Shown piece by piece: positions 1 through 64,000 of a stretch of 64,000 nt of DNA. A program made the translations under genes and the position numbers. Position 1 is the stretch's first letter. Each line of letters begins with the position of its first letter. The notes beneath the pieces are model-generated. The model was given only the letters and a program-made list of their open reading frames with translations, was not told the origin of the DNA and did not search any database. Source of the stretch: Sphagnum compactum (lineage: Eukaryota); NCBI GenBank assembly GCA_965153455.1, contig OZ234493.1:33470213-33534212 (forward strand), in the 5' to 3' direction.

Positions 1-3000
1 ATCGAGCCACTACCTTCCCTACTTGTACAGAAAGTGTGGGGAGAAGTACTCGGGGACCTAATTATAGTGTTAAAGGTAGTTGCAGCTCTAATGACACAAC
101 TAATGGAGGATCTAAATTGTTAACAAGAGAAGCAACTTTAGCAGCTATAGCTGCAGCTCGCTCAGAGATAGCTGCCAGCAAAGGGGGTGGAGGATTGAAA
201 AATGGGCTTGAGATTTATGGGCAGTCAAATCAAAACCATGCAGTTGAAATTGGATCTGCACAAAATTCAGACACTGATGATGAAAATCTTCATCGGGTGG
301 CATTGTCGAAAGATTTTAAGCAAGTAGCATCAGGTGGTAAAGGAGGAGGACCAGTTCCTTTGGTCAATGCCTGGGCAACTGGTCGACCACGGAATGGAGA
401 GCTTGTAAGTGACATTGGAGCACTTCTCCTTAGCCATTCTTTGCAACACTTAGACCTGGTGGCAGTATTTTTTCAAATGAAGCACTTAGAAAGGCTCCAG
501 TAGCTGAGCCTCCCTCTTGTTGGACTCTTCTCCTAGTCTTTGTTGTGGAATGGCTGATGGATGTCTACTCCTTCTCTAGGTATTTTCAGGGTCAGCTTTG
601 GGCTCTCCTTTGGCAGCAGTAATGGGCTATGAATTACACTAAATGTCCTTTATGTTGTTTATGACAGCAGGAGTCAATCCCCCCAAGTCCACGTTTGCTA
701 CTCCCCAATTTCCAAGTTAGGCAGCAAGAAAATCCTTTCCCTCCACTTGTACAACCTTCATCTCCTGCAGGCCTCTCAGGAGCAGACAACCACTTGGAAG
801 CTCATCGTCTAAAGTATGTTCATGTTTCATGCAACTCCCACTGTCTTCATGGTTGGAAGAACTTGAGCATGAACCATGTTTGCAGACTTGGATCAGTAGG
901 TGGTTTGTGAATTGTGGGATTGGAGGAAGAACCTCTTGTTTAAGAGCATGTAGCATTCAACATTGGCATGGGTGCAAATGTTCATGAGAGTTGGAGATTT
1001 CTGTGTCAAGTCATGCCCAGTTTCCAGTATTGGTGTCAATCCTCCAAGACATGAATAGGAGAACAGCAGTTTCAGTGATAGCTAGAGCATTTTGCAACTT
1101 AGGGGGTATGCAGTCAAAGTATCATGGTGTTAATTTTTTGCAGGGCCAGGACAAAAAATGAAAAGAAACACTTACAACGTGCAACAAAGGCACGAGAGAA
1201 ACGTGAAGCAGAGGAAGGTGCAGATGCAGTAGTGCCTGGAATGTCAGCTCCAGCTGATTTACTGGAAAAGCATAGCCAATTTAAACTACCACATAGGTCT
1301 GTGCCTATCCAGGGTGTGGAGAAACAATTTGGTGTTGGTAAGCGAGCTGGGCTTAGGCCTTGGAATGAAAGGTGCAAGCTTGCACTTAGTGAAAAGAAAT
1401 TTTCATGGCTTGTCAACCAGCTGCAAGAGTAAGTGTTGTCTATCCCTTCCAGAATGCTTTGTCAAGTTAGGAATTTGGCTGCAGGAGAGGATTCTTGTGT
1501 GAGATAGTTCACCTTGTTCTAAACTCATATGTGGTTGTGCTATGTTGAGGGGTTTGATTTACAGACAATGAATTTGTAACTCACATTTGATTGCATGCTG
1601 TGATTGATTTCAAGGGCTTTTAAATCTCAAGTAGGGACCTTGTCAAATACCAATTTTGTCCTCCAAAGACCATGTCTCCATTTTTTTTCTCTCTTTCCTT
1701 CCTTGTTTGGCTATTTTTCTTTCCTTCTTTTTTCTTTTCTCTTTCTCTTTTCTTTGTGTTCCTTGTTCGTCTTGGTTATTATGGTCTTCCTTATCTTTTA
1801 GCTTTTGTTGAGATACCCAGTGTTATGGCTGAGAGTTCCCTTTACTTTTGATTTTATGGTAGAAACTCGGTACATTGTTCAATGTTTGACATTGTCCTGC
1901 ACCCATAGCTGGGAGTTTTTGACCTTGTTTCCTTCTTTTCATGCAGGTATGGATTTGCTGATTGGCAATCAATCTTGGCAGTTCGTATTTGTGGCAGTGA
2001 CTTAGAGCAGTGCTTAGATTGGCTCCTTCATAATTCATCCACTATGCAGCGTGACATGCCTGTGCAGAGTCAAGGAAGTGTGGTACATTATACTAACTTT
2101 GAGAGTAACCTCTTCAGTGTCCATTGGTTTCTGTGCTCAATGCTTTTCTGTTCACCATTTCTTTGCTTTGACAGTCGCGGGCTAGCTCTATCATTTTGCA
2201 ACAGATTATGATATGGACAAGAGTTGAATATTTTAAGTGTGATCATCCGATTGCAGGACATTCTGATTGAGCTGAATAAACTGGAGGAGTTTGTTCTAAA
2301 TGAAGGGTTCTCCCAGGTATGGAATCACAACAATGGTTTATTCCACTTTTGCTATGTTAGTACAGTACTTTATGGTCCATTTCACATTGTGTGTTCATTG
2401 TTGTGGAGACCATGAGTTTGTAGTGTTCACACATCACTTAAGTTCCCCCTTAGACCACTGACTTATCTGGCAGCCTCTTAGGTTTCTTGGGAGTGACATG
2501 GGGACTTTGAACTTAAAATAATGGATTTAGGTGAGGAGAGTGTGTAAGACTTACTGGCCTGTTGTAGTCATAGAGATACTTTAGTTTCTGGCAACAGTAT
2601 ATGTGTCTCATTACTGAGAGCCCCAGGAGGATAACTGTGCAGGATCAAGTGGAGGTTGCAGTTGCAAGCAGTAGCGGAGATATTGAAGCAACTTTTAAAC
2701 ACCTGAGATCCTTAAGCTCAAATATCTCTTCTCCAATTTCGGAAAGAAAGATGGTGTGGCTCTCAGCAAATATGTGGATCCTGTATCCCCCTCAATTGGG
2801 TTGTTGGTATAGGATGTACTTACTTATTGAGCTATTTGATGATCAGGGCCAGTTATGAACTACTCTAGCTCCGTTGCTGCACCTGATGGTGAAAGTTGCC
2901 TTCTGTGGTATGTACATCCTTGGATTTGAGACATGAGACAGGTGTTGGAGAACTTTCATATTGACAGGGATGTGTTGTGTGCAGGCAAATGTTAGTAATG

Positions 3001-3845
3001 GTGTCTTTCAAGAAAATTCAGTGGGTCAGGTTTCCTCTCAAGGATCTGGTAGTCTCACAACTGGTATGTGGGAGAGCATACTTAACGGTAGCAGCAATGG
3101 CCGTCCTTTCTCACCCTTCAGTGGTAGTGCAATCAGCTATGATTCAGAGAGCAGTTTCAGTCAGGTTGGCTTCATCTCGGATGTGGCACACTACAATGCA
3201 TTGGTGGGTATAGATGATCCTCAGGTTTCATTACAGGATGCTCCAATCAGTGGACCAGATGCCACAGGAGATCAGGGCTTGCCAAAGGTTTTGGGGGGGA
3301 CTTCCATGTCTCAAGGCAGCTATGATCAGTATGATTCGTTGTCAAGCAAGTTCCATAAGGGGGTGTACAGTGAACCCACTGTTTCTACAGTGACTAGTGT
3401 GGCAGCAGCAGTGTTGAATGACACATTTGGTTTTGATGACCAGGTGATAGCACAGCTTACAGAAGCCATTGCTGCCAATGAGCCTCCATTTACAGCACCT
3501 AGTAACTCTGCTACACCTTTGAATGGAATCTGGAGCAATCAACCCTCAGCCTTCTCTAGTTCAGCAGTAAGCCTTTCCTCCAACAGCTCACATGCAAGCT
3601 CACCCTCCTTTTATACTGGAACCAATTTTGTAGCAGGGGGGCAATCGTATTTCCAGTCTAGTATTGGTACGTTTGCAAAAGCTCCTACTGCAGGGTTGCC
3701 AGAGCCACCAAGGAGCACCTTTAAGAATAGCTACCCTGGCACATTGAGAACTCAACATTGGGGAGATCAACCTGTTAAAGTGGTAGATGAGGCTGAGGAA
3801 CAAGAAATCCTCATGGCTAAGCTTCTTGCACAATTGCTTGTGTGA
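1..3845 (+). CDS. UBA/TS-N-like domain protein (similar to Arabidopsis AT2G26920 family), 5' end outside window; exons <1-404, 671-813, 1144-1428, 1947-2082, 2257-2316, 2643-2753, 2985-3845
   Basis: GT-AG introns join the exons in consistent phase. The spliced protein contains ARTKNEKKHLQR...WNERCKLALSEKKFSWLVNQLQEYGFADWQSILAVRICGSDLEQCLDWLL and VDILIELNKLEE...QDQVEVAVASSSGDIEATFKHL, two UBA-like helical units recalled from this plant family, followed by a Ser-rich tail. Confidence 0.75.
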
Positions 3846-5879
3846 GAGCAGGCCGCATGACAACTGGATAGGGATTGGGGAGATGAAATGATCAGGGGTT
3901 GGAAATCCCCCATGACTTCAGATTCTGGAAGGGTTTCACAATGGGCCTCATACCACAACAGAGGAGGCTCTTGGTTCCTCACAACAGTCTTTTGTGCCAC
4001 ATTGCAGCAAAGCAATTTGCAAGTGAATGGTACAAAAGTGTTTTGTTTGGTTGTCATGGTTTCAACAGTCCTTTTCTTTTTGGGAATTTTGTACAGGGCT
4101 CTGCAATTTCTTATTATTTATGAATTTGAATTCTGCAGTTGTGGGAACAAAAATTTCCTTTTATCGTCTTTTATGATGTTTTGGGTGGACCAATCTGAAG
4201 GTTCTTTGGTTTTTTGAATTCTCCATTTTTTGTACAGATATGTACCCACAAATTTGAATGCCAGAGTTAGATAGCTGGGTGGAGCCTGTAGTCAAATGAG
4301 ACATTGAGAATGCTACTGTAGTGGCTATTATTCAACCCAGGGAATGTGAAATTTGGACTTGTGAAGACCTGGATCTAGTGCGAAGGAGTGAGAGGTTCGA
4401 ACTAGTGTTGGCTGGAGGTTGACTTCTGACCTGGTTATCAACCAGGGTCCATAAGCAGTGTATGGAGTAACAGTGTGAAGATCTGGCTAACACTCAAGTT
4501 TCTATAGGCCCAATAAGTCAGTTGTTACATTGATGAGAAGGTAATACCCTATCTATATTCATCCATGTAAATTCAACCTTCATCGAAGTAGGTTATTCAT
4601 TATTTCTTTAAGCCCCATTTTTCCTCATCCAAGTAGGTTATCTCTTTTCTCCTGGAATATGTTGCTGGATCACTTGTTGCCATGTGCCATTTGGCAGGGT
4701 GGTGTGGTCGTGATACAAAATGCACATGGAATGCAAGAGAATCCAAATTGTGGCACGAATTCCTTGCACAAAAACCTACCTTGACACTCCTATATTGCAA
4801 AAGTAAGCTCTTATGCCATATATGTCCTCCTTGCCAGATATTGGAAAACAGTAAGATCTCTCTCACATGTTATAGGCAGTTATTAAAGGATCCTAAACAA
4901 GTTTATTGGTATCTGGATTGGGTGCTCAGACAAGGAAATGGATACCAAGTGGATCCTTCAGTGCAAGGTTTTCTTTTTTGTTTGCCCAAGGTCTCGCAGT
5001 TGGCTACTATTCTCCTTTACATTAATTGCTCTAGCAGGTAGTGTTTGGCAATTAGTGTGGTTTTTTCCTATGTACAGTTTGGCAACCTGCATTATTTGGA
5101 GCACGGGTTCTAGCATTCAAGAAAAAATCGTGGTAAAACATAATTGCAATGGAAAAAGTTGCTACAGGGTGTTTTCACTTGTGAAAATTTTGGCAATCCT
5201 TTTTGCATCCATGTGCGTGCATTGATGAACACGACAATAGTTGTTTACAAATTGTGTGAATGATAAGAACTTGCAATTTAGGATATATGTACTAAATAAT
5301 AGCACAACAGCAACAACTTCTAAACACAAATGTTGTGTGGAAAAAGTAAATTCATGTTGTGCAATGAAATAGAAGGCCTAGGGACATTCGGACCCCGATG
5401 CTTTTGAAATCTATCTACTGCAGCCCAAGTGAGGTTTACACAAGCAACAAAGCTTAGAAACTTACATGCTCTCCCACATTAGCTCAAGACAACAAGAATC
5501 CAACAATGTGCATATCAAAAAGACACACAATGAAATAAGCGAATATACAATTGAAGCCTTTACAAAACTTACACAAATTATAATGCAATAAAACAAACAA
5601 ATGAGGGCACTTAAAAAGAAATTATAGGTATTTTTGTATAAATTTAAAATCCAAATCACATAAAACACACATCAAGGAGCTAGGGAAAAATGCAAACATC
5701 ATATATATATATATATATAAACAATCACAAAACACTTGGCTACATTGCTTATCTACTTGCTTGTATACATCCAATCCTTGATTACATCTCCAAATGGAAA
5801 AGTATCCATGGAGTAATGATCTTGAACAAACATCTTGATAACCAAATCAAAATTAGTTGTCAATCTATTTTTGAGCTTA

Positions 5880-7960
5880 GATTTCATAAAAAAACATAAT
5901 TAGGAGGCAACATTCATTTTTCACACTACCCAAAACCATGACAACAAAAATCTCCACCAATTTAAAAAATTGAAATTTTGATGTTTCGAGATAGCACTAG
6001 AGGACAAATGGGACATTTTAGTCACAAGATTACACATCAAAGGAGGCTCGAAAGTATGCTTACTATTTGCTTACATAGTCAACTTGAAAATAAAAATTCC
6101 TATGTCAAGCTTATGTTCATTCAATAGGGAAGGTATGTTCAAACCTTCCTCACAAAACTCTTTGTCAAAATGATATTGTGGCTTCAATATGGCTACATGG
6201 GCAAGGAATGTGGTCTCAACTTCAAAATTCAACCAATATCAATGATAAATAATCCCAATAACATTCATTAGCTCTTGGTTTAGAAACTTCCTTGTAAACT
6301 CTTTAAGTAAGTTAATGATTACAATAAAACATTATAATTTCATTATAACAACAGCAACATACCACTCATCACACGTGCACATGGTAAAAATCCCTATTGA
6401 AGGGCACTTGTAGTGTAACTAGTATTGGAGACCTTGAAAATAAAAAATGACATATTAATCGTTAGCTAGATCAATCCACTAAGTTGTTAACAACCCATCA
6501 TTTGTGTAATGCGCACAATCAAAAAAACTCTTGAATTATATATCAATGTATGTTTTTTTGGATCACAATAAAGTGGGTACAAATTTGCATAACACATATT
6601 CACAACTCCCACAAAATCACAAACAAAAGCATTGCAACTTTGAACAAACTCGATGAGTTCATGGACTACCTTCAACATGGGTAGAATGTAAATGAAGCCC
6701 ATGACAACCTCGATAGCACATAAAAACTCAAAATTGTTTTTGTTGTAGTGATGGCATGAATATCATCATTCATTTTCACAACTAAGGGCTTATACTTTTC
6801 AAAAATGCTTTTAGCAAAAGACAACATAGAAATCCACCTAATCTTTACATTGTGTAACAACTTGTTCCACAACTTAGCAAGGTTGCACTATTGAAGGTGC
6901 CCTTTGGGTGGAGAAAAGAAATATGTGTATGTGGACTGCAAAATCCCCTCAAGCTTTTGCATTAGGGACTATTTGGAAAACATTTACATAACAATGTTGG
7001 TTTGATGCACAATAAAGTGGACAACAAGCATGAAAGGGGTTACCTTTTTTTTAATTTTGTATGGTCACACCATTATGGACAACTGTGAAAATAACAGCAC
7101 CATCAAAACCCAAACAATTAGCTTGCTATTGATTTCATACATAGTGAAGCCCTCATAAACCATTAAGGAATAAAAAATCACATTGGTCAAATTGTCAAAT
7201 GTGCCACCATTGACCAATTTTTTCAAATTTAATAAGATTGGGATGCACTTGAAGCCATCCACAAAGTAAGCATGAATGTTGGTCAAGAATTAATTGTCAA
7301 CCTTCGTCATTTTATCACAAGTAATAACAAGGAACCTAGCTCCATGAATATTTTCTTTAGTTGTGATGACGACAATGTAGTGCATAACATGTGCAATTTC
7401 CATCCTGCATTGTTGTTCCAATGTTTTCTTGGATCGTTTTTCACCTTCGAGAATTGAAACAACTTCATTGCTTCAAAGTCAACAATAACATGACCTTGTT
7501 TCAAAATTACAAAAAAAATCTTTTCCTTTCTTCAACCAAATCCCCCAAAAGAACCGTGTTTGCCACGATGTCTCTTCCCCAACTAGAGAAAATATGTTCA
7601 TTTTTTGCATGTTGTGAGTCTAAAAACATGTAATATTACCCATAGTGCAATTACATTTGGTCTTTTTACATTTGCACCTTTTAACAATCTTTTGGAGATC
7701 ATCAAATTTGGGAACCAAGAACTTTTCTCTCCCTTTGATCTATGTGCACATCCAACACCTAACCATATGCATTTTTGCATCAAAATCAAAGACAACTTTC
7801 ACCCATGAAAACTTTGTTGTTGAAAATTGTTAAAAACTTGATTTACTTCACATTCGTTCACCCTTCTCTTCTCCTTCTCTATTGGGATAACTTCAAATGA
7901 TGGGTTTACATTCAACAACATGCTTGTAACACAATGCTCACAAGTGCCACCTTTTACAAC
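5880..7960 (-). mobile_element. Degenerate hAT (ZNF862-like) DNA transposase relic
   Basis: Broken minus-strand frames give ITCDKMTKVDN*FLTNIHAY (cf. ALSCDEVT), GFDGAVIF (cf. DGASV), VHFIVHQTNIV (cf. HCxAHRxNL), LLHNVKIRWISML (cf. TRWLS) and VVHELIEFVQ...FVCDF. Many stops and frameshifts. Confidence 0.8.
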
Positions 7961-8499
7961 AACATTGGAATCATCGTCAACAATAGTGTAACAAAACATG
8001 TTGTAAATAACAAAATGACCAACCTGACTTGACAAAACAACGTTAACAACACTAAAGACCTTAACATTGACAAAAGAACTTGTACTTGAACCCAACAGGT
8101 ACCTACAAAGGTGCCATGTTACATTTAAACTGAAAGAAACCTAAAAGCCCTAAGAAAAAAAAATGTTCAACCTTGAAACCTACTATAATGCAAACAATTT
8201 GTAAGAGAGTGTAGCATGCTTGAGTTTTACACCAATATGTAAAGACTACGAGGATGTTCATGAAATCTCCATGCATAACAAAATTTAATTTATATTGCAA
8301 TTTTAGAGTCAATCCTTGTAATGTGATTCGTCCTATTGCAGACACCTCTGTTGTTAAATTGAAATTCGCCCAAGTAACATAGATTACTACAAATGTCTTC
8401 TTTCTCACACACAACATGCCCTCATGAACTTCCAAATTTTGTAATCCAACTTTCAACACACAATTTATAACTATGTAAATGACAAGAAACAACTACCTC

Positions 8500-11400
8500 A
8501 AATTTTTAAGCATATGAGAGAGGCAAGGAATTGAATTTAGAACTTAGAACATCTGTTTATTTTTCTAAAAGCAAATTGATCATTTGGTTTGGACCCTCCT
8601 ACATGACAAAACAATTCATCCCATCATCCTGCATTTCTTCCCCAACACTGATATTTATAGAATCAAACAATACAGATCCTTGGACTTAAGGTGCATTGCC
8701 CAACATGGTTTCTTCATCCTTAAATGTATCTTGACTCTCCTTCGCATTACTTTGGTCCCCAACCTCAGCATCCTCCAACATTTCCATATTATTAGTGATG
8801 GATGTTCGACTAAATTTTTTTTCCAACTTTTCCATTGTTTCAATATCATGTCGTGCTTACTTCCTCACAACCTATAGCATATTGACCATGTTTAATGGCA
8901 AGACTTGTATATTATTCCCAAGACCTTGCACATGACTTGGATAGTTCTTTTTTCCACATCCACAACTGCCCCAATCTTAATTAGGAAATCCAATCCTAAC
9001 AATAGGTCATAGTTGTTAGTGTCTACAACCATGGATGTCATGGGACATTGAATTTTCCAACCTTCACAACAATCTCATTAATCTTCCCAAGTGCTTGTGT
9101 GCCAATGTTGAAAGTTGTCTTGTATGATTCAAATCCTATGACTAACATAGATGCACATGTGTCAACCAATCCCTCAATTAAATGGTTACCAACATGTACC
9201 AAAAGGTGTAGGGTTTTACTTCGATGATTTCTGTTGATGTGGATGCATCTGATTGCTGATTTTTTTTCTAATTTCATCAAATTAGTTGTTTTCAAACTCT
9301 CATCCCTTTTATTTCTAGCAGGCTTCACCAGACTTTCCAAACATTCTAGTTTGTCGAAAATTGACAAGATTGTTTCCATTAGAGACAATGAAATTTTACC
9401 CTTGATGAAATGGGTCAAAATTTTGGATCATGATGATCTTTCCTTTGCTGCATCAATTGTTCCAACATCCATGGTACTTTCCTATGCTTATTCCACTTTT
9501 GGTGCTTACATTTCTACCGACATTTTTCTTCTTGGTATCCTCACGTTAGAGAAAATACAATGCTTTGTTTTGCAAAGACGATTCAACTATTCTAGTGTAG
9601 TTGCTTCATCATCAACAAGTACCTCCAAGTAATTTCTTGCAATAAGATTTGGTTTGGGTTCCTTCCCTTTTTTCCAACACTAGTTGTTCTTCTATATGGC
9701 CCATGCCATTGTAATAATCATATCTTAAATCTTAATTTTCTGTCTTATGTGGAAGACCACACTTACTACATTTGATCTTAGTACCCAATTCTTGGACAAA
9801 TAGTAGCCACATGATCACCTAGACTACATATCTGGCATACTAAAGTAGTTTTGACACTAAAAGACCTTGTTCCATGACTTGGTGTAATTCCTTGCTTGAA
9901 AAAATCAATAAGTGACTCATTCAATGCATTGATTTGTTTCTCAACAACAACCACTACCACAACTCCCTCCTCTTATTCATCTTTCAATAACTCAAATAGG
10001 GTTTATCCTAGTTCAACCAACACCCTTTCCACCTTTAAAACTATAGTAAGCAGTTCATCCATATTCGCATAATCCCACACAACACATAGTTTCTTTATTT
10101 CAGGACGAAGCTTAAACATAAACCTTCGTTTCTATTTTGCATCCTCCAAATTTTCCCTTATGAAAAACTTTTCCATCCTATCATGGTAAGTTTGCATTTT
10201 TTGCCTTGGTTTTTGCTTGATCTAGTTTAGTTTGGCCTTGACCTTTTCCTTGTCCACCATCCCATAGTTTAAAAAATGGTAACTTTCATAGCCGGCCAAT
10301 TTGATGGAATAATAACAAATGTTTTGAACGATTCCTTGGCCTTAACTTTTAGGTTCAGTCTATCAAATTTGAACAACTTTTGTTCATTGATTCCTGTGAC
10401 CTTTATCACCATTTCTAGCTTCTCCACCTAGTCATGAATATTTTCAAACTCCTTGCTGTAGAAAGCTCATCCATACCTTTGGGGCTTGTCATCATGGGGT
10501 ATTTTTCCAGATCTGCCACTTCTTCTACTCCTATTGCATATATAGATCAAAGATGCTCTTTCTTGGTTAATACCCATAGCAAAATCAATGTCTTCTATCT
10601 TCTCCCTAACCCACCTATTTTCTAAATATAAACTCCAATTTAACAGTATGGATATTGTCCCAAAATGCTCAACTGTAATCATCCTATTTCTTGCCCTAAA
10701 AATGTCATCCATCCTTCGCATATAGAACTTGACATAATTTTTTTTGTATTTTTAGAACTTGGAATCCAAATATCCCCTAATTGAGGAACATGTTTCCCAT
10801 TTTCAAGACTAGGGACCTCAAAATTGAATAGGGAAGGTTTAGGGACATTATCTAAAACTAAGTTATTTCTTGATGGTTTGACTGTCACCATTCATCCTAA
10901 CTTCTAGCATCAATTGTCTTTAATACAACTCCAATCCTGGTTGGGGTCATCATTGATCACAATATATGATCATGCTGATAATTGATGTGATTCAAATTGG
11001 ATCTTCTCTTCATGTTCAGAATTCCATAACCATTTTCCAACAATATTTCTTCTTAGTCTCCATACCAAACCCTTGGATTCAACTCCTGAATGCACAATTT
11101 TGACCACTTTGTCACCAACAACAAACAATGTATTATCCTTAGGAAGAAGAACCTCACTTTTTGAGATGGTGATAGTGCAATAACAAGTAACCACAAATTT
11201 CATGCTTTTGGTAGGTTATACTTTTTCAAATATTTCAATATTCAACGGGTTGGATAAAAATTGATGAAAAATAACATGTGTGCTGATGTCGAGAAATAAT
11301 GGTCTAACTTCCTACTCCATCTCCTGTCCTTAGTTAAATTTGAACCCTTGTATACATTCTAGTGTGAATAATTAGCAATGCCAAATCTCGTACTTTTGCT

Positions 11401-12700
11401 AAATTTGAATTGAGTCCAATTATGCTTACCACACGGAAGCCTTGTAGCTTTAAAATAATTGTTCCTTCCTTAGGCAGAATGTCAAATCTGGGAAAGGAAA
11501 ATCAAACTCATTGATAACCAATATCTCATCTTTATGTTGAACCTTTTGCCATGATCTTTTCCACCATGTTCCATGGTGGTGCAATTGGCATGGCTCCTCA
11601 CCTACACCATCAATACCCAACATCATTCACCAACCTAATAAACCATTATAACCTCCTAGAATAAACCTACTTCGATAAAAAAACAAGGGCTATTACACAA
11701 CACACATTGTTCATTAAAGTTACAATAACAAAATAGTTAAAGATATGTGCTGCTTACACATCATTTCCAAGACATATAATGTTCAAATTGTCTATCCTAG
11801 GAGAGAACCAATGATACATTACCTAATTAATTGGCATCCAATTTGGATCAGAACATTCTAGATCCCCTTTCATTCAGCTATCATGACCTTCTCATTGCAG
11901 GTTCCGTTGAGATACAAGTTCCCCAACAAAGTCAATGAACTTTAGTCCCCATAAGTGTCCTAGATGGAAGAAAACAAGACAAAACCAAATGCTGGTACAA
12001 ACAAAACAAATACCCACAATCTAAACCTAGATCATAAGCATTCGTTTGGAGCTCCCACAATTTAGGTACTTGACCACACACATGCCATCCACATATACCA
12101 AACATGGACAAATTGAAACATGCCCAGGTCAACCTTTAGATCCCTAAGGGCTATCATCCCTTCCGAATTGAATGCCATTTAGATTCTACTCTAACAAACC
12201 TATTGTAAACTTCCTTCATTACGTAACAAGATTACATTTTTGAAAGTTCACTAGGCTATGAAAATTCAAACACGATGGGCATTCATCCTTTCCACAACAC
12301 AAACTCTATCACTACAACATCAATTTTCCAAACTTAAATCACATAAGAAGAACCGGCGTAAGTATTTGGTGCTTAGCTTCTGTGAACTTCAGCTACTTGT
12401 TTCTCCACTATAGATCATGCTCCATCACCACAAACATTTGCATCCACACACTAAAAACAACAAAATACAACCTACTAGCACGTCCCAAAACTTTTGCTCC
12501 AACTTAATTGGTGCCATTGCTAGCATCCTTTGCACAAATCAGCTTGAGCTCTAGCAATGAACAAACAACAAAATATGAGTTCGTGTCTCCAATGCACAAA
12601 ATGCAAACTAGTAAAGACCCTTTTCACATGGAAAAAACCCTAATCCATAATTCCAAGCCACACTTTCTTGTTGGAGCTTGGAACCAATGGATAAAGGTTG
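8500..12700 (-). mobile_element. Decayed Ty3/gypsy LTR retrotransposon (gag-protease relic); outer boundaries approximate
   Basis: Minus-strand zinc knuckle CQICSLGDHVATIC (ORF 9778-9960), aspartic protease motif GLVDTCAS (about 9150-9175) and YDLLLGLDFLIKIGAVVDVEK (about 8950-9010). No intact RT or integrase seen. Confidence 0.75.
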
Positions 12701-13095
12701 GGTATATGTAAACCCTTGATTGATGGTTCTAAAAGGGTAAGTTATCACCCTTTAAACAATATATGAATTTAAAAAATAAAATAATGATGATGATGATATA
12801 AAAACCTTATAACTGGCTAATAACTGGCAGGATAACAAGTGGTTATCAAATGATTCTATAACCTATTTGGCAAGCAATAAAATAAAATAAATATTGATAA
12901 CCTGTGTGATCCCAAAAAAAATTTCAAAAAAACTACCTGAATGGCTATTAAAAAAGCTATAAGTTAGCCTGGAACCAGAGGTTATTCTGATTTTTGAAAA
13001 TATTAAAAAAAAAAAAAACCCTGAATCAGAGGTCTTTATGATTCTGAGTAGTAGGGTTTAGACCCTGAACCCTAAATCCTATTCTATTAAAAAAA

Positions 13096-13425
13096 AAACC
13101 AGAACTGGAGGTTAGTTGATTTCTTAAAATTTTAGAAACCTGGAACCAGAGGTTAGTTGATTTCTTAAAATTTTAGAAAACCTGGAACCAGAGGTTAGTT
13201 GATTTCTTAACATTTTAGAAAACCTGGAACCAGAGGTTAGTTGATTTCTTAACATTTTAGACAAACCTGGAACCAGAGGTTAGTTGATTTCTTTAAAATT
13301 TTAGAAAACCTGGAACCAGAGGTTAGTTGATTTCTTAAAATTTTAGACAAACCTGGAACCAGAGGTTAGGGTTTAGGGTTTAGGGTTTAGGGTTTAATTT
13401 TAATAGAAACCTGGAACCAGAGGTT
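13096..13425. repeat. Tandem minisatellite, about 41-bp unit AAACCTGGAACCAGAGGTTAGTTGATTTCTTAAAATTTTAG, about 7-8 copies, one broken by a (TTTAGGG)n tract
   Basis: Near-identical units directly visible at about 13096, 13136, 13177, 13218, 13262, 13305, 13347 and 13407. Confidence 0.95.
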
Positions 13426-13899
13426 TCTAACAAAATCAAAGAACTACACAACAGTTGTAAGAGCAGGTCCACCAGCAGCCATACAGTGACCTGCACACCC
13501 TACTTTGAATGAAGTAGGGTTTAGGGTTTAGGGTTTAAACCCTACAGCCTTCAAATAGCATGAAAATGGGTTTGAACCATTGCTGGCCATTTCTTACTTT
13601 TTGAAATGAAAGAACCTCTCACACCAAAAAAAATTGGAATTGGTAGGTTTTTTCAGGTGTGGGTTTAAGCCTAGTTTTTCAAAATTATTTAAATCCTAGG
13701 GTTTTCAATTTTGGCAAAGCTTTCTGAATTTCAAAGAATTTTCAAGCCCCAGTTAAAAAAAAACAAGGTCCACTTCTATATGTACACATTAACACATTGA
13801 GATTGAGGTTGAAATTTTTGTAAAGATTTTTTTTTTAATAATAATAAGTTAAAACTAAAAATTGTGAGTTGTTGTTGTTGTTTTTGTGTTTTGTTTTTT

Positions 13900-14200
13900 G
13901 GAGTGAATTTTCTTCACACCATAGTGACCAAAAATACTTAATTCAGTGCAACAACTCATGCAAAGTGTTAAAAAATTTGTAAAAGAAAAAAATGCACCCG
14001 AGTTGCTTAAATGTTTTAAGGATTTTTAAAATATTTTTCTAAAATTATCACATTTAGACAATAGGTTCCCAACTTCAGGTTGCCAAATTATACCATTAAA
14101 TTCTTTAAATTTTCTTTTACTTGCCTCTCTGACCTGTAGCCAAATTTGACTAAGTCCTCTTGTGGAGAATTGGCATTGTTGTTGATACATCACAAAATTT
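13900..14200 (+). mobile_element. Dispersed MITE-like repeat family A (related copies at about 45100-45290, 47050-47335, 60230-60450, and inverted at 62120-62190)
   Basis: Shared blocks CATTTAGAyAATAGGTTCC, TGACCTGTAgCCAAATTTGgCTAA and TACATCACAAAATT recur in the same order in the copies. Confidence 0.7.
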
Positions 14201-14555
14201 ATAATTTTTAAATAATTAAATATTATTATTAAAAAAAAAAAAAACCCTAGTAGCTATGGATGTTCCTGAGCAATGTAGGAGATGATTTTGGAAGTGGGTC
14301 CTCCATTCTTTCTGACTTTGAGATGGGTCTCCATTTTCATTGCCTTTACAAAGTCTCCCAGAAACCACCTTCCCTTTCTAGAAGAGACTTTGTCAGAATC
14401 TGAACATGAAAATCTTATTTCAGTGGGGATTGCCCAGATTTTACTGTTGCCAAAATCCTGCAACAAACCCTATTTGGAGATTTACCAAATCCTCACAATT
14501 CTATTATTAAATTTTTGATTTTTTGTAAAAAGAAAATTTTATTTCAATTTTATTG

Positions 14556-15260
14556 TCAGTCAGTCACATGTATTAATTTTTTTATCATAATTTTTTTCAA
14601 TTAAATTTATGTTCATTTAAGTAAATTTACAAATACCCATGATAAACTTCACTGAATCTTTGTTGGCTAAAACTGCTTGCAAATAAATACCAGTTTTTTC
14701 TGCCACTTACTAAACCCTAAACCCATCAGATTTTATTTCACAAAAAAAAAAAAAACTCCCCAGTTAGTTTGTCATGCCTATTAAACTTAACCTTTTGTTT
14801 TTTACCTTTTGAAAAACTCAATAATATGTAAAATTATCATAAAACAACTTCAGTTTTATTTTCATCTATTTAAATTAAAATATTTCACTTTTTATTTTTC
14901 AGTCCACATGTATTAATTTTTTTTGATCATAAAGTTTTAAAACCTAAATTTTATGTTCATATATTAAGTAAATAACACATACCCATGAGAAATTAAAAAA
15001 AAATCACCCCAAAAAACATTTGCTGAAAGAAACTGCTGCAAAATTACCAGTTTTTCTGCCACTTACTAACCCCTAAACCCATCAGAATTTTAAAATGAAA
15101 ATTTCTTTAAAAATTTATTAAAAAAATAAAATAAAATAAAATAAAATAAAACTCCCCAGCCCAATAAGTTAGTTGTCATGGCTATTCATAAACTTAAAAC
15201 ATTTTTTTTGTTTTTTAACCTTTTAGAAAAACTCAAATAATATGTAAAAAAATAATCATT
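14556..15260. repeat. Diverged tandem duplication of about 340 bp
   Basis: CACATGTATTAATTTT...TACCAGTTTTTCTGCCACTTACTAA.CCCTAAACCCATCAGA...AAAAACTCAA.TAATATGTAAAA occurs at 14566-14835 and again at 14905-15255. Confidence 0.85.
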
Positions 15261-15883
15261 AACACATTCACTTTTTGTTGGATGCAATATTACATAATAA
15301 TAATAAGAGCCTACTACTAAGCTTTTAAAGGTGGGTTTTGGGGTTTAGGGTTTAAGGGGGGGGTGGGTGTAAAAAGGAAAGCAAAAAACATGCCTTCCCT
15401 TTGGACCAGAAGCTTAATCTTCTGACAAGTAGCTCTGCTAAGTTTTTACTCTGATGAATGAATCATGAGTGACTGACTGACTGCACTGCACTGCACTGCA
15501 CTGAAACTTGAAAGGAGTGTGGGGACACAACATGAAACCTCAAAGAGTGCAGTGGAGTGGAGTGGAGTGGGAGTGGAGTGAGTGAGTCTGAGGGACAACA
15601 GACACATACATACTTACATGCAGAAGGGTTTAAGGTTATATTATGTATGCAGTATGTGGGGTTTTGACCATCTTCAATTGACCAAATCTCAACACAATCT
15701 TGCTATGATGTACTGACAATTATTTATTACTACTACCCAAGACCAAAATAAAAAGGTTTGTATGTAGCTCCTCAAACCCTAAACCCTAAACCCGAGAGTG
15801 CTGGATTGTGGAACATAATATAACAATTTCCCTCTCGTGAGAGAATCTTGATGCTCTGATTAGTTTGGTTGTCAGGTCGAGAG

Positions 15884-16430
15884 TTACAACCCGTGTTGTG
15901 TTGTGTTGTTGGGAAGTGATTCTTTGAATTTTTGGAAAGAATCCTGAGTTTCAGTTTTTTTTCAAAAATAAAAAATAAAAATATTTTATTTTTATTTCAG
16001 AATTAAAGAACCCTTGGTTTCTGGTTATTTCAAAAAATATCTCAAGGAAGAATATAGATAGTTTTCACGAAAGGAAAGAAAGAATCGACAAAGAAACACT
16101 TTTTAGAACCGTGGTTATATACTAAAACAAAGTTATATAACCAAAAATCTCAATTGAGATTCGATGGTTTTCATGAAAGAATCGGCAAAGAACTTTTTTA
16201 GAACCGTGGTTATATTTTTAAACTAGTTAATACACAACCAGAAATCTCTCAAGAAGAATGGATGGGTTTCATGAGAGGGTAGAAAAAACAGTTTTCTTAG
16301 AACCATGGTTATATATCAGAACCAGTTGTTTAAAACTTTTGAGAATCAACAGATAAACATGGGTATGTGTATATACCTGGGTCGATAATCAACGGGTATT
16401 TGTCCCTTGTTGTTTAAGAACCAATTCAAC
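15884..16430 (+). mobile_element. Dispersed repeat family B (GAACC..GGTT-rich); inverted copy at about 12800-13460 and a CpG-rich copy at about 41740-42010
   Basis: The terminus TTACAAC..GTGTTGTG...TTCTTTGA is the reverse complement of 13436-13460. Internal AAAGAAcCggCAAAGAAC and AGAACCGTGGTTATATA blocks recur at 41876-41960. Confidence 0.6.
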
Positions 16431-18509
16431 ATTGATTACAACCAATAGATAACCTTTGATCTTTTGTTTCATTAGCGACCAACTAGTTAGCACAAGGTAA
16501 CCATCCTGGGCCCTCATTGGCACGGTGTATTAGGGTAACTGGCAAGAGGGCCGTGGTGGGTTATCAAATATAGTTGATGTGTGTATGCGTCGAGACTATG
16601 TTCGATAACTCATGGCCTCTCTCGTTGGCTACTAGAGGTGACCAATTTTCAAGCGAGACCAACTTGCACAAATCGCTCTACAAGGAGACATTGAGCCCAG
16701 GTTTAGGGTTTAGGGTTTAGGGTTTGGGAGCCAACCCTATGGGTAACAAAAGCAAGGCCCGAAATATGGGTTGTAACTCGCATGTTAAGGGACCAAGGAC
16801 AAAGTGATAATCCGACCCTACTTTTTGGGAATTTAAATGTAAGGCATCAATATTTGTCACGACATGTCATAAATTTCTGTGTGCTATTAAGTTTTTGAAG
16901 TCATGAGTTTACATGCATATGTATGTATATTAAACAATTTATTATTAATTTATAATTATGATTATAATATTAATAATTAATTTAAAAAAGATGACACATA
17001 ATTTTTTAACTATTTAATTACTTAACACATTAGCTTAGATTAACATACTTATTAGATTAACTTATCTCACCTTGGGCTTTTACCCACGATAACAACATGG
17101 CACAAATATTGTCATGATCTTAAACATATGTAGACCAAGAGGTGTATAAGAGGGAGGGTTCTTACACCTAATGCTTGGGAGTGGTGTGAATGTTGCACCA
17201 ATATAAGTAATTGCTCTCTCACTTTAAGGATTGGTTGTAAAGATCCCTCCTCTTTCTAGGAGGCATATTCACCTCTCCTAGTCATTAAATGAGGTGCCTC
17301 CCAAGTTCTTTTTTTTTTTGTTTTTTTGCTTTTTTTTTTGGGCAATGAGCCAATTTGATTGGCCCATCACTCAAAAAAAAAAAAACCTAAGAGTGTGGGC
17401 TTTGTGTGTAAAGATCCCAATCTTTTGACCATGAGAAAATCAGGGCTTTACAATTTTTGGAAAAAGCCCAAGGAGAGGTAGATGGGGGCTTTATGAAAAT
17501 CAAAGGAGCTCACTTAAGAAACATATATATAAACAAAAAAATGTGTCCACTTTATTCATAGGGCTCACTTAAGAAAACCATACAAATAAAAAATAATTTG
17601 CCCCTTAAAAGTGTCATCCAGAGTCCAAAAAACACACTAAAAAAATAGGGGTTGGATGTTTTCAGGAAGGGGCTATTTATTATTATTATTAGTACAGGCC
17701 AAAAAAATAGTGGCCAGCCAATATTAGGAACAGAATTTCCATTGCAACCAATTGAGAAAGAAAGTTGCATCATGGAGTGAAGTGAAGGGGCCCCTCCCTT
17801 TTATGGAAAAATAATAAAATAAAATAAAATATGGCATCTAAAGACAGATGCTAGAAAATTGCTCTGAGTGCTTGCTTGCAGTCTTTCTTGACTAGTGTGT
17901 TTTTTGTCTTTCTTGACTGGTGTGTTTTTTTTGTGTGTGTGTGTGTGTGTTTTTTAAGTATTTTGAAATTCCTTGTTTCACTTATTAATTAATGTTTTGC
18001 TCAAAATACTTCCAGGTCTTGTTGCCTGCCTGCCTGCTTGCGTGCCTGCCATCTCATTGCTTCTGCTTCTGATGCTACTAGGCTACTTGCTACTCTGCCT
18101 TGCAGCCAGCCAGCCAGCCAGCAATGGCAACAACAAGGAGATAGGACAGAAGAATAGTAGTAGTAGTAGTTGTAGTTGTTGTTGTTGTTGTTGGAGAGAT
18201 GGAAGTAAAAGGGGAAGGAAAGTGAATGAGTGAAACACACACACACATACACACACATACATACACACTCTCTCTCTACAAATCTCCTACTAATCTGGCA
18301 TTTAGAGTATTATATATCTGATGGGTGTTCTCTCTCAAATTGCCAAATTTCTTCTTTTGGAGTTTTCTCCTCTTCTTCCTGAAGCTCCCATTTTGAACAG
18401 AACTGAAGTGACTAGTAGATTTTCCAGCTGATGCTGTTTTGCCAACAAGAATGTCCGTGTCATTCATTCACAGACCTTATTGTTGTCATTCTTCAGCAGC
18501 AGCAGCGGC

Positions 18510-18540
<31 letters not shown>

Positions 18541-19061
18541 GCAACAGCAGCAATTTGAGAGACTTTTTTCTTGCAAGCAGAATTTAAGAAACCTAATAGA
18601 AGCTGCAAAGCTTTGTTTGTTTGATTTTTTTTTTGGGGGGGTTTTTTTTTTTTTTGGGGGTGAGTTCCTCCATGTGTTTGATGATTCTGGGTCTAGTCTG
18701 CAGTTTGGAAGAAGTCTGCGTTTTGTCTTTTTCTGAAGAAGCAGCAGCAGCAGCAATTTGAGAGAGAGTTTTTCCAGATCGTAGAGAATTGAAAGACAGA
18801 CAACAATAACAACAACAGAAGCTGCAAAACACTTGCTTTGCTCTGATCCCTCCTTGGAGAAGAGCTCAGTTGTGGAAACCTGGATTCCACCCAAGACCCT
18901 CGAGCCACCAGGACTCCCGACTCGCGCCCAAGACCCTCGACCTCCCGGGTTCCTCTCTGTGTTTGTGTTTGAAGATTGTGAGAGTCTCGACGTCTCGACG
19001 GGAGTGTGGATGTCTGTGGAAGTTTTGGGAGCAATCGGGGAGCTAACAAGGTGTGGATTGA

Positions 19062-20664
19062 ATGAGTCTGATAAGGGAGAGTAAGCAGCCATGTGGGCCT
19101 CCTCTTCCTCCTCCGCCTCTTTTTCTGTGTCCAATTTCGCTGGAGATGATGCGCGACCCAGTGACTGTGTGCACGGGGATCACCTACGATCGAAGATCCA
19201 TCCAGAAATGGCTAGCGGAAGGTCACACCACTTGTCCCATCACAATGCGTCACCTGGAGAATCATACCTTGATCCCCAATCTCATCGTCCGTCGCTTGAT
19301 CCATTCCTGGGTGCAAGAACACGGCTCCGGTAGTTTGCCTGCTAGCGCTTTCGGATCACCCACCAAGCGAGAGAGAGACGAATCTGAGAAACAACAGCAG
19401 CATCAGCAGCATCAGCAGCAGCAGCAACGGTCTTCCGGTGAGGAGAACACGGCGGCGCGTGTTCTGTCCCTGTTGCGGCAGATCGCAAGAGGCGGACATG
19501 GAGTTGGAAACGCGGCCAAGAGTCTGGGGGCTTTGGTGAAGGAGAGAACGGAGTACCGCACTTGTATCGAGGAATTGGGTGGGACGCTTCTGCTGGTGTC
19601 GCTCTTGTCCCCGGAGATGCACGAGGATTGCGATGCTTGCGAAGAGGTTTTGGGTCTCCTCACGCTCCTAGCGCAGTGCCATGGTGGTACACGACAGATG
19701 GTGATGGAGCCGCAGAAGCTCGTGTGGGTAGTCTGGCATCTGGAGCAAGGGATAACCCCCTGTGCTCGTGTGAATGCGGCTGCGTTGCTGGAGAGCTTGC
19801 TGGCTTCCGATGACGATCTCTGCGCTGCTGTGGGTCACTTCCCTGGCGTTTTGCAAGGACTTGTCAAGCTGGTGAACAAAGGCGGCGGTCTCCAACAGCA
19901 CCGAGCTTCTAAGATCGCTGTCAGAACACTCTTGGCTGCTTGTCTATGCAAGGTACGAGAGAATTCTTCCACACCCATCAACACCTTCTTCCTTCGCTGA
20001 TCGCTATGCACATGTTGATGGGTGTGCAGGAACCCTAAACCCTAACCCTTGAATGCATGCTCTCGAGGAAGAAGAATTATATAGAAAATGTTGGGTTGGG
20101 GAAGAAAGAAGCAAATGCAGATCACATGCACATCCCTAATTATTTTTTCCCCTTCAACTTCTGACATGAAGAACTTCTTGGGCAAATGATTCTTTTCAGG
20201 TGAATAGAACAGCAGCAGCAGATGCAGGGGCAGTAGGGGCAGTAGTGGAGCATCTAAGAAGCAATGCAGCACGGCCAAGCACAGCAGAGAGATGTCTTGC
20301 TATATTGGAGTTGCTGTGCACCACCACACAAGGGCAAGTAGCAATCAGCCAGCATCCACTGGCAATCCCCTTGCTTGTGAAGATGGTTCTGCGAGTCTCA
20401 CCACGAGGTACTGAGTATGCAACAGGCACTCTTCTGGCAATCTGCAAATCAGGACCCATTGATATGCTCCAGGTTGCAATGCAAGCTGGTGCTCAGACTC
20501 AAATGCTGTTTCTGTTGCAAAGTGATGCTACGACACCGAGAGCAAAGCGCAAGGCTCTGGAGCTTCTCAAACTGCTGCACACTGTCTGTTGTCCTCCTAC
20601 CGTTGGGAAGCTTGTGAATGCTGTGCATTCCTGGGAGTGTTTCATAGAGATAGGAAGAAGTTGA
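19062..20664 (+). CDS. Plant U-box (PUB) E3 ubiquitin ligase with ARM repeats; exons 19062-19952 and 20200-20664
   Basis: U-box motif PPLFLCPISLEMMRDPVTVCTGITYDRRSIQKWLAEGHTTCPIT. ARM-like C-terminus (NRTAAADAGAV, RVSPRGTEYA, TPRAKRKALELLKLL). AAG|GTACGA donor and TTTTCAG acceptor in phase 0. Confidence 0.95.
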
Positions 20665-20702
20665 GAAACCATCATCCTCCTCATCATCATCATCGTATGC
20701 TC

Positions 20703-20935
20703 CTCCAGATTGCAATGCAAGCTGGTACTCACACTCAAAATGCTGTTTCTCTTGCAAAGTGATGCTACAACACCATGAGCAAAGTGCAAGGCCTGGGAGC
20801 TTCTCAAGCTGCTGCTTCACACTGTCTGTTGTCTTCCTACTGTCAGGAAGCTTGTGAATGCGACTCCATTCCTCGGAGTGTTTCATAGGGATAGGAAGAA
20901 GTTGAGAGCATCATCATCATCATCATCATCATCGA
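20703..20935 (+). pseudogene. Tandem duplicate of the last ~235 bp of the U-box CDS, inactivated
   Basis: Near copy of 20467-20695, with an extra A (CTCAAAATG) and a CGA-to-TGA change (ACACCATGAGCA). Both copies end in a (CAT)n tract. Confidence 0.9.
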
Positions 20936-21555
20936 TGCAACCTCTTTCAGTGGATCTGTCTACAAAATGCTGCATGAACCAAAAACCTCCTCGATCAGAT
21001 CTGCATTTATGAACAGGTTAGTTTTTTCTGGCAAGTTTTCTTGCACCGCCAAGCTTCCACCATGTTGCACTGCCATGTTTCCATGTACATCCCTCTTCTC
21101 ATGGTTGTTCACCCATTGTGAAAATCTGGAAGCTGCCACAGTCAGAGTCCTAAACCCTGGCACTTTCTGAAGTCTCTTGCTCATATTGCAGAGAATATAC
21201 TTGGAGCTTTCCTCTAGCATTTTCAGTTTCCATAAGCTATTTTTCTGACAGAGCTCAGCCAAGACTCTCAAAGACGCTCCTGTTGTTGCCCTTAATCTAG
21301 TAATGTATACGGGTGAGTGTAAAGCCAGGAACCTGGTACATACTTTTGAGCCTCTTGTAGGATGCACAAAGCAGATGTGATTTCTCTTATCCATCTCCTT
21401 CAGCTCACCTGAACCTGGATTTTGTTTGCAATATAGTTTTCCTCCAAGAGATTGCACATCTCATAGAAATTAGTAGAGAAAAGGAAAGGTGGGAGAGTCA
21501 GATATGAGCTTGGTACCTCTTGCAGTGGTAAGGCTGCTGCAGAGGTATTGGGATA

Positions 21556-22000
21556 AGAGTTTAGGGTTTCCATGCACTTCTCTTCCCTCCTTGTGATACA
21601 GACCAATGGCAGAATGTTTCTCCCAGCTTTCAAGGTTTAGGGGTTTAGGGGTTTAGGGTTTAAGATTGCCATGCAAAGTAGAACTTCCCTCCTCCTGCCA
21701 GAGACCAACGCCAAAATGTCTCTATCAGATTTCAAGGTATCAGGTTTCCATGCATTTCTCTTCCCTCCTGCCAGAGACCAATGGCAGAATGTTCTCTCAG
21801 CTTTTCCAGCTAGTGGGTGGCTATTGGGTTTAGGGTTTCTGCGCACTTCTCTTCCCTCCGTCCAGAGACCCAACAGCAGAATATTTCTCTTAGCTTTCAA
21901 GGTACATATTGGGTTTAGGGTTTACGATTTCCATGCAATTTTCTTCCCTCTTCCTGGCAGAGACCAATGGTAGAATGTTACCCTTTAGGCACTTTCAAGG
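21556..22000. repeat. Five diverged 70-100-bp tandem units, most headed by TTTAGGG-type motifs
   Basis: Core CCATGCAyTTCTCTTCCCTCC(TGCC)AGAGACCAATGGCAGAATGT...CAGCTTTCAAGG repeats at about 21570, 21669, 21747, 21839 and 21931. Confidence 0.9.
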
Positions 22001-25000
22001 AGATCATGACTGGATGCAACAGTTGGACTGCAAAACATTCCATGCAGCAGCATTTGTCAATAATTAGGTCAAAGAAGTGATTTGGAAGTGTGGAGCAAGG
22101 TGGTGTTGGTATGTTGACAGAAGTGATTTCTATGCTAGTACAATCTTTCCAGGAAGTGAAAATGGGATTACCAGTTGAAAGACAAGAAGTTGCTGTTGAT
22201 ATGATCAGATATTGTCACTTGGATACTCACACATGGTATATCTTAGCCCATCATCATAGTAGAAGAGTGAAATTGAATTGTTTTGAGGTTTTTATTAAAG
22301 CGTAGTTTACTTTAGTTGGATCACTTCAGATTTGGGCATAATTTTGTCGACATTTGTTCTTAAGAAGGATGTTTGCACATTTTTGACATGTGTAGTAATT
22401 GTACAAGGAAGGTATCCTTGCCCCTCGGTAGAGTGTGGCAAGTGTCCTCCATCTTCTCATTTCTACATCCTTGGCTTTTTTTGTAGCTTGCAATCATTGC
22501 TTCTTGTGCTCATGTTGGCAATTTCTACATTTGTGAATTGGTAACCACAACTGAAGTTTTAATTTATTTACAATTGTGAATTTGTAACCACAAACTAATG
22601 TCAAAAATCTTTTGAATAGCCTTGGAAAAATTTAATCGTGTGGGTGTGCATTGGTGAAAATTCCTCAAGTATTACAACATTTGTTCAACTTAGTAACTTA
22701 CAGATGAAATAGTACCTAGATCATTACTTGTGTAGTATTGAGTTGATTATGTACATTTGTTGTGGTGTAGTTGTAACTTATTATTTGTTGTGAGGTTTGT
22801 CATGATCTTTGAATTTTGGTGTTATCCATGGATAAACGATGGATATCTACATCATGAATTGGTGCACATATTAAGTTGATTGAAGTTAAGTCATTGATAG
22901 TAATTGAAGTGGGAAGTTTATGATTTGCCATGTTTTATTTTATCATGTGATGGTGTAGATGAATATCAAAAGAAACAAATATATGTTGCTTCATGGAATG
23001 TCAAACATACAAACATACAAAATGTGAATCAAAGCATGGTAATCTAATTGTTGATGCAAACTATGTCTAGATCATTTTTAGCGTGTTTGCTTTAGTTGTA
23101 TGTAGGATATTAACCCTTAAGTGACTATTGGTAGGAAAAAGAATCATTGACAACACCATTGCAAGCATGCAATTTCCCTTTTGACACCATTGTAGAAAAT
23201 TTGTTAGTGTGAATGTGCCGAGGAAGGGGGAGGGAAAAAACCAAGCCACCATTGCCATTGCAACCTTGCAAACTCCCCATTACATTTTTCTAACTTGCAT
23301 CCTATATCTCTTGTTTGGTAGTCTAAGCACCATTCCTCCCACAAAAAGTGATCCCACAAATGTGATTGAATTCCTCTAATAAACTAATTGCTTTCCCCTC
23401 ATTTCTCTTCCCTACCCAACCAAGCAATCGTGCTATGCAACAACAAAAATTGTAAATATTTTTATTCTAAATTCTTAGGCACAACACTCATTTCAACTTT
23501 TTAATTTTGAGCAATCATCAATGAGTAGTAGAATTTGTGCTACAATAACATGGTTTTGCGAAATGAAACATAATTTTGATACATGTTTGATCAAATATAA
23601 CATCGTAATGATGAATTTAAATTTACATACTTTTTTCAATATAATTGTTTTTTCCCCTTAGATTATGATGTAACCTTATGACTAGTTTTTATTATCGTTG
23701 TTTTATTATTGATGTTCACTTTTGCAAATGCAGATTAATATTTTGTGTAATATCTTTGACAACATTTATGAAATTATTGAGATAATATTAACATTGGTAT
23801 CTATGAACCATCATGTGTCTACTTAATATCAACTATGGGCATAAGTTACATTACAAAAAAATAAAATTATTACATGTTTCATGTTTAGAGAATAATAAGA
23901 TTAATTCATAAAATGGTGAACATCATATCTATGTGCGCACAATAGACATGAGAATCCTCAAGTAGCAATGCCAATGGAAGTTAAAATTTGAGCTTTGAAT
24001 ACCCAAAAACATTATTTACTTATGATTATTACAGTTCATTGTGAAAGTAAATGATGCATATTTTGTAAATTGTAAGAAAATCGACAATGTGTTCATTAAT
24101 GCAACCTTCTTTGGCATTATGAAATCACATATTTAAGTTTTGGGGATGAATGTAATTTTGATAAGGCTAGGGCTTTCTTACATCTTAATGTGTTAAAAAA
24201 TGACATATCAAAAAAGGTTTTTATGTTCAAAAGGTTCATATAATGAAATTTGAACTAAATGTTTCAATGCAATGGAATTCAATTTGATGGTTATGTTCAT
24301 ACAAATGCAAAATTTTCTCTCCAGGCATGGAGTTATAATAAATGTTAATTTACACGCACCTTACCTTCAATGTGATAATTAACATAAAAATTACACCTAT
24401 AGATTTTTTAAATGAATATAATTTTTAAATATATATATATATATTTTGAACAATGACATGTGAGAATTTTGTAAATTTTTTAAAAAAATTGTTCAAAACC
24501 CCTTGGAATAATGTTGGAAAAATATGTGGTTTCTAGAAATAATTTTATTTGCAAAATTGTGATTGTACACTTTAATTTGTAACATATCATTTTTAAAAGT
24601 TGAAAATAAAATTAAAATAGGTTACAATTATTAACTAGTTAAATTCAAAAATGGGAAAAAATTGTATATCGTGTGTTAATTTTTCATATGCAACCATTTT
24701 TTCAAATGTGTAATAATAATAATACATTAAATATATTGTGCAACAATATTATTCACATAATGTGTTAATAATGTATGTGTTTTTCAATTTAATTAATAAT
24801 TATTTTATTTTACTTATAACTTGGAAAACATGGTGGCCTTTTGCCCATGTATTTTAAAAAAATTCTTGTTTTTCTTACGTCTTGTTAAAAAAAAAAAACA
24901 TATCAAAAGATTTTTAATGTATGAAAAACATGTGACAAATAATAATTGACTACATTTTTTAAATGACAAGAAATTTAAATTAAATGTCAATTTCTGGTAT

Positions 25001-26157
25001 GTTACCATTTATTTATCACATGTCAAAAGTTGTATTATGGAAATCACATGTGAATAATGTATTGATATTTTTTTATACATGTGAGCAATATCAACACATT
25101 TGTAATGTAACCTTGATTATTTAAGTATTTCCTTCCAAATGCAATGGTTTGATGAAATTATTATGTATTTTTATTATTTTCAAATTAGAAGGAATTTAAA
25201 ATTATCCATGGTCATTTTTTATTTTCATCATTTGATTGTTTTAATGTTGGAGTTCGTTGGACAATTCAATTTGAAGATTAAATTTCCTTCAACAAATTTT
25301 ATTATTAGCTTTTGAAAATTTCAATGAATGATTAAATTTTTATGGTTTTTCAAGATGTTGAAACTTGAAATGGTTAACCAAATTTGTTATATTCAATAAA
25401 TCTTGGAATGTGTTACAATTTTAAAAACATAAAAACATGTGATAAAATTAGGGCAAGGATGATTAAGGCTATGTATTAGTGGAAAACAATTTCAAGATTC
25501 AAATCATCGTAGAAGTCATTTAGTGATGGTATGTGAAAAATCAAATGTGCTAAATTAGTTTTGATGAACATAACAAAAAAAATACATACATAAAATGATG
25601 GAATCGCAATTATAATCATGGATTTTGTGATGATAAAAATCATTATTTAATTTATAAATAAGCCTAAGAAAAAGCAAATACATATTTTTATCCTAGGTCA
25701 CATTGTAATAAACATTCATAATTATAAGAAATTTAAAAGGCAACATCTGGTGCAAATTATGTACTTTACTTTATAATTTGGAAGTTATCAATGGATTGGA
25801 CTGTGCAACCATTGATAATGTTCAACATAAAAATTGAAAACCATTAAAACTTAAAAATTTATCATTTTTATAAATACTCTTTTAAAATATTTTAAGTTCA
25901 TCATCGAAGGACAATTTGCAATAAAATCACCAAAGTATGAAAATTTAGACACAATCAATAATACAATTTTCGAAGTTGTTTTGTTTCAAATCAAAGGCAC
26001 ACCTTTCATAAAGTTTTTCAATGTGAAGGTGTCGAATCAAGATCAAATGCAAAAATTAAGTATCAAGGTTATTTTTTGTTCATTTGTGCAACTTGAAAAC
26101 CTCTAGATGTAAACACATTCAATGCCATTGACTTGAAAATTTCAATCAAATTCTAAC

Positions 26158-26340
26158 TATGTGATCCTAATTTAAAAAGAGGTACTAATAAATGGGTTGA
26201 CAAAATTTATGACTTAATGGATCAAGTAGATATTCATATTCCAATGCCCAAACATAGAATAGATAAACCCTTTCTTATGGCTGTAAAAGATGCATGTAAA
26301 AGGTCATGGAACTATAGTTACAGGGCGTATAGAAAGACGA
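26158..26340 (+). pseudogene. tufA: Plastid-type EF-Tu (tufA) fragment inserted in nuclear DNA (NUPT)
   Basis: Translates to [43 protein letters not shown], then after a small deletion and frameshift [12 protein letters not shown]. This matches chloroplast EF-Tu ([15 protein letters not shown]...[28 protein letters not shown]). AT-rich codons, no introns. Confidence 0.85.
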
Positions 26341-26414
26341 TAGGGTTTATCGGAAAATAAAAAGAATGTGAAAGTTTTTTTTTTTTTTTTAAGGAAAAAA
26401 ATTACTTTTTTATT

Positions 26415-26490
26415 TGAACCGCTTGAGCCATATGCTTCTAAAAAAACTTGTACAGTTCCAAAGAAAGAGGATTTATCGATCTATTCCAAT
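26415..26490 (+). other. Organellar group II intron domain V/VI-like 3' end
   Basis: GAGCCATATGC...CTTGTACAGTTC resembles domain V (GAGCCGTATG...GTACGGTTC) with two CpG transitions. It is followed by CTATTCCAAT, like the plastid intron end CTATCCCAAT. Confidence 0.5.
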
Positions 26491-29400
26491 CAATTGAGTC
26501 TATCGCGAAAGATTACTCTTTCTGGGTCAACATGTAAATGACAAAATTGCAAATCAACTCATTGGTATTATGAAATGATGAATGATGGGAATGAGATTTT
26601 AATGGAAAATGAGTTCAATTTATAAAGCTAAGGAAAGGAATGAATGATGTGTTAGGAATGGTCAAGAATCATGTTAAAAAATGAAACCCTAAATTTGGTG
26701 GTGAAGGGTAGATGAAATCCTTTTTAATGAAAAATGATTTTTTTCCCCTTCCATTGACCATCAAGTTGAGATGTTTTCTTTCTCCTTCCATTGAACTAAT
26801 ATATTATCATGAGATTATGAAATTATAAAAACTATAACATTTACTGTTTATCTAGCAAGCATAATTTGAACTAAATTATTTGAAAAAATTAAATGAAAAT
26901 AAAGTGCATTTGAACAAAAATGGTTCACATTCTACTTTCATCTTTCCATTTGTTCAATCCAATTTTTCTTTGAATACATTACACATCAAAATTTTCAATT
27001 CATTAGAAAATTAATAATAATTTATAATGTTTCAATTAGTCATAATTAAATTTGTTTCAACCTATGAACACAAATCAACATTTAAAATTTAAATTTTTTG
27101 AACTTTATCATCACTAGTGACATGTACACAAATATAGTCATCTCTTCAAAACCATGAAGCGAAAGTTGGACAAATAAATTTCACAGTACATTGCTTGTTT
27201 TCTTACAATAATCATAGAACTCAAAACATAAGTAACCTTTTTATGTATGCGAATTTGAAGTAAAGATACAAAAATGTTTTATCAAAATGAATTGATATTT
27301 TATTTATATTATGATCTACCGTCATATTTTGTTATCATCATTAAATTCATGATGATAACACAACATGATGGTGCGATACATTGTAATTTCAATGTATTAC
27401 AAAGTCAAAAAAAAATAAAATCTTTCTAATAATTTCACCACATTCAAGGGGCGAAAGCCTAATCTTCAACTTGACAAAATCAATTTGATTTCCATTCAAC
27501 ACCCTTTGGATATCTTATTAGTTAACAACAAATTTGTTTAACCGTCCAATATTAGTTGAAGAAACAAACCATTTTAGAATATATTGTTTTAACTTTAAGC
27601 TCAAGTTTCTAAACTTGACATCTAAGACAGAATTTTCAAGGTTTGGGAATTAAACCTTAATAAAAATTGAGAGTAATAAAAGACCTAGTATTTATTTTCC
27701 TATCCATAAAATCTCCAATATCTTTTTCAATAGGGAAGGCCTCAAAGGAACGATAAACCTAAAATTGCAACACACAAAGGTTTAAACTCAAAAGACAAAC
27801 TAACAATCACAAACAATCTCTTGGCTTCCTTTACACATTCATGGAGTGTTTCAAATGTCAATTTATAGTCTGAAGACAAGAAACTAGTGCTGGCTCCAGC
27901 GGAAAAAAAATCTGATCTTTGATTGAAGATAGTGGAGAATTAGAACATGAAAAATACACAAAATTAACCAAAAATAAGATTGAGCTTATCTCTAAGTCTC
28001 AGGAAGGATTTTGGTTGAAGACAAGCTTAGCTTTAGAGTGATTTGCCTGAAGGATTCTCCTGCTATAACCCACTCACGACATCCAAGAGAATCTTACATG
28101 CCAAATGAGTGTCAAACAAGATAAAAGGATATTCGTAATACTTAATAATAACAGTAAACAGAATTCCCCTAATTTGAACAAGTCTACTGGCTACATAAAT
28201 TGATTGACTTGTATTTCATATATTGACATGGCTTCTTGGATAGTAATAGGGCAAAAGTATACTCAATGTAAAGAGCAATGGAAGTGTCTCCCTACGAAAT
28301 TGAAACTAATATAACAAAGACAAGATGTATTGGAGGTACTTACACTGCACTCATGTCTGTTGGTACTCTTGGTCACCTCAAGTCAACCAACCAATCCTCA
28401 TGAGCCATGTCTGAATTGCTTGGTAGTCAATCCTCGTGCTGAGGGTAGATGATGACCATGGTCAACAAACAAATAGCACTTCACAACTTTGACCATCGGA
28501 TAACTGGCACATGCTGAGGCAAAATAATTTCAAAAGACAGTTGAGGTTGCTTTCACCAGCACAATGAGGGTTGGTGTCCAGGCAAACCCAGACGTTGCAA
28601 GATGTAACATGCTGACAAGGTGATACTAATTTTGATAAAAGACAAGCAACACATGGTCAACTTCTGGATTGCCCATGTCAAACGCACCTACCTAATCAAT
28701 TGCTTTGCATTTCATGTCCACTTGATTGCACTTCTCAAGCTGAAGAAACTTGGCCAGTGGCTGATTCCCAAGATCCCTGATTTCATGTTCAGGAACTTTG
28801 ACATGAAGAGAATTTTGAGATTCCTCCAAGATACACACAAAAACCATTAGATGCTCCCTCACAGGATGTAAAAAGCTTCACTTCTAGCTTTAACAGAAAT
28901 CTGAACAGAGCTTATCAAAACTAGCAATGTACTCAAATTGTTCACATCTTTGCAAACTGTGCCATGTAAAATTAAATTTATGTGGCATGCAATGAAGAAA
29001 GACCACCTGAACACCTCTGTCAAGTGGTTGCTATGGCTTGAGAGGACAAGCTGCCTTTAGATGCCTGAACTCCTCTGTTGACTTTCATTACTGTCACAAA
29101 GAAAAAACTGCTCAAATGCGCTGGCAATAACATCTAGAAGAAATGATCGTAACAATCGCATTCCCATACAATGGAAGCCAATGAACAATAGCTAATGCAA
29201 TAACACATTGCATACAAAAGACTGCACTACGAACAGATAACATGAGATAGGGAGATGAGAGTAGTGACATTATGACCATCCTCTTTCATGTTGGCTTTTG
29301 GCAACTTTATGAGAGCATCCACAATTCCAACCAGCAGAGAACCACAAAGTAAGAAAATCAATTCTACTTGCCAGGGCTGTACAATTGAGTGCATGCAGTC

Positions 29401-30014
29401 AGAAGTGTTCAATTCGAACATTGGGGGGTTCCCAGCAGCCAGCACTATGAAATTCCACTCCATGGTAGCTGCAGCAACCATTATCCGCACTCAACCCTTG
29501 TCAGTGAGTATAACAATTGATCATTCCTCAAAATTAGTGCTGCATCATTCCTCAAAATTAAACAGTGAAAGGAAATACCAGGTTCCAACACAGCAAGGAA
29601 ATTGGCTCTGGTGATGCAGTTGCAAAGAACTTTCATATAATTCCAGCAACCAGGCTTTACTTGAAACACCAGAACATGACACCATTTCAATGTCTCATCC
29701 TCTACCCAAATTCCGTTGCCTGGGCCTCCCAAGAGACCAGTACTGCTGTAGAAGCCCAAAATGACTCTGCAAAAATGGGCTGTGATGGGATACAAATACC
29801 CACAGAGTTCAGTGCTCACAGATCCATACTGAGAATGCTCAACAATACACCATCCAGCAAAAACAGCATAACAATTGAATGCTTCTGCTTGATTGCAAGA
29901 ATACTGGAACAGACTGCACAAAGATGGTCAGCAGAAGTAATGGAGAAATCTGAATCATTTCAGCATAGATGTTAGACACCTACAAGGTGCCTGTCTACAA
30001 TTTGCTAAAAAAAA

Positions 30015-31397
30015 CTACTTCCATCTCATGCTACCAAGATGAATCACATCCTCATCAGTTCCTGGTTTTGAGCGAAAGCTATTGTCATTCATGTCCTTAC
30101 TTTTCTTGTCACTGGCATCCCCATACACATCCAACAGCTTTTTCAAGTTATTGAATGCCGGTTTGACATTTGTTGGGCTTTGAGAGCTCTGTTGCCCCAC
30201 AATACTGCTGCGTCCCCTGGGGCTGTGGCTTCTACGATGATCAATGTCTTCATACTGTCTCTCCTTCTCCCTCTCTCTTCTCCTGTCCCTTTCACCACTC
30301 CAGTCCCTCCTCTCCCTGCTCTTGCCATTCTCCCTCTCTCTTTCTCTGTCCCTACCCCTTGCCTTTTCATTCCCACCATCCCTAAACCTAGAATCCCTGT
30401 TGCTATCTCTATCCCTGTCCTCTCTACCCCTGCCCCTACTGTCCTCCCGGTCACGGTCTCTGCTCCTCTCCCTTTCCCTCTCTCTGTCCCGAAGCCTCTC
30501 CCGCTCCTGGTCATGTTCCCTGTCACGATCCCGGTCCCTTCCTGCAGCATCAACATCCCGAGTCCTCCGCATGTCTCTTTCCCGGTCAGAGTCCCTACTT
30601 CTCTCCCTATCTCGGTCTCTTGAATCTCGGTCAACATCAACCCTTTCTTGCCTCTTTGAACGATGCACATCGTTTGTACCATTATGCTGTGGCTCATGCA
30701 CAGGCACACTTCGTCGGATAGGTGAAGAATCTCGAGTGAATGCTCGATGAGGAGCACGCTGCCCAAATGATACAGAGAGTGCAGCTTTCACAGATGGGGG
30801 CCTGCGTGCGGTATCATCCCCACCATGACGTCCACCTGCCCCTGTAACCCCAGCAGGCTGTGTTGAGAGCTTCATGCGCTCCAAATGTGCAGTAATTTGG
30901 CGCAAAATGGGAACAGGTATGCGAGGGAAAAGAGTGTCAAAGTAGTACTGGTTCAGAAGAAGGTCCCGCACATATACACCCATGGTGGTCATCCTCCCAT
31001 TCGATCCCGGAGCAAACTCCTCATCATCTGTCACATATTGCTCAAACCAACCCCACAAAGTCTTTGGATCACCCACATACCTGAGGTACAGAAACCCTAT
31101 TGCTCTTATGTAGGGCGAATCTACATGATCCAATAATCCTCGCATCTGCTTCACAGAGAACTTCATGGTGAAAAGCTTGTACAGCAGACAGAAGGCCGTA
31201 GACGGACCCCGACAATTCCCTGTCATCCACGGCTCCACATGATCTACCTGGTTGTAGATTTCATCAACCACTTCCGTATACGTCTTCAAGCTGTAAAGCT
31301 CCTTGAAGTAGTCTGAAGAGAGTATGTTTGTGCACAGCACCCGTTCTAGCAAAGCATCCAAAGGCTTCCCACATGTCTGCACCTCCATTCTTTCCAT
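30015..31397 (-). CDS. PRP38: Pre-mRNA splicing factor PRP38 family (SRL1/PRPF38B-like) with RD/RS-rich tail; single coding exon (start ATG at 31397 or 31388)
   Basis: NILSSDYFKELYSLKTYTEVVDEIYNQVDHVEPWMTGNCRGPSTAFCLLYKLF...DSPYIRAIGFLYLRY...YYFDTLFPRIPVP is the PRP38 domain, followed by a long R/D/E/S region. Confidence 0.96.
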   Translation of the reverse strand: MERMEVQTCGKPLDALLERVLCTNILSSDYFKELYSLKTYTEVVDEIYNQVDHVEPWMTGNCRGPSTAFCLLYKLFTMKFSVKQMRGLLDHVDSPYIRAIGFLYLRYVGDPKTLWGWFEQYVTDDEEFAPGSNGRMTTMGVYVRDLLLNQYYFDTLFPRIPVPILRQITAHLERMKLSTQPAGVTGAGGRHGGDDTARRPPSVKAALSVSFGQRAPHRAFTRDSSPIRRSVPVHEPQHNGTNDVHRSKRQERVDVDRDSRDRDRERSRDSDRERDMRRTRDVDAAGRDRDRDREHDQERERLRDRERERERSRDRDREDSRGRGREDRDRDSNRDSRFRDGGNEKARGRDRERERENGKSRERRDWSGERDRRREREKERQYEDIDHRRSHSPRGRSSIVGQQSSQSPTNVKPAFNNLKKLLDVYGDASDKKSKDMNDNSFRSKPGTDEDVIHLGSMRWK

Positions 31398-31403
31398 CGC
31401 CAC

Positions 31404-31412
31404 AAACCCTAA
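31404..31412. promoter_or_regulatory. Telo-box (AAACCCTAA) next to the PRP38 start codon; a second copy at about 31979
   Basis: Exact motif seen. Telo-boxes are known to be enriched near starts of plant splicing and translation genes, but this window has a high background of such motifs. Confidence 0.45.
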
Positions 31413-31880
31413 TTTTCTCGAAAACACCTCTGTCTGTCTGTCTGTCTCCTTTCGAGAAATCCTATCACCCTCCTCTTTTTCTCTCTACAGTTTTCAATCA
31501 CTCAATGTAAATCAAAGGAAAAAATTTCAGCAAAATCTTCGAGAAAGAAAACACACACACACACACACATGCACTTTGAGAACAAGAAGAAAACCCCAAC
31601 ATATTCCAAACCCTTACCCCCACCCCTCTCTTTTCCTCTGTCTTTTTGGCGTCTTCAACACAACCAACGGCTGATAGAACACAGAATCTGCGGTACCGGG
31701 ATAGCAAAAGACAAAATCCAGAAACCAACGAGCTCGCCTTTCCTTCCTTTCTTTGTTTGCGATGGTTTCCGACGCGCCAGCCTCGACAGCAAGCATCCGC
31801 TGCGAGGGACACAAAATGAGAATTTCCGCAAACCCTCACACGTCCACAAACGCGCTCCGTCCGAACCATGAAACACTTAT

Positions 31881-31960
31881 CATAAGTGGAACTAGCAAGA
31901 CCATAAGTGGAACTAGGGAGCCCATAAGTGGAACTGGCGGGACCACAAGTGGAGATGACC
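31881..31960. repeat. 21-bp tandem repeat (CATAAGTGGAACTAG...) x3.5 upstream of PRP38
   Basis: Units at 31881, 31902, 31923 and 31944. A related two-unit copy lies at about 42838-42880. Confidence 0.85.
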
Positions 31961-34003
31961 ACCTGTCCCACCAAAGAGAAACCCTAAAATCTACCTGAAT
32001 ACGAACCCAGACAGTGAAATACCCGGTCACGAGCTACCATCCGGGTTGGTGCGCGGATGATTTGGTTTTTTCTTAATACCCGGAGGTTCCCTCTTTCAAC
32101 TCATTCAGAACAAGACACAACCCTGGTTTGCAGGTCGTGGGGTAATAATTTTGAGAATGGAAAAAAAATCAGTGTTGTTGGGTATATCATTTACCCGGAT
32201 ATACTCGTTAGGTACATGTAAGGTACATGATATATATCTATATATATATAATTTTATTTTTTAATAAAATAAATATATCTTAATCAAATGCATACTCAAA
32301 GATATGTAAATTTTTAAAAGAATACCCATTTCATAACCCTGAATATATTTCAAAAAATATTCATACTCAAAGTTGAATATGTTCTCAAAATTGTGTAAAT
32401 CTCATTAGGGTAAGTCTTGCTTGAATCTTAAAATTTAAACCTAAACCTTAAAATTATTACCATTGTTATGTTTGATCCTTGAGCAAGGTGTTTAATATTC
32501 ATATATATATATATAATTTCATGATTTAGTATCATATTGTCATACGAGGAATGAAATTATTCAGATTGTAACATGCAATAATTATGATGGTTTTCAACAC
32601 CTTAGCTTCATATTTTTTAAGAAATTTTGTTTCACTATTTTTAGAATTATTTAATAATGAAATTGATCGTAGGGTAAAGTTTTACAATTTGATTGAATTT
32701 CTGAAAATTTTGACAAAACGAAAAAAATATAATTTGTACCAAAATAGCACAGAAAATTTCTTCAATTACACAACAATAAAATGTGTGTGTGTGTGTGTGT
32801 GTGTTTTTTTCCAATTTGGCCCTCCATACCCCCTTAGTCCTGAGCCCCCTAACCTCCTAGCCTTAGCCCATACAGCCCCCATTTCATAGCTCATGGGCGG
32901 GCAGCCCGTTTCTGACCCCAAAAAAAGGAAGTTGTGCCTAATTTGGGGATCCCATCCTGGGTTTCCCCCAATTTGGTCCCTTATTTGGACTCATTGAGGA
33001 TAACACCGCTTATGTATAGGATGAGATCAAAAAGAGGCGGTGAGAGTGGGGGGACCCAACTGGATTCCACTTTGTGGATAGGTATCAATTGATATGAAGT
33101 TCTAGTATAAGACCGGCTCTCTATTGAATCCTTAAGTTGGACCTTGCCTTGGAACCTAGCTTGCCATCTTGGTTCTTCAAATCATGAGCTCTCCTCCTTT
33201 TGAGCTCTTTTTTGGGGGTTTGAATCAATTGAATTTATATTTTTGTTGTCTTTGTTGCAAGTGAGGGTTCTTCTAAGCTTTTACTTATCTTTCAGATCTA
33301 AAATGAGCTCGCATAACCCATTTGAATATTTGAAACACAAATTATAATCAAGAAAAGGGTCAAAAGTCAAATTGACAGTTTGACTCCCCATCACTAAAAA
33401 TCAAGAATCTCTTTCTCTCATATGCTTCTAGCTATTGATGGGGTCAGAGCTTTGAAACCTGATTCGACTCCTCCTTGGGTCCCAATTTATGGCTCTCATC
33501 CAATACAAGATTGCTCTATTTCATTGGACCCTTGTCCAAAGGGGCCAGCCCTAAAGACTCTACACACCCAAAACATGCATAAATTATTCTTCACTAACCC
33601 AAATGTGTTTGGGCATCACCCATTTCTTTTTTTTGGAAAAAAAATAAATTGTGAATCATGTTCAGGGCAGACAATGAAAAAAGAAATGTAGCAATTAAGT
33701 TTTGTACCACCTACTGCATTGAAGAGTTGCTGCTGGGGGCATTTAAGGAGCTGGCCAGTTAGTTGCCAGGCCCAGTCTCTCTGCCTACAAGGGGGATGAG
33801 AAGAGAAGCATGTGACTATTATTACAAAGAGAAGAGTCATGTCGTCATTTGCGTAGCGGCGAAGACACTCACTCCCATGTCATGTCATGTGTGTGTATCA
33901 AGATTCAAGAGAGAGAGGAGACGCCCACCCGCTCCTATTGTGTGTGGGTTTGTGTGTGTTTTGAGTCTTTGATCCGTTTTCTGTAAAGCTTTTGGTTTTC
34001 TTC

Positions 34004-36363
34004 ATGGCAAATTGTTGTTGTAGTAGTAGTAGTAGTAGTTCTACTACTTCTCAATGGGTCTTTCCCATTATATACTTGGTGCTCTTCTGTTTGCTCAATT
34101 GTGGCGGAACAACAGAAGCGAAGTGCTATTCGACCATCTTCGGCTTTGGGGACTCCAAGACAGACACGGGCCAAATGCAAACCGCATTCCCTTTTCAAAC
34201 CGCAGCTGAGTTCTGGCCTTACGGAAGGACTTTCTTCGGTCGTCCAGTCAACCGCTATTGCGATGGCCGCCTCGTGATCGACTTCATGAGTGAGCACTGA
34301 GTACCCAATGCCCGATATGGGTGGTTCTTCTTGTTGAGTATGTATGATACAGTTAGCTGCTAGAATGTTGCGATTGGATCATACCACCTTTGCTCTTATA
34401 ATGGAAGGGTTCATGGGTTCACGGTTTAATGTATAGGGGACGGAACAGCTTTGATGCTCTTCCTGGATTTGAGGGCCTGGCTGAAGGCAATAAGCCCAAG
34501 GGCTGCGCCTGAAAATCCAGGAATTGCCACAGAGTTGTTCCTTCTCCAACGAAAAGAATATTTTCAAATTTAGGAACCTCGCAAAAGTGTAAGGTACCCT
34601 TTTTTTCAGGATGTGCCCTTGATCAACAAACCTGTGACCTTACACTTTTGTAAGGTCCCTTTATATGAAATCGGTAACTTCTGCTGCCGGGGGAGGCACT
34701 TTCAGATACACAGGCTAAATTTGAAAAGTTCTTTATGGAGAGTTGATGTTCTTTCTTTTGAATTCAGAGTTTGTAGTAGAAGAAGGATTGAGTCGTTGGT
34801 GGCTTTGGGATTGGGGAACATGCACAGCCCAGGCATACAATCTGCCATTCTTGAGCCCATATTTTGAAGCACTCAACTCCGACTTCAGGCACGGAGTCAA
34901 TTTTGCAGCCTCTTCTGCTGGTGCACGGCGTGTTATTTACAGAGGATGTCCCTTCACCCTTCCCATACAGCTTCAACAGTACCGCAGGTTCAAGCTCACC
35001 ACATTATCTACAGGTATGTATGTACCTAACCCCTGTTAGCACCTACTTCCTTTACTCATTGTTGTGTCTGTATCACCTTTTGTGCACTGTGCCCTAGACA
35101 ACAAGATTTAAAATGATGTTTTGTTTAAGTAGGGTTGTTCACTGTGTTAGTGGGCCAGAATTCAGAAGTGAAGTGTGTACCAGGTTTGCATGCACACCCT
35201 TGATCAACAAAAAAATGCAAATTTGATCTTTGTTAAGAAAAAGGTTGTTCATGGACTGATGTTGAATGTGCTAGATTTGGAGGTGAGGTCACCCAATGCA
35301 ACAGGATTCAGAACAGGATTGCATGTTGTGTCAGTTGGAGAGAATGACTATCGATTGGGTTACCATGCTGGCATGACATTTGACCAAGTGGTGAAATGGG
35401 TACCTGATGTTGTGGGCAATATCACAGCTGTTCTCGAAGTAAGGTTTTTTTTTTGTTCATTTGGTTTTCCCCTTCCATTTACCAATGTGATTACGTTGAC
35501 ACTGTGAACATGTTTGTTCTCACAATGGAAAAAACAGAAAGGCAATTATCCAATACAAGGGATTATTGCTGCCCATGGATTATGCAAGAGATGGATCTTA
35601 TAACATACTGAAAATTGGGTTTGTTGTCTGTCTTGGTGGAGTTTAGGGTCTGTACCTTGAAGGCGCTCGGGAGTTCTTTGTGATGAACATTGCTGTGGAA
35701 GGATGTGAGCCATGTCTTTTGGCACTGTTTCTAGACAGTCCTCCGAGTGACTATGATGAGTTGGGGTGCTTGAAAGGACTGAATGATGTCACTCATGCTC
35801 ACAACAACGCACTGAAAGCTGCTGTTGATATGTTGAGACTCAAATACCCTGATGCAACATTCATCTATGGGGATCACTTTGGATCACATCTAAACATACT
35901 GAAGAACTACAAAAAGCATGGTGAGCAACCCTGTGACCTGATCATGTGTCTTGGCAGCTCAACACTACTGACTCTCCTTTTTTTGGTTTGACTAGTAATT
36001 GCAGTTTCTGATCCAAAGTTTGTCGCAGGATTCGAGAGTGTAACCAAGGCATGTTGTGGGAGTGGACCTTTACCAATCAATTATAATGAGAATATCACTT
36101 GTGGCATGCAAGGTTCTACTGTATGCACTGATCCTTCAAACCATGTGAGCTGGGATGGTGTCCATTTGACTGAGCATGTCCACCGCCTCATAGCTCTAGA
36201 TTTTCTAACGGGTTCCTTCACTGACCCACCAAATGCTCTCAGTGGTGGCTGCACTCTCAATCTTGACTTCAGCAGATTTGCTCACGGATCTGATCAGCTT
36301 TCGGAATTACATCTTGAAGTCGTTCCACAGTTATTAAGGCAGGAGAAAGACTATTTTATTTGA
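34004..36363 (+). CDS. GDSL/SGNH esterase-lipase with signal peptide; exons 34004-34289, 34828-35013, 35275-35438, 35647-35920, 36029-36363
   Basis: Hydrophobic N-terminus, block I FGFGDSKTDTG, PYG..FFGRPVNRYCDGRLVIDF, GVNFA, block III VGENDY, ACCGSG, block V SWDGVHLTE. Five exons in phase. Confidence 0.95.
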
Positions 36364-38106
36364 GGCAATAATGTGGAAAGTTATCTGGTTGGATTATTTA
36401 TAAGATCTACCAAGAGGAAAGAAACTATGCACGAAATAATTTGACCAGGCCTAGATGGCATGAGATGTGAGTGGTTGGTAATTCGAAATTCTACCATGTC
36501 TAGAAGGTCAGTAACGATATGCTACCAGTCGTAGTTACCAGTCAAATCTTCCATCTTTTTTGGCCTTCATTTCATGATCTTTCTTGACTACCGATCCCAC
36601 ATTTCTAATAGACATTGGCTATATTACTCTCTCAGATCCTATCTTTTAAACCCATGTAATGTGCATTTGTGGGGTGTCAAGGTTTGAGATTTGCAAGAAA
36701 AAAGGTTAAAGCCATAGTATTGATTTTCAAGAGTTTGCAAAAGAAGAATGAGAACCATAGGCCACAAACAATACATCCGAAATTGATTCATTTGTTTCCT
36801 TCTTTTGTTGCTTGTATTGTCGGCTTTTTTCAATTCTTCTAGCATATTTCAATAAACAAGGGTTTGAAAATTGATATGGATTCTAGAGACATTTCATCTG
36901 GATGTTGATTAACTCTATTATGCCTTCCTTCTCTAATGATATTATTAATGACTCTTTATTGCTCACAAAATCAAGGATCCATGGTAGGTGATTATGATTG
37001 AAATTTTGAATATGTGTGTTGCCACCACATGATGTTTCCATTTTGATTTGTTATATGGAAGAGGTCTTCTTGCATGCATTGCTTACATGTATTCTATGCA
37101 ATAGGATTGCAATTGAGGTTTTTGTATTGACTTTCATAACATTCAAATTTCCACAACATTTCCATCATTTCCATAACATTCACATTTTCATAGTATGTGG
37201 ACTCTAAAGGTTGTGGTGTCCACTCCTCCTTGGTATCAATAACAAAATGAAATTGATGTCGATGATGAACGTGTATGTGATAAGATTTGATTTAATGTAG
37301 TATTGTTATTTGTATTGAGGTTGATCATGCGTGAAGTTCCATTGCCATAAATAGCCCTCGTTAACTAACATGCACTATCATAAACCCAAGAGGAGAGTCT
37401 AATGTTGGACAAAGCCAATTATTATTGTCTAAATAATTATATTTTTTCATTATGCAAACATAAGTTGTTGATCTCCTCAATAGCTCTTCAAATAAATCCA
37501 TCGACTTTAAAACCATATAAATAAGAGCTAGAGACAAGTGTGTAATGAAGCGAAGGAAAGACAAAACAAGAGATGGATTGGGTAATCACTAATAATGATT
37601 CAAATATGCCTTTTGAAAATCACATGTAACATGGTGTGAAATTTCACCATTTAGCCAAACGCCTTGCCCTATAGCCATCATATCACCAATGTGTTTGATC
37701 ACAATTACTATTGTTATAGCCAATTTACGAACATTTGCAAGTGACAACTTGCCATCATAACTAGTCTTAACAAAATTACCCAATAGGCTCCACCTCACTC
37801 AACAAATTAGTTTGCTAAGGTTAATTCTCTAAACAAAATGACAACTAACCATTTACAAAAGATTTCCATAGAAAAATTATATAATCATTCCAAATGAGAA
37901 GTTATTTTCAAAATAAAAAACTAGCAACGTCCATAACTTAAGGTTCTCTTTTAGCACCAAAAACCAAACAACCTTGGTTATGTTAGGGTGTTTTTTATTC
38001 ACATGTTTGCAAAGCTTATTGAATCAAAACCTTCCAAAAAGTACATTAGCTTTCAAGGGGGGGGGGGTGGGGTGGTGGCGCGGGGGAACTCAGAAAAGGT
38101 CGTAAA

Positions 38107-38422
38107 CTGAGTTTCACGCCGTCTTTCCTTTTTCCTGAGCGCCTCCATTGCTGCTACATATATTTTCACTGTTCCTACATGTAATTTCACTGCTCCTACC
38201 CGGACAACTACTATAATTACTCTCGAACTTTGTGCATTAAATGCTGAGTTTCGGCCCGTCTTTCCTTTTTCCTGAGCGCCTCCATTGCTGCTATATATAT
38301 TTTCACTGTTCCTACATATAATTTCGCTGCTCCTACCCGGACAACTACTATAATTACTCTCGAACTTTGTGCATTAAATGCTGAGTTCCTCGAACTTTGT
38401 GCATTAAATGCTGAGTTTCGGC
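38107..38422. repeat. 137-bp tandem duplication plus a nested ~30-bp duplication
   Basis: CTGAGTTTC..CCGTCTTTCCTTTTTCCTGAGCGCC... at 38107 and 38244. CTCGAACTTTGTGCATTAAATGCTGAGTT occurs three times. Confidence 0.92.
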
Positions 38423-39981
38423 ATTTCATACTAGATTTTGTAAAACTTCATTACTTTGCGGATACTGCTGAAAGAGGGGATAAGGGGTGAGAGGAGGCCC
38501 AAAGACTTTCCCAAAAACTCTATTGCTCTCTCAGATCCTATCTTTCTTTTTGTTTATTGATTTTCTTAAAATTTCCATCTTCCCCAACCCATGTATCATC
38601 CACTATCTTTGTCAATTCTAAAGCTCCCCAAACCCACATATAGCATCATCTAATGTTTGATCTTTCCTGGATTCCATCTTCCACAATAAGTTTCACTTTC
38701 ATTCATTTCCCAACTTTCCAAGTCCACATATGATTCAATGGATCTATAATGACCAGTGTTCTTTTGACAAGAATTTTGGGAAAATTTTGGGAGATTTTGT
38801 TTTTCTATTGTAAATTCTACACTTAAGATGAAAGCTAATATAACTTACAAGATCTCTTGTCAATGTGAAAGTTGACATTTAAAGAAGTTGATTGTTGAAG
38901 CAAATGAATGAGTGGCAAAGTTCTTTCCTTCAGATAGGGGGGCATAGCCACAAAACTGTGGGTATACACACCTGTACATACAGAATTGGCTCTCACTGCT
39001 GATTCTAATGGCAGAGGTGGTTCTGACCCTAACAAAGGCAGCTATAATTTTTAAAGAATCATAGCCAGCATAACCCATCGTGATGAAATGAACTTTAAGA
39101 CGATTGGCAATCCACAGAATTACACTTGCGTTTCTTTTGAAACTTGGTTTCTAGACAACCCACACCAAACATAACTACCAAATAAGCTTGGATAGAATCC
39201 ACTGAAATCTACTTCAACCATTGTGGAGCAAAGTAGTGCACTCAGTGAGATGGTTGTGAGGACTTTTCCATGTAAGAATATAAACTACACATCCTCTACT
39301 AGTCATTACATAAATCAGTTCACCAGTTCAGTGAAGAGACATGAAATCAACCTCTTAATGCTTACTTGCCCAGATGATGGGTGGGTGGCCTTTCACCCAG
39401 CTGTACACACCCCTAAACTCCACACATTTCTTCTATCAGTATATTTACAGACTTGGTTATTTTGAAGCTGCCTCAAAACAAATGGACCTGCCACATATTA
39501 CACACAAAAAATGACACATCATGAAAAACACAATGACATGGTTAAAAGTCAGCTGTTTCGCAACAAATGGTTAAAACTCGGTACAATGAAGGCTAGCAGT
39601 CTCAAGCACATAATAGATCATAAATTGATCCTAATCTGCATCAAGGTTCAGATGGTTAAATATTCAATCACAGAATTGAACATCCATGACTCATTTTCAT
39701 AAGTATTGTAAAATCCATAACATCTGAATTTGGGCTCAAACTGTGCAGCACTCTCAGAATGATCATGAAGGAAAATTTCCTTAGATTGATGAAATTTTTT
39801 GTTGAGGAATTTTCCCAAATATTACAGAAATAATAATTGCAATATTTGTACATATTTGGACATCGAAGGATTTGAACTTGACTGACATGAATCACACATT
39901 GTCAAACTTGCATGAGGAATTGTGGTGAACATACAGTTTAGTGCGGGCTTTACAAGTTGGGCGTGTGCTATGCACATACTC

Positions 39982-41258
39982 CTAAGGTTGTTGCAATCCC
40001 GAAGACATTGGCGACAATAACACACCAAACATCCAGTTGGTGGTGACTTTTTCATATGGATTATTGACCTGCACACCATTTTTCTGGCTGTTAGAGATTG
40101 TAGGTGCTGCTGCCGCTTTAGATCAAAAATCTTGTGAACTGGATCTTGCCCACTATGTTTTGTGGAAAATTTGGGACACGACAACTCAGATCCTCCAGGG
40201 TGCTTCCTTACCATCCATAACAGCTGAACACGGTGGAAGAAAAGTAGACAATTTTGCTGTTGTTGTCAAGCTTTTGCAGAAAGAAAATTTGTATGTATGT
40301 TGCAAGATTTGAAAAGCTAGGGTGAAGAAGTGGAGGGTTTCCTTCCTAGAAAGGAGAGTAGTTACTGACCTGAAGATGATGGTTGTCAAATGCCTCCTTG
40401 TGCAAACGGTCAGCTGCCTGTGCCATGTCTTCAGAAGCAGACAGCCATAAGGGCCATAGCCGTTTCTCAGACTGCAGAGGAGAATCACCCATACTTTGCA
40501 CATGTTTGTGCAGTTCGGCAGCTGCTGTCTCCCAATCAAAGGTGCTGTCTACTGTTTCTGTCAGCTCTTGTGCTGCCTGCAGCAGCAAATCAATTCTTCT
40601 GCTATTAGCTATCATCACCCAACCCCGACCACAATGTTTAGGGTCAGAAACCCTAAACCCTAAACACATGCATTTGATGAGGTGGGTAAAGCTTGAAAAC
40701 CTGCAGATGGGCTTGAAAGCGCAGATTCTCCACACAATGGAGCAAACAATCCTCATCGAGAGCAGTTGCAGCGGCAGCGGCCGGTGGGGATGGTTGCAGC
40801 AACAAAACCTCCCATATACTGTCATGCAACCATTCCTGCATCGAGCTCTCCAGCTTCCTTAACCTCATGTACCCCTCTCCTCCTCCTCCACCCAACTTCT
40901 GCAAAGACCCAAGGGCTTCTTCTCGCAATTGTCGAGAGCTCTCTTGCCAATCCAGGTCGGAGCAGAGCGCTAACAGACGAGCCGGCGTGCCTTCTGCCAT
41001 CAGATTGTCCATCTCCATATCGGCTGTTGTTGGCAGCAAGCTGTCGGATGATAGTACTACCGCTGCCCGAGCAGCACACTGCACTCCTCCTCTAGGCACC
41101 TTTCGGATCACAACATGATGTTGTGGGTATCTCGGCAAAGGCAAAAATGAGTGTAAACCTGTCAACCCCCTGGACGATGCTGCTGGGGTTGTTCCCTTAC
41201 TGTCGGCACAGGGATGGCTGTAGCACCTACCCGGAACCATGATTGTTGCACTTCCCAT
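39982..41258 (-). CDS. Uncharacterised protein, probable plastid transit peptide; exons 41258-40701, 40576-40370, 40223-40212, 40068-39982
   Basis: GC-rich coding-like exons. The S/T/R-rich N-terminus ends near VQCA. Canonical GT-AG boundaries all in phase 0. The last two exons are less certain. Confidence 0.65.
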
Positions 41259-44200
41259 CTCTTCAACTCTTGTTCTTGTTCTTGTTTGTTCTCCTCTTCT
41301 TAGCTCAGAGATGATGCTTCACAATCACCTCTTCAAGATGGAAATTCTTAAGCAGCAGCAATTGTTGAAAGCACACAACCCATCTCCAGAAAAACTTTGT
41401 GGTAAATTCTCCTCCCTTTTCTCTCAAAACTCTCTTCCTCTCTCACTTGGAGAAATCAATTCAGCAAAACGGATTCACTGAACCGTATCTATGTCAGGAT
41501 GGTGCTTTCCGCAACAAAAAAAACAACAGTGCAACAAAGCTCTCCTGCAACAAATGTTATAATCTTTGGATTTGTTTTCTCATGAGGAATCGCTTGAGAC
41601 TTCTTCCACATATGGAAGACAACAAACCCCCATAAATCCAAAAGGAATCGCGAGGCCTTTTCAGGAGACCGGGTTCTTTTCATTTGTTTGTGCGGGGCGG
41701 GGCGGGGCGGGGCGGGGTGCCGTTTCCATTCTTATCATAACCCCCGGTTCCACTTATTTCAGACATACAATATAAATGGACTCCCGTTCCGGTTATTTGA
41801 AACCCTCCGAATATCCGAGCTGCCAGATCCGGGTATAAAAACCGTCTCCAAGAAGAAGTGTCGAGAGGTTCGCGAAAGAACCGCCAAAGAACTGGCGGGT
41901 TTCGAGCTGGTCACCTAGGCGACTGTTTCCACGCACGAGAACCGCAGTTACGTATGGTACCCGGGTAATTTTTATTTTCGTTAACCGCGGTTACCAACCG
42001 TAATACCCTGAATTATACCCGTTGGGGGGAGGGTTTGGTGCGCAACAGTTTCTAATACCCGTCCCCGCACTGGGATTTTTTTTTCCCCTGGAGTGAACCC
42101 GTGCGCTGTTCTGTCAGCACGGGTGTGACCCCCACGGGGAAGCCATAAGGGTGACCCTGGAAAAGCATGGGTCGTTTGCACTTTTTGGATAAGTTCGTTC
42201 TTTTCAGTACTAGCTGTTACCTCAGTGGGACCCAGGTAGGTAGGTAGGTAGGCAGGTAGGTAGGTAGATGCCTAGAAACACTTTCCATAGTTACTTATTC
42301 TATGAAAATTTGCTCAACAGTTTAGAAGAACATGGCAGGTTGTAAGGAGCACATTACTCCCGTGATTTTGGAGGCCCATAACATTTTGTGTAAACCTCCG
42401 ATTGAGGTGAGGTCTAATGAAAAGTTGTAGTTTTTGTTGAGAGTTTTTTAGTTATATGTGACATGCCACCTGTATGCAAGTAAATTGGGACGATTCTCGA
42501 TGTTAACATGGCAATATTCTTCCTAATTATATCACATATCTTCCTACAATATCACATTTTCATACCTTCCTAATTCCATTTTGCAAGTTCCTAGTCGTTG
42601 GTTGGTTGAACCTCATAACTCATGCTCTTTTGTGTCTATTAACCCCTAATCTCTTGGTGCTGTTGTACAATGGAAATTGGTCTTGTAATTAGTTTGAGGT
42701 GTGACGTATTTACTTTTTACCCTCGTAGGGAGGGTGAGATTGTTGTTCCATGGGGTGGTGCTGCTGTCGTCTTCTCTCAAGTCCTGGTCTGGTCCAGAGA
42801 GAGTAACTAGGGTTCCCCATTTATCAATCCACACATTACAAGTGGAACTAGCAGAACCAAAAGTGGAACCAGCAGATAACCCACCTTTCCCCACCACCTG
42901 GTTAAAGGTGAAAAATGTACTTCAATTAGACACTAAAACCCGTTACATGTTATGCAAAAACTTTGCATCTGGCCTTGTGCATGAGGCCCCACTATTTCTA
43001 TAAGTCTTACCTAGAACAAAATACTCGATCCCTTGCATGTGATATCAATCATGATAACTCAATTTCTTTTGTAGGGTTACCTTTCAAGTCTCCTCTCTCC
43101 TTTTTTGCTCATGAATTTCAAGAGAAAGGTAGCATGCACACCCCCCCCCCCCTTATGAGCTTTGTTAGTTTGAGTGTAGCACCTACATGGTTTTATCATA
43201 GTGCTTGAATAACATTAACATTTGTAAATAAGTCAAATGAATCGAAACGTAACAACCTAATGGATGGAATTAAATAATTATTGCTAGGTACCTAACATGT
43301 CTCTTGAATGGTTGTCGGTTCCAAAAATTGGTAAGCAATTGCAAGTTATGTAAGGCTTGCAAGACAACAAGTGTGATTGATAATGGGTCATGAATTGTGC
43401 AACCATGCAAACCATTGCCCATTAACACATGTGAAGTTTTGTGTAAGGGGTGTTTAACTTCCTCTAATAAGAAGGGGAGACCATTTCGGACCTATCATAC
43501 ATTATGGATGGTTCACACAAACATGTACTTATCAAGTTGAATGGGTTTAATGATAACATCCACCAAAATGAGGACCTTAATGTCTTGAAGTAGATAATAA
43601 GTTCCTTCATCAATTAACTTATGCAATTGAAAAAGATATTAATAGGAAGAAAATTAAAATGAATAAAAATATTTCAAATCAGGAAATTCCTTTCACGAAT
43701 CACAAATAGAATAAATCTAGCAAGTTTTTAATCTAAATATATTTAATTTGTCTTCATTTGACATACAATAATATTCCAATGTTGGGAAGTTTGAATATTA
43801 TCTTTTTATCCAATTCAAAAGTTAACTTGCTTGGGAAACCATGTTAAAAAATTTAACAAGTACTAAACTTTCAATGCCAAGAAAAAAAAACCCTTAATTT
43901 GAAAATTGAAATTTAAAATACATTATTGAAATAATTAATATTGTAATATATTATTTAATAAAAAAATAAACTTCATTGGACCATTTTTCAAAAAAGGCCA
44001 TCATAATGACGATTAGTTACAATTATTATGAATGGTCAATGGATGAAAGTGTATATGTTAATCATATATATCACCTTGAAATGTGATGATATCATGTCAA
44101 ATCATCATTTGTGATTAAATGTTGCATGCAACTTCACTTATACAACTAATAAAATTTTAATTATACATGTTGATTGTAACTTATTTTTAACTGCAAATTA

Positions 44201-45419
44201 CAATAACAAATTGAGACTTTTTTTTTCTAATGTATCGTAATTTGTAAAAATTGATGTTTTTCTTAAACAAGGTTTTTAGTCCCCTGTAGACCTTCACCAT
44301 CTCCATTAGTTTCTACCATTTTATTTCATGTTCATTATTTAGACCAAATTTTCGTACTTTTATGCGCAATACAAAAAAAACAGTTAAAATCTTTCAACGT
44401 AAAACAATTGACCATGGGCGTTTGTCCCAAACAATCACCAAGAATTAAAACAAAACCAACATCCTTACTAAAAGTTCAAAAATGGGTACTTAACTCATTG
44501 CAATCTAACTTTTATTTGCAACATTTCCAACCCATTCTCCAAAACCTTCCATTCTAGCATCTTATCGAATTTGCCATAGCCAAAGATCATCAAAAGCCTC
44601 CAAACAAAACATAGCTTGCCTATTGTCTTCACATGAATTCCACAAAAGTAACACCACAGATTTGTCATCACCATCAATGTGCAACACAATATCAAACCAA
44701 CATCTAAAAACCAACTTTTCTTAAACCTAAACCCTAAACCCTAAAAACTCCACAAAAGATGAGTACTAATTACCTAGTCTCTTGTCATTTTTTCATTTTG
44801 GTTCCATGTTCCTCTTTCCATCTACTAGGTTTCATCTAGCAAAAACTTTGTTAACTTCCATATCATCTTACACAACCATGTGCAAAAGATCACTTTCAAT
44901 ATGTGAAATTTGCCAAAAACTAATGCAATACAATGTTATCTTACAAAATGAAATTGTGGTCACATGCAATGGAATCAACAAAACTTAGAATAACCAATGA
45001 CATGTGTTGTTGAATAATTATTGTAACATAATTTCACAATATATATATATTGCTTGAATGGGCAAAAGCATTCAATCACAATGTGACGGTAATTATTAAT
45101 TGTTGCAAGTTGAATGAATTTATTTTTAAAGAAAAAAATTGAAGAAAAATCTACAAACTTTGCCACATTTCTTTACATAGTTCAAATAGGTAGGCAAAAA
45201 ATTAAGGATGTTAATTTGTTTTCTTCATATTCTTCAAAGCCAAATTGGTTAAATTGACTTAGATAATTGCATTTTAACTACATTAAAAACCTAAGCCCAC
45301 CTTGTCTTGTGTGAAATCCAATTTCCTTAAAACTTTGTTTTTTTGACTTTTATTAAATTTCTAGTGAAAATTTTGAAATCCAACTTCTTTAAAAACTTGA
45401 CTTTTGATTGATGTTTCAA

Positions 45420-46390
45420 TTCCAACAATCACTCAAAATCAAATAACTTTTGCATTTCAAGTTTGATAATTACAAAACAACCTCAATACACCCACATTTA
45501 TTGAAGTTTTTCTAACAATACCAAGAACATAGTTAAGGGCCCCATGGTTTGAAAGTTCCTCAACATGCATGAGGAACAAAGAAAACAAACATACTACCTT
45601 CCTTAATTTAATGTTAGTGTTGCCTTTGCCATTGGCCCAAGTGTCAAATTGTTTCTTGACTAATTTAATTTGAATTTTGAATGTTTATTGAATCTCCAAT
45701 GACAAAGATTACTCAAAATTCATAGCTTCAACACCCTTAGGCTTTAAGGTTATGAAATTATTGTCATAAAATTTTATTCATTGAATGTTTTCCAAGAAAA
45801 TGAAGACTATGCCTTGCAATGTGTTGCAAAGCTTCTTTTGACCAAGTATCTCTCACTTCAATTTGCCCCAAATGTAGGAGATGCTAAAAAAATTAGTTTT
45901 GGTTACTATATTGAATTTTTACTGACAAAATCACTCAATATTCAATAACTCTTGCACTATAGGTCTAAACACTAAAAATTTGCCTCAATGAACCACTCAT
46001 CAAAGGATTTCCAACGATACCAAAAACATGGTGGGGGGCATCGTGGATTGGGAGATCTCAACATGACAAACAACAACCTTCCTTAATAGATAGACTAATA
46101 TGACACATGCTATCGGCCCAAGTCTAAAACATGACCCCCGTTTGTGAAAAAAATAATATTAAAAATTAATTTAATAGTGACAAAAATTACTCACAATTCA
46201 ATATTTCACCCACCTTAAATCTACAAATTATAAAACTATATCCATAAAATCATATTCATGGAAGGCTTTCCAATATACCAAGAGCGCATTCCAAATTCCC
46301 TCAAAAAAAAATTCATTTTCATTTTTATTGAATTTTCAATGAAAAATTTATTCAATATTCAATAACTACTACATCGCATGTTTAAACATC
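45420..46390. repeat. Diverged AT-rich tandem or dispersed repeat units
   Basis: Blocks like CAAAATCACTCAATATTCAATAACT...TTTCCAACGATACCAAAAACAT...CCTTCCTTAAT recur at about 45425, 45705, 45925 and 46180. Confidence 0.6.
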
Positions 46391-47661
46391 AAAGGGGACA
46401 AATGATGAATGAATTTCATCCATTTCATGAAAAGTGAATAGTGATGAAACATATTTTATCCATTACGAATTTGAAGTGATGATCGATGAGTTAAATGATG
46501 ATAGATGAACTTTAAATCATTGTACATGAACGGTGAACTTCATTCAATCCATCGGTGATGAATTAAAGAATGAAAGAACTAATATCATTAGTTGTGAATA
46601 ATAAAAAGGTGGAAGAGGGGGCAGAATGTGCAGTGAGGGCACTTTCTGGGACATGATTGCTTTTTGAATGCAGATTCTGCATTAAATTAAGCACTCTGAT
46701 TTTTTCAAAACCTGGCTAGAGAGAGCCTCAAAATCTCCTTTTGCTTCCAGAAGGTCTCAATTCTGCAATTTAAAATGCCCGAAAAGTGGCGGAATATGAC
46801 CTCAAAATCCCACTCTAAGTACGTGTGCAGTGGAAGGCTGGCTCGACAGTCGAGAGAACGTTATGTTGTTCTCGAGTCTTTGGGAACTCAAATTACTTTG
46901 TTCTCAGGTGTGTGGGAACTGAAGACCCCCAATGCGACTTGCCCTTGCCCAACATTTAAAACCGACATAAAATTTTGAGTCTGCCCTAAATAAGAAGATA
47001 ATAAGCAATGCTTGCCTTTGGAGGCTTATACGAAGTGTTTTTCCTTTTTGGCGAATTTTTGCCAATTGGCGACCCAAAAAAAAATAATCCAATTCTACTC
47101 ATACAAAGGACTTTTGTGAAAAACAAGGGTCAAAAGTTGTTACATTTGGAAGTTTTTTTTTTTTTTTTTTTCCCCCCCTGAAATCGCCATATTTAGATAA
47201 TAGGTTCCTGCAGGTGGCCAAAGTATAGCTGGATTCTTTTAAAATTTTCTACTTTCTTCTTGTGACCTGTAACCAAATTTGGCTAATTCCTATTGTAGAT
47301 GATCGCCAATGTGGCTACATCACAAAATTGGAAAAAAAACACACACACACACACACACACAATCAGTTTTTTATTTTTTAAAAATTATAATTTTGTGGTT
47401 TCAAAAGTTTTGGGAAATTTTTCAAATTTTAGCAAATTTTTCCGAATTTATACTAAAAACAATTTTCAATTTTTTGTTGCGAAAATTCGCCAAAAAAAGG
47501 GGGCGTTTGCTGCCCTGATTGTGATTTCTAAGGCGCCTGCAAAATAAAAAAAAGGAAAAAAGTTAGGTCAGGGTTTGAAATTTGTGGCCAAAGTTAAATA
47601 ACCGATTAAGGAACCGCAGGTTATTTGACACAAACCCGGTCCAAGTGTTTTATTTCTTGCC

Positions 47662-47795
47662 CGCGAGATGGCTTCCGCTGCTTTTTTCTGCTGCCCTCGA
47701 CGCACTGCCGCCTTAGCGGCGGCTCTCCGCGAGATGGTTTTTGCTTCTTTTTGTTGCTGCCCGAGGTGCACTGCCGCCTTAGCCGCGGCTCTTAG
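47662..47795. repeat. 66-bp GC-rich direct repeat at the promoter or 5' end of the RING-FYVE-SYLF gene
   Basis: CGCGAGATGG...GCTGCCC...GCACTGCCGCCTTAGC.GCGGCTCT at 47662 and 47728. Confidence 0.85.
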
Positions 47796-49035
47796 CGACC
47801 GGAGCTTTGTCCCTCGTATACGCTCTGAACAAGCGAGCAAGCAACCAAACCCTTTCTGCGTTTGGAGTGTGGAGTGCGAGGAAGGCTCCGGCGATTGCCG
47901 TCTGCGAAGATTACTTTCCAAGGATGTCTTTGCTTCTGTGAATTACCCGCAGATTGTACGCGAAGCCGCCTCTTCTTCCGCAGTGTTGGGGTATGTTTGC
48001 AGCTTTCTTTTGCTCTTATTTTTTTCTTCCTTGCGTCGGCGTACGGTAATTTTCCGCTAACGTTTTATGTTCGTGGATTTCCGACGCTTAGTTTCATCTG
48101 CTGCTTCTTTCTTCTTCTTGGCGGCTCTTTACAAGTTCATATGCTCCGCAATTTTGGTATGGTTGTTTCGTTGTTTCGATCCAAAGAGTTGTGCTAGGGT
48201 TTCGGATCCCGTGGTTAGATTCTTGTTGTTGTTGTTGTTGTTTCCTCCTTCCCATCGGCGAAAGGCATGGCACGTTTCGACTGCCTTTTTCATGCGTAGA
48301 AAGAAAGAAAGCAAGCTCTTCATTATCTTTGTAGTTTAAAGCTCCATCGGGCATCCCGTGGCCAGACAACTCTTTTTGTTTTCCACCGGGGAAGGGCACG
48401 AAGCGTTTCGAACGCCTTGCCCTTTTTCCATTCGTAAGAAGCTCTTCTGCATCATCTTCTATAGAAATCAATCGCTTGTCAAACAGGGGAGACAGTTGCT
48501 GAAGAAGAGGAGTTGGTGCATATGATTGAGTAGTTTTTAATTTCTAGCTCTTTGATGCCTTTTGATGTAACTTACATTCAATTTCATGCGGCAAGTCTCC
48601 ACCCCCTGTCCATCCATTTTTTTTTCAATTCCATGAATATCAAGCTTCCAGAATTTGCCTCTTTACTGAGTCTGCAAACGCTTTCTCTTCCAACAGATGC
48701 AGCAACTTGCTGCCCTATGCATGCTTGAATGCCCTTGCATACTGGTTGGTAAGTTTCTGGTTTCTACTTAACATCTTCAACAACTTTGTGTCAGATGGAA
48801 ACCTAAATATTTGTTCCTCCACTCCGAACTTGTTTCATTTGGGATGGTCCAATTTGAGAGTTTTAGATGTAAGTTTTTTTCTGCTAAGCTTTTGTGTCTG
48901 CACTTGGTTGCAGATTATCTTCTAGTTGCTTTCGTAAATTTGTTCTTGATTTCTGATTCTGTCAGGAGGAAGACGGCGGAGAATGGTGGTATCCTAATAG
49001 CAGTAGCTGGAGTATTGAAACAACTCAACAACAGA

Positions 49036-51548
49036 ATGGCAGAGGATATTGTAGCTTATCGGGGCAAAGGGAGTTCGACCCCGGATCATGATGAAGTTCC
49101 TACCTGTGCAATGTGTATGGAGGTTCTTGGTACCTATGGAGGGCCTGCTTCCTTGACCTGTGGTCACAATGGCTGCCTGGCATGTCTTCAACAGGTCTGT
49201 TTCATTTGTCTTGGATGAGCCACTTGTTTTGCTGAACCAGGTCAGAGCTTTAGCCTGCTTTCTTCATATAAGGCCTTTGTTATGTTTGGGGATTTGTTGA
49301 TTGTGTAAAAGGTGGGTTCCACAATTGTGCAGGTTCAGAGACACTCTGCACTGCCTCTATGCCCTCTCTGCCGAACACCATTCGATGCCGACCTCACTCT
49401 CTGCCTAAATTTGGAGTTACGTGATGCACTGGACCATGCACAGGCAGCCAGATCAGCTGTGCACTTTGCAGCAGCAGAGTCTCAATGGCAGGTCTCACAA
49501 CATAAAGGTCTGGAAGGAGAGGGGCAGAAGGGGCGCGGTCGTTATCAATGTGACCTTCCTTGGCCTGAAGAAACTGGGCCCTGGATTCCAGTGACTTCTG
49601 CAAAGGGTGGGAAGGAGGGGAGCAGTGCTCTTGTTGAAGACAACAGAGGCCACCAAAGTGACTATATGGGGGGGCAGAATACCAATACAGACCTGAATGT
49701 GTGGAATGTTTTGAGGGGAGCTTTAGCTATGGTAACTGGACTGGGACGACCAGGACCTGTGGGATATGGTGATCGTGCACCTGATTGGCAGCCTGCTGGC
49801 AGTTATGGAGATGGGAGTGCAGTGTTGGACAGATATGACCTAGAGAACTCTTGGAGAAGTAGCTATGGAGGTGGCCATAGTCCCAGTGCTCCACCTCTCT
49901 TGCACAGGGGTAGTGTGGATGATATTCGAGCAGTGAGGGCTCTTCTGGATGCAGAACCTCCAGAGTGGATGCCTGACAGTGCTGCATCTGCATGCATGCA
50001 ATGTGCTGCCAGCTTCCGCCCAGTGACCTGTGGCCGCCATCACTGTCGCTTTTGTGGTGGCTTGTTTTGTCGGAGGTGCTCATTAGGAAAGTGCTTATTG
50101 CCAGTGAAGTTCCGAGAACGGGCCCCCCAAAGAGTATGTGATACATGCTTTGAAAGGTTGGAGCCCATACAGCGTACTCTGGCTGACAGGGTCAGCAATG
50201 CTGCTCAGGTGAGTAAATTAGGGTGCTGGCATACAGGGATTTGGACCATTGTTAGGGGATCTCTTTGTAGGCTGTATAAAGTGTTATCAGGAGAAGACTA
50301 TTATCAAGTTGGTTCTGCTGTTTACCCTGTGTGTACTTTTGTGTAGTTTGATCCTAATAACAGGATTCTACTGTTGGATAGGTCGCAACACACGATGTGA
50401 CAGATATGAGCTGCATGAGGGGGTGGCTCAACAGTCCTGTTGGTCTCTCCATGGAACAGGAAATTTACAAAGCTACCAACACTGTGCGCAGCTACTACAA
50501 GGTGCTTCATGATTCTCTAGCTGTCTGCAGCTTATACAATGTCTTAGGTCCATGCTGCATGAATTCAACCCTGAAACTGAAATTGTTTGGAGTGCAGATT
50601 GGGAAGCTAAAACCGGAGAGGTCGATACCTGATACTGTTCTAAAAGGAGCTCGAGGGCTAGCCATTCTCACAGTTATGAAGGCTGGGCTGATGGTCACCT
50701 ACAAGCTTGGCACGGGATTGGTTGTTGCTCGGAGAGCAGATGGTTCTTGGTCTGCCCCATCAGCTGTTGCTTCTGTTGGTCTTGGTTGGGGTGCACAAGT
50801 AAGGGTGTCTCTCGTGCATTTCCTGTAAAATTTGGATGGATGTTAATTTTCTCTCTGTTGGTTGACTAGTTGGTTATTTTACCTTTGTGAGTTGATTTTC
50901 ATCTTTGAGTCTAGAAGCATTTTGCTCTGCTGGCATACAATACGTTTCTGAACAATATCTTGTATGTTTGTATGTTTGTGCTGGAATATTTGAAATGCTT
51001 CTCTGGGCTGATTGTCACTTTACTTTCACTGTCTTGTATGGTGAAGGTGGGAGGGGAGCTGACAGACTTCATCATTGTACTCCGCACAGCAAAGGCAGTC
51101 AAAGCATTTGGTGGACGTGCCCATCTCTCATTGGGTGCAGGCATGAGTGCTGCTGCTGGCCCTGTAGGTAGAGCTGCAGAGGCAGATCTTCGTGCTGGTG
51201 ATGGTGGGGCAGCTGCTTGCTATACTTACAGCTGCAGCAAAGGTGAAAGCTCTTTTTATGGCAATTGTATGTCAAGGTCATTTGGACTATTCTTTCTTTT
51301 GACCTGCAACCCCCAGGTTAGAATTGCTCATTTTGTGGTTGTCTTGAACAGGGGCTTTTGTTGGGGTCTCATTGGAGTATAATGTGGTGGCAACACGCAC
51401 TGACACAAATTTGAATTTCTATGGAGATGCATATCTCACTGCAACAGACATATTGTTGGGTCCAGTTCCACAGCCAAGGGCAGCAGCGCCCCTTTATGCT
51501 GCACTGCAATCTTTATTTGGGAAAGTGGATTCAATCACTTCTGAGTAG
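49036..51548 (+). CDS. RING-FYVE-SYLF(Ysc84) protein, CFS1/FYVE2-like with an extra N-terminal RING; exons 49036-49194, 49333-50208, 50382-50501, 50598-50798, 51047-51242, 51352-51548
   Basis: C3HC4 RING (CAMC...CGHNGCLAC...CPLC). PSAPP motif. FYVE domain (WMPD...CMQC...RHHCRFCG..FC..CS...RVCDTC). SYLF domain (ARGLAILTVMKAG, WSAPSA, GWGAQVGGELTDF, YSCSKGAFVGVSLE). Introns in phase. Confidence 0.95.
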
Positions 51549-52004
51549 ACACCACCATTCTGCTTTGTAACAAAAAATGGTCGTTGGTAAGTGATGTTCA
51601 AGCAATTGAAGTTTGATCTGTACAAATTATGATGAAGATACCTCCTAGCAGACTTGGGCTGCATTGTGAATATGGATGATAGCTCCAAATACCCTTCTCA
51701 GTGTTTAGCATATTTTCAATTGGTCACCTTCGGGCTGTGGTTGAATTAAGGAATATGCACTAGGACATTTTTTTCAATGTAGCACAGGTGTTGTTCCCAG
51801 CACACTATGCAAGGTGGGGTGTATATTAAGTGCTCTGCTTTGATGATGACCGAATATCTTCCATACTGTGTAGAAGTGACTGTTATAGCAGCTCCCTTGG
51901 GCTTGTTATGAAATACTTGAACAATAAAAGATGGAATGTGCTATGTGCAGGCTACGCTCATTTTAGAAGGAAATTCATCTTAGAAGGGACAAAATCATCT
52001 AACA

Positions 52005-52200
52005 CAGGCTTGGCAAGAAAATGAGATGTCCAAAATAGGAAACACAGTATAAGTTTGGTCTAGGTGTGAAGATGAAAGAGGCTTGGCAAGCAATTGGGAG
52101 TTGGTCCAAAGTAGAAAACACAATATAAGTTTATGAAAAAGACTTGGCAAGAAAATGGGAGTTTGTCCAAAATAGGAAACATGGTATATCACAGGCTAGG
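52005..52200. repeat. Diverged ~70-bp tandem units (another copy at about 52628-52720)
   Basis: GGCTTGGCAAG.AA.TG.GAG...GTCCAAAATAGGAAACAC.. repeated three times here and once downstream. Confidence 0.7.
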
Positions 52201-54677
52201 GTCAGTTTCAATCATTAAGCAATCCTTAAAAACTTCTAAACAAAATATTCTAAAGAAGAGAGGTGAAGGTGTTGAAATCCTCGATAAATTCACATCTCAA
52301 AGTGATGAAATATGTAGACACTTTGCAATGAAATTTGGAGATGTATCAAAGTTTGCATCACCCTTTTGTGTAGCAAAATTCTCAAGCATTTACTCATTAA
52401 GAAGCTCATTATATTCATTAAGAGGGAGAGAGACTACTAAGGCTTCATCAACACATGTCCTCTTGCTCCATGGAGGGTGTATTATATCTCAAACGAACTT
52501 CACAAGAAATTTTGAGTTTTCATCAACAGTTTTTAAAAAAATTTATGATACTTTTTGAAAAGATAATTGATTTTCAAAAATAATAATTAATCATTTTTTT
52601 AATGTGCTGAACCTGATCCTAACCTATAGTAAGTTTGATCTAAGATGGGAAGATGAAAGAGGTTTTAGCAAGAAATTGAGAGTTAGTCCAAAATAGTGAA
52701 CACAATATAACTTTGGTCTACAGTACACTTAGTGTACGTGAGGATACAAAGGATACAAAGGGCAGGAACATAAGGATACATGTAGGGTAATGAGGATACA
52801 AAGGATATTGTTTTTCAGGTAAAGTCAAAATGGGGATGCAGAAAAAATCACATGGAAAGCCTACGAAGAGACATTAACTAACTTTTAATGTATTGACTCA
52901 AATTGGTCTAACCATGGGCATAATAACTCAATTTGAATTCATTACGTATTTGAATCTTGTGATTTACTTTTGTTTAAGAAGGACCAAGATTATGTGTCGA
53001 ATTAAGTGTCAGTGTTTGGGCAATTGAAAACTAAAACATTGTGAGGTTTAATTTTGTTACAATGGTGGCCCCTTTTTGGGGTGGGGGAGTTGGAATTCTG
53101 TTTTGAGAATAAAAATTTGAATTGAAAAAAAATTTGATTTAAATTGATTTGTTTAGGAAGAAATTTTTTGATTTGAATTCTCAAATGACTTGATTTGAAT
53201 CAAATTTAAGAAAATAAAAAAACCAATCATTTCCATCAAGCCCGTAGAGACCCGAGACAATTGAGAGTTGGAGTAAATTGTCACCTTCTACACCATAATC
53301 AAATCCAACCCTTCGTTGGCCCCTTGAGATGGTTACAACTTCCATACCAATACCACAGAAGAAAGAAGACAATAGGCTTTTTGGTATGAAAAGTGAATTA
53401 CTCCTATTACACCTAATCTTATTCGTAACCCTCTTAAAATACCATAGAGTGAGAGAATCCATTAAATGTCACAACAGTAGACCAAAAAAACATTTGGCTT
53501 GTTGATGGAACAAAGCTAAGGGAGTCACCCATGTTACAACTTGAGTTTATTGAAGAACCAAACTTCACAAAGCACACACAGGAGAACAGAAGGTAAGAAA
53601 TCCAAGGAAGAAAGTCAAAGCTAAACACTAAACTGATTAGTCCTTTCTTTCACACTGGCTGTACAGTGACATGAAGCTCAGTTCGCCTCATACATTATTC
53701 AAGCAGGGAGCTTTATATGTACTGTACTGTACTGTAGTGTACTACTTGGCTGCATGAACAGTCTGTATAATTGACATCTCTCATTAACTAACATACAGAA
53801 GAGTAATATAATCCTCTGCTAAAATATTTCATCTTGCGTGTTTCCACTGAGAATCGTGATCTAACCAAAGTGAAATTGCTGGTTTCATTAACAGCTGGAT
53901 TCATAGTTGAAAAGGAAAACTTCAGACAGCCATACCATTGATGGAGTAGGAAGCTCACAACCATCTGCAAACAGCTGATAGTGTGCGATTGCATCCCACC
54001 TCAGGCTGTGTACCAAGGGTGTTCAAGGAAGATGGGCACAACCTCATCTGCACCCACACAAGAATTCAGTGGGAGGCTCAGTAAGCTTCCTCAGGTCTGT
54101 CACAACTTCCACATATCACAACTAAATCTTTGTAACTATCAAGAACTTCCCCACTTTAAGTCAACCTGAATAGAATTGACAGGTAACTTGACCTGATAAC
54201 AAGGTTATGGAAATTTCAGATCGATAACATATCGGCAGGCAAGAAGGAAACAAAGAAAAAACCATGAAAAAAAGAGACCCCCACACTTCAAACAGACAGA
54301 TGAGCAGAGGGGTTGAAACGGCAGCAATAGTCACAAACAATGTTTAATGACCCTCAATGTCACAACAAACAGATAAGATTTTGGATCCAAAGAGGGATGA
54401 TCAAAGGTATCTACACAAAGCCCACCAATTATCCCCTTACTTCAGATACTAACACACACATATACTTACATTCACAAGAAATGAGAACCTTGAATAGCTG
54501 TGCAAGGGTAAATATTCCTAATCACGTGACAAGATGGGCCAACAAGGATGCTCCAACCGGATAACCTGGTATCAAATCCAAACTAGATATGTTTGAGCTA
54601 GCTATAGTAAGAAGCAAAATACATCAATGGACCTGTACAGAGATTTATTGGGGAACCACCATGCATCCTCCATGTTG

Positions 54678-56495
54678 CTACCACAGATTGAAGTCTCCGA
54701 AAGTGTTTTCACCACTGTATGTAAAATACAGAAAGCCATCTTCATCCTTGTGCTCTTCATATATTGACGACATCATGGCAGCTGTGAAACATGTGAAGTG
54801 ACTCAGTACCTGACAGTGCAGTGAGACAAAAAGAGAGTACACCTCCTTGCCATCATAAATACTCCAATGGTTTAGCAGCACTCAACAACTTTGCAACTCT
54901 CACCATTTGAATCCATACCTATGAATCTCTCAGTTCTCCAACATAGCCTGCCCAAGAGAGAAGAGCTAATTTGACACCATTCATGAGGCTCAGTAGGAAC
55001 AATACCCATGTGACAGATCTGTTTACAACTCAAATTGAAAACACTTGTAACCATGTCTTAGGATAAGAACCTGTGGGAGGAAGAACATTTTTGACAAAGA
55101 TGAAAATAGCCTTCTCTGAGCTGAGCTTGATGCGCTTCCGGATAACATAAACAAATTGTCCAACTGTTAGGTCAGCTGGGACAAGATACCTGTAATGAGG
55201 GACATCAACAGTCAGACAAGCTCTTGGAGGTTTTTACACACTTGCTGTGTTATCTTCCAATATCCCAATGCAGGTTATCATTGTGATACCAAGCTACAAG
55301 GCTGTGACACAAACAAACTCCCATATAACATTCAGTTACAGTGTCCATGTGTTGCAAAGCATCTGAGAGGAACCAAACATGTTCAGTGTCAACCTCAGGT
55401 GGTATGAGCAGATTGGAAATAGGAAAGATAGACCTACTTCTTCTTGTCAATGTCTGGAATGTCACTCTTCTCTGCTTTCTCCACAATAACCTGCACAATA
55501 ATGGAAAGAGTTCAATACTACTATGACCTGCAGTGCTGCAACACAAAAAGGGTAACTCGTGAATATCCACATCTCCTGTCAATTTGCAATGCATAAGAGG
55601 TTCTGCACCAGGACGAAAAACACTGAAACACAAACCCCTGTGACAGAGAATTCTCACAAGAAAGATGGCTGAACAAAGCCATCACAACAGCTGCTGCTGC
55701 TGCTGCTGCTTCAGCTATTTGATGTATGTCTCCATTTCTCATAGAGAACAGTCATGCTAGAAGCAAATAATGTTCACTGAATGGGGTGCCTAACAAAGGA
55801 CAGTAACTCATTGCCAGTCTGAGCATTTTGATCACAATGAAGAGCAGAAACAAACCGGAATTCTGTCTGGGTACTTGTCCCTGATCCTTGCAGCCTCAGC
55901 TTGCCGTTTCTCTGATATTTCAACAAAAAGACTCAAATTAGGACACTGAACCAGCTTTCAAACCTAGCAAAAGTGCACAACTCCATTCATGCAACCAACT
56001 GAGACTCAAAGAGGTGCAACCCATCTGCCTACTAACTTTCAGATTCCTTTGCCTTCCCTGGCCTAAGATATTTAGAGTCTTACCATTTGAAACAACCATG
56101 ATTTGGTGCCATGTTGCACCAAATCTGAAGAACCTAACTGGCAGATCCCTAACAGAGATGAGAAGAACCCTCCAAAAACACACATACCGACACCAATTGC
56201 ACAAGACCAGAAAATTCCATAAAGAAGAGAAAGTGCAGTAATAATGTTTTCTCAACTCCCAGATGTGAGATTGCACTAGGCAATTGCAATATCACCAAGC
56301 AATTTGTTCAAGCAATTGCAGATGTGACATGCACTAGCCAAGAAGAGATATCACCAGGGGCTGAAACACTATGGCTGTGCCAGGAAATCCCCAAAACACA
56401 TACCCGTACAAACTATGCACAATAGAAAGAAAATATCTATTCACCAAGAACAACATACCTAATGGATGCTCCTGCTTGAAAGAGCTCTTAGCCAT
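54678..56495 (-). CDS. ATG8: Autophagy-related protein 8 (122 aa); exons 56495-56459, 55911-55856, 55490-55438, 55189-55071, 54781-54678
   Basis: Spliced: [122 protein letters not shown]. Exon lengths sum to 369 nt. Confidence 0.98.
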
Positions 56496-57400
56496 GGTAG
56501 TACTTTGTTTCACAGAACCTTTGATGTACTTGCTGCCCCGAATCCTCTGTAAGAAGTCAATGGCACAGCATACACGACCAGAATTACGGCCATATCTTAA
56601 AACAGTCACAACAAAACGCTCAATTCTCCCGGAGGGAAATCAGAAACGCTAGCAAGAGTCTCTGAGTTGCTGGAGGTCCGATCATGATCCTAGGGCATAA
56701 AAAACAGAGGGAAATTGCACAAGCAAACCCTGAAAAGAAAAAAGGAGCGAAGAAATCTGGAACTTTTTTTTGCTGAATCCTTTCCAAAGTGGACGGCTAA
56801 CAAAAAATGCTCAATTCTCAACAAAGGCACCAGAGAGACCTTTACCAAATAGCCCTAGCACATACAGGAGACGGTCATGAGCGAGAGACCATAGGTAAAC
56901 ACAAGCCGAGAACGAAATTGGAAAAGAAAGCAAGTGACAGAATTTTGGGGGGGTGGGACTTCGAAAATTTGATGGAATGTATATTGCCAAAACTTACAAC
57001 AAAGCAAGCGGATAAAAAGAAAAAAAAGCCACGGAGCGGCGGGGAGAGCACTTGGACGAGAACTCCGGCAGTCACACAACCCTGGAATTCCTCCTTTGCC
57101 TCAAACTCGTCCCAACAAAAGCAGACGAAGAAGATATGTCACTCAAAACGGCCACTGACTGATGAGTTCCACAAAGAAACAGACATACGACGTGCAATAG
57201 TTTGGTTTCTTTGCGATAAAACGGAAGGCGGAAACGCGAAACCCTTGCACGGCGATGGCGTCCGCGAGCGCGAGCGAGAGAGAAACCAGAACGACAACGG
57301 ACGACGCACGTAGAGAGGTTGCGGGAAGAAGAGGGGTACGGAAGCGAGAGAGGTTCGGCTACGTTTCTGCTTCGGTTCTCAAAAAGCGGTGACTTTCAAT

Positions 57401-57690
57401 TAGGTTCGTTCTTGCTTCGGCAAGGAAAGAGCTTGCTTCGGCAAGTAATCAGCACCAGGACTGTTCAATGCGCGTTCTAGTAAGTTCCATGAATCGTAGA
57501 ACTGAGGTTCGGAGATAGGTGAGAAAAGGGCGGCGAACTGGTAAGTAGGAAGGCTAGGTTCGGTTCTGCTTCGGCAGGTTAGAGATTGCTTCGGCAAGTA
57601 ACCAGCTCCAGGTTCAATGTACGTTCTAGTAAGTTCCATGAATCGAGCGAGGTTCGGGGATAGAGCAGAAAGGGAGAAGTGGTAGGTACG
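57401..57690. repeat. ~154-bp CpG-rich direct repeat upstream of ATG8
   Basis: TAGGTTCG...TGCTTCGGCAAGTAA.CAGC.CCAGG...CGTTCTAGTAAGTTCCATGAATCG...GAGGTTCGG at 57401 and 57555. Confidence 0.88.
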
Positions 57691-60600
57691 TAGGTAGGCA
57701 AGTAGGTTAATATTGGAATATTTAAATGAAGAAATATTTAAAATATGCAGAAATTTAAAAATAAAAAAATAGAATGAGGCATATTTAAATCAACCAAAAT
57801 ATGTAATTTTTGGGGTTTCATTTTTTTTAAAAATTTTTTTCATTTTTCCCACCATAATACTCAGTGGGTATCACAGGAATTTATTTTTTTATTAAAAAAA
57901 ACTACAAAAAATTCTACTCTATAAGGTTACCTCCAAATAATACACTAAAAAATTTTCTCCTAGGTTTTTAGTTTCTAAATTCCAATTATCAAATACTTAA
58001 TTTTGTTTTGTTGTGTTCTTTTAGAAAGTTGTTACACAACATTTATTTGTTATAATGATTTATGAATTAACAATTAACATTAGTTGTTGATAATTCAACT
58101 TTTCTAAAAGTCGCATCATTTTTTTAACATTTTGTTTCATGCAATGAAACTTGCTTTCAATCTTGACCTTTGTGTAATTTTTTTAAAATGGTATTGGTTA
58201 CCTAATATTTCTAAGTTTTTTTGCATTTTTCAAACATGGGAAACATGCTAAAAGTTTAGCAAATGATGTTATTAGAATTTTAAATTGTAAACCATGATTT
58301 TTTTATTAAGAAATCATTGGTTGAATAAAACAGTTTTCATCCATCACAAATGATTATGCACATTAATGAAAATTTTCATCCATTATGTATATTAAAATAA
58401 TTTAATAATTGACCTCTTTCAAAACTATCTAATTAACCCCTTTTCCTTTACACATCTACATGTATAGGAAAGAATTCACATAAATAATGATGAACTATTG
58501 AGAACACACAAAGGGAAAAAAAAAATGGGGGGGATTTTGCTAAGTTTGGAACCTTCACAAAAGCATTACACTCATTTTTCAAATTATTTTCATAATTACA
58601 TATTGTAGTACATTAACAAACTTGACATTAACTATATTACTTGTAGAAACGTTCAAATTTTCAAAAAATGTTGTTTTGGAGAACAAAATTTTGTGAAAAT
58701 AATAATAAAATTTATTGAAAATCTCAGAAAATTCATTTTACAACATGGAAATTTCAAAATTAATTAACTAAAGAGACATGTATTGAAGGTGCCCATGTAC
58801 TAACTATGGTATTTTGCAATTCACAAAATCCTAGCCCATTGGCCCCTTTGTTCACAAGTGTAATGTTTGATTACCACAACTTTACCTTATACATTTAAGC
58901 CCCGCACAATACAAAAGGTCATCCTTGAATTACAATCTAATTGATTAATAAATTAGAAATCCTCAAAGGTCCCAAACTTGGTTACCTATCATGTGTGATA
59001 ATCTTACCATTTTCTTAAAAATGTGCTTTAAAGCAAAGTCGTTATTGAAAAATACTAGTGTACACTATGTTTCGGTGGTGCCAAAATTTCATCGTATCTT
59101 ACCAACCTAAGGATCATGGTGGTAAGTTGCCATCAATGATAAACACACAAATCTTCAAATTTTGAAGATTTATCGTTTGTGATATTGAACTATTGATAAT
59201 TTTACTATTTGTCAATAGCCATGCTAATAATATGCGATGTAGGCTTGTTACATAGACTACTTACTAAATGGACATGAGTAGTTTGAACATCACTTCCTAA
59301 TTATCTCACTACCAATGCCACTACCCCCATTTGTGAATGACTTTTGAAAATTAATAAAATAAATTGTTGAATCTTGTGAATGACATCATGTTGTGGATTG
59401 TAAACTTCATTTTCATTTTGTTAAACATGAAATATGCACAATGAGAAAATGCATTTGATTTTTCTTGATGTTTTTTTATTAATGTGCATTCGAAACAATT
59501 TTTTTATAAAAAATGTGCACCCGTTGAACTCAATGATAATAAAACATGTATATGAAATATTAAAATTTTATATGGTTTGAATATTTAACAATTATTTGGT
59601 CACCACCTTTTAGTAGATGCTATCATTTTCAAACTAACCTTGAAAAGGATTGGCTTTCAATTCGGAAAAAAAAGAAAAAAGGCTAGAGTCTTCAAACATT
59701 GTTTGATGAAAATGGCGAAATAAATTAATAAACCTTATAAAACTTTGAATGCCACAAACAAAAGACAAGATAACTCAATTTACAATGATTGGAAATTTAT
59801 ATAATGTTGGTCCATACAAATGCCATCATTGCAAAAATTGAATAATTTTTTCTAACTTTTGAAACTAAAATAATTTTGATTTTGTGCCAAGTATACTTCT
59901 TCTTAACTTTTAAAACCAATATCATATAGGATGTTCATGTTCATTTGGATTATTTGAAAAAATGAGGGTGTCATAATTATTTTAAAAATCAGTAAATTAT
60001 CAAAATATTCAAGAACATTTCCTAAATATGTAAGACATTGATGCATATAAGGTTTAAAAACACATCACAATATACTTGATACGATGATAATTTTTCAAAA
60101 TGTTATTTTCTATTTTCCTCACTATGTCAAATGTGTATAAGCACTAGGCATTGCATGAAGGCAATCTCAGTGTAGCCTTTTACATGACCTAAAAAAAAAT
60201 TTAAATAATTTTTTTTTTGCAGATTTTTGACAATGGAAATATAATTTCAATCTACAAATAAAATTGTTATGAAAAAAAAAATGATCCCAAGTTCACCATT
60301 TTTTTTTTCTCTGAAAAAAACTCCAATTTTTTTGTAACATGCTCTAGAAAGTAGCCAAATATACAATATTTTGATTTTCATATTTAATTTAGTTGAAATT
60401 GGTCAAATTTTCTTATGAATGTTTGCCACTTTTGTTACATCACAAAATTGAATAAAATAAGAAAAAAACAAAGGTTTGGTCCTAGTAATTATTCAAGAGT
60501 TTTAGGGATCGAGGATAAAATGCAAGAACACCTCCACCCACACCCACTATTTGGTTGCCCTCTACTACCGATGGTTATTACATGCAACATAGTGTTAATT

Positions 60601-62174
60601 TTTCCAATGGTCACCCATTAACATGAAAAAAAGGACATAATAAAAGTGAGATTATATAAATGCCACCACTTGGGCCTATCATTATTATCAGCCTATTAAA
60701 AGTAGTCATTTGGTTGGCTCTTCTGCCCAAAGGAAGAGACTTAGTAGGCATCCTCATCAAAATTGAGCTCAAACTTGCCCCAATTTGAGAGCGACATCTA
60801 AAATATGATGTGCATAGATGGATGGGCAAGCTTCATAAAAGTGCATGCATCTGGATAATAAGAAGCTATAATCCAATAATAAGTGGAGTTTTTAGTTTGA
60901 AGTTTGAACCATTGTTGTCTTGTTATTGATTTCAAAAGCTACTAACCCTTTGATCTCGATTTTAACATTTCTTTAATTTATTTTTTAACATTTTTTTTTT
61001 ATGGGACTTCTGATCCAATTTTGAAACTGATTCATTGGATTTCTGAAATTTTTCAATTTTTCAGTCATCTTCATTAAATTTTTAAAAATCGGTTTGATTT
61101 AAGACAACAAACACTTTCATCTTCATTACACACAATTAAACCCAAAAAAGAAAAAGAAAAAAAGGTATAGTTTGTTTGTTCAACTAGTGCACACACTCCA
61201 AAATAAAAAAGATTATGTTAGTATTAATTATATACAAATCAATCAAAATGCAATAACTTGTTTAAAATGTATGGTCAAGTTCACACTTTTTTTCAATAAA
61301 AAATTAAGGTTATGCCCAATTTTGAAAAAAATTATTCAATTTTAATAAAATAGGGCGATTGTCTGGTTAGGTTCCAATCACGGTTGCAAGGACACTTGGA
61401 AACCATCCCCTGATAGCCAGAATCAGCAGCTGCAGATGATTCTGTCTCCGACCTTTTTGAGTTAGTGAGCTATGTACTTTTTAAGCCAATACATACCTTC
61501 GTTTTGCGGTGACCTACCAAAAATGCAGAATCAGCAGCTACAACAAATTCTGCCACCTACCTACTCAAAATACAGAAGATTCTGCCATCGAATGGAAGAG
61601 CCGCTGCAAGATTCCACTCAGAATGCGTAACGACTTGTTAGAGATTTCCCAATGCATTGATTGAGAGGACACCATAAATCCTTAAGATTCCCTCTTGATA
61701 CTGGAGGGCATCTTATGTTTCTGGGCAGGCTCTTGAAAATTTTCTATTGGCCCGTTGCTTTTTTCTTCACACATGTGACAAAGTCATTACGCACAAGAAT
61801 GGCCCTTGGATGCTGGCATTATGAGAATTCAGCACTGCCCTTGGCTGTGACTTCGGGCAGGCCACAACTTATTCCGTTAAGTTCATCCACGGGGCCTTAC
61901 CTACTACTTACCGCGGAAGATTCTGTCATGGAATGGAAGAACCCGGACCAAGGAGGAAAGAACCCTGTCCCATTTGGCAACTAGACATTACGGCTTAGAA
62001 CATGGCCTCTGAATATGCTAAGAAATTTTCTGCAGGTCTGCACACAGGTAGGTAGGTAGGAAGGTAGGTAGGTAGGTAGGAAGGTAGGAAGGTAGATAGG
62101 TCTGGGATGGGATTCTTTTTTTCGATTTTGTGAAGTAGCAAAACTGGCGATTCATCCACAAGAAGATTTAGCCA

Positions 62175-62378
62175 AATTTGGCTATAGGTCAGGGTATGAA
62201 ACTAAAACCTCTTAAGAATCCTTCACATATTTGGCTATAGACCCAGTATGAAAGTAAAAAGCTCTTAAGAATCCTTCACATATTTGGCTATAGACTCTTA
62301 AGAATCATTCACATGTTTGGCTATAGACCTGGTATGAAAGTAAAAACTCTTAAGAAGCCTTCACATATTTGGCTACAT
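62175..62378. repeat. ~54-bp tandem expansion inside a family-A repeat copy
   Basis: TTTGGCTATAGAC...TATGAAAGTAAAAA.CTCTTAAGAATCCTTCACATA repeated about four times, one unit shortened. Confidence 0.88.
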
Positions 62379-63069
62379 GCTAGACCCTAATAAAGAAATA
62401 TGGCGATTTTTTCACCCAAAAAAAATCGAAATCTGGCTACTAGAAAACAAACATAATACAATTTTTTAGCCATTTTGAAAATAATTTAGCCCAAAAAAAA
62501 GAAAAAGAACAGAAGCTGGTCTGCGTGGTGCTTCCAGAGAGAGAGAGAGATCCTCCTCATGAGCGTGGAGCCTACCAGACATCGCAGCTGCTTTTTGCTG
62601 GGGCTACTGCGATGATCGTGGACCAGCGATGGAATGGAACCAACCCTCCTTGTCTTCACGAATGCCTGATCCACAAAAGGCATCCGTGATGGCCTTTAAG
62701 AGGCTGTAGGCCATCTGGTTTTGGTTATTATTATTATGATTCTCCATTGTTTGTTTTGTGGACATAAGAACAACAAAGTTTTGGCCAAAAAAAAAAGCAA
62801 ACGAGAGACTCTCTTCTCTGAAAACGAAGAGCAGACCTCCTCTTCCAATAATGGCCAGAACTGCTGCCATGGCCATGCCTTCTTCCCTCCATATCAATAC
62901 CCCCTCTTCTGTGAGTTGGTTTTTCCTCTTCATGATCCATGATGGGGTTTTTGCAGGAATGATGAATTCTAGGGGAAAATTGGGAGATGGATTTTGCTGA
63001 ATTTGTGTTGTTTTTGTTGTTTTTTGGGAGTCTAATTATTGTTTTGGAAGAGTTGGCAATTTGGGGAAA

Positions 63070-63965
63070 ATGGGTCAGGGTACAAGCATTATTACCTCCT
63101 CCAGCTTCAAGCATCATGGCTGTTGCTGCTCCACTAGCTTTCTGACCAGCTCAACGCTTGTTGGAGTTAGTATCCCAGCTCACTTGTTAGGCAAGAATCC
63201 ATACCCATCCTTTTCTGAGGCACCCATTTCATGTTCTGGTGTTATGGATGTTAGGAAGCTGTTGCATTCTTTGCAAAGGAGGAAGTAGGGTATAAGCTCA
63301 AAGTTGATTCACAGACAGCCATGATTGAAAGACTGCTGAGAATTTGAGACTGACGTATGTATTCGGTCAGACTTTTGAATCTCTAAGTGCCAGGGGTAAG
63401 AATTGCAGGCAGTATAATTTTGTTTGAAAAATTTGTGGCATTTAGATGGTGTTGTTGATCTTTGGACATTTCCCATGCTCAGCTGATACCTATTGCAGCG
63501 AGGCTTTTTTTGGGACTAAGTCCTTGTGATGCAGAGGATGTTTGGGAACTGCAGTGAGAGGTCCTGAGCTCAATGTGAGAGTGCAGTCAAATGGGTATTC
63601 ACCCTATTGTGCCCTTCTTTTGAAGGAGCGGTGAGTGGGGTTTTTCTCCACCTTTCCTTTCTTTGTTCATTTTCATCGATGTATATATATGTACAGTTCC
63701 TTGAGGTACTGCGTTGCTACCTCAATCCTCTTTGGCCTGCAGTTTTTGGCTGTCGAAACTGCACATGGGATCACAACATGGGATCACTGCCTTCTTGGTG
63801 ATGGGTTTTCATTGCTTTGTGTTTGTCCAGCTATGGTGCAATAGCAACTCAGGGGACAGGGAGAAGATTGATGGAGGATACGTACAGTATTGTAGTTGAC
63901 CCAAAAGGAGTGGATCCTGCCTTTTTTGGGGTTTATGATGGTCATGGTGGCAATGCGGTCGCAGA
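63070..63965 (+). CDS. Protein phosphatase 2C, 5' part (continues beyond window), possible organellar transit peptide; exons 63070-63284, 63535-63630, 63831-63965
   Basis: Exon 3 encodes YGAIATQGTGRRLMEDTY...AFFGVYDGHGGNAVAE (PP2C motifs 1-2). Upstream exons join in phase 2. Ser-rich N-terminus. Confidence 0.88.
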
Positions 63966-64000
63966 GTAATTCTTGATCGTCATCTCCACTCTCATGCTCT

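Follow-up and report, generated by a model that had tools for sequence, protein, structure and literature searches.

The question raised by this Sphagnum compactum locus is whether a plant autophagy adaptor of the CFS1 type carries a RING finger of its own and, if so, whether that RING is a recent addition and whether it acts as a ubiquitin ligase. The locus lies in the window, the 64,000-nucleotide stretch of contig OZ234493.1 that was analysed (GenBank assembly GCA_965153455.1, positions 33,470,213 to 33,534,212), and all positions given here are those of the window. Joining the exons by script produced a plus-strand gene at 49036-51548 with six exons, whose ORF of 1749 nt (582 codons plus TAG) encodes a protein of 582 amino acids. 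All five introns (138, 173, 96, 248 and 109 nt) are bounded by GT..AG. The preliminary description had claimed that a single spliced ORF unites a RING, a PSAPP motif, a FYVE domain and a SYLF domain, and the joined exons, the Pfam matches and the orthologues all bear this out (Table 1). The locus is almost certainly a CFS1-type gene with a RING+FYVE+SYLF architecture. The position of its start was upheld only in part. ATG 49036 is the start used in the S. fallax model, but public models also use an in-frame upstream ATG at 48844, reached by unspliced read-through in P0400 (646 aa), and a mini-exon at 48729-48748 that is spliced to 48966 in the 612-aa models of S. balticum, S. jensenii and S. 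troendelagicum. The resulting N-terminal extension is not conserved beyond Sphagnum (13.7% identity). The minus-strand ORFs beneath the gene (49727-50191, 50911-51219 and 49394-49726) had no credible Pfam match.

Table 1. Coordinates of the CFS1-type gene and of the motifs and domains that it encodes.
Feature	Position	Strand	Remarks
5' region, alternative starts	48729-49035	+	Three start options in public models
Exon 1: N-terminal half of RING, with the start codon of the S. fallax model	49036-49194	+	GT donor at 49195
Zinc ligands 1-6 of RING	49105-49194	+	Exon 1; half-RING Pfam matches, best 7e-5
Intron 1, 138 nt, GT..AG	49195-49332	+	Divides RING between ligands 6 and 7; spliced in P0390, P0393, P0394, P0398, P0400
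Exon 2, 292 codons: C-terminal half of RING, conserved helix, linker motifs, PSAPP, FYVE	49333-50208	+	
RING C-terminal half: ligands 7-8 (C-P-L-C, to 49371) and Arg (49372-49374)	49333-49374	+	Aligns with C-P-V-C-R of TRIM21
EETGPWIPV, residues 132-140	49567-49593	+	Acidic run, then W-x-x-V; AIM-like
Conserved block with WNVL, residues 169-186	49678-49731	+	Predicted short helix
PSAPP	49882-49896	+	Upstream of FYVE; aligned with PSAPP of Arabidopsis-type protein P0240; homologous to PSAPP145 of Arabidopsis CFS1
FYVE domain; WxxD, (G)RHHCR and RVC signatures	49963-50163	+	Exon 2; Pfam E=8.2e-19
Exon 3, 40 codons: FYVE-SYLF connector, WLNS, start of SYLF region (K375, R381)	50382-50501	+	
Exon 4, 67 codons: N-terminal part of SYLF (K413)	50598-50798	+	
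Exon 5: SYLF/Ysc84 core	51047-51242	+	Pfam E=1.4e-17; pLDDT >90
Exon 6: C-terminal part of SYLF/Ysc84	51352-51548	+	Pfam E=6.4e-13; stop TAG at 51546-51548

The part of the protein behind the RING is that of a CFS-family member. The FYVE signature columns (WxxD, the RHHCR core and RVC) were invariant in alignments of 17 and 78 rows, and Foldseek matched this region to the FYVE domains of endofin, EEA1 and Vps27. Ysc84/SYLF was recovered by Pfam at ~1e-40 on full-length Sphagnum proteins, and the SYLF basic residues that were mutated in Arabidopsis CFS1 (AtCFS1; K282, R288 and K320) are conserved as K375, R381 and K413. For the beta-rich SYLF domain, Foldseek returned only low-probability matches to the sigma-1 receptor and VapD. 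In land plants and charophytes alike, the blocks of RING, PSAPP, FYVE and SYLF are conserved and fall at aligned positions, and are therefore not a product of chance. A HMMER search with exon 2 recovered 6754 proteins at E<=1e-3, mostly generic FYVE matches, and 22 at E<=1e-30. PSAPP145 of AtCFS1 is reported to mediate binding to VPS23A (PMC9584626, PMC5561093) and, by analogy, the PSAPP of the Sphagnum protein is a candidate docking motif for the UEV domain of VPS23. Two further motifs lie in the linker. EETGPWIPV was found in 73/73 CFS2-type rows, in 17/45 RING-bearing rows and in 12/109 RING-less rows with PSAP; by their ids, the last 12 are N-truncated bryophyte models and Sphagnum/moss cluster models, and angiosperm CFS1 rows contributed none. 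The WNVL block has a mean identity of 32%, against 9-12% in the flanking linkers, and in the model of the S. balticum protein P0002 it forms a helix at 206-218 (pLDDT 63-64).

Three characterised proteins serve for comparison. Arabidopsis CFS1/FYVE2 (At3g43230) shares the aligned PSAPP, the (G)RHHCR core of FYVE and a SYLF domain with the three basic residues. However, this protein and all named angiosperm CFS1 rows have neither the RING nor EETGPWIPV, and their ATG8-interacting motif (AIM) reads WLNL where the Sphagnum protein has WLNS. At the level of protein models, the RING pattern had no match among the named angiosperm rows, in agreement with the earlier statement that no N-terminal RING is known in Arabidopsis CFS1/FYVE2. 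Proteins of the CFS2 type (Arabidopsis At1g29800) share FYVE, SYLF and EETGxWIPV, and their non-seed members carry a decayed RING, but they are without PSAPP, read SRHHCR in place of GRHHCR and have no intact RING. The third is Marchantia MpCFS1 (Mp3g11370). Published CRISPR guide sequences were matched to protein: the peptide encoded by guide 1, EVLGTHG, belongs to the P0005 RING, and that encoded by guide 2 is DFSCMTA. On this evidence MpCFS1 is P0005, the RING-bearing Marchantia orthologue. Its RING+FYVE+SYLF layout is identical to that of the Sphagnum protein, with 47% identity over exon 2. MpCFS1 is reported to colocalise with ATG8, also with ATG8A when put into Arabidopsis, and Mpcfs1 mutants to show reduced GFP-ATG8 processing (Zhao et al. 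2022, PMC9584626). The text of that paper makes no mention of a RING, a zinc finger, a ubiquitin ligase or the N-terminal region, and a literature search found no description of a RING or of E3 activity for CFS1, the RING of MpCFS1 included. The architecture has thus been characterised to the extent that MpCFS1, which possesses it, has been studied, but its RING was not addressed.

The RING finger itself is of the C3HC4 type, with the pattern C-x2-C-x14-C-x-H-x2-C-x2-C-x12-C-x2-C at model residues 24-66 (49105-49194 joined to 49333-49371). All eight zinc ligands (C24, C27, C42, H44, C47, C50, C63 and C66) are present at cross-brace spacing, and the alignment revealed 8/8 ligands in 28/28 complete orthologues. 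Measured against 26 RING-bearing orthologues, the RING has an identity of 73%, compared with 71% for FYVE, 70% for exon 3, 71% for SYLF and 8-14% for the linkers. In RINGs that engage an E2, C1 is followed by a hydrophobic residue, C7 by Pro and the last ligand by Arg or Lys. The Sphagnum RING reads C-A-M-C and C-P-L-C-R: the second position past C1 is hydrophobic, and C7 and C8 are followed by Pro and Arg, respectively. The Arg directly follows the last ligand in 38/45 RING-bearing rows and is replaced by Q, E or G in the remaining 7, including the fern-clade proteins P0029, P0037, P0045, P0046 and P0048. Exon 1 by itself matched the N-terminal half of several RING models in Pfam (best 7e-5), below the cut-offs because it holds only half a domain. 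Full-length Sphagnum proteins fall just under the gathering cut-offs (PF13639, 23.3-23.5 against 27.3; PF00097, 19.8-20.0 against 21), while the PF13639 cut-off is exceeded by the orthologues from Marchantia (27.7), Diphasiastrum (30.6), Selaginella (30.2) and Ginkgo (27.6). In a sequence search of the PDB the nearest solved structures were the RINGs of TRIM31 (3.9e-6) and TRIM21 (1.1e-5), followed by those of TRIM5 and TRIM25; all zinc ligands align in them, as does the C-P-x-C-R end. These E-values are modest (4e-6 to 1e-4) and, unlike TRIM proteins, the Sphagnum protein has no B-box, coiled coil or PRY-SPRY; at the level of sequence, the likeness to TRIM is limited to the RING subtype. In the AF2 model, which was built without zinc, the RING has a pLDDT of just 51-69, and Foldseek with the whole model against the PDB returned the FYVE matches and no RING match.

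By these residues, and by analogy with known ligases, the RING of Sphagnum CFS1 is moderately likely to be a working E3. The combined explanation, in which the locus is an ancestral CFS1 gene whose RING serves as a ligase, we consider likely. The alternative that survives best keeps the same gene and denies the catalysis: the RING would be a conserved zinc-binding module for dimerisation, autoinhibition or partner binding, in a protein that purely bridges PI3P, ESCRT-I and ATG8. Such a reading fits the sub-threshold Pfam scores of the Sphagnum RING, the low model confidence, the rows in which the Arg after C8 is missing and the reported colocalisation of MpCFS1 with ATG8A in Arabidopsis. Moreover, angiosperms have an adaptor function without the RING: Arabidopsis CFS1 works without one, and in both angiosperm lineages the RING was lost or has decayed. 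The central task of the adaptor does not require it, which counts against the ligase explanation. However, the eight ligands and the usual E2-contact residues have been kept from Chara to Ginkgo at an identity as high as that given above, the Arg is retained in most rows, the closest solved relatives are catalytically active TRIM RINGs, and the pairing of a RING with P(S/T)AP is reported to recur in ligases directed at ESCRT-I. On balance we regard a non-catalytic RING as unlikely.

The ligases in question are MGRN1, TAL/LRSAM1 and Arabidopsis XBAT35, each of which unites a RING with a P(S/T)AP motif on a single chain. The motif is reported to bind TSG101/VPS23A at its UEV domain, and the RING to ubiquitinate this partner (PMC4670916, PMC9400068). 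For MGRN1, binding of PSAP to UEV, mono-ubiquitination of TSG101 and a role in amphisome/MVB-lysosome fusion are described (PMC4670916); TAL has a PTAP motif, and XBAT35 has two PSAP motifs that bind VPS23A (PMC9400068). These proteins differ from the Sphagnum protein in having no FYVE or SYLF, and there is no sequence kinship beyond the RING fold. No Pfam family that would speak for homology to MGRN1, TAL or XBAT35 beyond a generic RING was matched, and the RING model of XB3/XBAT31, whose cut-off is 50 bits, scored 16.6-17 bits and did so in two orthologues only. As an analogy, the comparison concerns the mode of action and implies no family membership. Yeast Pib1, a FYVE and RING protein reported from the endosome and vacuole (PMC7055007), likewise combines a RING with a FYVE that binds PI3P and is thereby a lipid-addressed ubiquitin ligase. 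It differs in its reversed order, with FYVE near the N terminus, and in having neither SYLF nor PSAPP, so that the likeness is one of domain content.

A second alternative is that the gene model is an artefact, the RING exon having come from another transcript or an upstream gene and the real protein being a RING-less CFS1 that starts in or after exon 2. We consider this very improbable. RING-less or RING-truncated entries do occur in the same protein clusters (P0396, P0399, P0410, P0411 and P0412), P0411 on 360 contigs, and annotation is variable, with exon 3 being skipped in the S. fallax isoform P0001. However, the short entries start within the RING, as with an internal Met directly preceding ligand 7, and so look like the product of 5'-truncated contigs or ORF calls and not like a distinct start. 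Moreover, the 49194/49333 junction is spliced in P0393, P0394, P0398 and P0400, which are transcript-like contigs of 2.5-4.5 kb; three of these (P0393, P0394 and P0400) are colinear with the genome 5' of the ATG, as expected of spliced transcripts. Two Sphagnum protein models add to the support for the junction. S. fallax isoform P0390 (582 aa) differs from our model by 6 substitutions and 0 indels and has an identical exon structure, and residues 31-612 of S. balticum P0002 align with the 582-aa model end to end and without gaps at 98.97% identity. The reading frame is preserved across intron 1, the RING is likewise continuous in 28/28 complete orthologues, constraint on the RING equals that on FYVE and SYLF, and the RING is joined to FYVE in independent annotations from four Sphagnum species and ~10 other named genera. 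A separate upstream RING gene was rejected on account of the spliced junction in the contigs, the annotations from multiple genera and the kept frame.

Orthologues with RING, FYVE and SYLF were found in Sphagnum (4 species), Ceratodon, Physcomitrium, Marchantia, Calypogeia, Diphasiastrum, Selaginella, Adiantum, Ceratopteris and Chara, and also in Ginkgo, a row recognised by its id prefix only. A search with the RING region alone returned 24 proteins, all 24 of which were FYVE(-SYLF) proteins and none of which was named as angiosperm. At the homologous position, non-seed CFS2-type proteins have a decayed RING, with 6/8 ligands left in P0026 and 4/8 in P0032. Because the RING form is found in Chara, mosses, liverworts, lycophytes, ferns and Ginkgo, with relics in CFS2-type proteins, RING+FYVE+SYLF is, on this sequence evidence, the ancestral streptophyte architecture, and the RING-less CFS1 of angiosperms is derived. 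The same alignments indicate that the RING was lost in angiosperm CFS1 and decayed in the CFS2 lineage. The preliminary description had called the adaptor fused to a RING; that such a fusion is new is contradicted by the span of the RING form from Chara to Ginkgo and by the CFS2-type relics. If a CFS1-type adaptor had acquired a RING E3 domain by fusion only recently and in this lineage alone, with a new function, this would suit the RING-less characterised proteins of Arabidopsis. However, unless every non-Sphagnum model is mis-annotated, this reading is ruled out by the taxonomic distribution of the RING form in charophytes, all three groups of bryophytes, lycophytes, ferns and Ginkgo; it is at odds with the confinement of this RING type to the CFS family, the CFS2-type relics and the nesting of angiosperm CFS1 inside RING-bearing lineages, and is the least probable reading of all.

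This nesting was seen in a quick ML tree of 45 rows, in which the Sphagnum protein clusters with those of mosses. The seed-plant CFS1 clade (SH-aLRT 100) contains the RING-bearing Ginkgo protein, and the RING-less angiosperm CFS1 clade is nested within RING-bearing lineages. The CFS2 clade was placed near the liverworts with a support of 90-93. When the CFS2-type rows and the algae were held apart from all other land-plant rows, the constraint was not rejected by the AU test (p=0.311). By sequence comparison the Sphagnum protein is established as an orthologue of MpCFS1 and of the Physcomitrium protein; with respect to the two Arabidopsis genes, the bryophyte gene may be orthologous to CFS1 alone or to CFS1 and CFS2 together.

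The link to ATG8 requires more care. WLNS (50424-50435, exon 3) occupies, between FYVE and SYLF, the site of the AtCFS1 AIM, WLNL267, and the canonical AIM [W/F/Y]xx[L/I/V] is absent at this site of the Sphagnum protein. Every RING-bearing row that has the site reads W[LIV]N[S/T/N/C], whereas the fourth residue is L in 82 RING-less CFS1-type rows. With WLNS instead of WLNL, it is uncertain that the Sphagnum protein binds ATG8 in the way AtCFS1 does. The assignment of the protein to the CFS1/FYVE2 type thus holds for PSAPP, FYVE and SYLF, but the analogy to an ATG8-linking adaptor is weaker than first described. MpCFS1 reads WINS at the AIM site and still colocalises with ATG8, so that ATG8 binding may use another site. 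EETGPWIPV may, from its sequence, be a candidate replacement AIM. Against this, the motif is universal in CFS2-type proteins, and Arabidopsis CFS2 is reported to have no autophagy role (Zhao et al. 2022). Caution is called for, since RING-bearing proteins do not conserve the AIM that was mapped in Arabidopsis.

Taken together, the sequence features and the analogy with MGRN1, TAL and XBAT35 suggest that CFS1 outside flowering plants is probably a membrane-anchored ubiquitin ligase through its RING. As judged from the Arabidopsis and Marchantia proteins, FYVE and SYLF would anchor the protein on the PI3P membranes of the autophagosome, late endosome and amphisome, where PSAPP would dock the UEV domain of ESCRT-I VPS23. 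The RING, from its own features and those of MGRN1, TAL and XBAT35, would recruit E2~ubiquitin and ubiquitinate neighbouring proteins that are held there, the most likely target being VPS23/ESCRT-I, or else cargo on the same membrane. Ubiquitination might then tune amphisome maturation or vacuolar delivery, and flowering plants would have dispensed with the built-in ligase. A more specific version is put forward tentatively, as a possibility that we would not favour outright. The ancestral streptophyte CFS would be a PI3P-addressed ligase and the plant counterpart of MGRN1, in which PSAPP holds VPS23 while the RING ubiquitinates VPS23 or adjacent cargo at amphisomes, and the Mpcfs1 phenotype would partly reflect loss of the ligase. 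In flowering plants the RING would have disappeared from CFS1 and decayed in CFS2. At that time CFS1 would have gained the canonical AIM, WLNL, as a substitute for the older site, and ubiquitination of ESCRT-I would have passed to separate E3s like XBAT35.

The CFS1 adaptor and the autophagy role of MpCFS1 were known before; what the sequence comparison adds is that CFS1 outside flowering plants is normally RING-bearing. The current description of CFS1, as a non-enzymatic bridging adaptor for amphisome formation, derives from the RING-less Arabidopsis protein. If the RING is active, a single ancestral protein would recognise membranes, recruit ESCRT-I and ubiquitinate, and Marchantia and Physcomitrium, for which mutants and tools exist, would allow direct tests. 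In flowering plants the family would then have been reduced from an enzyme to an adaptor.

The preliminary description had read a RING, a PSAPP motif, a FYVE domain and a SYLF domain in one spliced ORF, and joining the exons by script, after they had been read from the sequence, together with Pfam searches, confirmed this. The six exons join into 1749 nt encoding 582 aa without an internal stop, and all five introns (138, 173, 96, 248 and 109 nt) are GT..AG. Residues 24-66 follow the RING pattern C-x2-C-x14-C-x-H-x2-C-x2-C-x12-C-x2-C and the domain is divided by the first intron, between ligands 6 and 7. When exons were searched separately, FYVE was matched in exon 2 (E = 8.2e-19) and Ysc84/SYLF in exons 5 (1.4e-17) and 6 (6.4e-13), while exon 1 matched the N-terminal half of several RING models (best 7e-5). 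A domain search of the strand opposite the gene gave nothing credible. Elsewhere in the window, two adjoining ORFs encode a U-box (E = 3.6e-20) followed by PUB-type ARM repeats (ARM_PUB, 4.6e-13 and 9.9e-30); the locus encodes a plant U-box E3 ligase, and no link to the CFS1 gene was seen. A further long ORF of 489 aa carries a PRP38 pre-mRNA splicing factor domain (E = 5.5e-50).

Features of the CFS1-type gene and of other genes in the window (window positions)
Feature	Position	Strand	Source or note
Gene span	49036-51548	+	six exons
Start, ATG	49036	+	S. fallax model
Start, in-frame ATG, 5' region unspliced	48844	+	P0400
Start, 20-nt mini-exon spliced to 48966	48729-48748	+	612-aa models, three other Sphagnum species
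Exon 1	49036-49194	+	read from sequence
Exon 2	49333-50208	+	read from sequence
Exon 3 (120 nt)	50382-50501	+	read from sequence
Exon 4	50598-50798	+	read from sequence
Exon 5	51047-51242	+	read from sequence
Exon 6	51352-51548	+	read from sequence
EETGPWIPV	49567-49593	+	
PSAPP	49882-49896	+	
WLNS (AIM-equivalent site)	50424-50435	+	exon 3
Stop, TAG	51546-51548	+	
U-box and ARM repeat ORFs	19062-20664	+	
PRP38 ORF	30015-31484	-	

The model agrees closely with proteins of other Sphagnum species (P-numbers denote protein entries retrieved in the analysis). Exon 2 is 99% identical to the S. fallax and S. balticum proteins, and the spliced model aligns without gaps to residues 31-612 of S. balticum P0002 (98.97%) and differs from the 582-aa S. 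fallax isoform P0390 by 6 substitutions and 0 indels. Moreover, four entries of the same 90% cluster, P0393, P0394, P0398 and P0400, whose contigs measure 2.5-4.5 kb, contain the spliced RING; P0393, P0394 and P0400 read straight through, colinear with the genome, upstream of the ATG at 49036, and the four are taken as support at the RNA level for the 49194/49333 junction. Cluster members without the RING (P0396, P0399, P0411, P0412) start within it, as truncated contigs would. Public models give this one gene three different starts within 48729-49035, and the extra N-terminal residues are not conserved beyond Sphagnum (13.7% N-terminal identity). A second S. fallax isoform, P0001 (542 aa), lacks exon 3 with the frame kept, so that the site equivalent to the AIM is missing together with the first helix of SYLF; this may reflect genuine alternative splicing or a faulty annotation.

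The suggestion that the RING-bearing adaptor is a new fusion was not borne out, as the same architecture runs from Chara through bryophytes and lycophytes to ferns. RING, FYVE and Ysc84 occur together in Marchantia, Calypogeia, Physcomitrium, Ceratodon, Diphasiastrum (two), Selaginella, Adiantum, Ceratopteris, Chara and many transcript contigs, as well as in the eukprot entry Gb_38623, which from its prefix we take to be Ginkgo. Models from Riccia, Taxus and SM000080S22955 (presumably Spirogloea, again by prefix) start within the RING. The window model and P0001-P0240, fragments among them, gave 241 rows, and in 28 of these a RING regular expression matched upstream of the FYVE core; none of the 28 has an angiosperm name. 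Once cluster members had been included, the matches rose to 45 among 227 rows with a minimum length of 400 aa, a set redundant for Sphagnum and mosses. All 24 proteins retrieved with the RING region alone were FYVE(-SYLF) proteins. Across 26 RING-bearing orthologues, identity to the window protein was 73% in the RING, 71% in FYVE, 70% in exon 3 and 71% in SYLF, so that the RING is as conserved as the other three, and 8-14% in the linkers. The eight zinc ligands were intact in 28/28 complete rows.

Decayed RINGs were found at the homologous place in non-seed CFS2-type proteins: the fern- and lycophyte-type P0026 and P0032 keep 6/8 and 4/8 ligands, with one internal deletion. These relics indicate that the RING was already present before CFS1 and CFS2 diverged and that decay led to its loss; the aligned angiosperm rows hold no remnant at this position. 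A quickly built ML tree of 45 rows, with SH-aLRT support only, places angiosperm CFS1 without a RING within a seed-plant clade (support 100) to which the RING-bearing Ginkgo also belongs and whose sister is a RING-bearing fern clade. CFS2-type proteins fall near liverworts (support 90-93). An alternative with the CFS2-type rows and algae on one side of a branch was not rejected (AU test, p = 0.311), and for this reason two readings stand: the moss gene may be strictly orthologous to CFS1, or co-orthologous to both CFS1 and CFS2.

The motifs are likewise shared with both paralogues. Like CFS1, the window protein contains PSAPP and GRHHCR; it also contains EETGPWIPV, present in 73/73 CFS2-type rows. 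The latter also occurs in 17/45 RING-bearing rows, including bryophytes, Ginkgo and some others, and in 12 of 109 RING-less PSAP rows, identified as N-truncated bryophyte and Sphagnum/moss cluster models; none of the angiosperm CFS1 rows among the 109 has it. An acidic run followed by W-x-x-V gives it the form of an ATG8-interacting motif (AIM), and it could be the older ATG8 site, although the available text of Zhao et al. (2022) reports no part in autophagy for Arabidopsis CFS2. The AIM of AtCFS1, mapped there to WLNL267 (PMC9584626), is WLNS in the window protein. Wherever a RING-bearing row has the site, its fourth position holds S, N, T or C, whereas the canonical L is confined to RING-less CFS1-type rows of flowering plants (n = 82); acquisition of a canonical AIM thus coincides with loss of the RING. 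No FYVE signature column varies in the alignments, and each of the three SYLF positions at which AtCFS1 was mutated (K375, R381 and K413 of the model) is kept.

In the available text of Zhao et al. (2022, PMC9584626), AtCFS1 is an adaptor binding ATG8 and VPS23A, MpCFS1 (Mp3g11370) and MpATG8 colocalise, and GFP-ATG8 processing is impaired when MpCFS1 is mutated. Two CRISPR guides listed there encode EVLGTHG and DFSCMTA. Both peptides are found in the Marchantia protein P0005, the first within its RING, and the characterised protein thus has the RING, FYVE and SYLF architecture. The architecture has therefore already been studied, as MpCFS1, but its RING was passed over: a term count of that text gave 0 words beginning 'ring', and a search 0 matches for 'zinc finger', 'ubiquitin ligase', 'N-terminal' or 'domain architecture'. 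In the text available from a P. patens FYVE survey (bioRxiv 10.1101/765594), class II is FYVE plus SYLF with a P(S/T)XP motif and matches to 'RING' concern PHOX proteins only; that of Sutipatanasomboon et al. 2017 (PMC5561093) describes only FYVE, SYLF and PSAPP. The expectation that a RING or E3 role is undescribed for the adaptor held, as none was found in the literature searched on CFS1, Mp3g11370 and SYLF ligases. The RING is thus unremarked in that literature, while public records flag it (in UniRef, the Marchantia and Chara proteins have names that start with 'RING').

The preliminary interpretation as a whole is partly supported, and the RING is a candidate ligase. The best matches among solved structures in a sequence search were TRIM31 (3.9e-6) and TRIM21 (1.1e-5), then TRIM5 and TRIM25, with zinc ligands and a C-P-x-C-R ending that align with the window RING. 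A hydrophobic residue after the first Cys, Pro after ligand 7 and Arg after ligand 8 mark E2-engaging RINGs. The window RING has all three, the hydrophobic residue lying 2 positions after the Cys; the Arg is present in 38/45 RING-bearing rows, the rest having Q (5), E (1) or G (1) and including a fern subclade. The main rival is that the RING is non-catalytic, and adaptor function clearly persists without it in angiosperms. Against a working ligase, the Sphagnum protein scores just below the Pfam RING cut-offs (23.5 vs 27.3; 20.0 vs 21), which four orthologues pass. An AlphaFold2 model of P0002 from a 78-row alignment (mean pLDDT 65.8) gave the RING only 51-69, compared with >90 for SYLF and 72-86 for FYVE, with disordered linkers and with helices following the RING and in the WNVL block; Foldseek recognised its FYVE only and not its RING.

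From Arabidopsis work (PMC9584626, PMC5561093), FYVE and SYLF would bring the protein to PI3P membranes, and PSAPP would dock the VPS23 UEV domain. Most plausibly, the RING would then ubiquitinate whatever PSAPP holds. The pairing of RING and P(S/T)AP is the design of the known ligases MGRN1, TAL and XBAT35. In the source text available, the PSAP of MGRN1 binds the TSG101 UEV, and TSG101 is multi-mono-ubiquitinated, a step required for amphisome/MVB-lysosome fusion (PMC4670916); TAL is a ligase using a PTAP motif, and Arabidopsis XBAT35 binds the VPS23A UEV by two PSAP motifs, with degradation of VPS23A (PMC9400068). FYVE and RING ligases such as yeast Pib1 work on endosomal and vacuolar membranes (PMC7055007). 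All four likenesses are functional and do not imply family membership. The window gene itself is unexceptional within the CFS1 family and is already annotated; RING, FYVE and SYLF form an old architecture, and Sphagnum carries the family in its ancestral form.
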